DNA of 64,000 bases from assembly GCA_951406725.2 (NCBI GenBank), contig OX597825.1, forward strand, positions 2,046,001 to 2,110,000. The letters are read 5' to 3'. How positions within the stretch are numbered: position 1 is the first letter of the stretch; the number at the start of each line of letters is the position of its first letter. This DNA is from Octopus vulgaris. Its lineage: Eukaryota. The position numbers and the translations under genes were made by a program. Below are positions 1-64,000 of this stretch, piece after piece. The notes under the pieces are model-generated. The model had not been told where the DNA came from. It made no database searches and saw nothing but the letters and a program-made list of their open reading frames with translations.

Positions 1-552
1 TAATAAAAAATAACAACACGTAAACGTAGCCATCAGTTACTTTTCCAATAAAAGCCGGGTAGCACACTCTGTGAACCGAAACACCATACATCATTGCATT
101 TTATATATTTTTTGTAAAGCATATACAATTTGTTTACATAAATTTTCATTTACTAACGGACACTAATATTTCACTGTTTGAAATGTTAGTGACTATTATT
201 AACTTAGGTTTCTCTTAGTGCTACTTTAGATATATTAGATTTCAATTTATCGATATTAATTCTTTAAAACTATGTGCGTGGACAAGTATAGCGCAGATTC
301 ACAATTTAGTTATGGAGAGAACTCCTTCCATCATCTCCACCCAAAATTCCTGAGAGGATCGTGGGGGATAGAGTCCTCAGGTATTTACTATTTAGGGTCC
401 AATCAAAAGCAACTGTCATTAGACTGGCCGGCTGGGTTCTCAAGCGTGACCAACTTGAGACTGTAGGTATTATGAAACTGTCTCGTTCTTGGTCTACTCT
501 TAGATCTCTTGAAGAATCGATCCCTCGATTCTTTCCTGCGACATTCTAATAG

Positions 553-764
553 GGGGTAAAATTAAAGGGGACAAACAAGGACAGACAAACGGATTAAGTC
601 GATTACATCGACCCCAGTGCGTAATTGGTACTTATTTAATCGACCCCGAAAGGATGAAAAGCAAAGTCGACCTCGGCGGAATTTGAACTCAGAACGTAAC
701 GGCAGACGAAATACGGCTACGAATTTCGCCCTGCATGCTAACGATTCTGCCAGCCCGCCGCCTT
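553..764 (-). mobile_element. tRNA-derived SINE, family A, near full length, with 10-bp TSD
   Basis: Minus strand reads GGCGGCGGGCTGGCAGAATCGTTAGC...GAGTTCAAATTCCGCC (A/B-box-like)...TTTGTCTGTCCTTGTTTGTCCCC. ATTCTAATAG is repeated at 543-552 and 765-774. Confidence 0.9.
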
Positions 765-1062
765 ATTCTAATAGTATCAAGAACTGTGAACTCTAAATGC
801 GGAGAGGTAGTTCTGATTGGAGAGACTTCCTGATCTCAAAGCTACGTACCCTGTCGAGTAAGTCATCTATGAATGGTTACGGACAGAAAGCATTTAATCA
901 TAGGTTAGCTCTAGGTCAAGAAAAGCAGAGTTGGTAGTAAGCAACAAGGGCAACAAAAACAGTCATTAGGGCGTTTCTTTTTTTCTGTCGCTTCTATAAA
1001 ATCTTCTTCACTGCTTCTTGTCCTGCAATGGAACACCTAATCCACCTTCCTCGTCATTTCTG

Positions 1063-1158
1063 AACCTCGGTGGAATTTGAACTCAATGCGTTAAGGCGGA
1101 CGAACTGCTGCTAAGCACTTTGTCCGGCTTGCTAGCGACTCTGCCAGATCGCTACCTT
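1063..1158 (-). mobile_element. SINE family A, 5' fragment
   Basis: cctcggtggaatttgaactc...ctctgccagatcgctacc matches the head of the 553-764 copy. Confidence 0.75.
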
Positions 1159-2158
1159 AATTTGAAACGGATATATTAAAATCTGTCGTATACTTGGTGA
1201 CTGATTTCTGTTTAATAAAAGCAGCCAATTGATGTGTGGACTGAGACATGTATTCGTATTTGCAGGAGATGGAGGTTAATTTCCTGATCACATGGTTGGA
1301 TTAAAGAGATACATTTAGGTCTCCGTAACTTAGTGGTTCGGTAAAAAATTTCGATAGAATGAGTACTAGGTGAGACCTCGGATAGTTGCACACCAGTGAC
1401 TGAAATATTTACGAGATAAAAGATTAAATTTATGTTGCACTTGTATTCGCCCACCAATATCTCGTGCTGTAAAATTCTGTCTTATTTTCAATTTGTATAA
1501 CTAATTCTGCTAAGAGTCACACTTATCTAAATAACGTTCGATGTAAAAAAATAATCCTTTCTTTTCCAGTATTGATATCATCAGAAATCTTGACACCTTT
1601 ACCGTGTGTTACGTTAAAACGCTTAATCAGGCATTATTTAAATGAACATATTAAAAAAAAAAGTATGGTGCCGGATTCAACAAGTTATTGCACACACATT
1701 TTACTGTTGCACTTTTATTCCATTTTGTGAAAAGTTCCAGCTTTTTTCACTGTTTACTCTGCTTGGATTTTACACTTCTAGCAATTTGAACATGTTTTTC
1801 TTGCCTGCCAGGTATCCGGGAGCGGAAGATGTTTTGCTAAAATTGCAAATGGGGATGATAACGAGTTCTTAAATTAATACAAATTTAAAGAATGTAATTA
1901 TTCTGGTGAAATAATGAAGTCTTACAAACAGCAACTCGCCTAAGAGGCTAAGGAGACCAAACGTGTCATGCATGGCATCCATAAATCGGACCGAAATTTG
2001 AAATGACGCCTTAATAAAAAAAAAAAAAATGGTGGGAATTTGCTGTATTTTACCTCACAAAAATAATTTCAGACAAGAATATCGAAAAATATGGTAGCTG
2101 TATAAATGCCCATGAAGACAATTTTGCCATATGAATATTATCCATCAGAGTAATAAAC

Positions 2159-2931
2159 ATGGTGCGCAAATATCTGTCTGTCTGTCTGTCAGCGGGACTG
2201 GAGCAAATTCCAGAATTTATAATTCTGCCGGATGTGACAAAACTGAGAGTCTCGCTCCTGGGCAGAACACCAAGATGTTTCGATTGCGGACTGAAGGGGC
2301 TCACAAGGAAAACGTTCGCGAAGACCCTTCAACCTGAAGCACAAGAAAAAAAAAAACAGGATGAACAAATGGAACAACAAGAGAAGCCTAACGAGGCAGC
2401 ACTAAGTGAGGAGGAGGAGAAACAGGAAGAGGAGTAGAATACAGTGGAGAAGGCGAATTGCGCGCCGGAGGAAGCTGGACCGTCCACATCTATCGAGGTA
2501 AGTGAGGTAGAATGGTCAGTTGCAGGGAGGAAGAGGAAGAAAAAATAATTTCTCCTTGTCACCCTCCAACAAACGCAAAAAACTTTTTTTATAACGAATG
2601 CACAAGAACAGATACGAACGCAGATCAAAGACATTACAAACAGCAAAAAGGAAAAAAAATACCAAAAAAAAAACACAAAAGAACACAGAATATACAACAA
2701 AAGCAACAAAGAGCAGGGAGAAAGAGACAAAAATAAAATAAGTGTTTTAAAACTCTTTGTAAAAATATTCAATGCCGTTATCTGCAGGGTGGGGTTCGAG
2801 TTAACGTCGTTCCACCTATTCATTTACCATCACCATTCTTTTCATTCGATTTTAATTTTCCCCACTTTTGTGTTTTGTCTGTCCTTGTTTGTCCCCTCTA
2901 TGTCAGACCCTGTGTGGCCAATAAAGAAATA
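2159..2931 (+). mobile_element. Non-LTR retroelement remnant: ORF1-like zinc-knuckle region joined to a 3' tail shared with SINE family A
   Basis: CFDCGLKGLTRKTF (2276-2317) has CX2CX4HX4C spacing, with H>L (CAC>CTC) and C>F (TGC>TTC) each one base away. An E/K/Q-rich stretch follows. 2874-2931 matches the SINE A tail and ends AATAAAGAAATA. Confidence 0.65.
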
Positions 2932-3254
2932 CAGTGTGTTTTGGGCAGGTGTTTCGTGAAGAAAATCATAGAAGTCGTTGAGAAGAGATATTATTTGTTA
3001 CGTGTTGTTTCTGATTTATATTTGTGTTGTTATAAGCTCCTAATAGGTTCACGTTATAAATTGACATATAAAGTGAGTTCAAAGGAGGACATAATGGTGT
3101 CGACGACAGACAACACTTTCAGCCATTGACAAAGGAAAATAGTCTGAAATCTAGCATAACTTTGAGAGTCTTCACAACAACTGAACATGTCGAAATCTAG
3201 GAACCCCATGTAGACCAATTGTTTGCATTAAACCGCCAATATCCACAGAACCTA

Positions 3255-3367
3255 AATATTACCCTTCAGTAGAAAAGTCTTAGTGAAAGGGACGGACAGT
3301 AGAATAGAACCAGAGAACATCTCGTTGGAAAGCCATCTACCTAACCACACTGCCATGCCTACGCCAT
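3255..3367 (-). mobile_element. SINE family B, decayed
   Basis: Minus strand ggcgtaggcatggcagtgtggttagg resembles the head of the 48697 copy. Confidence 0.55.
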
Positions 3368-3639
3368 TCAAGTACACAACATATACAGTACACATATCCT
3401 ATATCACTAGCAGCTACGTAGATGATAGTGTGCGTGTTTAGTTTGATTGAGGATACAGCAAATTTTCATTAAGAGTTTTGTAATAATGTTTTTTTTCTTC
3501 CTTTGTAATAAGGTACATGAAATGTCAAGTGTAGATTTATTTACACGTGCTGTAACAACTTGCTCTGCAACAGGCAAATACAAGTACTCTCTCGTACTTT
3601 TTACCGCACAGGCATACACAATGACATTCACTCACTTGT

Positions 3640-3654
3640 GTTTGTATATATGTA

Positions 3655-3701
<47 letters not shown>

Positions 3702-3955
3702 ATATATATACATATTGGTAAAAACGGTAAGATAACAAAAGAAAGAGACATACTTACAAATATATATGTATACATACACATATATATATATGTATGTATA
3801 CACTCATACTTACACTTACAGACATACACACACATATGTATACATATACATAAACAGTACAAGATATAGTAATATACGTATGCATATATATATGTGTGTG
3901 TGTACATATATATCTATATCTATACATCTAACTATATCTATATGTATACGTATAA

Positions 3956-4020
<65 letters not shown>

Positions 4021-4270
4021 TGTATGTATATGTATATATGTACATGTATATATATGTTTATATATATAGACATATATATATATATATATGTACAAGTATA
4101 TATATATATATATATATATATAAACATATTTATACATGTATGTATATATACAGACACACACACACAAAGCCATGCACGCATATACAATTGACTGCATATA
4201 TATGCATGAGTGTGTGTGTATGTGTGTGCGTGCGTGCGTGTGCGTGTGTGTGTTTGTGTGTGTGTGTGTT
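3640..4270. repeat. Compound (TA)n/(CA)n/(TG)n microsatellite region
   Basis: Directly visible. Confidence 0.95.
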
Positions 4271-4886
4271 ATAAACATACAATCAATTTGTACGTTCTGT
4301 CGTTTGAACCCAGCTCATTATAACCAACAACACGTTAGTATCGACTCCGCCAGCTTTTTAATTAAGGTAAATCTGCTTAGTCGCTTACATCGAGTTTAAT
4401 GTTACAGCTATTTCCTCATTACACGCACCGTTGCCTTTGATCAAAGTACAAAGAACATACAACTTCTTGAGCGCTTCAACACGAACCTAACCGCATCTAC
4501 TTGGTCGTCACTACGATTTTAATCATCACATATTCAGCACAATCTCACATCAGTATTCTCAATGTTTATCCTTCCTTCGTATCTAAAGCCAGGGGTCATT
4601 CGCTTTCAAGCAATTTTTCTGAATTGTTGCTGTTACTACTATTGTTGTTTTTTTATCATTATGTATCTTTTAAGACGAGTGTCTTCATCTAGCAGACATA
4701 TGTTCAAAGATGCTCTAGCAATGACCACCCAGTCGGTTTCTCTTACCATATGTTAATCTGGGCCTCATTATCCTACGAGTTTTTTTGTTGTGAGGTCATG
4801 ATTTCAGGCTTTTTGTACATCACTTAAATCAGTTGGGCAAACAACATACAGGTACACTAATTAGCTTCGTTAATTGTCAAGGTAAA

Positions 4887-4978
4887 TACATACATACATA
4901 CATACATACATACATACATACATACATACATACATACATACATACATACATACATGTATGTATACATACATAGATACA
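4887..4978. repeat. (ATAC)n microsatellite
   Basis: Directly visible. Confidence 0.95.
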
Positions 4979-5168
4979 CATCAGACTTTTTGGAATAGTG
5001 AATTGCAAAGCACATATAAACCATTCTATTTTTTCTGACCCAAAAGGCATTTTCATCCCAATATTTAAATGTTATTATTTATAGCTTTGTCTGTGCTTCG
5101 AGATCCACTGTATAAGAAGGGATTATTGTATTCTCTGGAATGTTTATAAAATTCTTATGGCATCAACG

Positions 5169-5200
<32 letters not shown>

Positions 5201-5221
5201 ACTCCCACTCACACATACTCA

Positions 5222-5432
5222 CAGAGCCATAAAAGTTCCTGGCGTTCAAAGTATCGTGGAAGGCCTGATTGGTGGCCCTACCTCCATGTTATTTTACAGG
5301 GTTTAGAATACCCGAAGATTCGCTGCAATACATGGGTGAATCTAAGATGGGAATATATTGAATATAATGAAAATTAACTGATCCTCCTGTATTTTCTCTT
5401 ATCCAAAGCCAGAAACTTTTCACCCCACCCCG
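5222..5432. mobile_element. Mariner-derived MITE (~210 bp)
   Basis: Imperfect TIRs aaaagttcctggc / gccagaaacttttcaccccaccccg followed by TA. The internal aattaactgatcctcctgtattttct is shared with 39410-39625. Confidence 0.7.
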
Positions 5433-5438
5433 TATATG

Positions 5439-5526
5439 TCCGTCCGTCCGTCCGTCCGTCCGTCCGTCCGTCCATCCGTCCATCCATCCATCCATCCATC
5501 CATCCATCCATCCATCCATCCATCCG
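5439..5526. repeat. (TCCG)n/(TCCA)n microsatellite
   Basis: Directly visible. Confidence 0.95.
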
Positions 5527-5705
5527 TGCATCTAATTTTCACATACTATACCTCGTAAATCTGTGAATGTAAAACCATCCAGATTTCTAAGTACCTTATT
5601 TCTTCTAATATATTATACCTGCAAATCACCTCCAAACCTTCTAATATATATATGTACATTTATATATATTATATATGTATATATATGCATATGTATATGT
5701 ACATA

Positions 5706-5736
<31 letters not shown>

Positions 5737-5744
5737 TCCTCTCT

Positions 5745-6215
5745 CTGGCCGCTTTCTTTCTACCCGCTGCTTTCAACAAGTCAACATCGACTTTCTCCTG
5801 TCTTCCGCAAGCCGATCTTCAGAATGCGTTCCAACGAATTTTTCCACCGTCTAGGCTTTAAAAAAAAAGCCCTTATTGTTGGTTTCCTTGTCCTGTTTTT
5901 ATTCTTTATGTGTACTGTTTTTTCTTCGTCTGTATTGCTTTTACATCCTGTTCTTGTCACTTTTTTTTTACCCCTCTGCAAAATAATTTTATTTAATTCC
6001 TTTTGCAGGAAGGACTGCTTAGGCCGGATTGTGTTCTGCCCTTACCTTCGAAACACGCATTGAGTCGAAACAGGGGCAGCTGATGAAAGGGAATATTCCT
6101 TGTATTGTTTGTCTTGTACTCTGTTTTGTCGTTGTTAAAAAAAGTCCGTTTCCTTGTTTGATTTTATGTTTTCGTTTCTCGTTGTGTTCTACGTTTATTT
6201 GTGGTGTCCTGTACT
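5745..6215 (+). mobile_element. Probable Penelope-like non-coding repeat with a hammerhead-like structure
   Basis: Sits between microsatellites. Contains CTGCCC...GGGCAG-CTGATGA followed by the hairpin AAGGGAATATTCCTT (6034-6102). The core is incomplete. Confidence 0.4.
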
Positions 6216-6386
6216 CATATATATATATAGATGTAGGTATTTACATATATGTATGTATGAATATGTTTTATTTATTAAATTATTATATATATATGTGTGT
6301 GTGTGTATATGTATACATATATATATGCATATATATATACATATGTATATATATATATATATGCATATATTTATATATATACACGC

Positions 6387-6418
<32 letters not shown>

Positions 6419-6469
6419 TTATGTATATATATATATGTGTATATATATACATGTACATATCTATATATG

Positions 6470-6655
6470 TATCATGATATATCACTAACCACTACACATT
6501 CTTTATTTTCTCTCTTTGTTTCCTTCTGTGTTCCTTTCTGTGGAAGAGCGTAGGCTCGAAACTTTAAAACTTTTCCTCTTCCAGAGCGTTATACTAATAC
6601 ATATATTTGTTGTCTACAACACCTGTCTTCGTCGTTTGTTCTTTTGTGAATTCTT

Positions 6656-6660
<5 letters not shown>
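6470..6660 (+). mobile_element. Short repeat with a variant hammerhead motif, copy 1
   Basis: TTT-CTGTGGA-A-GAGC-gtag-GCTC-GAAAC-TTT-AAA at 6535-6568. Homologous to the inverted copy at 7745-7930. (TA)n flanks. Confidence 0.65.
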
Positions 6661-6720
<60 letters not shown>

Positions 6721-6789
6721 GTTTTTTTAAATACAAATAAATGAAAGAATGGAGTTGAACGACGAATTAACAAATTTCCTTTATTTTAT

Positions 6790-6870
6790 TTTGGACATAT
6801 GTTTCGAAGGCTGCATATTCCTAATTTCGAAGGAATAAGGGGTGTATTATGCCGCCTTCTCATCAGGAAA
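6790..6870 (-). ncRNA. Hammerhead ribozyme type I, inverted copy
   Basis: TTTC-CTGATGA-GAAGGC...GCCTTC-GAAAC-ATAT-GTC-CAAA. The first stem I pair is mismatched. Confidence 0.75.
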
Positions 6871-7122
6871 AGTAAGGAACTTATGTCAGCATGAAGATGC
6901 ACAAAAACTTTTAGATGACTGCCCACAAAAAAACACACAAAATTCCACACGATAGCACGTGATCTCTGCCCTAGGCAGGTAGCTTCAACCGTGTTTTTCT
7001 GACGTGAATTTGCTACCCAGGTATCGGTTAACCGAATTATTCATAATAAGATAATTCATTCAACTACTCAATTATTCATATACAGTCTCCTTGAGATCCT
7101 GCTACCTTAACCGATACCGCAA

Positions 7123-7280
7123 ATGGAGTTGTTCGACACTAACGCATCCCATAAGGACATACCTATATCACCAAAAGAAACCTTCCTTAAGGAAATTGTT
7201 AACAAAACAAATGCATTTATCAACCGCATTAGATGGCTCGCCTTCTTCCACGATGATGAGGACATAAAACGAAAGAAACA
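7123..7280 (+). pseudogene. Truncated N-terminus of a Penelope-like element ORF
   Basis: SHKDIPISPKETFLKEIVNKTNAFINRIRWLAFF resembles the SxKNIPIP...FIxRMRWKAFF start of PLE RT/GIY-YIG proteins (recognised from memory). No RT domain follows. Confidence 0.7.
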
Positions 7281-7359
7281 CTCATTATCGCTATGGGCTC
7301 CGTATGGGCAGTCATCTAAAAGTTTTTGTGCATCTTGATGCTGACATAAGTTCCTTACT

Positions 7360-7440
7360 TTTCCTGATGAGGAGGCGGCATAATGCACCCCTTATTCCTT
7401 CGAAATTAGGAATATGCAGCCTTCGAAACATATGTCGAAA
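7360..7440 (+). ncRNA. Hammerhead ribozyme type I with extended stem II, canonical core
   Basis: Stem I TTTC(7360-63)/GAAA(7437-40); CTGATGA 7364-70; stem II GGAGGC/GCCTTC extended by GCATA/TATGC; GAAAC-ATAT-GTC with palindromic stem III. Predicted cleavage after 7436. Confidence 0.85.
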
Positions 7441-7661
7441 TTAAATAAAGGTATTTTGTTAATTCGTCGTTCAACTCCATTCTTTCATTTATTTGTATTT
7501 AAAAAAAACACACAAATTTCCACACGATAGCACGTGATCTCTGCCTTAGGCATGTAGCTTCAACCGTGTTTTTCTGACGTGAATTTGCTACCCAGGTATC
7601 GGTTAACCGAATTATCCATAATAAGATAATTCATTCAACTACTCAATTATATATATATATA

Positions 7662-7733
<72 letters not shown>

Positions 7734-7744
7734 CATATATACAG

Positions 7745-7927
7745 TTGGAAATCCCCCCCAAAAAAACAAAAGACGAAGTGAGATGTGTATACAACAAACA
7801 GATGTATTAGCGTAACGCTCGGGAATTGAGAAAGTCTTTTACGTTTCGAGCCTACGCTCTTCAAAAGGGAACACGGGAGAATAAACAGAGAGAGAGAATA
7901 AAAATGTTTAGTGGCTAGCGGTCAATC

Positions 7928-7930
<3 letters not shown>
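7745..7930 (-). mobile_element. Short repeat with a variant hammerhead motif, copy 2
   Basis: Minus strand TTTTGA-A-GAGC-gtag-GCTC-GAAAC-GTA-AAAG at ~7836-7868. Homologous to 6470-6660. Confidence 0.65.
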
Positions 7931-7967
<37 letters not shown>

Positions 7968-7998
7968 CAAAAAATAAAAACATGATGCAATGGATTTA

Positions 7999-8085
7999 GC
8001 GGTACATATGTTTCGAGCCATTATTAGACGGTTTATAACAATGCATAATTGATGTAAATGTGTGTCTATGGCCTTCTTCAGCCGC
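7999..8085 (-). ncRNA. Hammerhead ribozyme type I within a ~240-bp insert (7965-8205) in (TA)n
   Basis: GCGG-CTGAAGA-AGGCCAT-AGAC...GTCT..ATGGCTC-GAAAC-ATAT-GTA-CCGC. Confidence 0.8.
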
Positions 8086-8205
8086 GTACAATTACTACTT
8101 CAAGGACATGTATTACATTATAAGTTTTACGTTGGGGTTGCAAATCTTCATAGTCGCGTACGACAGAGCGAGGCACCAGAACAAAATCAAAGCGTCCATC
8201 CCCCC

Positions 8206-8239
<34 letters not shown>

Positions 8240-8241
8240 CT

Positions 8242-8276
<35 letters not shown>

Positions 8277-8495
8277 TGTGTGTGTATGTTTATATATAAA
8301 TGTGTGTATCTTCGTGTTTAACAGTAGATTATAGAGGTAAGCAATCTGTATAATCTATCACCCTTACGTTTCTCTATTTCTCTCACTCTTTTGCACATCG
8401 AGGTCCCCATGAAGGGTATCAAGATCGTGTCAGTTTTCCCTCGAGAAGAGGTTGTGAGCCTCTTACTCTTGCCCTCATCATCACCTGAGAAAAGA

Positions 8496-8550
<55 letters not shown>

Positions 8551-9327
8551 CTCTCATTAGATATCATGCAGCATAACAGAAACGGCTGACGGGAAACAAA
8601 GAACTGACCCCAGATTTTGATTGACATTTTATTCATTGACACGTTCTCCGGAAAGTAAAAAAAAAATGGGCAACCATAACGTTGGGTAGGTCTGACCTCA
8701 AAGCGCAGAGAACCGGAACTAATACCGTCAGCCATTTTATTCAACAAATCTGTTATTTTGCTGCCTTCATTAATGTTACTACTTCGATGAATTTGTTCTT
8801 TAATCTTTTGCCAAAGGTTTCTCTGTTTATTGTCTTGTTTATTGATGTGCAGTTCGTAGGTCCAAAGTTGATGCTAAAACTGATGATTATATTCGCTATT
8901 TGATAAGAGCCATATTGATCACCTCATACTGTCTTGCTTTTTTTTTGTTTTATGATTATCAAGGGTGAGATATATTGGCAGAATCGGTTGTGCGCAGGAG
9001 AGAATCGTTTGTTGTATTTAGTTACTATTTTTCTCTGTAAAATTAGTGAAAGGCAGTCTCGAGTCGGAGATTATTCAGTTTTTGGCTCTCTATCCAGGTC
9101 GATAATCCGTTGCAAGGTTAAGCTCCAGCTGACAGAACTCATTACTCAGCTGAGCAAAATAGAGCTGCGTGAAATGTCCCCTTTTATGTAGGGCACAACC
9201 TATCACTCAATCAGCAAATGGAACCCACGGCTTTAGGATCGTGCGCTCGTCGCTCTTTCTACTAGGCCACCTTCTTCCAATTTCGAATGGACTTGCACTT
9301 ACGCAGATGTTTTTTCTTCTTCTTCCA

Positions 9328-9640
9328 TAAAGTGGCAGAATGGTTAGCATGCGACACAAAGTGATCAGTGGCATTTCGTCTATCATAACCTTTTGAGTTC
9401 AAATTCCACTGAAGTCTATCGACGTTATTAAAACAAATACCGTTTGAGCACTGTAATCGATTAGCGTCCACCGCCGAAATTTCAGGGCTTCTTCCTATTC
9501 TGAGTTCAAATTCCGCCGAAGTTAAGTTTACATTTCATCCTACGTGGGTCAATAAAATAAAGTTCAAGTACTGGGTTTAAGGTGTTAACGAACTCCCTCT
9601 CCTCGAAATTGCTAAACACGTATCTAAGTCAGAAATTATT
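9328..9640 (+). mobile_element. Two tandem decayed SINE family A copies
   Basis: ggcagaatggttagc...gagttcaaattccactgaag, then a second gagttcaaattccgccgaag at ~9500. Confidence 0.7.
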
Positions 9641-9958
9641 GTTAATTTCTATTTTCCTGTTCAGGGTTTCAATCCCATCTTGATGATTTATCCACTTCTA
9701 TTATTCTGGTGTCAATAAAATAAAAGCAGTCAATCTTTGGGGCCGGAATGGTTAATATATGGTGTGGTCAAGAATCACATCCAATGTACACTTCCTTTCT
9801 CTTCAAATTTCTGGCATTGTTCCTGAGTTAGAAATCAATATCACTGCATAATCGATTGCTGTTATGCATATTTTATCAGACCTTAGGATTATTGATATTT
9901 CCCTTGCAGGATTCCTCGTCACTCGAGTTTCAAGATATTTTAAGGACGTACGCTTATA

Positions 9959-9996
<38 letters not shown>

Positions 9997-10041
9997 CATG
10001 TGTGTGTGTGTGTGTATAAATATATATTTGTGCTTGTGTGT

Positions 10042-10182
10042 GCGAGTTCAAATTCCGCTGAGGTTGACTTTGCTATTCTTCCTATTGGGGTCGATAAAAT
10101 ACGCACCAGTTGGGGACGAGTCGATGTAATCGACCATTCGACTCTTCCAAAATTTCCGGCCTTGTGCTTTTTGTAGAAAGGA
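10042..10182 (+). mobile_element. SINE family A, 5' truncated
   Basis: gagttcaaattccgctgaggttgactttgc...gtcgatgtaatcgac. Confidence 0.75.
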
Positions 10183-11052
10183 TTCCGGTGTAGATCTTGA
10201 CCATGTCATTTGGGTGCAACGTGAAGCGTCTGGTTCATTGCAACAGTAAATTTAAGTGATGAGAACGCAAACAGATCAAAGCCAGTTTTCAAGAATTCGA
10301 TGCTGATGCAAAGAAACAAAGGTGGACTCACATGGTGCAGACATACATATATATAGATATATACATATAGAAACATACACACGCGCACATACACATAAAT
10401 ACACACGCAATGGGTTTGCACACTCCTTCATTCTCTCAAATTCATTCGCAAGACTTTTGTCGGACCGCAAACGACACCTATTCAAATAGCCTCGCAGTGG
10501 AATTGAACCCAAAAGTACAGTCTTACGAAGCAAACTTCCTGAAACTCATAGACTTGCCTGCGTCTACAAAATTGACCTGGGTGAGATTAAACACCGAACG
10601 TAATGACATGATATTAAACATCGCATAGTTCCAGTGTCTTTTTGTTAATTATGAACAATTGAAACAACTCTCCTTTTATATTCAATCTTGTATATTTGTT
10701 ATTTATGTTTAATTCACTTTTGATATTCCCGTATGAGAAGATCTGTTGAGGCAACCAGTTTCTTTCGTACGGAATAATAAGTCAGTTATCGAAGCTACTT
10801 CACATATTATTCTGTTTAATCTTGTGATATCGACGTTCGTGTTTCTTTTCATTAACTACTCTGTGATGGCGAGCCTCTGCTTTCCATTTCCTCGTTCACT
10901 TTCATCCTTGAAATATACTTTCTGTGGTCAACAACAACATATTCTATAGAATTGTAGTCTTAAATAATTATATTCTTAAATAGTTAGCACCTTTATCTTG
11001 TCGTGTTCATGGTTTCTACTTTTAGAGTTTCCTTCTAAAAGTAGAAATCTTC

Positions 11053-11215
11053 CATAGGCGTGACTGCGTGGTTAGAAGCTTGCTTCCCACCCACGTCGTT
11101 CGTAGTTTAGTCCCACTGCCTACAAAGTTGGGCTGAGTGCCTTTTACTCAAGACCGACCGTGACTTTGTCAGTGGATTTGGTAGACAGACACTGAAAGTA
11201 GCCCGTCCTATATAT
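11053..11215 (+). mobile_element. SINE family B (tRNA-like head)
   Basis: aggcgtgactgcgtggttagaagcttgc...agtcccactgc...gtggatttggtagacagacactgaaagtagcccgtc, running into (TA)n. Confidence 0.75.
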
Positions 11216-11233
11216 GTATACATACATACACAT

Positions 11234-12070
<837 letters not shown>

Positions 12071-12191
12071 ACATATATATATATAGATATATATATACAT
12101 ATATATATAGATATATATATACATATATATATAGATATATACATACACATATATGCATATATAGATATATACATGCATATATATCTATACA

Positions 12192-12279
<88 letters not shown>

Positions 12280-12281
12280 AA

Positions 12282-12941
12282 TTTTATAATTATGCGTATA
12301 ATCATAATCAAGGTTCAGCAAAATTTGCTTCACCACGTACCGAAATTTAGAAATAGCAGTTAAAAACTACTATTCTACTACCATAAGATATCTCCCAGAC
12401 ACAAATACTCAACAACTCTCGCAGGTAAAGAGAAAAAAATAACGAATCTACCCGACTCTGATTAACTGTATACCCGTTTCGTATTTAGAGAGATGTGAAA
12501 AATGTAAAACCATATTTCTACTCAATAACTCTCCTCATCAGTAAAGTAATTCAAATTTTGAATTTGAGAGAACTGATAATTAACCTACGTATTTGGCCAA
12601 GCAACATCAAAACAGCATGTGTCCAAAGAGCAGTACTTCCGAATGAGATCTCGTGTTCCTCCTCACTCACCCACATGTGCGAACAAGTTAAATCCCGCAG
12701 AAACTGCAGTTTACTATCAGGGAGAGAATTATATTATCAATAATATAATAAAGGGTAAAATTAATTAATTAATTGATAATTAATAATTTTACCAAGTAGT
12801 ACGGCTTGTTAAAACAACCATTACCGGTAAACTTAAACAATTTTTTTTTATAATTATGAGTATTATTATAATTAGGGTTCAGCAAAAAATTTGCCTCACC
12901 ACATACCGAAATTTATAGTATAAATTATAATAATACTCATG

Positions 12942-12947
<6 letters not shown>
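12282..12947 (-). mobile_element. Non-coding HHR element: ~564-bp unit, ~65-bp direct repeat, short inverted end
   Basis: tataattatg...ggttcagcaaaa...taccgaaattta at ~12285 and ~12849. 12924-12947 is inverted relative to ~12849-12873. (TA)n flanks. Confidence 0.75.
12465..12547 (-). ncRNA. Decayed hammerhead ribozyme type I
   Basis: Minus strand ACTTTA-CTGATGA-GGAGAG...CTCTC-taaatac-GAAAC-GG-GTA-TACAGT. Stem I has one mismatch and stem II has a bulge. Confidence 0.6.
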
Positions 12948-12982
<35 letters not shown>

Positions 12983-13014
12983 TTACACACACACATATGT
13001 ATATACATATATAT

Positions 13015-13332
<318 letters not shown>

Positions 13333-13369
13333 AATATATATTTATATATACATATACACGCATTTGTGT

Positions 13370-13528
13370 GTGTGTGTATTTGTGCCTTTGTTTGTCGCGT
13401 CCTTCATCGCTTGTTAACTGGTGATAGTGACCTAGTGGTTCAACAAAAGGGTTTGATAAAATAAGTTTTAAAAAATAAGTCCTGGAGTCGATACATTTGA
13501 CTAAGAATTCTTTAAGGTGCTGCCCAAA
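13370..13528 (-). mobile_element. SINE family C, decayed
   Basis: Minus strand gggcagcaccttaaag...tagtcaaatgtatcgactccaggacttatt...caagcgatg...gacaaaca resembles 62260-62470. Confidence 0.6.
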
Positions 13529-14231
13529 AGATAAGAAATATTCTTCGTATTCTGTTTCGTTAAATATCCCTTTTGATTTGTATTTTGTTTTTATTGTTAA
13601 AATTTGAACTTTTGGGGCAAATTTTCCTGATGCAATTTGTGATTTCATTCCGTTGTAACAGGAACATTTTTTCTATTTGTTATTTTGCAGTTTATCTTAC
13701 TCAGGTTTCCTACTTTTGTTTGCTTGTATTGCGTTTACATTACGCATTCTCTATTTCCGTTTATTAAACCTTCGCAGTTAGCTTTCAGAATTCACCATAT
13801 ATTAATTCATCTGTCTAACCTTTTTGTGTTCAAAGAAATTATTTTCTCTTCAATTTTTATAAGTGATGTTGGTTTCAATCTTTTGTAGTTTGAAAATACT
13901 TACAAATTATGCATGTATTCCTCCCGAATATATTTTGATGCTTCTTGATTTATTTATTTGTGAAATCGAAGCATAAAATTTGGCCCTTTTTTAATATTGT
14001 CGCTATTTTCATTCTTAAATGTTTTTGCTGAAACCGATCATCGCGCAATCGATTTTCGTACGTTTTATGCATTAATTTCAAAGTGTCTATTCCCCTTTTA
14101 ACCATGCAACAGGCGATGCGCTTGTTATTTTTGTCTTGTGGGTAATAGCAAATATGTCAGGTGTTGATACAAACCGTGCACTGAGAGATTGCTGACCGAT
14201 ACGGACATTGTTATTATAATATATAAGATAC

Positions 14232-14430
14232 TAAGGCGGCAGAATCGTTAGCAAACCGCGTGAGATCCTTAGCGGCATTTCGCCTGTCTTCATGTTCTAA
14301 GTTCAAATTCTGCCGAGGTCGACTTTGCCTTTTGGAGTCGATAAAATAAGTACCGGTTGAATATTGGGGTCGATGTAATCATCTTAGCCCCAACCCACGA
14401 AATTGCTGGGCTTCTGCCAAAATTTGAAAC
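14232..14430 (+). mobile_element. SINE family A
   Basis: aaggcggcagaatcgttagc...gttcaaattctgccgaggtcgactttgcc...aaatttgaaac. Confidence 0.85.
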
Positions 14431-14515
14431 GAATTGCATAAGAAACTGTATTGTTAATCATGGATAATTTTGTTCTTCTTGTTTTTTCTTATTTCTCGTT
14501 ACATCGTGTGTTCAA

Positions 14516-14788
14516 TTACCACCTAAGAAAAGTTTGACTTTCATTCTTCTGGAATAGATTTAAAATTTCATTCTCATCATCCTGAATTTCTGGTAATGTG
14601 TCAAGGTAAAAATCATAATCAAGATGTTTGTTGCTGACAAAGTCGGGTATTACTACTGAGAGCTGATATTTATCCTCAAAACCAATTTGAGATTTTTTCT
14701 CATGGAAACTCCAGCAGTATAGCTTGTTCTCACAGAAAATCCACGTTTCCTCACGAGCATAACGATGTTTCAATCTTTTATTGTCTGC
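14516..14788 (-). CDS. Candidate exon 3 (terminal?) of an unidentified gene: ADNKRLKHRYAREETWIFCENKL...QTFLRW*
   Basis: Non-repetitive 90-codon open frame. CAG acceptor in phase 0 matches the phase-0 donor at 15580. No family recognised. Confidence 0.35.
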   Translation of the reverse strand, partial: ADNKRLKHRYAREETWIFCENKLYCWSFHEKKSQIGFEDKYQLSVVIPDFVSNKHLDYDFYLDTLPEIQDDENEILNLFQKNESQTFLRW

Positions 14789-15042
14789 CTGGTTATATGA
14801 AGATTTAATAATTATATTTCTTATTACTCTCAATTTCTTTTTATAATTCCGTGTATTTGTGTTTTATTAATGTTAAATTAAGCTCTTCTTAAACTGTATA
14901 ACATTTTCACCCTTCCCCTCGTTCCTATACAATTTACTTTTCCATCCCATATATATTTGTAAATACCCTGGTCAACGTATATTACATGGTATTATATATC
15001 TTCGATCTTTTGGGGCTGATAAAGAAAAAAAAATTATATTAG

Positions 15043-15072
15043 TCATCATCATCATCATCATCGTCGTCGTCG

Positions 15073-15146
<74 letters not shown>

Positions 15147-15168
15147 GTCATCGTCATCGTCATCATCA
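15043..15168. repeat. (CAT)n/(CGT)n microsatellite
   Basis: Directly visible. Confidence 0.95.
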
Positions 15169-15485
15169 TAATCCTCGTTATTCTAATCTTATATTGTAGT
15201 GGTGGTGGTCGTGGTAGTAATACTAGGATTGTCGTCTTAGTTTTACCATAACCGTAGGTTATCAATATACGATATGGCTGTCTATTTGATAATTACGAAG
15301 AAGGAAATTCAGTTCCCTGAAAGTAAATACCATCATTAGTAATTATGGAATAACTCCATCAGGAAATGAATCATATAATCTAATAGATTTATCCGATATT
15401 CCACGGAATATTTCCGATAAGTACATTGTTTTTGTTGCTTTTACTGATGTAGTACGAATTACTTTTACACACTCACACACACACA

Positions 15486-15556
<71 letters not shown>

Positions 15557-15580
15557 ACACACGTCCACACAAATACGTAC

Positions 15581-15973
15581 CTTCATGAGCAAATATAAAG
15601 TTGTAGAGTCAAAGAGAAATCCTGGAGGCAATGGTTTTATTTCGTTAGAAACAGCAATAAAATACACCAACCCAACACACACACGACCCAACTTGCGTAA
15701 ATATTCCCTTCGAATTATTAACTGCTTTGTCCGTATATTGTCCCATTGATTTGTATAAGGATCGCTCCCCAGGCAACTTTCTGCATGAATTTCGGTAGTT
15801 ACGGTTTTGAGCGTAAGACTCTGTGAGTTGCGTGTATGCTTACCTCGAAGCGGGTTGTGCCAGGAACTTATTACTAAAGCTCGAAGGGCTAATCGTGACG
15901 CTATGAGAATTAACGACTTTATGATATATCTGGTTTCTTGGGAAATGATAAGTACTTTAGCCAGAGGAGGCAC
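15581..15973 (-). CDS. Candidate exon 2: VPPLAKVLIISQETRYIIK...TTLYLLMK (131 codons)
   Basis: Open non-repetitive frame ending AAG|GTACGT. The acceptor ttgcaag| is weak. An optional in-frame 63-nt GTAAGC...CAG intron lies at 15843-15781. Confidence 0.35.
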
Positions 15974-16045
15974 CTTGCAATATTAGGGGGGAAATCTTGA
16001 TAGAGTAAAATCTTAAATCGGATTATCCTTTGCATTCTAACTCAC

Positions 16046-16078
16046 TTCATGTTTCAAGCGGGTGAGTGTCATCCACAT
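16046..16078 (-). CDS. Candidate first coding exon MWMTLTRLKHE
   Basis: ATG...GAA|GTGAGT phase-0 donor, then a 72-nt intron with ctaat near its 3' end. Confidence 0.25.
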
Positions 16079-16624
16079 ACTTCAATTTATCAGTAAAGCT
16101 ACACTTCGCAACTGCTCGTTATTTTGGATAGTGGCCCCGTTGAAGACTATGTTTGTCTACAGTTAGATTAGAGATTCTTCTGCTGAAAGAGGGGTTAGTG
16201 GCTGACGTTTCTATGGATATAAGTAGTAGACTTTTTTTATTAGGATAGTTAGTACCTGCTTGTCTAGGTAGTAGACATGTGTTAAGTAGATAGTAGCAGT
16301 TATTGTTCAGCTGAATTTTTGTTAACTGTTTATAAGATCCAGCATGAACGAATCTCCATCCTGGTCATTCATATTGTTTGGGACTGTCCGGAAATCATAT
16401 AAAACGACGAACAGTGGAGACTTGAACTCTCGATAGACACAGTCGAGAAGTGGGACACTTTCATTTTATTTTACACCGCGCACATTCTCGTGAAGCAGTG
16501 GGTGATCTCTTAGTGTCGATAATTCTGATATCGAGGCCACTAATTCTGAAAACGTATCAACCGAAATCACGGACTTTTAGGAGAATGGACTTCGATGTCA
16601 AAGAGTACAACTCCAAAATATTAT

Positions 16625-16808
16625 TTTCTACTCTGGGCACAAGGTCGGAAATTTTCTGGGAGGGGGGGGGATGCAGTCTATTAGATCGACCCCGGGATGA
16701 AAGGAAAAGTCGACCTCGGGGGAATTTGAACTCAGAACGTAAAGACAAACGAAATGCCGTTAAGCATTTCGCCCGGCGTCCTAACGGTTCTGCCAGCTCG
16801 CTGCCTTA
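16625..16808 (-). mobile_element. SINE family A
   Basis: gtcgacctcgggggaatttgaactcagaacg...ctgccagctcgctgcctt. Confidence 0.85.
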
Positions 16809-17258
16809 GAACTCGAAAATATTAAGCTGTGTGAACTTTTAAGTGGCTTTTATCCACAATGCCGTGGACCCAGTTGAATATAGTTGCACTGCAACAGCCT
16901 CTCATATTAGAATTGATAACATTAAGATCATCTTTAGTTACCATGTCTTGCTTTTAGAAGGGGTTAATATAGGTTTCGAAAAGAATTTGGACGTGTTATG
17001 TTTGAGCGTGAAACCAGCAATGTAAGAAGTGTTGCCACGAGTTGAAGTATAAATATGAACTGAACAAAGCAATGGATGCTTAAATATTTGCGCATAGAAG
17101 ACATTTTAGACTTCTCCACTCTGATTCCTTACAGATGACGATTGAAACGAGCCCTTTACTTACGAAGGTTAAAGTAAACGCTGAAGCGAGTTAAGCTGTT
17201 ATTAAAAAGTTACAACTTTCAGTTCTAAAATCGTCCTGTATTACTTTCGTTTGTTCAC

Positions 17259-17398
<140 letters not shown>

Positions 17399-17489
17399 CT
17401 GACTGCCTGTCTTTCAAGGGGGAGAGAGAAAAACTACGCAGTGAATTATATATATGAATGTGTGTGTTTGTGCGTGCTTATGTGCATAA

Positions 17490-17730
17490 GTAGATGATAT
17501 AAAACAATTCATTATGTTCCGCTCTTGTATGAACTTCCCTCATCTTATGAATGAAAGTACGTACCGAGGCATTTACTTCCAACAATATCAATATTTCTTC
17601 ACACACGGCAGTTTCAGAGGGCGGACAATTTTTCCAGGCATTGCATTTCACAAATGAACGAACCAACAGATTTTGAACTGCACACCGAATTCATTTCCAA
17701 TAGAGTTCATTTTTTGAAACTAAAAATAAA
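17490..17730 (-). pseudogene. Possible mariner transposase N-terminal (HTH) remnant
   Basis: Frameshifted WF...RP.ETAVCEE resembles the WF..F...R.GRP motif. Confidence 0.35.
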
Positions 17731-20024
17731 ATTCTTTAACTGATCGACTTCATGCTAGGGCAAAGGCTTCTTCTCAAGATTAACGGTGACTGACTAAAGG
17801 ACAAAATGACTCTTCGCATACAAATGAGGCTCATTGTGATTGCCAGTCCTTCTGTGTCTTCCAGCTCTTCCACAATAATTATGACAAAATTTTCGCCCAC
17901 AAGAAATATTAGCTTTCGAAATATGCATAAATAAATGTTTTTATACATACACACATACATACATACATACATACATACATACATACATACATACATACAT
18001 ACATACATAAATCTGCAGCTACTCTATCCAGATTTCATGTTCAGGCTTATACCTGTAATTATTGGGGCTCTGTCATATGTAACACTCTGCCTAAATCCAA
18101 TCTTCTCAAAACCAGAAAGGAGAAAGCTAATTCGAAACTACATATTCAATCCATCACTGGAAATGTAAAAATCTGTAAAACATTCCAGAAGTTTGTAATT
18201 TAACTATATATGCAGGAGAATAAATACATAAAACATAAAATTTTCCACATACATACATGCATAGATGCATACATTCGTACACACACATAATATATATATA
18301 TATACATATATACATACAAACAAAAATGCCATGTTGTGTTGAAATTCCAATGAAGGGACCCTGAATCTATGTTAGAAACCGGTTCTTACTCATTTGGCAA
18401 GAAATCTTGAAATAAGCTGAATAATGACATACATACATACATACACAAACACACACACACACAGAGTGTCTAGTAACATTCTGTGTCTCACTGATTTTGC
18501 TTTCGAGGTACGCTAAGGACACACGTGTATGTGGAAAGATTAGCCAATTAATTACATATTAAGTGAATAGTATGTAGCTGGTCGAAGGACTAGATCCTCA
18601 TTGACCAATGAGGGCGGTTCACCATGTATCTATGGTATCATTGATTCATCCATGCAGACATGCGCATAGATTCTGTTCTAAGTCCTACTTCTTGCATATA
18701 TTAAAAATGATACGTTCAAAAGAGATACCCAAGAATTCATTGAAAACAGTCCCAATCACTACTATCTTCCACAACGAATCACTTTTTCTTTATCTCTTCC
18801 TTTCCTGTCTATTTCTCTCTCCTTCTCTTACTCTGGTTCTTCCTCTTGTAATTGATTCGTCCTATTTCCCCACATACAAATGGCACGTAATGCTAATCAA
18901 TAAATGTTTGTTTATATAATTAAAGTACAGTGATTTGATTGGCCGCGAAGAGTAAACAAATCCAACGTTTCGGAGAATATGCCGTCGTCAGAGAGATAAT
19001 GTCTAGTGGCTATGTGACTTTGGCATTAGCTTCTATAGTATTTTTCTGCGAGAAACTTTCCGTTTGCAAAAGCTTGGGATTAGAATTTTTCACGGCAATC
19101 CATCTTACTCTAATTCATTTATTTTTTAAACAAATTTTCATTTCCCTGTTAATTTATCTCTTTCTACGTGAATTGTCCTGTTTCTCTCTTTACTTCCTTT
19201 CCACATTCTCACTTTCTCTTTGTACTTATATTTTATTCTTTAAACACAGGCACTTCCCAGTTGTTTTCATTGACACACGGCTCATAGTAAAAATAAAATA
19301 AAATAAAAAAGGAACAATCACAACGATAATAACATAAGAATATACAGAAGCAAAGGCAGATGGCAGATCCACCTCTTTCTCTCTCTTTCTCTCTCTCACG
19401 TGACTTTATTTTAAGTAAACAAGCTCGCAACAACGCTGCAGCGACCTGCAGCGCAAACATGGGTTTTAATGTTGTCTGCGCACAACATACGCATACACAC
19501 AGCTTACAAATATGTTCTCACTGACAACACCTAACAACACAAAGAGAGGATTCTGCAAGCATCTCTACATACACATAAACACATATGCTGATAATTTCTC
19601 TGCAAACGCACACCAAACGCATAGCACACACTGCAATAGTAATTTATCGTTGAAGTTGATAGCAAATGATCCTTTTTAAGAAAGTTATTTCACATGTCAA
19701 AAGTAATTAGAAACTGAAGTGTGTTTTTTTTCTGTCTAATATGAAGCATTCATTAATAACATATGCGGAATAAACCGAGAGATAAGTGAACATATAATCA
19801 ATCAATTAAGTACAACCACATCATTGTAATTAAACATACAAGTCAATAAAAGCAAAGTTTCTCCTCTGAGAGCGACATTGAATCCGATAGAAACACAGAA
19901 GCGTTATTTAGAAATCGGAATTTAGTTGACATTTTAAAGAGATCAAAGACTTATTTAAAACATGAACATTGCAGTAGCCGTTATCATCGTCAATTTAATT
20001 ATTACTATTAGATGAAGCAGTATT

Positions 20025-20025
20025 A

Positions 20026-20078
<53 letters not shown>

Positions 20079-20103
20079 CATTATTATGATTATTATTATT
20101 ATT
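20025..20103. repeat. (ATT)n microsatellite
   Basis: Directly visible. Confidence 0.95.
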
Positions 20104-20449
20104 AACAATTAGTATTAGTTTAACTTTTTTTAAAGCGATCTTACAGGAAAACATTACGATAATGTAATCCATCACGCATTACATCATGCTTCTTCGTGCA
20201 TTTTAAATTCACAAGTGATTGACCGAAGACTTGCTAATAGAGATCTCGTTAAACACGACACGAAGTGTTGGTGTCAGCCATTATTGAGGAAGCCGCAATA
20301 TGAACGATCAACTTACTAGAAATAGCAACCATTCCAAGTAAACTGTCTTAAAACACTGGCCTCCGGCTGACCTGAAGCCATGTTAAGAACATCTTGATTC
20401 AATGAACGTTTCTATCCTTTTGGTTCTGAATGTATGCCATACTGACGTT

Positions 20450-20481
<32 letters not shown>

Positions 20482-20770
20482 TGATATGGTGGGAGTTATG
20501 ACACTGGTAATAACCCCGATTAACTGTATCGGAATAGTGTTCCTTGTGTTAAGCTATTCACACTGGATTTGTTCAGCCAAGCCTGAGATAATTCTTTTTA
20601 GCTTAATTTCTAAAAGGGACATCAAGTCCACGTAGATATTGACCGTGTCAAGACATGCATTTATGGTTAGATGCACTGATCTCCTGGTTGCTTTAGATCC
20701 GAAATGATATGCTTTCAAAGTGATCTTCTTAACAACAAAAAATGCCAACGTCTACACAGACACACATACA

Positions 20771-21114
20771 CACGGTGCGTCAAGGTTTGGTAAGTTATAT
20801 CAATTTAGAATACGCATAACTCATGAAAGAAAAAAAATTTTTCTAAATAAATTGGTATACTTTGTTTTGAGTATCCTTTTATCACACCTCTTCAACGAAT
20901 CTACTGTCAGCGTTAATGGCAGCTTCAATAAGGAGTTGGAGGTATTAATGAGTCCGGATCAAATAATCTTTATTAATTTTGGACACAGTGCTGGTAATAC
21001 GGGACATAAGAGAATGCAAAGTATTATAGGGGTGTTGATGGACATCTCGCTCGACTACGCTCCATCAATAATGAAACAGTGGACTGAGGTCGGGTGAGGT
21101 AGGAGTCCATGCGC

Positions 21115-21164
<50 letters not shown>

Positions 21165-22080
21165 ATGGTTATAGAAGTCGTCAGCAACGAAGGGATTGTT
21201 AAGTCTCTTGGGAGAACATGGTTCCCGGTTTATGAGACGGAGCAGAGTCTTATGAGATGGAGAAGAGTCTTATGAGATGGAGCAGAACTCTATCTGCCCA
21301 CGACTCACATCCTTCTCCAACACATCTGTGTAGACAAAAACATTGACACTTAAACAAAGTGAAGTGAGGAAACATAACAATTCCTTCGATGCTGACGACT
21401 CCCAGAACCATCGCAGTTACTTGAGGTTTAGTATTCCTGACCATCGGAGTCTCGGTTGGGTCCCGGCACAAACATCTGTCGTTCCTTTGGTTTAACTTTT
21501 CTCCTGATAGAAGTTTTTTCTCATCAGAGAAAAACTAAAGAATTCCAGCCTCTTAGTCTTTCAACCTGTTTAGCAAGCACTTTGCACGAATCGAAAAATT
21601 CTCTCTTGTCAAACCCGCCATAAACTTTTCCCTCCACTTCACCTACGACTTACACCGGATCTCCTCATACCTAAATCTTCTAATAATGTATTCTGAAAAC
21701 CTGAGGTTCTTTGAAATGGCTGTGATTGGCTTTCTGTGGTTATTTCTTAGAACGTTTCTACAAAGATTATTTCTTGGACCTACTTCTGGTGGTATTAGGA
21801 CCCAGTGTATGCGTTTTGCAATAAGTTCTGGATGCTGGATGTTCGTCAGCAGCTCCCAGCTCCTTTCAATCTCTGTCAATGAAAGATCGGGCAACTTCCA
21901 GGAAGTGAGACATCTCTGTATCACCATGCCCCGATTTTAAGGCAACGATTTCAATGTGTCTTTTCATTTGTTTAGTGAACAAGATGTCTGACAGTTATCT
22001 GAACGTTAAAAAACATAAAATGTTAGAAGAGATGTTTGAGTTCTTGAAAGAAGTGTCCTAAAATAAACCGACGCCCCCTG
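20771..22080 (-). mobile_element. Decayed Tc1/mariner element, maT/DD37D-like
   Basis: Minus-strand fragments FFSDEK..., CRDPTETPMVRNTKPQVTAMVLGVVSIEGIVMFPHF, DSAPSHK, SPDLSPL..Y*WSVVERDVHQHPYNT. Degenerate TIRs cacggtgcgtcaaggttt / aaaccgacgccccctg followed by TA. Confidence 0.85.
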
Positions 22081-22176
22081 TATACATACATACATACATG
22101 CATACATATATACGTACACACACACATATGTACACATATGTATGTGTGTATACATTATATGCGTTTATATATATTC

Positions 22177-22221
<45 letters not shown>

Positions 22222-23224
22222 CACATATATATGCATATGTGTGTATGTATATCTTCACTTATATAAATATGTGTATATATATATTATATGTATATATATA
22301 TATGTGTGTGTGTGTGTGTATCTTATTATTATCATCGACGTCATCATCATCATCATTATTATAATTATGGTAGTAGTAGTAGCAGTGGTGGTGGTGGTAG
22401 TAGTAGTAGTATTGAGTAGGCGGAAGATTAGATGAAGAATGAAGGCAAGCGATCAGTCAATATAAAATAAACTGATTAGGAAGAGTGATATATCTGAAGC
22501 TCCGTAGTCGTATAGAATATCGATAGTTCGAATTTCATTATTCGCACAGACAAAAGATATGTGGTGTACGTCTATAAAATACTGATAACGACAACCTGAA
22601 CAAACATAAAATAGAAAGAAAAAATGTTCAATATTCAATCGGTCGTCTACAAGAAGTAATTCATTCAAAGAAGTAAGTTATTTAAGAAGTGAAGTGATGT
22701 AACAATATGACACAGACGTCAACTCTCTGAAATCAGATATCAAGTGGGGATTATCGATGAAAAAGAAATATAAGCAAGACCCGAGAATAGACTTGATAAA
22801 TATTTGGCAAGCAATACTTTTGAGACGTTATTCTGACATGCTGAAAAAGTTTCATTAAAAATGAATAGTTTTAATAATATGCCTCTCAGTTAAACAGAAA
22901 CAGCAGAGTAAACATTTAATTATAGATTTACCTGAAGCATAGTAAAGGTGAATCGGTATATTGTTGGTTTGGTAGAATCGGTTGAGTGGTGTTGCAAAAT
23001 ATTGTTTTACTCGATATCCAAACATCCTCAGATCAAATCCTATCGTAGTTGACGTTACTTGTTTTCGTTTACATATTTCAATCTTTTTTATGCATAATTC
23101 AGGCATAGTCGATGCAGTCAATGAGGAATGGCATTCCAAACATGACCATCCATAATTTTTCGCTAAAAATTTTCTACATTTTATAAACAGGGTCTGGTGT
23201 GATTTAATCGAGATTTATAACTTA

Positions 23225-23620
23225 CTAGCAGTATAGCCCGGCGTTGTTCGGGTTCGTTTTCTTTTCGACCCTTTACAATTGGTCTTTTTGAAAAGTAAAA
23301 ATTTTGCATTATGTAGCTTGTTATTCTATTTAAGTGAACATTTTTCTGGTTGAAATACACCGAAAAATGGCGACACAGCAGTCAAAAAATCGTAAAAAGT
23401 AGGAATTTTCATAGAAAAAAAGCACCTTTTTGATGTAAATAATGTTTGCTGTTAACATGGTCCGATTTTAATTCTTTTTTCTACTAAAGGAAGAACAAGC
23501 CTCCTTCTATCATACTCTCAATTTTGGTCAACTTGCGCCGCAGGGTCTCGGAGGAGATAGTTTTAGCTGAAGGCTACCAAACCTGCCATACACAGACAAC
23601 TTCAGCTTTATATATAAAGA
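23225..23620 (-). mobile_element. Non-autonomous Helitron (396 bp)
   Basis: Minus strand starts A|TCTTTATATATAAAG and ends CCCGAACAACGCCGGG hairpin-ctatactg-CTAG|T. This gives 5' TC, 3' CTAG, a subterminal hairpin, an A|T target and no TSD. Confidence 0.88.
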
Positions 23621-23975
23621 TTACTATAAGATAGAATGATCACGTGTAATCTTCTCTTGATGGCAAAAGATCAGCCGAGTAATGGATTCGATTCCACTCC
23701 CATGAAAATGACAATACAGAGGATCTCATCTTATCAGCTTACACCTGATCAATGAAAGGTCAGGCAACTGAGAATACTTATGAGCCCGCAACGATGATGC
23801 GTACACGAAATGTATCATTATAATACTATCGAGAAAGTAAATGTGTTTCAAGAGGTTCCATACGGTATTCTTCAATATATTCTTGTACATAAAGACAAAA
23901 ATACCATTTATTAGAATTTATTGAAGATAAATAGAGACACCTGGAACTGTTTGGATAAACAGAGATATTCAAACT

Positions 23976-24030
23976 TTGATGTCTGATGATTCCGGTTGAT
24001 TTTTGTCGGGGACGAAACAGGATCATAAAC
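23976..24030 (+). ncRNA. Degenerate hammerhead-like motif
   Basis: CTGATGA(23983-89)-TTCCGG...TCGGGG-AC-GAAAC(24014-18)-AGG-ATC. Stems I and III are weak. Lies next to (TA)n. Confidence 0.4.
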
Positions 24031-24089
24031 GAAGAGGATTATAAATCATGATATATATATATATATTATATGTTCCTTTACTCTTATAT

Positions 24090-24262
24090 TCGTTTACTTG
24101 TTTAAGTCTTTTATACGAACAAATCGATTCCAGGACCCATTTTTAAATCGTAGTATTCTTTCACTCGCTCTTTTTGCCGAACCGCTAAGGTACGAGGACG
24201 TAAACACGCCAACATCGGTTGTTAAGCGACGGTGGGGGACACAAACATACACACGCACAAGC
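24090..24262 (+). mobile_element. SINE family C
   Basis: tttacttgttt...ctttttgccgaaccgctaaggtacgaggacgtaaacacgccaacatcggttgttaagcgacggtggggg. Confidence 0.8.
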
Positions 24263-24499
24263 ACGCACACGCACACACACACACACATACGCGCTCATAC
24301 ATACACAGGTTTGGCTAGAAGTCATCCGACAGTAAATCAAAATTCCATAAATACTATTTCAAGAAGGACTTCAGTTTGAGCAATTTTCATGATGCTTCAT
24401 ATTTAGATGTTTTTACTAAATTCATTCAATTGTTAAATATAGATAGATCTTGAAATTAAATGGTTTTGATTCACTGTCAGGTGACGTTTAGCCAACCCA

Positions 24500-24542
<43 letters not shown>

Positions 24543-25446
24543 CACACACACGCATAATATACATAATACACACATGCACTCAAACACACCCAGTAGCTTT
24601 TAGAAAACTGGCATTTTGTTATTATATGTCTATTAGAATATTTTTCTCTGTAGTATATAAGGTCGTTGCTTAATCCCTATTACCTGATCAAATACTACAT
24701 CTAGGAAACCATCCTTTAATATACTATGAAATCAAAAACCTGACATGTGTTTGATTTGTAGGTTACAATGGCTATTGTTTCTAGCAGCCTGAACGCTGAA
24801 GTAGAGACCCGCTTCCAGTTGCGTCATGCATTTACTTGTCGGCAGATTTGTTTGTTGTTGCTATCAGATCTTAGTTACGCTTTGCTACACCGCGCTACAA
24901 AATTTCTCATGATCTGGTATTTAATCAGACGAATGGGTAACGCTATTTGAGTTTGATTATAGCCTTTTAATGGTTGATCAAGGGCACTAGTGAGCACTTT
25001 GCCATGCACACAACTTGTCAATATATTCTGTAAATGATCGGACATTATACATTGTCAGTTCACAAAATCGATTAGAAAAACATGTCAACATGTTTGCACG
25101 GATAAATGTAGCATATAATATAAGAACAAAAAAAAACGCTTTTATACATAAGGCAGTGAGTTGAGTCGGTTGATATAGCGAGAATTCGTTTTATATAGTT
25201 TTATAACTCAGAGTTGTATGCCAACGTTAAAATGTTGACGATGGAAAAATACTACGACCAAGAATGCATACACAAACAACCTCATAAAAACAGGCACAAA
25301 CACATACACACAATAATACATACATGTACGCATACATACACATACATGCATTCCCAAACAGATGTGTGTATACATGTGAGAAGCATATAAGCATACATAG
25401 ATACTTGAATACATAAATACATACACACACAGAGACACATATATAT

Positions 25447-25490
<44 letters not shown>

Positions 25491-25867
25491 AGACGTATAT
25501 ATATATATATATATATATACATATATACATACATATATATATACATACACTCACACACACACATATATATATATATATATACATAAAGAAAAAAACAAGC
25601 AAAACAGTTATAAAATCAGTGTCAGAGATGAAAGCAGTAACTGTACTGGCAAATAATGTTTGTCGCTACTTCAATATGGCCGTTCCGTTCGAACGGACGT
25701 TGCTGTCATGTTTTAACCTCAAGAGGACATTTCCCCTAACTGGTTAAACATGCAACCTGCATCCAATATATTGCGAACAGGAGAGCCAACCCCTACCACC
25801 TTCAAGAGACAGGACCAGCAGACAAGGCTGGTTTCTCTGCCTTTCCACAGAGCTGGACACATATAAG

Positions 25868-25918
<51 letters not shown>

Positions 25919-25952
25919 ATAAAACGGTAAGATAACAAAAGAAAGAAAGAGA

Positions 25953-26025
<73 letters not shown>

Positions 26026-26253
26026 GAGTGTGTAGCTATATATGTAAATTTCTAAATATGTACATGTGCATATACATATATATATATATATATATATTAA
26101 AATTAATCAAAAGACATACTATGTCTACCTGCTTGAAATAACAGTCAAAACTCTTATTGAATCACCAAAAATACACTGATGAAAACTACAGAAGTCAAAC
26201 GAAGGCAAAATCAGGTTAAGACAATCTACAAACATACATTTAAGTATCTGGAT

Positions 26254-26308
26254 ACACGTGGACCGGTTTCTGCACTGGCAAAATAACCTTAGCTTCTTCA
26301 GAACGCGT
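26254..26308 (-). ncRNA. Hammerhead ribozyme type I in a decayed Penelope-like remnant (~26095-26660)
   Basis: ACGCGTT-CTGAAGA-AGC...GCA-GAAAC-CG-GTC-CACGTGT, with palindromic stem III ACCGGT. Confidence 0.7.
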
Positions 26309-26809
26309 TACCATGATTAGAGATTCCCAACTCATCGTTCTGAAGTCTGTGCCGCAACTGATTCGTTTTGCGCCGAAATCACAGCAGTCACCGGTGTAAA
26401 ATAATCTCGATACAATTTACGAGAAAAATAATTCACCAAAAATTAATTTGCGAAGATGTCATTAATTCTAATATTATCCAATGTATCGAGATTATCCAAA
26501 GGGAAGCTCTACGTAATCTTTTACTTGGTGTAAAAATTCCTGAAATCGTATGTGGTTATCTTTAACAGGAGCGAAAAATACATGAGATTATTTAATCTGA
26601 GAAAAACATAAAAAAGGAGATGCACAAAGATGGAATAAATTTGATCATGCTAAACAGAAACAGCGACAACAACAGTATTATTTGTAATAAATGAGAATAC
26701 CTAATAGCTAATGAGTAAAGGGCCAGATAGGAAAGTAGGATTTTCTATATAAAACGAAGGCTCTATAAAATAGTAACTTCGAATTTCACCGAAAGCCTTG
26801 TGTTTTTTA

Positions 26810-26955
26810 GGCATTACATCGACCGCTGTACATAGCTGGTTCATCATTTTACCCATCCCGGTCGGAGGAATGTCAAAATTGAAGTCAGCAGTATCTAAAT
26901 TCAGAAACTAAAGAGTGGGAAGGAATAACGCGAGGCGATCTGACGATTCTGGCAA
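26810..26955 (-). mobile_element. SINE family A, decayed
   Basis: attacatcgacc...aaattcagaaac...gacgattctggc. Confidence 0.55.
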
Positions 26956-27070
26956 TACTACGATTTCTAGATCCACAATTCTGGCAATACTACGATTTCT
27001 GGATCCACAATCCTGGCAATGCTATGATTTCTAGATCCACAATCCTGGCAATACGTAGATTTCTAGATCT
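26946..27070. repeat. 32-bp minisatellite, ~3.8 copies
   Basis: ctggcaatactacgatttctagatccacaatt starts at 26949, 26981, 27013 and 27045. Confidence 0.95.
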
Positions 27071-27154
27071 CTTACTAGACTTAAAAATTCATTCAGATCT
27101 GTCGTTTTAGTTCTCTTCTCCAGCCTAAACGTAAGATTACTCACCAAATATCCT

Positions 27155-27366
27155 TTTCTTCTCCAGGCACAAGACCCGAATTTTTTGGGAACGGGGCCAG
27201 TTGATTAGATCAACCCCAGTACGCAACTGGTACTTATTTTATCCACTCCGAAAAGATGAAATGCAAAGTTGACCTCAGTGGAATTTGAACTCAGAACGTA
27301 AAGGCAGATGAAATACCACTGAGCATTTCGCCCGGCGTGCTAACGTTTCTGCCAGCTCGCCGCCTC
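27155..27366 (-). mobile_element. SINE family A, full length
   Basis: ggcacaagacccgaa...gaatttgaactcagaacg...ctgccagctcgccgcc. tactcaccaaat / tactcatcaaat on the two sides may be a TSD. Confidence 0.9.
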
Positions 27367-27818
27367 ATACTCATCAAATGTCGCATATTTCCTTCTTCCA
27401 TTTTTTCAACACGTCAATAACATTTATTATAATTAAATGTCCGTTTTTGTAATTTTATCCTATTTCTTTTTACTTGCTCGTGTCTCACCTGGTTATTTAT
27501 TAATTAGTTGGATATCAATTACTGCATTGTCGCAGAATTAACTCGGATTAACTCATGATCTTATTTTTATTTCTTTGCATTTAAAGAATATCCGAATCAA
27601 CCAGAAGGTAATTACGCCACGTTTGAAATATTCGGAAAATATCTGGTTTTAATCGCTATAAATTACAGTTATTATAGAATATTATCATCAGATTTGTGCT
27701 GCATTAATAACGTATTACAATTATATAGGATTCCTAGTAGAATGATTGCTTCCTGCTTAATATTATACACCGATAACTTACATCGGTGATAACATTGTCC
27801 CTTTAGCCTCTTAATATA

Positions 27819-27859
<41 letters not shown>

Positions 27860-28694
27860 ACCACTCACAGAACATCCACCTCGTAACCACAGCCTTAAAC
27901 CATCTCTCCAGGCATTTATATAACCGACCTAGCCCACACTTCCCATCCACTGCTACGGTTTCGGGATTCTAGGATAGCATTTATACTGCCAGTTGCTCGG
28001 ATCACCGAGGTTAGCTGAAGTCCGTTTGCCAGGAAAACCTGAACAGGTTATTCAAAGCAATATATTAAGGATATTATATAAAATTATAAACCACAAAACA
28101 GTAAGAAAATTAATAAGCTTTAAGCAATTCATATATCATGTACATATGTATGTTCGTGTGTATGTATACATGTATGTATGCATGCATGAAAGAGTGTATA
28201 TATTTATAAAGCGAACTAACGAAATTAGAAGGCTGGGCATCGGATGCCTTTGGTTGTCTATTACAGTCATTTCGATTTTCATAGAATCCCTTTTGACCAC
28301 ACTGGTACCAATTTGTATCGGGCTTCCCATTCTATTGGGAAATATCAGCAGCGTGGAGATGTTGCGTGCATAGACTACACATAGCGTTCTTCAAGGAAAA
28401 AATGTATATTCCATATCCTGCAGTTTGTAAAATAACTTTCCTTGTGCAGATGCTCATACGTAAATACATGCAGGCATAAACACCTACGCACAGGCACAGG
28501 TGTCATTACACACAGTTGTTTTCTTCATCATGAGGCCTACGTTTGTGTTCATCGACAGCAATGGCTGGCAATGTCGTACAACCTCACGAATTTCATATTC
28601 AGTGATTTCATGTCACTCTTACATATATGAAAACACTTTGTATGTGTGTGTGTGCATGTGTGTTTGTGAATATATGTGTGTGTGTGCGCGTGTG

Positions 28695-28729
<35 letters not shown>

Positions 28730-29079
28730 ATGTGTGTGTTTGTGCAGAAATGTATCTTAGCATATTTGCATGAATGTTTTCTTGTGTATGTGTTTGAAAA
28801 CCTTTATGAAATATCGTCCTTCAGATGTTTTATTCTGCGTAAGTCTGATCGGATGTTAAAAACGTTTCGCTATGGAGTCAGGATGTCATGATTTAGCAGT
28901 CATTGAATAAAAAGACTATGAAGTTCTCGGCACAAAAACTTAATTACATTTTCTCATTCCAATTCGCAGAACCCCGAGTGCGTTCTATCCTCTGCATTGG
29001 CACCGGCTTGCCCAACGCCTTCTAAGTATAACTTCATACAAAGAAACTCTGCGCAGTCACATCACATGTATATATATAC

Positions 29080-29126
<47 letters not shown>

Positions 29127-29278
29127 GTATACAAAATTTAGAGGACTGATCACTAAAGGTGGACAGCCTTTATGCTAGATATAGACGTCAAATCGTCATT
29201 TTCCACGAAGAATGTGTTCTCAAGAAAAAACTCAGCAAAAGGCCAAAGTGTAAATAACCAAAGTAAATATATATATAA

Positions 29279-29335
<57 letters not shown>

Positions 29336-29586
29336 TGTGTGTGTGTGTATGTATGTACATGTATGTTTGTGTGAGTGTGTATATATTTCGATTTTTTTGG
29401 GGTACACAGGGTGACAGAGGCTAGCATGCCAAAACCTTGAATTCCCTGTCACCATTCTTTATGCAAAACCTTGAGAAATATTTGCTCTTCTGACAAGTAT
29501 TGAGCAATCATCCTTTTCGCTTTAACGTTAATATACTTATGTTTATATAATTTGGCATAAAGACTAGCATTAATTTATCGTATAGA

Positions 29587-29790
29587 TTTCAAATTTTGGC
29601 ACAAGGCCAGAAATGCTGGGGGACGGATAAGACAATTATATACACGCCAATGATGTAATGGTACTTATTTTATCGACCACGGAAGAATGAAAAATAAAAC
29701 TGAGTTCGGCGGAATTTGAACTGAAAGACAGATAAAATGGCGTTAACGATTTTTCCCGGCGCGCTAATGACTCTGCTAGTTCGCCGCTCC
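29587..29790 (-). mobile_element. SINE family A
   Basis: tttcaaattttggcacaaggccag...cggcggaatttgaact...ctgctagttcgccgc. Confidence 0.8.
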
Positions 29791-29891
29791 TAACACCAAT
29801 ATATATATATATATATGTGTGTGTGTGTACCTTCCTGTGTGCCCGTGTGTTGGTTTGTATGAACGTGTGTGGTTGTATGTGTATGTATCAA

Positions 29892-29929
<38 letters not shown>

Positions 29930-31593
29930 CACACATATATACATATGCGCAGCGATCGATAAAATAAGTAATGACGCTGATGTCATCATCATCTAACGCG
30001 TAAAGAAGTAATTTTTATCTTCCTTCCACACGCAAAGTCTCTTCCTCAAGGGAATCGTTCTATCATCTTTTCGTTGCAATTCAATCTATCTTCTCTTAGC
30101 CATTTACCACTTCTGAACAGCATGAAGATATTCGTTAAAGAATTTTGAATATATTAAAATTGAACACATAAGAAACTCGACATCTACGTACGGCAATTCT
30201 CATGACATTGATTCGTTCGGTGCAAAGATTTGCAAAAATCACCGAAGTAAGTTGTAATTAGATGAAGAAAGAAAAAAAGGAAAAAAGAAAAAAGAGGCAA
30301 AAAAGAAAAAAATCGAAGTATGTGGAATGTTACCTACATAACTTTAAATATCAATTGTATCTGAAATTCTTGCTGATTTCCGATCGAAGATAATTTGTGG
30401 ACTTTTCGTTGTTTTAAGCATCGGAAACCGCTATCAGCTATAGGATCTATCGTTATGCGAATCGTTCATACTTGTTTTAACCGCCTTGATTTCGACAAGT
30501 GAAAATTCATACGTGAAATATCGCACACGCACGCACACACGCACACTTTCACACTCACACACTCCCTCGCTCACGCACATACACATGCGCATAGAACCAA
30601 TCGCATAGGCGTCACACCCACTCTCCATATTGCTGTTTAGTTAGATTTAGATTTCGCTGTGCTTCGACTTATTTCAGTTTTCAGTGGAAGAAGAAAACCA
30701 TCCTGGCTTATTCTGTTACAAAACTAAGAGACTACGATGCTGTTCTTTCTGTTGTTGGTAGACACAATTCGTGTCAATATTGGTCAGTTGATTGACAAAA
30801 GGCGGCCGAGTAGTGTTTCTTCCCATTATGTACATCCTCCGTTCAAATCCATCCTCCGTCAGCTTTAACTTCCCCTCTTCCATGGTGAATTAATTAAAGT
30901 ATCAATCAAGGAGGAGTATTGATTTCATCAACGAATACCCTGCCCCACATTCCTCCCACTGCGTCTCTGTTACAAGCGTTTGATGTTGTTTGATCAGCTC
31001 TATCCGGCTACACACAAATCTTTATCCTTTTGAAACCAAAAGCGGGCCAAGATACGCTGAGATAAATGAATACGTGCTTTTCACTATGCTTCATAGAGCA
31101 TGGGGTAAGGAGCTCTGCCCATTGCTTTCATATAAAATACATGACCTTTGTGATTGATGTGGCTACCCTTGAACACAACGAATATTCGGTAGAAGAAAAG
31201 TGCAGCATGAAGCTAATTCTAGAAGGACGACGTTCGGTGAATGAAGAACTGTATGTGCTGATTTGAATGGGATCTGTGATGCGTGTATGGTACGGGTGAC
31301 GGGTGAAGGGACAGAAGAAGGCGGAACGAGTGAATGAGGAATATCAGAGTGGAGGTGTAATACGACACAAGAGACAAGATTGGGGTGTTATGTATCCAGT
31401 TTGCAGAGGAGAAATTCTCATTATACTAAAGATAGTTGCCGAAGAGAAGGGCAGTATTTGTGGGTAACAGCTTAAAATGCTGGTGAGCGAATTCATGCAA
31501 TCGTCCGACTTGCTTTTCATTCGTTTATCAAAATATCTCCTTGCATGTTGTTTAAGTTTAGGCTTGAATAAAATGTACTATAGCCTCCTTTAA

Positions 31594-32094
<501 letters not shown>

Positions 32095-32799
32095 CGCGAT
32101 TCATGTTCGAGATGCATGAGTATTCTAGTGTAAAACGGTGCTTCATGTCGTGTCGTGCATTTGGTTATTCGATAAGCAGAGTATTACAAGTTAAGAAATT
32201 AAAATTGGTATTTCGGCCTAAATAGGCAAGTGGCATACTTACAAACCAGTACTCCAGCATGGCAACAGTTTGTGGCATAAAGCAATATGAAAATAATAGA
32301 TTAAAAGAACAGGAGATTACATTTGATGTCTTTTGATACAGAAAAAAATATGTCAAGTCATATCGTTACTTTTGATAAACTTGTTCCCATTTTCTCACAG
32401 CTTTTGAGGATGTGGTTTCCAACCTATTTTTAAATATATAAAAAAAAGCTTTATTAAATGTCTGAACACGAGTGACATATATCTTGAACATGATAAAATA
32501 GGTACAAACCAGTTTTCATATTTTGTCGAGACATCTTACTGTTTACTGTTATGCTGGTAAATATGAAACCAACAGGTTTCGTTCCTGGCTTTTGTTATCG
32601 GTTTTACCATTGACCTCAAATACACTCCTAAATGAGCAAATCTATAATGAGAAGACTTGTAGCCATGACAATCCACTCATTCCAGAAATAACTCATCTTA
32701 GACGACGATATCTAACAAGGTCTGTGCTTCTATAGATGGCAATGTATGATTTGTAAATGATTTGGCTGGAGTTTCTAGTAATCCTGCAGAAGCCACCCA

Positions 32800-33290
32800 A
32801 GACAATCACAATCACTTCGTTACAAACCATTGCTATGTCCGTATATTCAGGAACACTATAAAAGAGCTGATAAAATTGGAATTGATTTCTGGAGATCGAT
32901 TTCAATATGTGACCGCGCGTGTATCATTGGCGATTTTCTTTCTCCGTTTTCCCTTCTTTGGACTTTTTTCTATATTTCTGATGAAGAGCTCCGCTCGAAA
33001 CGTGAAACCCTCTTTCTTTCCTTTCCATTCCTGGGCGTCCAATAACACTGGACTCATTCCCCGTCCTCGCATTGTTGGTTCTTCTTGCTTGTTCTTGTTT
33101 GGATTCCCTATGTACCGAACGCTCACGACGGACCCGGCCTTCTGACTGACCTTGGAGTACCTAATTCCTGGAATTCTTCTACCTCCGGATTACTGTTCCT
33201 GTTCATTCGGATTACGCCACTCTACATCTTGATTACATTTCGAGACTGATATAGAAATCAACTGCCGTCCCCGTCGTCACAAATTTTAGT
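32800..33290 (+). mobile_element. Penelope-like element 3' end with minimal HHR
   Basis: TTT-CTGATGA-A-GAGC-tcc-GCTC-GAAAC-GTG-AAA at 32975-33007 (cleavage triplet mutated to GUG). Shares sequence with 13015-13218. Upstream RIFRNTIKELIKLEL weakly resembles a GIY-YIG C-terminus. Confidence 0.7.
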
Positions 33291-33639
33291 CTTAAGTCAG
33301 TGTATCGGCTATTGAATTGTGGCCAGGCAGGAGCAGCGCTTTGAAGGCTTTCAGTCAAACAAATCGTCTCCAGGAATTATTTTTTATACTTTGGAAAGCC
33401 TTACCTTATAGGTATGTTATATCAAACTGAAAGTGGGGTTACACATAAACAACAACAGGAACACCTGCAACAAAGAATATGTAAGATGTATACAAGACAT
33501 TTATTTGCAGGACTGTCAATTGCGGATCACTTTGAATTCCTTGTTTTCGTTATTTCATTTTATTAGAAAATTTAATTTCAAAGAAACAGGAAAGAAAAGG
33601 AAGAAAAAGGAAAACACAAAAGAAAAATAGAATAAAGGT

Positions 33640-34050
33640 GCATGGTGGGGGAGTAAGCAGCGAGGATGGAGTGGAAGGGGCGACTGCTCTCGCATCTTAG
33701 AACATGTGGGTTACTCAACCATACCCCGTGGTAATGACCGCAATGGCGTTGCGTGGGGAATGACCAGGGACACTCATTGTAGTAGTCACTCCATTTCACG
33801 TGACTCATGTCTCCGACAAGCCGCCATTATTCCTATTTCGCTGAGGGAAAATCCGGTGGTACGGATTTGCAGAACACCTGACGTCTCGACGGTGATCGGA
33901 AGAAAGTGATAGCAGTCGGCCAGGCTCCTGTATGGAATGATTTTTCTCTCCTCCCTGTTACAGACTGTGACGCCAGGATTTGCACAGATGCTGCAAGGCT
34001 GGAGCCGGATTCTTCGTTGAAATGCGTCAACATTTCATCAGTGGCCTATC
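33640..34050 (-). mobile_element. CRE-clade-like non-LTR retrotransposon 3' remnant (restriction-like endonuclease region)
   Basis: Frameshifted ANPGVTVCNREERKIIPYRSLADCYHFLPITVETSGVL and LSEIGIMAACRRHESREME*LLQ*VSLVI match the E.RK..KY...F.PIAVET.G...LQR.SL pattern. Confidence 0.75.
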
Positions 34051-34492
34051 TCAATGTTCACACTGAACATATAATTGCTATTTATTAAACATCTGCGTCA
34101 TTTTTGCTGTCAAAGTTTGTTAGTTTAATTCAATATATTTCCAACGTTCTGAACTCAAATCTGGAATCCGATTTATCTGATCAGCTCAAACTTAATAACT
34201 ATTCCCCCATTTTTTTCATGTAAAAAGGGCAAATTTTCGAAACGCTTTATTTATAAATACGCAAAAAATATTTTCGCAAAAAATTGCGCAAATTAATTAA
34301 TTTAATTAATTAAATTAATTACTCTAATAAGGTTAATATATAGAAAGAGAGACTTCTGGCGGCATTTTTTCTATGGCGGCTTTGTCGTATTTTTTGCATT
34401 GTATCTGTGATTTTTTTTTGGACAATGTAGTAAGTGGAAGTGTGCAGCTGTATGAGTAAATTTCTATTTCAGATTTCTTAATTCTATTTCAG

Positions 34493-34554
34493 GTGCCCAA
34501 ACTATGAAGAGATAAGCAGGTTTTGTTACATTTATGGAAAAGAGACGATGCCTG
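34493..34554 (+). CDS. Possible small internal exon CPNYEEISRFCYIYGKETMP
   Basis: ttctatttcag| acceptor, |gttagt donor, and only one open frame. CP-x8-CY is reminiscent of a C-type lectin N-terminus. No partner exons found. Confidence 0.25.
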
Positions 34555-35754
34555 GTTAGTTTTCTAGCATTATTCCGTTTGTAAAATCAAGCTTTCGCCC
34601 CTAATTTGGGGTCAGAAAGGGAGACTAAGATAAATGCATTTCGTCTCATCTATATTTTAGAACGTGTGTTTAAAATTTAAGACTTTGTAATAAATGGTGT
34701 ATGAAATCTCTATCATTTGGTGTTCAAGTGGTCTTGGGACAAAGGGAAAATCGTGTGATGACTGTTATATATTCATGACCACCATAGATATCTAGATCAT
34801 ATTTCAAAGTGTAAAAATTGAGTAGTTATATATATATTTGAATATTTCATACATATACGTGAGTGGGGATGTTTAGGTTTGTGTAAAACGCACTCGATAC
34901 GATACATATGAGTATAGACGTTCCAATTCATACCGGCTATTTAGCAGAATATCATAACTTGATTAGTATAGAAAATAATGCAAAAATCGTTGTGGGACTT
35001 TCTCCTCCACTATCGTTTATAGACCCGGTGGTGTTTGAAGACAGAACGTATAGTTTCAAGTATAGTTGGTTGCTATTTCCAGCAGGTTGACTAACGGCAT
35101 ACAAAGCGCTTTGTTCCTGTTCATGCATTGTCCTTCTTTGTGATTACTTTTGTTGCAACATGTCTGTGTGCATGAGTTTCTCTAACAAAAGTAAGATATA
35201 GAGAAATGATGCGTTTCTTGGATAGAATAATTCTTCATCTTTGAACACACATAAATGTAGCTTAGTGTCGCTGAATTATTACCTGCTATAGGAGAAATCT
35301 TAGAAGGTATTTTTTATCATATGCTTTATATGTATATTTTTGTTCTATATGTATCATTGAATACATGTTCCACCTGTGCGCATCTGTATAAATATTTTCC
35401 CATGAAAACTTGCTATGAAAATATATTACTACGAACACCCTTATCTACATACATGAATACAAATAGCTTTTTATATGTTCTTGGGTATGAAGTAATGTTA
35501 TGTACACGTGAGTAGGAAGAAAATTAGTTGTATAGCATGAAACCTACTTGTGAGAAAGTATATCTATTGTGTCATAATGAATATCTTCATGATACACAGT
35601 ATATTGAGTTCGTGGAAATATTGGCAAGGTCTTATAAATGCATATAAATGCATATAGGCTTTTACATACATACACACATATATAATACAGAGAGGTTCTT
35701 CACATTACACTTGACGACTTGTACAGCCTGTATCTATTATCTTTTATTTCAGTC

Positions 35755-35848
35755 CTTGGCGAAGTTAGAACTCAGAACGTGAAGACGGACGAGTTGCCGC
35801 TCAGCATTTCGTCCGACGTGCTAACCCTTGCCCCAGCTCGGCGCATTA
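35755..35848 (-). mobile_element. SINE family A 5' fragment
   Basis: gaactcagaacgtgaagacggacgag...cccagctcggcgc. Confidence 0.75.
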
Positions 35849-35962
35849 GGCTAAGATCAATAATGCAAAATAAGACGTTAATCAAATGAAGATCTAACTG
35901 TGTTTGTGAAAATATCTGTATCGGTCTACATAAAGTTACAAAATTTCTGCCAATTTATATTG

Positions 35963-36175
35963 GTAAGGCGGCGAGGTGACAGAATCGTTAGCAAGCCAGG
36001 CAAATTAACGGCATTTCGTCCGTCATCGCGTTCTAAGTTCAAATCCTTCCGAGGTGAACTATACCTTTCATCCCTTTCATGGTCGATAAAATAAGTACCA
36101 GTAGAGCTCTGGGATTGATGTAATCTACTTGTCCCAACTCGCTAAATTGCTGGCCGTGTGTCAAAAATTGAAACC
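35963..36175 (+). mobile_element. SINE family A, full length
   Basis: aaggcggcgaggtgacagaatcgttagc...gtcgataaaataagtacc...aaattgaaacc. Confidence 0.85.
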
Positions 36176-36904
36176 ACTGTGTCTTGTATTTGTTTGGGAA
36201 TTATTATTTATCTATAAGAGTTTTTTTTTTGGTTGCATTTGTAAATGCATCGATGTTTGTTTAAGTTTGTTTGGATTAAGTTATTTATTTCTTTCGAGAT
36301 TTACAAAAACAGTTTATGAACATTTTGCCTGAGACTAAAAGCTTAAAATTTCTTGAAACTGGAATTTTTCTATATGTTTTATATATTTATTCGCATAGAC
36401 AACTATAACGAAATGACTGTTGATATACATCAACGTATAAAACCCTGTAAAATCTATGATAATATACTATTTTGAGTAACATCAGCTATAGAAGAAGAAA
36501 ACAAAAAAAACAAAACAAAACAAAGCACCCAGAAAATGAAAGGAAAGTATATACATGTATAACCAATTAGGAAAATGCATACTTAATAAGTACACACATG
36601 TAGAACGTTGCCGTTTATAAAAATCTATATATTGGTATATCGTACATTATGTTAATACAACAACATACGATATTGGTATTTTATATAACGTAAATATAGA
36701 TACATAATTGAAATGCAGCTATCAATATGCATTCGCGTGTACACAGTGTGGATATACTCCGAAGCACAAAATCATAAATATTTAAATCTATAATATGTAA
36801 ATAAGATTTCATGATTGCATGCATATATTAAGGCAGACACCCCAATTCCATATATGTGACTATATACATACATATACAAACATATATATGTGTGTGTGAT
36901 ATTG

Positions 36905-37560
36905 GATTGTCAGATATATTCGTTTTTTACCATTTATTTTAATCCTTATTTTTCATCAATATTTTTTGCAATAGAATGAATAATATATTCCCCTTATTGT
37001 TCAGACTTTTTTTGCCAGCGTTTCAGTAGCTTGTCAATGCATTGCTTGTAGAAACCCTTGGGTCTTAGTAGAAGAATTCATCAAAACCCATTTGTAGCCC
37101 GACGTCGTTGGAGGACAAAACCATTTTCAGTCTGTTGGAGCGCGATCGACAATGGCGACAATCTGAAGTCGTTATATCTCGAGAATACGTTGGATACAGA
37201 AGAATTTCTCAACCAAGCACTTGAATACCATTTTCCTTAAAAAATAGTAACGTAGGGACGTGACACCATTCATCTTACTTCAGCCTGTTTCCCTCGCTAG
37301 AATCTGTGTGTTTTCTGCACGTAAAGTTCTGCATTGACCGCGTAGACGTCTTCGTAGTGAATTAACCCTGTCCAATCCCATCAAATGCACATCATTTGCT
37401 TGCATGGATGCAGCTCTGAAGAGCTTCCCAAATCAAATGGGTTCTTCCTTCATTTTGCGAACTTTTTCTTTAAATTATTAGGTTTTGGAGTGTTTAATCT
37501 TCCATCCCTTGGAGTGGACGAAATAAAGTTTTTCCTCGAGTATATTTTTTATATTATTTG
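36905..37560 (-). mobile_element. Decayed mariner element, 3' part
   Basis: Minus strand FYKQCIDKLLKRWQK matches the mariner C-terminal FY..GI.KL..RW.K motif. TIR-like tattggattgtcag at the end. Confidence 0.6.
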
Positions 37561-37899
37561 ATGGAAACATTCGTTCTTTTGTGCAATAAAATAGTTTATT
37601 TTGCTGGCGAACATGTGGCCAAGAATTTCGAAGTGATTCACGAAATTTTTAAAACGTAGAAATGTTAGGCACCGCTCTGGCAGCACTACTACTTGTACAA
37701 ACACTGAGAAGCAAGTCATTGATGCTAAACCTCAGTAACTAGTAATTACTAATAAGATAAATCCATATCGATATTGATTATCGTCTTTTATTTAATTTGA
37801 AAACAAAGTGAGACACTCTTCAAATAATGTCTCTTCAAACAGCATTTGAATGCTGATAGATTCTACCATTCATTAAGCATCAAGGTACATTCATACATC

Positions 37900-38305
37900 G
37901 AATCTGTATACTGAGGCAACTAGCATTCTAAGAGTAAATAAGGAGACTTCTGTGAATATACTACAGAAATCGTGGCACCAATGAGGAAATGAAGAATAAG
38001 GCAGACGATAAGGCGCTATGAGGAACTTGTTACCACAATAAAGGAACGCAAGCTCAGGTGATTTGGGTATGTCACCCGCTGGTCAGGGATGGCAAAAACA
38101 ATCCTTCAGAGAACAGTCACAGGTAGCAGACGCAGAAGCAGAGAAATATAGAGGTGGGAAAACAACATCTGTGGGTGGACAGGTGAAAAGATGAGAGACC
38201 AATGCGAGAAGCAGAAGGCAGCGACAGGTAGAGAGATTTGGTCGCAAAGTCATAAGTGGTGCCCCCAACGGTCAGCTAGACTACGGGATATGTAATGTAA
38301 TGTAA
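37900..38305 (+). mobile_element. RTE-clade LINE 3' end
   Basis: IKERKLR*FGYVTRWSGMAKTILQRTVTGSRRRSR...RWENNI, followed by a (TGTAA)3 tail. Confidence 0.8.
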
Positions 38306-39409
38306 GGAGCTGTTCGAAAAGAATTACTAGTCTGATGATGACAGGTAAACACTCAGAGAATTTACACAGGTGTATTGCAATAACAAAGAAATCATTGCAA
38401 CAAAAAACAACAACATACACGACTTTATGGGAAGCACCACAAAGTTATGTATGTGTTGTGAGAAAGCTGAAGAATGGCATAAATAACTCGTTTGGATAAA
38501 CAACAGTTTATATTACGTTTCATTCTGATGGTAACATTTTCCCATTTTAGGGACAGAAAAAGCAACAAAATATACATAGCACAAATAGACTAGAGATATA
38601 CATAGGTATGGCAAGTGATACTGTCTTTGTTTTTAATTAAACAAAAGATCCATGTCATAACCATTTGTCTGAATGTGTCAATAATGTTTATCAATATAGT
38701 GGGAAGTAGTGACCAAACCGCTTTGCATTTCATAGGAAGGATCGTGCTTTTGTCATTACCATCAAACTAAAGAGGTTACAATGTTACGGAGAGCATATTC
38801 ACATGTAAAATAAATGCTGGTCGTATTTTAATGGCATATGTGGAGTATAAAACAACCAGTCCACCAGGCATCTGGGACAATGAAAAAATGTGCATTCGTG
38901 CATGGTAGGCGAACCACTTTGTCGACCATTCAGTGGTATAAAAGTAACAGGATACATGTTCTAAATAGGAATATGCAATTACAAAGCAAGCATTATAATC
39001 TAAGAAACTAGCTTTTGATAATAGGGTCCATGACTCTGTAACTATCCTGACTGAAAAGCAGCACGAGAAATTGGGATTTTGAAAACTAGAAAGAACACTG
39101 CTAATTGGAAAATTATAATTAGAATCCATTAATTGAACTAGATTATATGTAAAATGCTTCTGAAGTTCAGTCGTTAGAGTGTATAAATATAACTATTCAA
39201 AAGAGATTTACACAGTAATACCATGCAAACATGGCTGCAAAGCTACCTGAACTTACATGTAGATATGTTTTTATGCATGCGTGTATACAAGTTGTCATAT
39301 ATATGTACCTATACACACACATACACACATACGCACACACACACGCACACACACACACACATATATATTAATACAGACATACACTCATACCAACATAGAA
39401 ACACACAAA

Positions 39410-39625
39410 CGAAGGGTTGCTGAAACGTTCCTGGTTTTAGGGATATCGCGAAAGGTAAGGTTGGAGGTTCAACATTTTAAGTTCTTTTAGAGGGCTTAGA
39501 AAAGCTGAAAGAATGGTGCAATATGTGTAGAAACCTGAGGTGGAATATGTTGAATAAGATCACAATTAACTGATCCTCCTGTATTTTCTTATAACTAAAA
39601 CCAGGAAGTTTTTATCACTGCAGCG
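39410..39625. mobile_element. Mariner-derived MITE, same family as 5222-5432
   Basis: TIRs cgaagggttgctgaaacgttcctggttttag / ctaaaaccaggaagtttttatcactgcagcg followed by TA. Confidence 0.75.
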
Positions 39626-40100
39626 TAAGTGCGTACATACAGTCATATTCCTGCACATGCACACAGCTGCGCAATCAATGTCATCTAAAGTCGAAAAGGA
39701 ATTATTTCTGGGCTGAAGATCGACTCATCTGCCGTTAGAAAACTTTTTTTTAAAATATAACCAAAAAACGTACATTCACATATCCATAAGTATATACGTA
39801 CATACTTACTTACACGATATACGTATATAGATATATAAAACCACGCATGAATACATACGTTATTACACCAATGCATTCATACCATGCACATAAACACATG
39901 CACACATTGGTTTTCCTAAAAATAACTTTTCTTGACAACGATCAACAGTATTTAAATATTTGCCCGGTTCATTAGCCACCAAGTAACATCCATTATGATA
40001 TTTCTGTCTACGTCTGCCTGTGAATACACACTTATACACGTATATATACGTAGCTTTATATAAACACATTTGTGCGTGATTGCATGCTTATGTACATGCA

Positions 40101-40158
<58 letters not shown>

Positions 40159-40289
40159 TATATATAGATATAGATAGATATATGTATATACAGACACACA
40201 TACACACACATACATATCAATGATAGTCAAATTATACATGCATATACATGCACACAAAACCGCAAATAAATTTATATATATATACATAA

Positions 40290-40323
<34 letters not shown>

Positions 40324-42428
40324 ATTAAAAGACATATTTGCATGTACTAGACTTGCAGTGTCATGGACAATATGCCTCGCACATTATAGCTTATGTGTAG
40401 CCATATTTAGTTGTGTGTATTGTGAACACAGTATTGAAATGGTTGTGTCACGTTAGCTTTGAACTTCGAATCGAATATAAATTTCGGCAGCAATTTCTGA
40501 AAGTGATCCAAATGGGCACCAAATATCTACTGAAGCATGCTATAAGCGTTGCATCGTGACAACATTATTTTATCAGCTTTTATGAGATGGAGTATCTGAA
40601 AGACAGCACATAACATCGCAGAATTAATCAATCGTTGTGACTGGCTATTTTCCAGCAAAGATGATTGGCAATAAGAAATCCACGTGACTTATTCAACTTC
40701 CCGTTTATAATTTCTTGAGACTTGCGAGAATTGATGCATTTATTCCTTCTTCATTCCTTTGAAAATCTTTTCACAATATCACTTCACCCCTATTTCTTCT
40801 ATCAAATACTATTCATAGTAAATTCTCACAAGATCATTTATGCCAAATTTAACAAATTATATTCCGAGGAAAGAACATTATCTATTTCGCTTTCTAAAGA
40901 AAAGATGGGCTTATTCAAAATTGTAATAGACGAAAAATAACCGTGAATGCCTGCCATCCATTTATCAAGAATGTTACGAGCATTAAGAAGTTTACTGATC
41001 CGTATTTTGATAAACTAAGCAGCATATTTTCAGTTGAAAACTTAAGTGGCTTCGCTTAGATACCAAAGTGAGAGTTATTTGTAGTCGCAGAAAGAATTTC
41101 GGAAATATATCCTGGGAATTGGACTACTGAGAAAATGTAAAATTGTAATAAAAGACTGAATGCAGTTACATTCAATTGAAACTTTTCTCTGTATCTTAAA
41201 TTAAGATACGAAGAAACATCTGGAGGTGGTTTAAAAAAAAGCTAGAAACCTACGCGAAAACGTATTTACAAAGTTCTTAAAAACAACAAATAAATTTAAG
41301 ATTCAGAATGTGTTCTCTGTAAAAACCAACACTAAACATGGTAAGTTGAAAAATTAAAGAAATAACTAAATCTGAAAGCGATCAAGGATGAACAGTTCCC
41401 TCCGTGGACGTTTACCTTAATGACTAAAGAAACCGAACTGCGGCAAACGGCAAACTCACATCCGACTCTGGAAATAAGCGAGCTTCGGGGAGAAACTGAG
41501 GAATTAATAAATGCGTTTTATCCAAATATATTTTACAAGATTTATATCAATATTCTTCAAAGGAGTTAATGCACAATGGCAGTACAGTGTGAGGCCGGAA
41601 TGCGTAAGCGGTTTGATAAGGCAATCGGTCATATATTAGCTGTGCAACCTACACTGGCCTCGTCAGAATGTAATTGAAGATATATATTTATTGAGCTTAA
41701 ATGCGAGTAACTATCCAGGATCGATTAAATGAGTACCAGTGAGGCATTGGGTAAGAATATAATCAATTTTCTCTTCTCTAAAATATTTGCCTATGTTAAA
41801 TAATAGATTCATCGTCGTCATGATCGTTGTCCTCATCTTGATCCTCATCATCATGATGACTGGTACGTATTTCTCGCACAACACAACCTTTCCAAAGAAG
41901 TATTGAAATGTTTAATGTCTTTCGCGTTCTGTTTTCACTTGTTTCTATGTCAACTCAGTTTTCATTGGTTTCTTTATTGTTGGCGTGAGATGGTTTTCAG
42001 ATGATTTGCATTTATTTTCCCCATCTGCGTTCCAATGCAAGATTTACATTCCCGAATAAATTGCAGCACGCCAGTGGAGATAACCAACCTCTTAAATATT
42101 GACTCCTGCATGGTTTTGGTCGACACGTTTTCATGGTTTACATTTTACGAATATCTAATATTTAAGACCGTTTTCAGACGTCTATTAGGAAATATTTGAT
42201 ACAATTGAATGAAGACGAAAAACGATGCTTTGGCTGAAATGTTAGTTACCCCAAAACAATTACTTGAGCTACTTAGAAACGCTCCATTAAGATTTGAGTT
42301 CATGTCAGTCCTTGGTTTATTTTGCTTTTATCCTTCTGGTGTGGAATAAATAATTATTCGTCAAGTACTTTCTTCAATGAAATTATCTATAGTTATCTAT
42401 ACTTTATTCTAAGACATTGCGGCTTTTG

Positions 42429-42522
<94 letters not shown>

Positions 42523-42554
42523 TTATCTATATATATATATATATATGCATATTG

Positions 42555-42770
42555 CTTTCCAATTTTCGCACAATGATAGCAATTTTAGGGGTGGAGGAAA
42601 GTGGACTATTTCGACCGCAGGGTTCAAATGGTATTTGTTTTATCAACCGCTGAAGGATGAAAGTCAAAGTTGACCATGGTGGAATTTATATTCAGAAAGG
42701 AAAGATCCAGGCGCAATGCTGCTAAGCATTCTGTACGACGAGCTGACGATTCTCCTTGCTCGAAGCATTA
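42555..42770 (-). mobile_element. SINE family A, decayed
   Basis: aaggatgaaagtcaaagttgaccatggtggaattt...gacgattctcc. Confidence 0.7.
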
Positions 42771-43533
42771 GGAATTATATATGATAAAAAAAAAACACCT
42801 ACATATACTACGAGGTTACAACATAGTTTAATCTGTGAGGAAGAAAACAGAGGAAAGAAATAAGGAAAATAATAAATATATAGCTTTATTTTTCCAGAAA
42901 AACACTAGCTTAAATTTGAGACTAAAATAATTGTCAATTAAATACTGAAGTGTTGTATTCGGAATTTAGGATGAGATAAAATATATAAATAAAACACAAT
43001 TCCATACAGCAATAACATCTTGTTAACGTAATGATAACACGTGCCATTCTGTTCAAGTTGAATTCTGATTTGACTCTCAGTCAGTCATTTCGAAGAGTGA
43101 TACAAATCAATATGCCAGGAGTTCCATAAAGTTTTCAGCGCTAACTTCAACCAAAGAACGCATGTTTCCCTCTGTAAAATGTTATTCGAAGAATACAATT
43201 TCGAAAATAAATTAAAAAGAAAGCTAAAACATTGATATATAGGTTCCGGAAATGGTAGCAATACATCGTGACAAGTTGTTTAGGACATTGCAAATGAAAA
43301 AAATTTCTTCGGAAACGGAAATAGTTGCCAGTTTATTTTCATACTTTTTAAATATTCGTGAGGTCGCATATGTGGTAATTTTGTACGTTTTTGTTATCAA
43401 AATGTATTTTTTTTATTCTATGCAATTTTATTGCAAAAGTTTTTACTTTTTTTCATTTCATTTAGCAAAACCTAGTTTTATACAGATATACACATCATTC
43501 TATAACGAGACGAAGTCTAGATCTGATCTTCTG

Positions 43534-43594
<61 letters not shown>

Positions 43595-43834
43595 TCAGAT
43601 ACACACACACACACACACACATGTTTTATATATTAACTTTGAAAAATTAAGAATAGCTAATGAATTTTAGTACATTACTGAAATATGTATAATTTTAATT
43701 TCGTGTGGAATACATATAAAACGGAGACACACACACACACACGTACACTCACACATACACACACATTTATACATATATACGTACATACACACACTTATAT
43801 GTATGTACATATATGTATAAAAGATGATCCATCC

Positions 43835-43880
43835 AGCTATCCATCTATCTATCCATCAATCCATCCATATCTATCCATCC

Positions 43881-43926
<46 letters not shown>

Positions 43927-44029
43927 ATATCTGTCTGTCTGTCTGTCTATCTAACTATCTATCTATCTATCTATCTATATATATATATATATATATATAT
44001 GTCTGTCTGTCTGTCTGTCTGTATGTCTG

Positions 44030-44078
<49 letters not shown>

Positions 44079-44106
44079 ATATCTGTCTGTCTGTCTGTCT
44101 ATCTAA

Positions 44107-44166
<60 letters not shown>

Positions 44167-44175
44167 ATCTATATA

Positions 44176-44245
<70 letters not shown>

Positions 44246-44251
44246 CGTCTG

Positions 44252-44298
<47 letters not shown>

Positions 44299-44310
44299 AT
44301 CTATCTGTCT
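43835..44310. repeat. Compound (ATCT)n/(GTCT)n/(TA)n satellite
   Basis: Directly visible, with a higher-order duplication marked by ctgtctatctaactatct. Confidence 0.95.
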
Positions 44311-44370
44311 ATGTGTATATATTTTTGTACGCGCTTATATGTGTATGCGTGCTTCAGTATGTGCACTTCC

Positions 44371-44415
<45 letters not shown>

Positions 44416-45299
44416 TATCTATATCGTGTGTGCAACTGACACACGTCCATGTACATAACGGTTGGCGGAACTGTATCCGCGACCAGGTCACAATTGCAGG
44501 TCGAAAATTTTCATAAGTTAGGAAATAAAGTAAAAGTGCATCTAACACAATGTTGTAATTTGACAGGAGATAATATTACACTTAAATCACGAATTGCTCC
44601 AGTTGGGACTTGATCCTGAACAAGTTCACTCTTAGAGTTATTTGTAACGTGTAAGCGAGTACAACTTGTTGCATGCTTAAGCCGTCCGGGACTAAATGTG
44701 CAACCCTACTAAGCCTGCTTGGGGACGAGTAAGATTTCAACTGGTGACCCTCTAGGGCCCAAAACAAAAGCTTATGAAGGGGTGTAGGAAAGGAGTCGAA
44801 TCAACGGACATCCAACTGCTGGGAGTAAGAGATCGCTGATCTTTGCGTAGACGTCTTTCTCGGAGAAAAAAAAGAACCTGTGAAGCTACATGTGGAACAT
44901 TTGTTCGGAAAAATTAATTCTCTGTTTACAGAAATAGGCATCGCTTAATTTTTAACATTTCTATTAACGTCTCCTTTATGTGTTCAATACAAGGGTTGGC
45001 GGCAAGCAAGAAGGAGAACGAGACAAACTCTAAATAAAAAATTCCATGACGGAATGAAAGCATGTATGAAAGGCGTTGGTAAGGATTCTCATCAACTGTT
45101 TCAAGAGACACTCATCCATACCACATGTGGGAAAAAATAAAATGTAAGTATTTAGTAGGACCACATAAAGAGAACAGTAAAGCGATGACATTTCAGCTAT
45201 CGTGTATTACATATACATGTACATAAATACACACATATATACGTACATATAGAACACATATAAAGGAGGCTCACGAGCCGCATGCGACTCTTTGTTAAT

Positions 45300-45490
45300 A
45301 TGTGAGCTGTGAGAATCGTTAGCAGGCTGGGCAAATTGATTAGCGGCATTTCCCTTGTTTTTAGCTTTTAATTCCAAATCCTGCTGTTGTTAACTTTGCC
45401 TTTAATCCTTTCACACTGGATTAAATAAGGCGATATAACCGACTTAACCATCCCCTAAAATTGCTGGCCTTGAGCTGAAATGTGAAACCA
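45300..45490 (+). mobile_element. SINE family A, decayed
   Basis: gagaatcgttagcaggctgggc...aactttgcctttaatcctttc...ttgctggccttg. Confidence 0.7.
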
Positions 45491-46499
45491 GTACGAAGCT
45501 CTTTGGCCATTAATCTATGTGGTTTGTGGAAATAAGTTGGCTGACCTTTTCTTATCATAGTTAATAAGAGAATTTATCTTTATAAGTATTTATTGGGCAT
45601 GAACTGTCAACAGTGTGATGCGGAGGAAACATCTTTTCTTATCTTTGCTGGAAGAGGGAACGTTGTTCCACCATTATTTCAAATAAACCTAAATATAAAT
45701 TGATGATAAATCTTTACATTTCCGCCACCACGACTCTCATTCAAGCTGTAACCTCATGTATATGAGGATTTGTCGTTTGCATGTGGGTTGTTATTTTTAA
45801 CAGATTCCATCAAAGCACAATACGGTGTGACACACACGCTTAAAAGTGACAACAAATGAGAAATTCCACTACTTTCTACATAACTGTTCTCACTACTGCC
45901 ATTGTGCAATTAACTCCTTTGAATAATATTGATATAGTTTATTAAAACAACAATTTGTATTAGTTTATTTCTTGTTGGCGCTCCAGTCCCCTGTTAGAGC
46001 AATGAGCAACGGTAACCTTTCTATACGATAACTCTAGATCTGTACGAGGCATCGTTCTTTGGTGCAGACGATAGGAATGGTGGCAAGCGAAACGAATAAT
46101 GAAATTTTAGGTCAACAAGGTTTACAGAAGCATATCAGAAAATTGAGCTCATGGACTAATGTTAAGAAGTTGTGTGTGTGTGTGTGATGGAGTGATACTG
46201 GTCACAGATAGCTCTATGTGTTTATCTCGAGCCGCTTTCTTTGTATGTACATTAAGGTAGTGTAGTGTAAGCTGGTTGCTAGAATTAGAATTTGGTTTCA
46301 AGATTTGTTTACAAGTGTCTTGGAAAACTTTGCGTTGGAAGGTAGCATCATGAAATTGTAAGACTCTGAAATATGACCATGAAAACAAAAACGATAAGCC
46401 GGAGTGGGCGGAAGGCTTTGCATTCACCGCTAAAGGATGTAAACGTTTGTGCCTTATCTACCTTATGTCAGTTAGTGATTACAAACCTACTTAAACACT

Positions 46500-47100
46500 C
46501 CTATGAAACAAAATCACAATAAATTTTCGCATGATTATTCACCTAAATCAGAAGTTAACTGTGCCGAAATCATCGCTAAAGTAGCCAGCAGACATTGTTG
46601 ACAAAGTGAAGCAAGAAAGACGATGCAACGACTAAAGCCAGTTTTCTTATATATCATGCGATATTATTTGTGCTGAACGCTCATATTTTGATAGTACTTT
46701 AAGATAAATATTGCTGACGATGTTGCACTTTTAGATCCAAATAACACCAAACTTCAGCGATTAATAGCGCAAACACCTGTTTCGCACGACGACTCTGAAG
46801 AGGTGTGTCTGTCAGACTGGTGCCGATACTGCAAGAAAAGTGTAAAATCGTTTAGAAGATTTTCTTTTAATCTGTTTAATGATTGACGACTCCACGACTG
46901 GCTGCCTTTGTGCGTTATATTTGTTTGACGTAATTGTGACAGAAGAGACGTGGAATTAAATGAAATACCTCGTAGTGTTGGCATAAAAAAATACTGATGT
47001 TCCATTGAATAAATTGTCTGTTACATAAAATGTGGGTTCCTACAGTGGTCGGAGAAAAATGCAGGATTAATTATTTCACACATGAAGAGTGATTTTAGCT
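46500..47100 (+). pseudogene. Highly decayed LINE reverse transcriptase (RTE-like)
   Basis: VKQ.. followed by IADDVALLD..NTKLQRL (YADD-box context) near 46670. Confidence 0.45.
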
Positions 47101-47899
47101 TTCTAGAGTTTCTCTCTGTCATTGAATTATTGAGCATGAACACTTGATAGTCAGATAATCCAAGTATGAATAGGCTATGAATACTGGCTTAAAAATTGTG
47201 GTTCTGAGTTGTGTACGCTTAAAAGAGAAGACCCAGCTGTAATTCAGAAATATTATTGACGAACTGGAACTTGAAAATAAAATCAGTGACGCATCTTTTG
47301 CATTACGAGATGGCAATCAACCAATAATGTTTTCAGGAGGTTCATGGATCTCTTGAAGCCTATTCTAACATTTCCTAAAGAAGAGTTAGATTCTACCTCC
47401 GTTTCGAAAGTGATGAACAGATACAAGATCTGATGTTTACTGATATAATGAATCAGTTGTGGACTCTCTAACTGACATCACAGCGGAAGTATAAGATTAT
47501 TTCTCAGATCTTACTCAGACAGTGTTCAACTTTTAGAGTCAGATAAAAACTGTTTAAAGAGACACACTTTCACGATATTTCAGTCAGTTTCCAAATCTCA
47601 GAAAGAATGTAAGGCCAGTCCTGACCTTCCTGATTATCATTATGCTATGACTAGAGAATGGTGTTGCGGTTTTACATTACGTATCATTCCTGTGCAAATT
47701 GAGACACGCAGATGTAATGTATCCTTTCTCCTTTTATTATTCAGTAGAAAATCTTAGTGATATCAAATAGATGTCATTGCTGAGAGAATGTGGATTTCAG
47801 ACAATTTGAAGTTAGAAAAGCTGAATGCACCCCAGGGAAGTATGTTCATATACGTTGCTCTACAATGTTGTATGTCTCTTCTACCCTTCACATGCTCAA

Positions 47900-48230
47900 T
47901 TAGAGCGATTGCATGTTGTTTGAAGAAAAATAGGCCAGCTTTGGTAACTTGTAATGAAGTGGTGATGCATCGTGATAAGCCCTACTCTGCACAAATTGCA
48001 CCGAAGTACTTGGCTGCGATATTTTTCGGACTTCGCTCATTTTGATTACCGATTGTATCGAAGCGTACCGAATCATTTGAAGGGATTAGAGTTCAAAAGC
48101 CCCACAGAGGTCGAAACTGACTTCTCTTCCTTCTTCTCACCAAAATCAAAATATTTTTTCACCGGTAGAATTAAATATCAGAGGCGTAGTTAAACAACGC
48201 CATCGATATATATATATTACATGTGGGTGT
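47900..48230 (+). pseudogene. Mariner transposase C-terminal remnant
   Basis: YFSDFAHFDYRLYRSVPNHLKGLEFKSPTEVETDFSSFFSPKSKYFF resembles YSPDLAPSDYHLFRSLQNHL. Confidence 0.8.
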
Positions 48231-48488
48231 ATGGGTATGTATGAATACACATTTATGTATTGAGAAAAAGAGATAGGTGCATATGTATGTATGTATATAT
48301 ATATAATTTTTTTTACCGTGTTAATTGTTAACAACGAAAAAATACACACATCTATTTATATATACAGATATAAATATACATATATATGTGTGTGTATGTG
48401 TGTATGTATGTGTGTGTGTGTGTGTGTTTGTCTCTTCCACCATCACTTGATAACTGATGTTGGTGCTTTTACGTCTTCTTAACCTAGA

Positions 48489-48531
48489 CACCTGATGAAG
48501 GCTGGCGGGTACATCAGCCGAAACATTTGTG
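48489..48531 (+). ncRNA. Minimal hammerhead ribozyme, stem III mutated
   Basis: CAC-CTGATGA-A-GGCTG-gcgggtacat-CAGCC-GAAAC-ATTT-GTG. Confidence 0.7.
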
Positions 48532-48696
48532 GTAACAACACGATGAGGACAAATATCCATCAAATGTATATTTTATTTTTTTAAATTTTATTTTATCTAG
48601 TTTCAGCTCACGAGCTGTGGCCATGCTGGTGCACCGGCATTATAATGTAAATAATGTACATAATTCCTCACCTCTTAAATATATATATATATATAT

Positions 48697-48849
48697 AGGC
48701 GTAGGAGTGGCTGTGTGGTAAGTAGCTTGCTAACCAACCACATGGTTCCGGGTTCAGTCCCACTGCGTGGCATCTTGGGCAAGTGTCTTCTACTATAGCC
48801 CCGGGCCGACCAGCATGGCCGCAGTCAAATGACTGAAACAAGTAAAAGA

Positions 48850-48856
<7 letters not shown>
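48697..48856 (+). mobile_element. SINE family B head fused to an inverted SINE family C end
   Basis: aggcgtaggagtggctgtgtggtaag...ggttcagtcccac...gggccgac, then cagcatggccgcagtcaaatgactgaaacaagtaaaag (reverse complement of 62260-62300). Confidence 0.85.
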
Positions 48857-48914
<58 letters not shown>

Positions 48915-48917
<3 letters not shown>

Positions 48918-49100
48918 ATATATAATTCTATCAAGGGCGAAAACGACCTGTCCCCAGCATGCCTGGAGTGTCGATATCTTAAGTGCCATCAATGATGGTA
49001 ATTTTTTGGTAGTTTCTGGTAGTTTTTTGAAGATATTGGCACTTCAGGGATGCTGGAGACATGTCGTTTTTGCCCGATCTCCGTTGATATAATTATATAC
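48915..49100. mobile_element. Foldback MITE with ~50-bp inverted arms
   Basis: gggcgaaaacgacctgtccccagcatgcctggagtgtcgatatctt / aagatattggcacttcagggatgctggagacatgtcgtttttgccc. Confidence 0.8.
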
Positions 49101-49293
49101 AGATGTACATTATTATCAATTTAATGTATTAATTGCCTATAGATTTTTATGGTATGCTGACAACTTGGTGAAAATCATTAACGTGATTTTATATATATAT
49201 ATAATTTTAGATATAGGGTAAAGATTAGATATTATTTTTTTTTTACCAGTGGTCAGCGTGCGTAAAAATGTCCATAAACTGCAAATATTATAG

Positions 49294-49528
49294 TTTATGT
49301 GTGTACAAGAGTTATGTACTGAGGGAAAGCTACTAAGTGGTTTTCCATCACACTAGAAATGGGAGCTAAATTCCAAACCACGAAGAAGCTATTCTTATTC
49401 TGGTCTACATTCAACGTGCCAAAATAAGAATAGATATTTCGTGGTTTGGGATTTGACTCGGATTTCTAGCGTGATGAAAAACCACTTAGAGGCTTTCCTT
49501 CAGTCTATCACTCTTATACACACATAAA
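49294..49528. repeat. Long hairpin with ~110-bp arms and ~15-nt loop
   Basis: The left arm tttatgtgtgtacaagag...ctattcttattctgg aligns along its whole length to the reverse complement of the right arm. Confidence 0.9.
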
Positions 49529-50085
49529 TGTATATATATATATATGAATACACATGCACATGTATACACACAGGGGGTGCGGGCGCGCAAACACACACCT
49601 AAATCGATATTACTCCAAAGTAGCAGTACAGATTTGAAGTATAAAAATGTTCAAAATGCACAGAGGATAAACGGGGATTTATTTACATTTAAATGTATAT
49701 ATATACATATATATATATATGTATATGCCACGTGTGTGTCTGCGTGCGAGTGAATATATATCTATATAAATGAATGCAAGCCCTCCAATATGTGCGTGTG
49801 TGTAATTCGTTTATGTAAACACATTCTCGTACACTGATACAGCAGTTCTATGAATAGCGGCAGCATAATTCTCATTAATAGATTTATAATTCTGTCGTAA
49901 TTGGATGGAGAAAACTTACAACGAGCGTCAACAGTGAGCGAGGAGACCGAGAAAGGAAGATAATTCCAAGGAATTGAGTTGTAATTTCACACAAAGTCAT
50001 CTGCTTCCTAAAGGAAAAGTCTAGCTTTATCACTAGTATATACATACACGTATACATCCATCCATACATATATATATTTATATAC

Positions 50086-50120
<35 letters not shown>

Positions 50121-50162
50121 ATGATATGTGTGTATGTATTTTTAAAATGATATCTATCTGAG

Positions 50163-50281
<119 letters not shown>

Positions 50282-50288
50282 ATGTGTA

Positions 50289-50345
<57 letters not shown>

Positions 50346-50346
<1 letters not shown>

Positions 50347-50518
50347 GTCACTAAAGTACCAGAGAGTACAAAGTGATACTAGTATACCAGTATTGCTAGA
50401 AATAAGAATCAAAACGACTCATTAGCCACCAAAGCACTATCTCTGTGGCTAATGAGTTTTTAAAATTCTTATTTCTAGCAATACTGGCACTACTTTCTAC
50501 ACTGTCACTTTAATGATG
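50346..50518. repeat. Hairpin / foldback element
   Basis: ccagtattgctagaaataagaat..actcattagccac / gtggctaatgagt..attcttatttctagcaatactgg, plus weaker outer arms. Confidence 0.85.
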
Positions 50519-50570
50519 CCTATAAATTTGCCTTTAGTTTTTTTTTAATTGCTAATATTCCACCCACATT

Positions 50571-50637
<67 letters not shown>

Positions 50638-51519
50638 TCATACAATGTATTCCACACACCTAGTTCCGCACATGTGTAATAGGGTCAAACTCGCAAATGT
50701 ACAGCTTTTGGATGTATCATTGAACACAGCAAGTTTAGATTAGAGAGGAAGTGAGTTCTTCAATTCTTCAAAGGCTAAGGAAATGTGTGTATAAAATTAA
50801 TTACCATTTTTCTAGAAGTAACGCACACGTTAATTCTTTAAAACTTAATTACGGTTATTCAGAAATGAGATCAGTATTTTCCCTTGCAAAAGTAGTGAAA
50901 AAAGAACAACTAAAGTTAGATACACGGAAGTGAAAGTGACACCGCATAGATAAAGGCAGGAAGTAAGAGCATACAAATAGTAAGAACTGAAAGTGTGGGA
51001 AGGATTAAGCACGACTGTGCGAATCATAAAGGACTGAGAGAGCGATAATAATGTGAATAAATGTTCAAGGGATGATGGGAAAATGGAAGGAAAAGACTAC
51101 GGAGGGACAAAGCAAAGACGACGAAGAAAGAAAAATTAATAATGTCAATTCCACCTGGTGGCTTGAACTATTATCTGAGAAAGTATTTCCGCTTATGTAA
51201 GCAAGGTGAATATCCCGGACTTCCTCGCTAAACCCGGTCCACATCTACCACCATTGAAATAATCTCTCATACTCTCCAATGGCCAACGTCTAATGTAATT
51301 GGTACTCTTTTCCTTGAGGTACGGACAGTGGTGGTCACAGGAACGTCGTCGACTCCATTGTTTCGTCTGTCCTCATTTCACGCAGTCGGCCCCGTCCACC
51401 TTCACTGACATTTTCCAACACTTCCATTATTACTTTTACGATGTTTGCTGTGTTCATCTAGAGATATTAAATCTGAACATCAGCCGAGCGTAAACCTATG
51501 CCTTACGCGAAACTATGAG

Positions 51520-51550
<31 letters not shown>

Positions 51551-52250
51551 ACACACACACACAACAACAAATGTTCTGATTCAATGAATGGGCAGACTAA
51601 AATCCAAAGAAAACTCAATAGAATTTCTGTAGGAATCTGTAGAATGTATATTTAGTGAATACCTTGTTTGCTTCAGCAAAACAGTGCACTTTTAGGAATT
51701 TCAATGTCTCACAAGAAACGGATAATGTTTTAAGTCTGTAGACGGAGGAAAAATAGTTCAGAAATCTCCTGTGCGACTCCTAAAACAACTTCGAATATAT
51801 CACAGTTGGAATTAAGAATGGTAGAACAAAGAAACGTGTTCTCCCAGGAAAATGACGCAAAAGAATCTATGTGAGTATGTGCGTGAGTGAAAATATATAT
51901 AATAAGACTGATAAATGTTGAATGCAAACATACGTGGTGTGTCACACTCATGTCCGACCGTCACAACGACATTCTGATGCACAGATATACGCAAACACTT
52001 ACTATTGTAATCATTAAATAGAGAAAGAAGTAGAAAAACGGCCAGAGACATAAATACTGCGTTTTTCGATTGCGTTAATAATGTACTTTCAACATTCAGG
52101 TTGACACTTGAATATGGGAATACGAATATGTGTCAGTGTATATGTGTATGTGTGAGTGAGTGTGCGTGCGAGCGTGTGTGGTTGTGTGTGTATGTACGTG
52201 CGTGCGTGTGTGTGTTTGCGTGTCTATGTAAGTGTGTGCTCGTTATGTAT

Positions 52251-52286
<36 letters not shown>

Positions 52287-52287
52287 T

Positions 52288-52477
52288 TTTCTTTATTGCC
52301 CACAAGGGGCTAGATATAAAGGGGACAAACAAGGACAGACAAAGGGATAAATCGATTATATTGACCCCAGTGCGTAACTGGTACTTTATTTATCGACCCC
52401 GAAAGGATGAAATGCAAAGTCTACCTCGGCGGAATTTGAACTCACAACGTAATGACAGACGAAATACGGCTACGCAT
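52288..52477 (-). mobile_element. SINE family A with complete 3' tail
   Basis: tttctttattgcccacaaggggctag..ggggacaaacaaggacagacaaa...cctcggcggaatttgaactc. Confidence 0.9.
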
Positions 52478-55134
52478 TTAGTTCACAAGTCATCTAAAAC
52501 CAAATCTATAAATTCCGCAAGAACTTTCTTGACAATTGACAACCTAATACAGTGTAGAGATTGAGGAGGAAACATCGGGGTCATATTAGACAATTCTGGT
52601 CAGCTTGGATACAAGATGATACTACGGAATAGTGCCAGAATTTTCAACCTTTCCACACCTTCTTCGGATATATCGTATGTTTCCGTCTCAGGATTATTTC
52701 GATTTACCTTCAGATGAGTAACCAGGACTGATTCGCGTCGTTAGTTTATCATTGATATAGGTTTTCACATTAGTTGAGCACGAATATGTAATTTTTATCG
52801 TGTTCCTGTTAAATACGTTCACCTTTCTGATGTGCGTTATTCTGAATATACAGCTCAAATTATGTGTAGTTAATTTGTATGATTTCTTTTGAAGAGTTCA
52901 TACGATATTCAGCAGGTTCTATTTCTCCAACTTCTGAAAATAGCGAAATTATTTTAGAAATCTGAGAAATTCTATTTTTCAATTAATTAGCAAGTAGAAA
53001 TTAAAAGTATAGAATTCACCCTGCAATGTTTACATAAATGAATATTACAGATCTATTTCTTTCACCCATGTCAAACATGTCAGTCTAGTAATAGAGTCTT
53101 TGCGTGAGTAGCTTGATCAACTAAAATCCCCAAATTTATCTGACAAACTATACATTCCATTCTCTTACAAAGGACACAATGAAAAATACCGTCCAAGGAA
53201 TAAAGCAGAAAAAAAAACGATAATTTTATCGTGAATGCCTTGAATTCTATGTCTTCTTGATCAGAGCTGACTTGAGTTTAAACATTAATCAAGCAACAAT
53301 CACAAGAAGAAGAAATGAAAAACAGATAATCTCAGGACTGAAATATATCTTTCTGTCTATTTTACCTTTTTTTTATTTTTAAATGTTGTATCCTTTTGTC
53401 CTCGTGAGTGGCAGTCACAACGAGGCTGGTTTTATTTCCATTCCATCGTCTTCATAACAATGATGCTACAGATTTGTTGATATCATATCTCGCATAAATA
53501 GGTCCGAGGGATTAACTTCATTTTCTAATTTTGACATCCATTACAATGATGCGTGCTTATCTACTCCACTTGTCATGCATTTTATACATTGGTCAGGAGT
53601 CAGTTTATCAATCTACTGTCTTCCAAGTAAGATCCTAATTACCCTTTTTTTTTTGTAAAATCAACGTTTAGGGTACCGTGCACACAACAAATAACTTTGA
53701 TTGTAAAATGTTTCCATGGTACATTCCCAGTTATTTCAAACTTACCTGACACATGTAGTTAATAGTTTTTTTCACGCACCAACATTGTCAGTGACATTGT
53801 TTTAAGTAACAACACGCAGTCTATGATTGAGGAGTGAAAAACCACATCATAAGCATTTCGTTATCAACCAAGATTTTTTCCAAGTTTGTATGGCTTCTCA
53901 TTGAATCGTTCAGTATCATCGTGTGTACAGAAATTGATTTTTAGGTCCATCACTCTATCTTCTACATCTTTCCCGCCTCTGCTTCCAGATATTATAGTCC
54001 ACCGTGATACCGGTCAAAATATTTACATCAGAAAAGAGCATACTAGGCGCAACATGGTTAACATTATTTTTGTTTATGGCGAGTCTGTTAACACCGAAAA
54101 TTCGTCCGTGTATGAATCATGTAGGTCACTCCTCACTACTTAATATACAATTCCAAAGATAATCTCTCTTGTAAGGATTTCAATTCCTGTAACTAATACC
54201 ACTGAATGCCATCAGGGTTTTGAGCGCTCCAATTATTCATTTTACTACACTGCATATTTACCATCACTCTTGCACACACATACTTCCTTGCTTGTTGATT
54301 TATTGTTATCGTCTTGTTCTAAAAGAGTTCTTGCTTTCCCACTCCACTTGTGATGTCTTACAAGTCTCATTCATTTTCCACACTTTGGCTGTCTTTATCA
54401 AACAGTTGATTTCAGTTACATTGTCTTAGATAATTCCATTGCTTTTACGGTTACCTTTTCTAGTTTATCACTATTAATCCTTTCAGTGAACTGAACAGTT
54501 TTCCTCGTCACGTTTTGAATTCTTCGCAAAATCTATCGCAACCATTCAAAGGATATGTTTCTTCTCTCTTCCACCACCATCTAAAATCAACCTAATTCTC
54601 CTTTACCTGAAAACAACCACTTCTTCATTCGCTTCCACTTCACTTCTCCACTCTGTGTTTCTACTTACGATGTTTTGCTGATTAAATGACAAAGGCTCAC
54701 GTCAGTAATACACCAAGTTACCATCGTTTTGTCAGAAAGTCTTCGCTCGAACATAGCTTTTATCTTTTATGGTTTACTCGTCATGCTGGGGCACCGCCTT
54801 GAAGAATATTTAGTCGAATGTATCAGTACTTATTTGTTTTAAATTTCGCTAAATTACAGGGACGTAAGCGAATGGTCCACTCTAGGTATGCGCCTGTAGA
54901 TTGGTGATTAAAGGGGTCGTATATTTGGTGGCCGGTGTAATCTTAGGACAGGTCTAGTTGAAGTTTATCCTGTATCAGTAAGACTGCATCATTCATGTTA
55001 TCACATACTTTGTATGCTAAGTATCTATTTATCGCATTTCACTTTCTTCCGTTCCTTTATGTAAACACCGCACAAATTGTTGTCCGTCCTTGTGATGTAC
55101 CCATCATCCATAGCCCCGTGTCTAATAAAATGAA

Positions 55135-55219
55135 TTCTTCTTCTTCTTCGTTCTTCTTCTTCTTCTTCTTCTTCTTCTTCTTCTTCTTCTTCTTCTTCTT
55201 CTTCTTCTTCTTCTTCTTC
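55135..55219. repeat. (TTC)n microsatellite
   Basis: Directly visible. Confidence 0.95.
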
Positions 55220-55357
55220 AGTAGTTTTATTTTTATAGCGCGCTTTCACTTCACTACCGAGCGCAGCTCTGTGTGCCTTGGGTATGTGCTGTGGTTTGGT
55301 GTGATGCTCTTATGGTTACTGTATTGAAAGTGTTTTGCGTAGGATGTGTGCAATTTT
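55220..55357 (-). mobile_element. 5'-truncated Dong/R4-like LINE 3' end
   Basis: Minus strand AHILRKTLSIQ* plus a short 3' UTR, between an (AAT)n and a (GAA)n tract. Confidence 0.6.
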
Positions 55358-55358
55358 C

Positions 55359-55407
<49 letters not shown>
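55359..55407. repeat. (ATT)n microsatellite
   Basis: Directly visible. Confidence 0.95.
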
Positions 55408-55409
<2 letters not shown>

Positions 55410-56248
55410 AGCCGAAGTTCATCCCACTGCAACATACAAATTCATCAAATTCACAGTGAGACGGAGCTCTAAAAACCCCAAAGGCGCAGTTTTATTCCTA
55501 AGACAACGGACACCGTGTTTTGTATTGAAAATTATTGACTTCTACGCAATCCGAAAGAAGATGGTGAAGAGGATGTAGAGCTTAGAACATATCACAAACA
55601 AGAACAGAAAGAATGCCTATTAAGATAGCACAAACATTTATTTGAGAATGTAAATCATAAGAGACGTATTCGTTGCTGGCCGCTTAAGATGGACGTGCTT
55701 CTGACAAGATGGCCGTCACCCAAGGCCAACAAATGTCAACGCTAGTCGCCTTTGAATAAGTGACGACTACCGATAGCCAAGAAATATTAATAACTGAGGA
55801 TATGTTGGGAAATAGGAGCGATAGACTATGTTAAAGAGGCAAAGAAACAAAAAAGATACGAAGAAAAATGAAATGTTTGGAAGAAGAAATATATACTGTC
55901 GAATTTGATGAAATATTTACAAGAAGTGGTGTTTTGATTGATGCATTTTGTTCTGGGGATGGTGGATAGAAAGATATTAATTTCACACTTACACTTGCGG
56001 CCATACTCTCGGTAACATCGGGTTATCGGATGATGCCAAGAGAGGAAGCATTTCGAGAGTAAAGGGATTCAGTGAACTCATAATTCTTCCAGATTTTGTA
56101 GATTAATTTTGGTTTTATTATGGTTAAATCAAGTAATAGATAGCACTCAATACAATAAGCAAGAGAAGGAACTGAAAGCCGAAATAATTCGGAAGGTAAC
56201 GTGTGGAGCAAAATGTTTGATGTCATCACTACTGCTACTACTATTGAT

Positions 56249-56264
56249 GCAGCAACAGCAGCAG

Positions 56265-56296
<32 letters not shown>

Positions 56297-56306
56297 ACAG
56301 CAACAG

Positions 56307-56341
<35 letters not shown>

Positions 56342-56343
56342 AC
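56249..56343. repeat. (CAG/CAA)n repeat
   Basis: Directly visible. Confidence 0.95.
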
Positions 56344-56650
56344 ACAGCGCCAGTCTCTAATATGGTGTCAATATTTGTTGATTTCTTTATTTCTTTTGAA
56401 ACATCGATGAATTTAAATCCCTTGCAGAGTTTAAGTGAAATCGAGATATTAGTGTAAAATAAGACGAGGCCATTTAAAGCACGAAACCCTTTTGTCACGA
56501 AGTAATAACTTACGACATGTCCAAATGTCATTGAATTTATTCAGTCTTCGGCAACTGATACAGTGCGCCGTTCATCAAATTCTCTCTATGACGGAGATAC
56601 AGTGGAAAGGCTTCGAATATTAATGGCTTCACCTTACAATATTCGACAAT

Positions 56651-58190
56651 CGCTTTCCCACCAAAATAATATACACCACCTTCTAAACCGCTGCAAAAAT
56701 AAGCTCAGGACCCTAATCATTAGTGGTGGAGTACATTCGCTTGTAATAAGAGAGTTCAACTTAGTATTTGTGCAATTTGTATTCAGAATCTTAAAGGACG
56801 TAACCAAACTCTATAAGAATATTTTTATCCTGATCAACCGACTGTGGCAATCAGCAACAAAGAACAGCCATTCATTTACTGATTATAGAAGTTGGCCTCA
56901 AATCGTACACTCTTCTTTGTAAAGTATTTAGATTTTCTTAAATATATTAATTGTTGCAATGTTTTTCTATACTGATATTAATAAACATAATATAGTAAGC
57001 TAAATGTATTTCTTTCCCTAGTTTCTAAGTCACTAAATATCATAATTATAAATTAGGTTTTCCAATGCCCCTGGAAAAAGTTGCAGATGTTCTTATGTAG
57101 TTGAGAACCCTTGACAGTTGTTTCCAGTTCAAGTACAAACCTTTCTCACTTATGCGATACTAAGATTTAAAAACACACAATCAGGAAACTTTTCATCTGA
57201 TATAATTTTAGGTGTATTTTCTGTACGGGTATACCTCAACTTGCGTCGGTAATTGGTTCCGAAAATTACACGAAAGATGTAACACGAAAAATTTCTTCAA
57301 AAGTCATTACTTCAAATCTATTTTAATAAAATATTTTGTACATATCACATTTAATTTTTTTGATTTTCCTCTTCAGTATTAAATTTCAAGTACTTTTCTT
57401 TTTTAAATCTATAAACTCTTAAATATTTTCGCTGAGACCAACGCACACTTGGATGAATCGATTGAAGTTGAGGTTTAAATTTTACCAGTAATTTTTTAAA
57501 AAAATACTTCAAGTTGCAAAAGACGTCAGTTGAGGTAGACTTGCATTTTGGTTTTTGTTGCTCCTATTTTGAAACTTGATGGTTTTCTCATAAGCATGTC
57601 TAATATTTAATAAATGTCATTTTCTTTTGATTTATTTCTAGTTTATAATTTAAGATATTACTTAGGTATATCATATTTTTATCTTTCAACTTACTGATAA
57701 ACGCATAAATCTGTTGTTGCAACCAATACGTTCTTACACACGTTTTCTTTTCTTTTAAGCTTGTAACATATTCTAAACAAATTACCAATAAATGTAAAAA
57801 TAACTGATGTTTGCTGTATTTGTGGTATGATAACAACCACATCACATATATGACATAACACAACGTACCTTAAAACGGTATATAAGTAATCTTTTCATTT
57901 TCAGTTGGGAGACTAAGTCAAGACATAGACGTCTCATGAAATTTAGACAGCTTGTCAGATAGTTTGCGTTCGTGGAGGAAGAGACAAAAGACCCCCCTCC
58001 CCATAAATGTCTTTTGCTCTGCCGATCATTGGAAGGAAGCAGAATAATCAACCTACATACTTCTAGTTTGGTATTGCTAACATTGCTTTCAGATTTTTGC
58101 AAGCAAATATACTCCACCGCTAATGATTAGGGTCCTGAGCTTATTTTCGCAGCCGTTTAAAAGGTGGTGTATATTATTTGGGGGGAGACG
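56651..58190. mobile_element. Candidate ~1.5-kb non-autonomous TIR element with ~90-bp inverted repeats
   Basis: 56651-56746 is the approximate reverse complement of 58097-58190 (aaaataagctcaggaccctaatcattag core identical). Confidence 0.6.
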
Positions 58191-58204
58191 GTAATTCGTG
58201 TATA

Positions 58205-58345
58205 TGGACCCCAAGGTCATTTTCGTCTCGAAAGGGATTAAAGGAAAGATCAACCTCGGTGGAGTTTGAACTCGGAACATAAAGACGGACGAAATGTCTC
58301 TAAGCATGCTGGCCTGAGAGCTAAGGGCTCTGCCAGCTCGCCACC
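58205..58345 (-). mobile_element. SINE family A
   Basis: aacctcggtggagtttgaactcggaac...ctgccagctcgccacc. Confidence 0.8.
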
Positions 58346-58371
58346 CTTTTCATGTTAAAGGGGTTTTGAAG

Positions 58372-58572
58372 GTGGGGAATTGACAGAATGATTAGCAAGC
58401 TGGGAAAAATGCCTACCAGCTTTTCGTCCGTTTTTATGTTCTGAGCCCTAATTCCGCTGAGGTTTACTTTACCTTTCATCATTTCGGAGTCGATAAAATA
58501 AGTACCGTTTGATGTAATCGACTTACTCCCCACCCACTGAACCTGCTGGTCTTGTGCTAAATTTTAAACCAT
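58372..58572 (+). mobile_element. SINE family A
   Basis: gacagaatgattagcaagc...gtcgataaaataagtacc...ctgctggtcttgtgc. Confidence 0.8.
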
Positions 58573-60002
58573 TATTATTGGGTTTTCTGAAAAAGAAATA
58601 CACACACAAACACACAATCATTTCTCCTAACACCGTACCTTCTTCCTTACCAGACAGATTTAACACAATTAATCATGAAGTTACAATTGTTAGGCTTAGA
58701 GTCGAGATGTGAACTGGAAAAGTGAAATCCAAAACGAAGGAGAAAACTTATCGTAAATAAAATTAAAATTGTTTTAAACTATCAACAATCATCTTATTCT
58801 TGGATACTTACACAATTAAATTGGATTTAATTAAATTGGAGAAGTAAATAACCAAGAAAACTAATGAGGATTTTTGCGTTATCTTTGCTTTTATTTGTGT
58901 GAAGACGCGTCACATTGTTGATAAAATATGTAGAGAGTGGAGGGGACATATTTGAGCCAATAAAGCCAGGTGACATTCATTGGACTATTTTAACAAAGGT
59001 ATTCCAGATATTGTTGACGAATGTTAAACGTAAAGTGTAAGCCATGTATAATGATGTGCTTCAGAAATTCACTGCACGTTCGCCGCATGTTATTGAGTTC
59101 AATCCCAATCGCGAAAGTTTTGCTTTTTTTCTGCAATTGTTTTGAGACGATTCAAACTCGTCAGGGAATCTGCGTATTGGAGACAGTGATATCAACCAAA
59201 TGAATAACAGACACGAGCCGTCTTTGGTCTTTGCGTGTCTTTAGACGAATTCATTTTGATGCAATCTCTAAATCAAGTCGCCGGTCTAAGTATAACTCCA
59301 AGTCACAGTAAGTTGACCAAAGAAAAATGGATTGTTATTTCCTGAAGCAAAGAACAATTTACGTCCACTTTTAGAGAAAGATCATGGAATTAAATAGACA
59401 GGAATAATGATTCACTGTGTGTGAGATTTTCATTTACATAGATGCCTCATAGGTTTTCAATGCAGCATATCAGCGATATCTTCTTACAGTTTTTGCGGTA
59501 GCCAATGTTGTGGATCCTAACAAAGATTTTGTGTAATATCTTGGTAAAAGTTCTCTGTGTGAAAATGAGCAACAACGATTGCAGTATTCACATTGAAAGT
59601 TAATGACACATTTTACAGGCCATCAGAAAATAAAGCACACGAAAATATTGCCTGTGTTTAAGCGGCGCAGAGAATATTCTGGCAGTCATCTATGACCATA
59701 TATGATGCTTCTTCTTTTGTGTTGTTATAATCCAACTCCTTCAGCACTTCCGCATCACATCCATGATGCCATGGAAGAAGACAACATGGGAAGCTTGGAA
59801 ACAAGCAAGAGATTCACCTCTTACCAGATGTATTGTGCTTTAGTGTTGTGAGCGATCATATTTTACTATACTTCATCCCCCCAGGGTTTGTCGTAAGTGT
59901 CTAGTAATGTATTATTCAGATCAAGTATGTATATATATATATATATATATACATACATATATGTGTGTGTGTGTGTACACAGACGTACATACAACTCATA
60001 TT

Positions 60003-60078
<76 letters not shown>

Positions 60079-61849
60079 GTCCAATCTATTCATGTATGAT
60101 CGATAGTTTGGTATTCGCAGTGAAGAGACAGACAGAGTGAAACATTATTTTTTTTTTCATGAAAGCAAGCTTTGTATTCTTTTAGAAAATACTGAAAAAA
60201 AAATCCCAAAAGTCAGCCAGCTCAGCTTTTGTTGTGCAGTTTATAGATTCTTTCGCCAATAAGCAAAACAATTCATATACATATTTCTTTTGAAATCGTA
60301 CAAATACAATGTTTGCAAGAAAGAACTCCGGACTATTATGTGTTTCTGCGTAATCGTTGCGTAATAGCAATTTTTCTATAAAAATTATCAGTCGAAATAC
60401 TAAACTTGCGATTTCAGAGCGATGGCTACAAAGAATAATTCACTTCGAACTTCTATGTTGTTACAAAGCACAATTTTAGATTTCAAATTTCATTTTGAGT
60501 ATATTTATACACACATCATTAAATAAAATATTATAAACATTTAAACGATTCTTATAAGTCTCTAACTGTTGCTGAGCCCTAGGTCAATTGTGACGATGCG
60601 TATCAACATCTTGTAGACTTATGGCTACACAAAGCTACTATATACACAGACTTATGTCATATCCTAAAAGACTGTGTGCGTTACTATTTCTAGAAGACAG
60701 CAACAACACACTCAATTCAGATCAGTATTGTTAACGCACCAGAAAGAATGTATTACAGAATTCGTTACGACTCTGCGATCCAATTTCAGTTCCTATGGAA
60801 GTAAATTTTGACTTTTATAATTTTGGAATCTCCAAATATGTTACTGTTTGACGGCGGTGAATTGATAGAATAGCAGTAGCTATTCCGACTGTTTGCGTTT
60901 TGTGTTGGAATTCTTCCAAGGTTCCTGAAATAGCCACACCAATTCTCCAGCCTGACGTGGCGAATGAAGCAAATTCTCTTAACAAAACTTGTGACCAAAA
61001 ATATTACTAAGCACAGTCGAGAAAGCAGCCCATTCATACGGAGATATGCTTCACCCTGGTGAGCGAGCGTCTTATTTGGTTTTAGTGCCTATATGCACCA
61101 ATACTCTTGCAATTCCACAGATGATAATAGCAGGTTGTTTGAATGGTAGAGCAAGGGAAATTTACTTCAGATGCTTAAGTTACGCATGCGCTACGGGGTA
61201 ATTTACTGATTTTTGATTTCTGCAAATTTGTTTTCTACTAATGACTTTAAGAAACTCCGAAGTCAGAAAGAAAATTTATTGTTGACTTCTTCGTGAAGAA
61301 ATACCTATTTTGTCTCTGTACTAACTCTGATTTAACGAACTCAACTCTATATTTCTTAGTTACTTCGTTGATAATGAAAGTAATGCTGCATTTGGATATA
61401 ATATCTGTTCATCGGTCGTTCGTTGTTATGTGACATATCGAAAGAGTGTTTAATGCAACGGTGAAACCCATATGTTTGTACCAGAAAGCATAGTCACAAG
61501 TGATAGTCATTCTTTAGGACAGATCTGGTTGTGCACGTGCACACATAGGATAAAATGCGCTCCGTTAATGATCATTTCGTTCTTTTATTAAAGATACCTG
61601 GAAGAATATTCTTCAGTGTCCATTTTAAAGAAGGCGTCTGTGATTTGAGAGAGATTTCGCAACAATTTCGCGCAGTTTGACGAACAACAAAGATACTCAG
61701 TCGTTAAGATTTATGACTACTTACAAGTTTTCTCCCAAGTATATATGCTTATATCAGCATCCGAGTTTTCCTTTACCTTTTATGTATAATATAATATAAA
61801 TAGACAGAATATGGAGTTATATAAATCTTTTGCGTAACACTATCTTTCT

Positions 61850-62060
61850 CTTATACTTGTTTCAGTCTTCAGAGAAGGGCAATGCTGGGGCAGCACATTG
61901 AAGTGTTTAGTCGAACGAATTGATCCCAATACTTGCTCTTAATCCTGGGTCCTATCGTATTAAAATTTTAGCTCAACCGCGTTGTTACGGGGAATTAAAG
62001 ACACAAACTACTGTTGCCAAGCGGTGGTAATGGGTTCAAATGCAAACACAAAATACGCGC
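61850..62060 (+). mobile_element. SINE family C, decayed
   Basis: tacttgtttcagtc...atgctggggcagc...tttagtcgaacgaattgatccc...caagcggtgg. Confidence 0.65.
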
Positions 62061-62104
62061 GCATAGACATGCTTACACCTCTGTCTGTCTGTCTGTCTGT
62101 CTCC

Positions 62105-62165
<61 letters not shown>

Positions 62166-62215
62166 CAGACATAGGTAAGTATGTAAGGATATGTTTTCGT
62201 ACGAACTTTTCTCCC

Positions 62216-62259
<44 letters not shown>

Positions 62260-62466
62260 CTCTTTAACTTGTTTCAGACATTTGACAGTGGCCATGCTGG
62301 AGGACCACCATTTGTCGACCAAATCGACCGCAGGAATTATTCTTTGTAAGCCTGGTATTTATTCTATTGGTGCTTTTTGCCGAACCACTAAGTTACGGGA
62401 ACCTAAACGAACCAGCATCGGTTGTCAAGCGATGTTGGGGGACAAACACTGACACAAACACACACG

Positions 62467-62470
<4 letters not shown>
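62260..62470 (+). mobile_element. SINE family C
   Basis: cttgtttcagacatttgacagtggccatgctggag...gccgaaccactaagttacggg...catcggttgtcaagcgatgttggggg. Confidence 0.85.
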
Positions 62471-62517
<47 letters not shown>

Positions 62518-62521
<4 letters not shown>

Positions 62522-63138
62522 TGACGCATATTTGCCATTTGAATATGGCTAACCCCTAAGGGTGGATGCTACTGTAGTTTGTAGCCCCAGGAAGATATCT
62601 CCTCCAGCTGGCTATAGACACACTATCTGTGCCCTATCAGTATTTGTGAAGGGAAGTCATCCTTCCCGTCTGGGGCTACAAACTACAGTAGCATCCACCC
62701 TTAAGGGTTAGCCATATTCAAATGGCAAATATGCGTCACGTTGTGTTACCGCTGCTGTTTATAACTCACTCTGAGATTTATCATTGTTTGATTTCACTTT
62801 TTCAATATCAGTGTCAATCGACACTGGAAAAAGTATATGTATTTGTGAGGGAAACTGAATTCTCGTCGACAACTATGATTATCACACGCTGATGATAGGT
62901 AAATACCTTGAAACTCGAGTCCGTGTGTATCATAAGTTGAAGACGGGAAGGATGACTTCCCTTCACAAATACTGATAGGCCACAGATAGTGTGTCTATAG
63001 CCAGCTGGAGGAGATATCTTCCTGGGGCTACAAACTACGGTGGCATCCACCCTTAGGGGTTAGCCATATTCAAATAGCAAATATGCGTCACGATGTGTTA
63101 CCGCTACTGTTTATAACTCGCTCTGAGATTTATCATTA
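62518..63138 (+). mobile_element. Retrozyme-like HHR element: inverted segment plus ~1.33 units of a 352-bp repeat, in (TA)n
   Basis: 62518-62671 is the reverse complement of 62941-63094. 62671-62786 repeats at 63023-63138. One HHR, no credible ORF. Confidence 0.9.
62870..62939 (+). ncRNA. Hammerhead ribozyme type I with long stem I
   Basis: CACACG(62883-88)-CTGATGA-T-AGGT-aaat-ACCT-T-GAAAC-TCGA-GTC-CGTGTG(62922-27). Stem I extends by TATGAT/ATCATA and CAAC/GTTG. Predicted cleavage after 62921. Confidence 0.9.
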
Positions 63139-63159
63139 TATGTATATATATATATATAT

Positions 63160-63310
63160 AATGGCGTCTTTCAGTTACTGTCTACCAATTCACTGATAAG
63201 ATCTTGAGGAAGCCTAGGATGACGCTTGCCCAAGGTATCACGCAGTAGGAATGAAACTGGTACAACATAATTGAGTAGCGCGTTTCTCTACCACGCAACC
63301 ACTTCCGAGT
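63160..63310 (-). mobile_element. SINE family B, decayed
   Basis: gtctttcagtt.ctgtctaccaa...cttgcccaagg..cacgcagtagga...taccacgcaaccact. Confidence 0.65.
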
Positions 63311-64000
63311 CTCTGTTATAGAATAATATTATAAATAAACAATGTAAGATAACACTTTATGAATATCATATTTACAAAGCAGGATATAGATAGAATATAG
63401 CGGGAGTTTTACAGCACCGAATGGAATACCTGGTATTATTGGGTGAAGGAGTGCACCTGAAAACCCTGATTACAAATTCCCACCGAATTTAGCTATGCTT
63501 GTCAGTGTTTTGGGGTCAATAATTAAAGTACAAATCAAGTACTGAGGGCGAAACTTCTTTTAACGTGTACCAGTTATCCAAAGGTCCAATCTTGTCGCAC
63601 CACTCCACACCATTTCAGACTGAGAATAACGTTAATGTTGTAAATGTCTGTGGAATAATGTTTAATTTCACGAGTGGATTCAGCTTAGCGAACACATTCA
63701 TGCGCAACTTCGAAACTAGCGGAGAATCCACCGTAAAATAAAATGTTGATAGGAAATTATAATTTAACAATGGTCTTTTCATAATATAGCTTTACTTTCT
63801 AATATATTTTGGCGACATAACACCTCGTTACATTTTTGTTTTTGCTGGTTTTAATTCAGCTTTAATTCTGCTTTAATTTACCGGGTTTGCAATCAAAGGA
63901 TATCAAACAATGACCATCATTCCCAATTTTTTTTCCAAAATCAGTCTACACAAGAGAATACTTTCTTGTCTCCTTTACAATAATGCAATACAGTACGGTT

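Follow-up and report, generated by a model that had tools for sequence, protein, structure and literature searches.

Structure of the Locus

The window analysed here, a 64,000-nt (64-kb) stretch of Octopus vulgaris DNA, carries at 6722-7647, with a (TA)n array on either side, a genuine copy of a Hydra-type PLE family that has undergone internal deletion; its parts (pLTR, pseudo-LTR) are as follows.

6658-6720, no strand: left (TA)n target array
6722-6925, minus strand: inverted 5' piece of the upstream pLTR, reverse complement of 7305-7507
6927-7072, plus strand: forward remainder of the upstream pLTR, repeat of 7502-7647
7073-7122, plus strand: rest of the 5' UTR, 50 nt, single copy
7123-7271, plus strand: ORF remnant of a Hydra-type PLE, codons 1-49, the frame continuing past the junction to a stop at 7336-7338
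7270-7272, plus strand: internal deletion junction, with probably about 2 kb missing
7272-7647, plus strand: 3' UTR and downstream pLTR, far deeper than the ORF piece in public contigs
7360-7440, plus strand: type I hammerhead motif, with predicted cleavage after the GUC ending at 7436
7648-7729, no strand: right (TA)n target array

The inverted piece is 96% identical to 7305-7507 (8 differences in 204 columns) and includes an antisense copy of the hammerhead with a 1-nt insertion at its cleavage site. The forward remainder differs from 7502-7647 at 4 of 146 positions (97% identity), and the period is 575 bp, compared with the 574 bp given for the unit in a preliminary description of this DNA. 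The inverted piece stops where the forward part starts, with an overlap of 6 nt, which we take to resemble the twin priming of L1. Since (TA)n loose ends lie behind 7082 in 5, 24 and 17 contigs of three runs, the 3' terminus of the parent family is placed near 7072, the position that corresponds to it in this copy.

The duplicated part of the element is the pLTR only (7305-7647), given that each of the other parts (remaining 5' UTR, ORF remnant, junction, sense hammerhead) is found once, and no second ORF piece was found in the 64-kb window. The forward sequence amounts to 1.25 units with one sense hammerhead. The pLTRs of this (TA)n insertion are found in both direct and inverted orientation, and an inverted pLTR followed by pLTR-ORF-pLTR is described in the available text of two papers (PMC3846280, PMC8557442) as the usual arrangement of full-length PLE insertions. 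The preliminary description had reported an inverted segment plus more than one unit in (TA)n, a layout that is present here, although the extra part covers the pLTR and never the ORF piece; because it is identical to that of a standard full-length PLE insertion, this layout does not by itself make the locus an intermediate. Just outside the (TA)n arrays of the element, at 6441-6646 and 7759-7963, lie two copies of another repeat, in opposite orientation and 79% identical.

The history of the copy may be read from its variable sites. At 14 of the 17 such sites for which there are two copies, both pLTRs carry the same window letter; at the other three, the second copy agrees with 98.6-99.97% of the X1 contig depth, and each discordant letter is private to one copy, which points to one template followed by private changes. 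Three further letters, at 7139, 7151 and 7168 in the ORF remnant, are likewise private (all of the aligned depth in four of four runs has another letter) and non-synonymous, two of them hitting consensus residues. Judged from these letters, the locus is a single insertion which has decayed since, with about 2% private changes.

Coding Remnant and Family Identity

The ATG at 7123 opens a frame of 71 codons, the first 52 residues of which gave, in a set of 1.84 billion proteins, 21 matches at E<=0.001, 20 of them aligning as a single N-terminal family and one being a Calx-beta repeat protein. Match P0019 extends into the RT motifs and led to 233 proteins, and a full-length profile built from the best 120 of these relatives (667-946 aa) aligns with the peptide over model positions 1-53 of 703 (E 1.9e-12), with no other part of the element scoring. 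With the 120 proteins as queries, tblastn gave 91 HSPs (best E 1.8e-8), and two of the seven profile proteins checked match Pfam RVT_1, one of them above the cut-off. No match to the peptide was returned by word-indexed protein searches or by Pfam, and no usable one by the ESM Atlas. The roughly 50 codons of a PLE N-terminus noted in the preliminary description thus correspond to 49 codons of Hydra type, and its claim that RT and endonuclease have been lost through an internal deletion agrees with a profile match limited to the first 53 positions.

R37 and W38, invariant in alignment A1, are both present in the remnant, and the third residue of the RWK motif is L, as in the closest match, P0002. 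The consensus of the relatives has RWK, DKT, CxCX5C, CxxC and CxH together with a GIY-YIG-type motif; the first five mark the Hydra clade, a clade without a CCHH motif, for which (TA)n is given as the preferred target in the available text of PMC8557442. This clade of C-terminal EN+ PLEs, which includes Hydra-1_Obim, also shares with the element the N-terminal RW motif region, a type I hammerhead downstream of the ORF, the (TA)n target and the partial-tandem plus inverted layout, as far as these are described by Craig et al. 2021 (PMC8557442). The clade motifs are carried by the homologous full-length proteins, whereas this copy has no RT, linker or endonuclease (RT and GIY-YIG endonuclease in one ORF being absent) and reads RWL in place of RWK, and its stem II loop is much longer than in the Hydra hammerhead motifs listed in that paper. 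By these sequence traits the element is a derivative of a Hydra-clade PLE, and its family is apparently an undescribed one of Hydra type, as no described family was matched; it is distinct from the described cephalopod family Hydra-1_Obim, given that 15 of 42 residues are identical, counted by eye, and that the hammerhead differs.

A remnant of the C-terminus was also considered, as the ATG frame reads C-stop-H at 7339-7347, resembling the CxH end of the clade. This candidate was rejected, given that tail profiles of 22, 30 and 45 columns match nothing in the element, and that the hammerhead of the relatives sits 61-206 nt past the stop (three of three).

The N-terminal profile found no relatives in viral contigs and 19 loci in metagenomes, most of them full-length, in tandem or truncated where the contig stops, and in none of the 19 is the ORF start joined to the 3' end; locus L019 gave no profile match. 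Two of the Hydra-type elements recovered have features of their own, a 1.3-kb spacer between the stop and the next ATG (L005:2215-3500) and a tandem repeat with a period of about 123 bp inside the linker-coding region (L004:1932-2669). The window itself contains two decayed fragments of Hydra-type ORFs on the minus strand, at 52739-52819 (model positions 522-548, E 1.5e-5) and at 15780-16190 (model positions 432-566, E 0.0045).

The Hammerhead Motif

The GUC hammerhead that the preliminary description had placed at 7360-7440 in the unit was found by descriptor, with the core CUGAUGA at 7364-7370, GAAA at 7425-7428 and GUC at 7434-7436. Stem I has 4 bp, stem II has 6 bp and a long branched loop, and stem III has 2 bp and a palindromic 4-nt loop. 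The descriptor scan returned four motifs in the window, compared with two in 50 shuffles combined, and the Rfam search gave no hammerhead match either at gathering score or at E<=10. The lowest-energy fold of the monomer is not a hammerhead (-23.3 kcal/mol, compared with -16.7 kcal/mol when the hammerhead is forced, a gap of 6.6), and the active form was not obtained in the dimer fold of two hammerhead copies. By descriptor, then, the motif is of type I, with predicted cleavage. Animal type I motifs typically have a short helix III with a palindromic loop and are thought to be active as dimers, according to the available text of PMC4209133. The second copy is antisense and damaged, and the locus cannot itself excise a unit-length RNA, because it has only one sense hammerhead. 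Separately, the start-codon region (7122-7137) is complementary at 14 of 16 positions to 7466-7481, just 3' of the hammerhead cut site.

The Deletion Junction and the Parent Family in Public Contigs

Contigs of 4 of 24 listed runs were aligned to one rotation of the unit (7000-7574). Contigs on the ORF side diverge from the window sequence at 7270 (X9 record 25, with 335 further letters) and at 7271 (X4 record 9, with 27 differences in 219), and contigs on the 3' side have other letters before 7272 in 12, 15 and 3 cases in three runs. As the contigs of both sides diverge at 7270-7272, the junction which the preliminary description had rightly recognized is placed there and not near 7280. From the junction to the next ATG there are 426 nt, compared with 294-424 nt from stop to ATG in the relatives (five of five with both ends), and the junction would therefore lie near the stop codon of the parent. 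Given this, the deletion would span from codon 50 to about the stop, some 2 kb by reference to relatives of 700-720 aa, and would have removed the RT, the linker and the GIY-YIG endonuclease.

A multi-copy parent family, about 86-88% identical, is visible in the public contigs, with the parent element recovered in pieces and never whole. It is a likely helper, as the preliminary description had suggested, although for this element only and not for a second element of the window, at 62518. Nine of 19 differences in the ORF piece are synonymous, against 21% expected (p 0.01; the 19 are drawn from the 40 of 119 rows listed, three rows in the 5' UTR being left out), an excess that fits a coding family under selection. 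In four of four runs the pLTR far exceeds the ORF piece in summed contig depth, which serves as a contrast only and gives no copy number; in X1, for example, the depth is 91,918-978,973 over 7300-7574 and 3,363-7,490 over 7080-7259. This fits the usual surplus of 5'-truncated PLE copies. Among the listed runs none is on record as RNA, X9 being RNA by guess.

Among 32 listed contig pieces, of 6530, none bridges the junction, and those reaching it (the same X9 record 25 and X4 record 9) run into other sequence. The X1 depth at 7230 belongs mostly to contigs outside these 32 pieces, and the bin depths of X9 imply one contig beyond the listed pieces, with a depth of about 7 and a start near 7239, which may bridge the junction or may follow the parent. 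Given that no listed public contig spans the junction and that no run contains more than 0.42 of the sampled words, the junction might be an assembly or library chimera, in which two copies of a high-copy repeat were joined. On the other hand, the pieces are collinear in the order of a single element and share a template haplotype, and the words are missing because contigs drop rare variants of high-copy repeats, so a chimera appears very improbable. Splicing was rejected as a cause of the deletion, since the letters of other copies before 7272 end in a T run and not in AG, the donor side being unseen.

The same contigs provide a few observations on the family. Four independent opposite-strand joints, in two runs, fall at 7284-7285, so the family often has inverted 5' ends; this point, which falls within the right arm of the hairpin described below, may represent a transcription start or an RT stall site that would leave solo pLTRs some 364 nt long. 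Tandems joined pLTR to pLTR may also exist in the parent family, as suggested by a single weak joint (7082 to 7302, side 22).

RNA Folding and the Origin of the Deletion

Two predicted structures of the RNA bear on how the deletion may have arisen.

7229-7319, plus strand: predicted junction-spanning hairpin, with arms 7251-7260/7281-7290 and 7229-7243/7306-7319
7020-7118, plus strand: predicted perfect 12-bp stem, with arms 7020-7031/7107-7118

The junction falls in the 20-nt apical loop of the first (z -3.8), the arms of which derive from opposite sides of the deletion, with the breakpoints 11 and 9 nt inside the closing stem. Points centred on the junction rank first and second of 210 tested for pairing, and the observed pairing is matched by 1, 7, 0, 0 and 0 of 500 shuffles at 30, 45, 60, 100 and 148 nt, respectively. 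Random ORF-to-3' fusions made in 10 natural relatives pair as well in 61, 9 and 9 of 4000 cases at 30, 45 and 60 nt, GC-matched random fusions in 1 of 1244 (45 nt) and point pairs inside the element in 6 of 1456, all of these statistics being inflated, because the hairpin was noticed post hoc, after folding. When not anchored at the junction, the pairing between the ORF start and the spacer is ordinary (z 1.6), and a conserved pairing of this kind is no clear shared trait in 13 relatives (z -1.9 to 2.3). As a model, the hairpin leans toward a template jump at the RNA level over plain decay.

In the second structure, which closes 4 nt upstream of the ATG, the position of the 3' terminus falls in a loop rich in A and C; its z is -4.8, for a window picked after the fact, and a stem of at least 12 bp is found in 2 of 300 shuffled units. 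In PAc, the Poseidon PLE of Anolis, reverse transcription starts inside the RNA, in an AC-rich stem-loop, and the sequence downstream of this start is required, according to the available text of Frangieh et al. 2024 (PMC11167929), and the 7020/7118 stem-loop is, by analogy, a candidate start site of reverse transcription. In both elements the ends map to a predicted stem-loop, rich in A and C, close to where the ORF starts, and the target is AT-rich; PAc belongs to another clade and starts at +111 to +118 of the ORF in that account, whereas the ends of the present family, known from sequence alone, lie about 50 nt before the ATG.

The favoured reading, with a probability of roughly 45%, is that the deletion resulted from a template jump across the looped-out 2 kb or so during the reverse transcription that made this insertion. 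The RT/endonuclease of the family would nick the (TA)n array, and reverse transcription would start internally, as in PAc, at the RNA position equivalent to 7647/7072, which the 7020/7118 stem holds in its loop, and copy the pLTR back to 7272, where the 3' UTR would be held beside ORF codons 36-46 by base pairing. The RT would then jump the looped-out segment, land at codon 50 and proceed through the 5' UTR into the upstream pLTR, and the other target strand would prime the inverted piece. As the deletion would occur at the RT jump, deletion and insertion would be a single event, and the copy would decay afterwards.

The sequence left by a template jump would not differ from that left by a later DNA deletion, however, and a full-length copy of standard layout may have lost the 2 kb by DNA deletion after its insertion, the hairpin being due to chance. 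The layout is indeed the standard one, the copy itself has decayed, and stems of ten bases often form between segments of this kind; many PLE copies have been disabled by internal deletions (PMC3846280), and a Chlamys-3 copy has a 2.84-kb internal deletion (PMC8557442), in the available parts of these papers. Set against this are the 0.2-1.5% of random fusions which pair as well as the junction does and the type of break, given that published deleted copies, such as those of Adineta vaga, are described as microhomology-mediated (PMC3846280, available text), whereas no microhomology is visible here, the letters of the parent behind 7271 being absent from the data, and the break coincides with a predicted hairpin tip. 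Post-insertion loss is accordingly held to be rather improbable.

Internally deleted PLE copies of this layout have already been published. Pen2, Pen5 and Pen6 of A. vaga (PMC3846280) and Chlamys-3_cRei (PMC8557442) likewise have an inverted pLTR and two direct pLTRs around an internally deleted ORF, as described in the text available, whereas here nearly the whole ORF has been lost. A search of the literature outside most subscription papers and Repbase found no published case of a PLE whose deletion junction coincides with an RNA hairpin, nor of a retrozyme that keeps part of an ORF. If the junction described here is unique, the locus would be a damaged copy that nonetheless reveals a high-copy family of Hydra type, apparently undescribed, and that gives a hint that deletions arising while PLEs are reverse transcribed are guided by RNA structure.

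The Deleted Unit as a Possible Mini-Element

The 575-nt deleted form may also be a non-autonomous family in its own right, copied in trans by the protein of the parent, perhaps via circular or multimeric RNA, in which the 5' UTR and the 49 codons would be kept as an RNA structure or recognition signal and not for the peptide. For example, the circular unit folds far better than its shuffles (z -5.8, 40 shuffles), whereas neither the pLTR by itself (z -1.1) nor the 5' UTR together with the ORF piece (z -0.5) does so, and the breakpoints lie, as stated, just inside the closing stem. The unit also retains the 3' arm of the stem around the putative RT start, an arm absent from a solo pLTR, so the deleted form may keep a recognition signal that the solo pLTR loses. 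The RNA of the anole PLE requires the first 172 nt of the ORF (PMC11167929), and pLTRs mobilise intervening sequence in trans (PMC3846280), according to the available text of these papers, and the X9 contig that would start near 7239 possibly bridges the junction.

Against this stand the single junction, the single sense hammerhead and the lack of a second ORF piece in the window, together with the 0 of 32 listed pieces bridging the junction. Folding of nearly the same quality is seen in the two further hammerhead units of the window (z -4.7 and -4.3), and good folding is therefore common to such repeats. A 28-base pattern of the pLTR had no match in three DNA collections (metagenome, viral and prokaryote), a weak test, as none of these holds animal genomes. 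A family of mobilised deleted units is thus doubtful. The fuller proposal, that the unit is a mobilised retrozyme-like mini-element which arose from a Hydra-clade PLE by a structure-guided jump, and so a traceable intermediate between PLEs and hammerhead circles, is considered unlikely. The preliminary description had seen here an intermediate formed by internal deletion; the deletion from a PLE is upheld, whereas the copying of the deleted unit as a unit is not, as only the pLTR is duplicated.

Animal non-LTR retrozymes (Cervera and de la Pena 2020, PMC7229834; Li, Clavereau and Pollet 2026, 10.64898/2026.07.22.740005) are, in the available text, similar in their short unit with a type I hammerhead, the presence of more than one unit, a well-folded predicted circle and the link to PLE pLTRs, and differ from this element, which has a coding remnant, 1.25 forward units and one sense hammerhead. 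The unit length of 575 exceeds the 170-400 nt of retrozymes and lies within the range of 51-972 bp of the 2026 preprint, in the part available. As the preprint (10.64898/2026.07.22.740005) defines an active retrozyme, in that same part, by two consecutive units with a complete hammerhead, the locus is not one. The available text also reports homology of retrozymes to the pLTRs at PLE termini and proposes their birth from the terminal repeat (10.64898/2026.07.22.740005), and retrozymes have been tied to PLEs through common ribozymes and co-occurrence (PMC7229834, PMC7761336, available text). Precedents are provided by non-autonomous Chlamys elements (PMC8557442) and by R2 SIDEs (PMC6765202), as far as the text at hand describes them; the latter, like the derivative that the preliminary description proposed, are ribozyme-bearing, non-autonomous and formed by ORF loss, and differ in their R2 origin, in their ribozyme, which is of HDV type, and in replicating in trans according to that description (PMC6765202).

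That animal non-LTR retrozymes derive from PLEs is argued from their co-occurrence and from the similarity to pLTRs, the mobilising enzyme being so far undemonstrated. If the unit were a mini-element, the jump would have removed everything outside a folded RNA domain, the ORF codons would have stayed by pairing with the pLTR and carrying the RT recognition signal, and the helper family would be identified, by an internal-deletion route that differs from the published solo-pLTR route. If the junction recurs, a parent-derivative pair would be at hand for testing cis-signals, circle formation and mobilisation in trans.

Other Hammerhead Repeats in the Window

The preliminary description had likened the locus to a second hammerhead-bearing element, which serves here for comparison.

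62518-63137, plus strand: comparison element, inverted at 62518-62671, with a 352-bp period

Its hammerhead core is at 62889, with predicted cleavage after 62921, and it gave no Hydra-ORF match, coding being checked by the Hydra profile and six-frame reading only. The likeness holds for the kind of layout, whereas the two elements have no DNA similarity; because no sequence is common to them, the 62518 element needs a parent of its own, and the view of the present locus as an intermediate toward it was abandoned. At 62520-62740 the inverted and forward parts of this element overlap by about 71 bp, forming a long palindrome, and long palindromes are described at PLE inversion junctions in the available text of PMC3846280.

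Nearer to the locus, a minus-strand hammerhead motif at 8081-8003 has a palindromic stem III identical to that of the 6722-7647 element. Finally, a third hammerhead-bearing repeat lies in (TA)n at 11409-12072, without a Hydra ORF match; it has a 56-bp terminal direct repeat, a 615-bp period, a core at 11789, an 11-bp tandem repeat in loop II and predicted cleavage after 11889, and its circular form folds with a z of -4.3.

Follow-up and report, generated by a model that had tools for sequence, protein, structure and literature searches.

A hammerhead-bearing non-coding repeat family in the octopus genome with the insertion anatomy of Penelope-like retrotransposons

The 64-kb window analysed here (the whole 64,000-nucleotide stretch of Octopus vulgaris DNA) contains at 62518-63138 one copy of a repeat family whose members, this copy included, are likely to be non-LTR retrozymes, carried as non-autonomous passengers by Penelope-like retrotransposons (PLEs). 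As judged from sequence, the family seems to work like a non-autonomous PLE, and it shows every feature of animal non-LTR retrozymes that sequence can test. The class is already known, and the octopus family appears to be a new animal member of it. A preliminary description of the locus, made from the letters only, had put it forward as a retrozyme candidate, and the comparisons below support that reading. Three marks of Penelope-like integration escaped it, namely the inverted arm, the tail of 44 nt and the (TA)n target.

Anatomy of the insertion and its hammerhead motif

The insertion is approximately 620 bases long, is flanked on both sides by (TA)n, and is composed of two arms (Table 1). 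A repeat search shows 62670-62785 repeated directly at 63022-63137 (94% over 116 nt), and 62518-62671 to be the reverse complement of 62941-63094 (97.4% over 154 nt), such that the head-to-tail part contains 1.33 copies of a 352-nt unit and is joined to a 154-nt inverted arm with a 2 bp overlap at 62670-62671. Unit positions (u) are counted from window position 62670 (u1), which places the predicted ribozyme cut between u252 and u253 (62921/62922); a ribozyme-defined monomer would be a circular permutation of 62670-63021 starting at 62922. The shorter of the two end sites falls in the loop of the third hairpin of a predicted four-way junction. Other abundant short repeats, which recur in the flanks of many loci, surround the element at window positions 62260-62450 and 63160-63260.

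Table 1. Features of the insertion and its flanks, in window coordinates.
Feature	Position	Strand	Basis
(TA)n tract, left half of target microsatellite	62470..62519	.	sequence
Inverted arm, u272 to u73; 3' end at short fixed site (u73); without ribozyme core	62518..62671	-	repeats, end mapping
Direct arm, 469 nt (1.33 units); 3' end at long fixed site (u117)	62670..63138	+	repeats, end mapping
Single 352-nt period, non-coding unit	62670..63021	+	repeats, fold
Predicted four-way junction, closing stem and three hairpins	62684..62759, again 63036-63111	+	predicted folds, present copy and young monomer
CAGTGTC hairpin, in predicted stem u126-166	62809..62826	+	sequence, fold
Type I hammerhead motif with extended stem I	62862..62947	+	sequence, fold, covariation
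Private G>A in stem I internal loop (G in 44/45 cores)	62881	+	core comparison
Palindromic stem III ACUCGAGU	62913..62920	+	sequence
Predicted self-cleavage site, after GUC, with the insertion's 3' end 217 nt downstream	62921..62922	+	hammerhead consensus position
Second unit copy, partial (positions 1-117)	63022..63138	+	repeats
44-nt 'tail' between both fixed end sites; present in the direct arm, absent from the inverted arm	63095..63138	+	end mapping
(TA)n tract, right half of target	63139..63160	.	sequence

The non-coding character of the unit and its 352-nt period agree with the preliminary description, the longest stop-free frame in a natural dimer being 66 codons. The unit lacks an ORF with reverse transcriptase (RT) and GIY-YIG domains and is thus not an autonomous Penelope-like element. 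In the 64-kb window the repeat search found no family copy besides 62518-63138, and tblastn with five PLE proteins gave no match. The unit had been described as highly structured, and it folds with a z of -6.2 relative to shuffled sequences as a linear molecule, and at -113.2 kcal/mol (z -7.9, 40 shuffles) as a circle. Two further hairpins had been proposed, of which the CAGTGTC hairpin is part of the predicted fold, whereas GGGAAG/CTTCCC (62945-62961) is present as sequence but its bases pair into the long ribozyme-carrying rod. The insertion had also been called young, which is true only in part: 7 of 116 bases differ between its direct repeats, whereas identical copies occur in a sister subfamily, and the locus is an ordinary, slightly decayed, middle-aged family copy.

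The hammerhead has the type I organization originally reported for it. Stem I has 6 bp (62883-62888/62922-62927) and continues past an internal loop (62875-62879/62929-62933 and beyond); it is followed by a CUGAUGA core (62889-62895), a U-U at 62896/62909, a short stem II of 4 bp (62897-62908), GAAA (62910-62913) and the palindromic stem III, with the predicted cut after C62921. A hammerhead regular expression applied to both strands of the window returned two matches, of which this is the only convincing one; the expression missed a second, longer motif near 7350. Rfam gave no match at gathering score over the window, and the ribozyme call therefore rests on motif, fold and covariation. The ribozyme region folds better than shuffled sequences (z -3.4), and its helices have 92% paired cells over 19 aligned rows compared with 18-51% in slid controls, with two-sided changes at six pairs. 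Eleven of these rows were picked via a CCCGGG-palindrome pattern, which predetermines how often C-G is counted at that pair.

All 19 rows have complementary bases at the inner pair of the stem III palindrome, although this pair cannot close a 2-nt loop in a monomer, and older subfamilies retain the palindrome through a two-sided change. Retention of the palindrome would be compatible with a dimeric ribozyme, and represents one or two events rather than many, because the old rows were chosen by palindrome.

The U-U at the base of stem II, for which a copy-specific mutation or a family variant had been considered, turns out to be a subfamily trait, position 62896 being U in 27, A in 17 and G in one of 45 cores. 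Thirteen of the 45 have a CCGAUGA core. A canonical core with G-C closing stem II is identical in 24 of 44 cores of the motif-picked sample (defined below), which, as with arrays of identical units, may be a sign that the family is still moving. Older subfamilies have non-canonical cores (CCGAUGA, and U-U or C-A at the stem II base), and C-A, U-A or C-U is found at this position in the older-subfamily loci L093-L104. Among the subfamilies sampled, the canonical G-C is confined to the youngest, which may therefore have regained it. In one array (L266) G-U replaces G-C at the stem II base in all five monomers, and a template with a weakened core thus still yielded a six-unit array.

A large repeat family with two fixed 3' ends

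The direct arm as query recovers 3287 candidates in the 2.8-Gb genome, the ribozyme core of the present copy's subfamily group has 323 exact matches, and a 28-nt motif near the 3' end has 1771 (control, 0); these are motif or candidate matches and not insertion counts. The repeat family numbers well over a thousand copies, and the locus is not single-copy, as the retrozyme reading anticipated. Units are 352-353 nt in length, and older subfamilies, 70-86% identical, share this length and the same ends. Members of the present copy's group have a mean pairwise identity of 94% and a private divergence of ~1.8%. A younger 353-nt subfamily, which matches the present copy at 317 of 353 positions, has many identical members. 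Family units carry the type I hammerhead, and arrays elsewhere in the genome contain at least two complete ribozymes, the present locus having only one. Most arrays are shorter than 2 units and some reach ~6, with the longest arms at ~6.4 units among the best 40 of 2644 candidates.

Insertion anatomy was mapped in two samples, each taken in genome order from the first listed places. The ribozyme-picked sample contains 82 insertions from contigs C1-C5, with seven duplicate loci dropped. The motif-picked sample contains 58 insertions from contig C1, leaving out ten duplicate loci, L175 and L188 (which repeat L174 and L181), places in the ribozyme-picked sample, and one further place. Within each of the pairs L174/L175 and L181/L188, arm lengths and junctions agree although the two insertions lie at different places on C1, and the pairs are probably segmental duplicates or DNA-level copies.

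Outer 3' ends lie at u73 or u115-125 in 116 of 131 cases in the ribozyme-picked sample and in 87 of 91 in the motif-picked sample, with exact positions at u73 (103 ends), u117 (64) and u119 (29). There are thus two fixed internal sites (u73 and u117-119) 44-46 nt apart, and both fall in predicted hairpin loops. Two-armed insertions, comprising a partial tandem and an inverted 5'-truncated arm, account for 48/82 and 33/58 of the samples, and the arms use one site each in 37/48 and 30/33, or 67 of 81 in total. A single insertion uses the same site twice (67 versus 1, p 5e-19), and the other 13 have one or two irregular ends. In the motif-picked sample, 65 of 87 fixed ends run into TA-alternating sequence (background, 4-5%), and TA is also present 5' of the insertion in 18 of 51 one-armed insertions. 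Inner junctions (n=102) have overlaps of 1-6 nt (49), are blunt (8) or gapped (31), or have larger overlaps (14). The use of two fixed sites, one per arm, corresponds to the 'tail' signature of Penelope-like elements. Because the ends lie at two fixed internal sites within TA microsatellites, a Penelope-type enzyme likely pastes the repeat, and integration of this type is well supported and very probably correct for the family as a whole.

Penelope-like protein similarity is present in the flanks of 9 of 216 family loci examined. In the eight of these that were read the coding piece is separate from the unit, in the ninth (L005) it is ~1.2 kb away, and no ORF-joined copy was found among the 216. 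The unit therefore amounts to more than the pLTR of a coding element, the alternative raised at the outset. Of two further leads, one was a single locus and the other led to older subfamilies rather than to an ORF. Assembled contigs of four runs, of unverified kind and guessed to be RNA, cover 30 of 30 element bins and almost none of the neighbouring stretch, which with thousands of copies is no evidence of expression; assembled contigs also reveal neither RNA ends nor circles, and tandem copies in the genome would give junction reads like those of a circle.

GIY-YIG PLEs are abundant in the genome, with 148 of 150 scored candidates (out of 6136) matching the PF01541 profile. No coding PLE resembling the unit in sequence was found among 30 GIY-YIG loci and 20 longer PLE loci, which cover few of the genome's families. 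Two coding families, represented by L235 and L236, have matches to both RT and GIY-YIG domains, the RT scores being just under the Pfam cut-off. The first (L235:1945-4287) has a 781-codon (781-aa) open frame with many open copies, ends in (TA)n, and has a 3' region rich in CCAAT/TGACGTC repeats; the hammerhead regular expression found no match in L235, L243, L244 or L245. The second (L236:1795-4983; L239; L077:1592-2749; L080:3-1330) is a young coding PLE with (TA)n ends and the same insertion anatomy as the retrozyme family: L236 has a 100% identical inverted arm, a ~26-30-nt tail and a hammerhead. The hammerhead of this family has a CCGAAGA core and an AGUACU palindrome, and the C at core position 4 in L236 is found likewise in 13 of 45 retrozyme-family cores. 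In L077 and L080 a copy of each family occupies one TA tract, which is shared targeting and not proof of partnership. Unit matches in L236 and L245 were considered as helper termini and rejected, as their positions (and in L236 the sequence read) show them to be separate insertions.

Other hammerhead-like sequences were noted. A further two-armed insertion in (TA)n, unrelated to the first, occupies window 6720-7650; it has inverted arms at 6785-6925 and 7305-7445 (96%), contains a hammerhead-like motif with a long stem II (~7345-7400), and has a short open frame from ~7123 that may be the start of a Penelope-like ORF. L035 contains a different hammerhead-like repeat, which has CCGACGA as its core and 7 nt inserted in stem III and is also present, twice inverted, in L252.

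Template and mechanism

The insertions end 173 and 217 nt downstream of the predicted cut site, and priming is thus internal. In the motif-picked sample 43 of 91 arms cross this site (37 once and six twice), 5 of 91 start within the 15 nt around it (u246-260) with no pile-up, and 207 of 208 crossings have no indel or scar, although this rate is no higher than in neighbouring conserved windows and shows only the absence of scars. Variants are informative as to the template. Diagnostic sites differ in 53 of 789 comparisons between tandem passes, in 82 of 1382 between opposite arms, and in 43% between insertions, and near-private variants are shared in 9 of 126 cases by tandem passes, in 15 of 241 by opposite arms, and in 22 of 14002 by other insertions of the same subfamily. 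All five full monomers of array L266 have three variants in common, two of them CpG-to-TpG, and another single variant is common to all five monomers of L258; the CpG decays of L266 would first have arisen in a genomic source copy. That units and arms of one insertion have variants in common points to repeated copying of one monomer, for which a circular template is the explanation that we favour as reasonably likely; gene conversion could account for part of the sharing.

Arms derived from two different RNA molecules were considered and rejected for most insertions by haplotype and variant sharing. L012, L158 and L160 may be exceptions, their opposite arms differing at 7/28, 5/28 and 5/13 diagnostic sites, respectively. 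Mixed array L263 has three monomers with different variants, and in all four loci template switching between two RNA molecules is possible.

In the mechanism that we consider likely, a tandem locus would be transcribed, and hammerheads, probably acting as dimers via the palindromic stem III, would excise a monomer that a host ligase circularises. The Penelope RT/GIY-YIG protein of a coding element, probably also a dimer, would nick both (TA)n strands, and each 3' end would prime internally on the same RNA, one at the u73 hairpin loop and the other at the u115-120 loop. Each RT would then copy backwards around the template for a variable distance, giving arms from partial to six units, and the two cDNA ends would be joined, often via 1-6 nt of microhomology. 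A more far-reaching reading, to which we give about an even chance, is of a still-moving family in which a Penelope RT dimer primes both nicked TA strands at two loops of one ribozyme-made RNA circle, rolling around it up to six times. If so, the genome would record a step of the retrozyme model so far only proposed, and the enzyme would be using the 353-nt circle as a minimal natural substrate, recognised through its fold and not through sequence similarity to the helper.

The same Penelope-type integration could act on an uncleaved linear read-through of a tandem array, with the ribozyme incidental and no circle formed, which we consider rather unlikely. Arrays of ~6 units exist and could act as masters, L263 is mixed, weak-core copies have spread too, and an Anolis PLE uses uncleaved RNA in vitro, with ribozyme mutants inserting equally well (PMC11167929), such that cleavage may be dispensable. 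Against this, 5' truncation only shortens arrays, and the longest arms found stop at the ~6.4 units given above. The young arrays L258, L261, L265 and L266 each carry their own signature in every unit, including CpG decays, and every array would need its own homogeneous linear master; compensatory changes in the ribozyme helices are also seen across subfamilies 70-90% identical. A ribozyme-cleaved linear monomer, on which the RT jumps from the 5' to the 3' end of the same molecule, would give the same tandem product and accounts for the within-insertion variants equally well as the circle. Template jumps usually leave extra or missing bases, as seen in R2 work, and the near-absence of indels at crossings and the lack of an arm-start pile-up at the cut site make jumping very unlikely.

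Arrays and within-insertion similarity might also have arisen after insertion by unequal crossing-over and gene conversion, i.e. minisatellite growth. Inverted and tandem repeats are prone to conversion, but the youngest copies include the long arrays, and 8 of the 9 loci examined retain fixed ends and TA flanks. Near-private changes in older insertions are mostly unshared (117/126 between tandem passes, 226/241 between opposite arms), so conversion is not erasing differences, and although such growth is proposed for vertebrate retrozymes in the Discussion of bioRxiv 10.64898/2026.07.22.740005, its chance here is slim. Slimmer still is the chance that the unit represents no more than the pLTR of some coding PLE, its copies being truncated ends or rare internally deleted by-products. 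PLE pLTRs do carry type I hammerheads, 5' truncation is common, and the helper was not found among the PLE loci compared, so its pLTR could resemble the unit. However, 21 of 91 arms in the motif-picked sample exceed 352 nt, and arms beyond one unit continue into another unit and never an ORF, in arrays of up to ~6 units. To this are added the short open frames of the natural dimer, the lack of ORF-joined copies among the loci examined, and the several subfamilies that share one unit length, at 70% identity up to identical copies.

Relationship to animal retrozymes and Penelope-like elements

How animal retrozymes return into DNA is still a proposal in the Discussion of PMC7229834, where repeated copying of a circle as the template is put forward without a genomic test (Cervera and de la Pena), and the mechanism is called unresolved in the portion of bioRxiv 10.64898/2026.07.22.740005 cited here. 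Whether PLEs need their own hammerhead is likewise open (PMC11167929), and the octopus family joins both questions, as it shows PLE integration marks, with strict one-site-per-arm priming, on an ORF-less ribozyme repeat whose variant sharing points to one monomer copied several times. A literature search with most subscription journals outside its reach returned no paper on the family or on variant sharing as evidence of a circular template. Since one genome contains both a young subfamily with canonical cores and PLEs with intact ORFs, this is a small and directly testable system.

In the parts of Cervera and de la Pena 2020 (PMC7229834) used here, animal non-LTR retrozymes include 350-390-bp mussel elements and axolotl Rtz353 with its hammerhead HHR_Amex2. 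The octopus family has in common with them a non-coding tandem unit of 150-450 bp with a GC content below 50%, one type I hammerhead per unit, thousands of copies and a stable predicted circle (PMC7229834). In HHR_Amex2, as in the octopus unit, helix III consists of 2 bp and a tetraloop, and a U-U mismatch lies at the helix II base; in the same source cleavage of HHR_Amex2 is 22% as a monomer and much more as a dimer; one of nine Xenopus retrozyme dimers cleaved in vitro according to the cited portion of bioRxiv 10.64898/2026.07.22.740005. The retrozymes of PMC7229834 are observed as circular RNAs, whereas the octopus family is known from genomic sequence, and its arrays are short (mostly <2 units, up to ~6), unlike theirs. 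The sections of that paper considered here report larger target site duplications, where present, and make no mention of inverted arms, of a tail or of a pair of fixed end sites. The viroid-like character suggested early on, in the sense of autonomous RNA replication, finds no support, as the copies are dispersed genomic DNA and the both-strand search detects the motif in a single polarity.

Li, Clavereau and Pollet (2026, bioRxiv 10.64898/2026.07.22.740005) argue, in the part drawn on here, that animal retrozymes derive from PLEs, and the octopus family leads to the same conclusion as to origin, with a similar co-occurrence of coding PLEs. The evidence differs, as theirs is co-occurrence and pLTR similarity in vertebrates, whereas in octopus it is PLE-type anatomy, with no pLTR similarity found in the loci compared. 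PLEs form partial tandems in which one copy is inverted and truncated and one end bears a tail of 30-40 bp (Craig et al. 2021, PMC8557442, in part), and the tail corresponds to the stretch between two internal RT start sites, both DNA strands being cut and extended (Frangieh et al. 2024, PMC11167929). In the passages of these two papers relied on here, endonuclease-bearing PLEs share with the octopus family, in what is a close correspondence, the partial tandems, the inverted 5'-truncated arm, the one-end tail, the AT-rich or (TA)n targets, and two internal RT start sites situated in stem loops downstream of the hammerhead. The octopus unit differs in having no ORF, a tail of 44-46 nt rather than 30-40 (PMC8557442), and a hammerhead with a full stem II and an extended stem I, PLE hammerheads being minimal as portrayed there (PMC8557442, PMC11167929).
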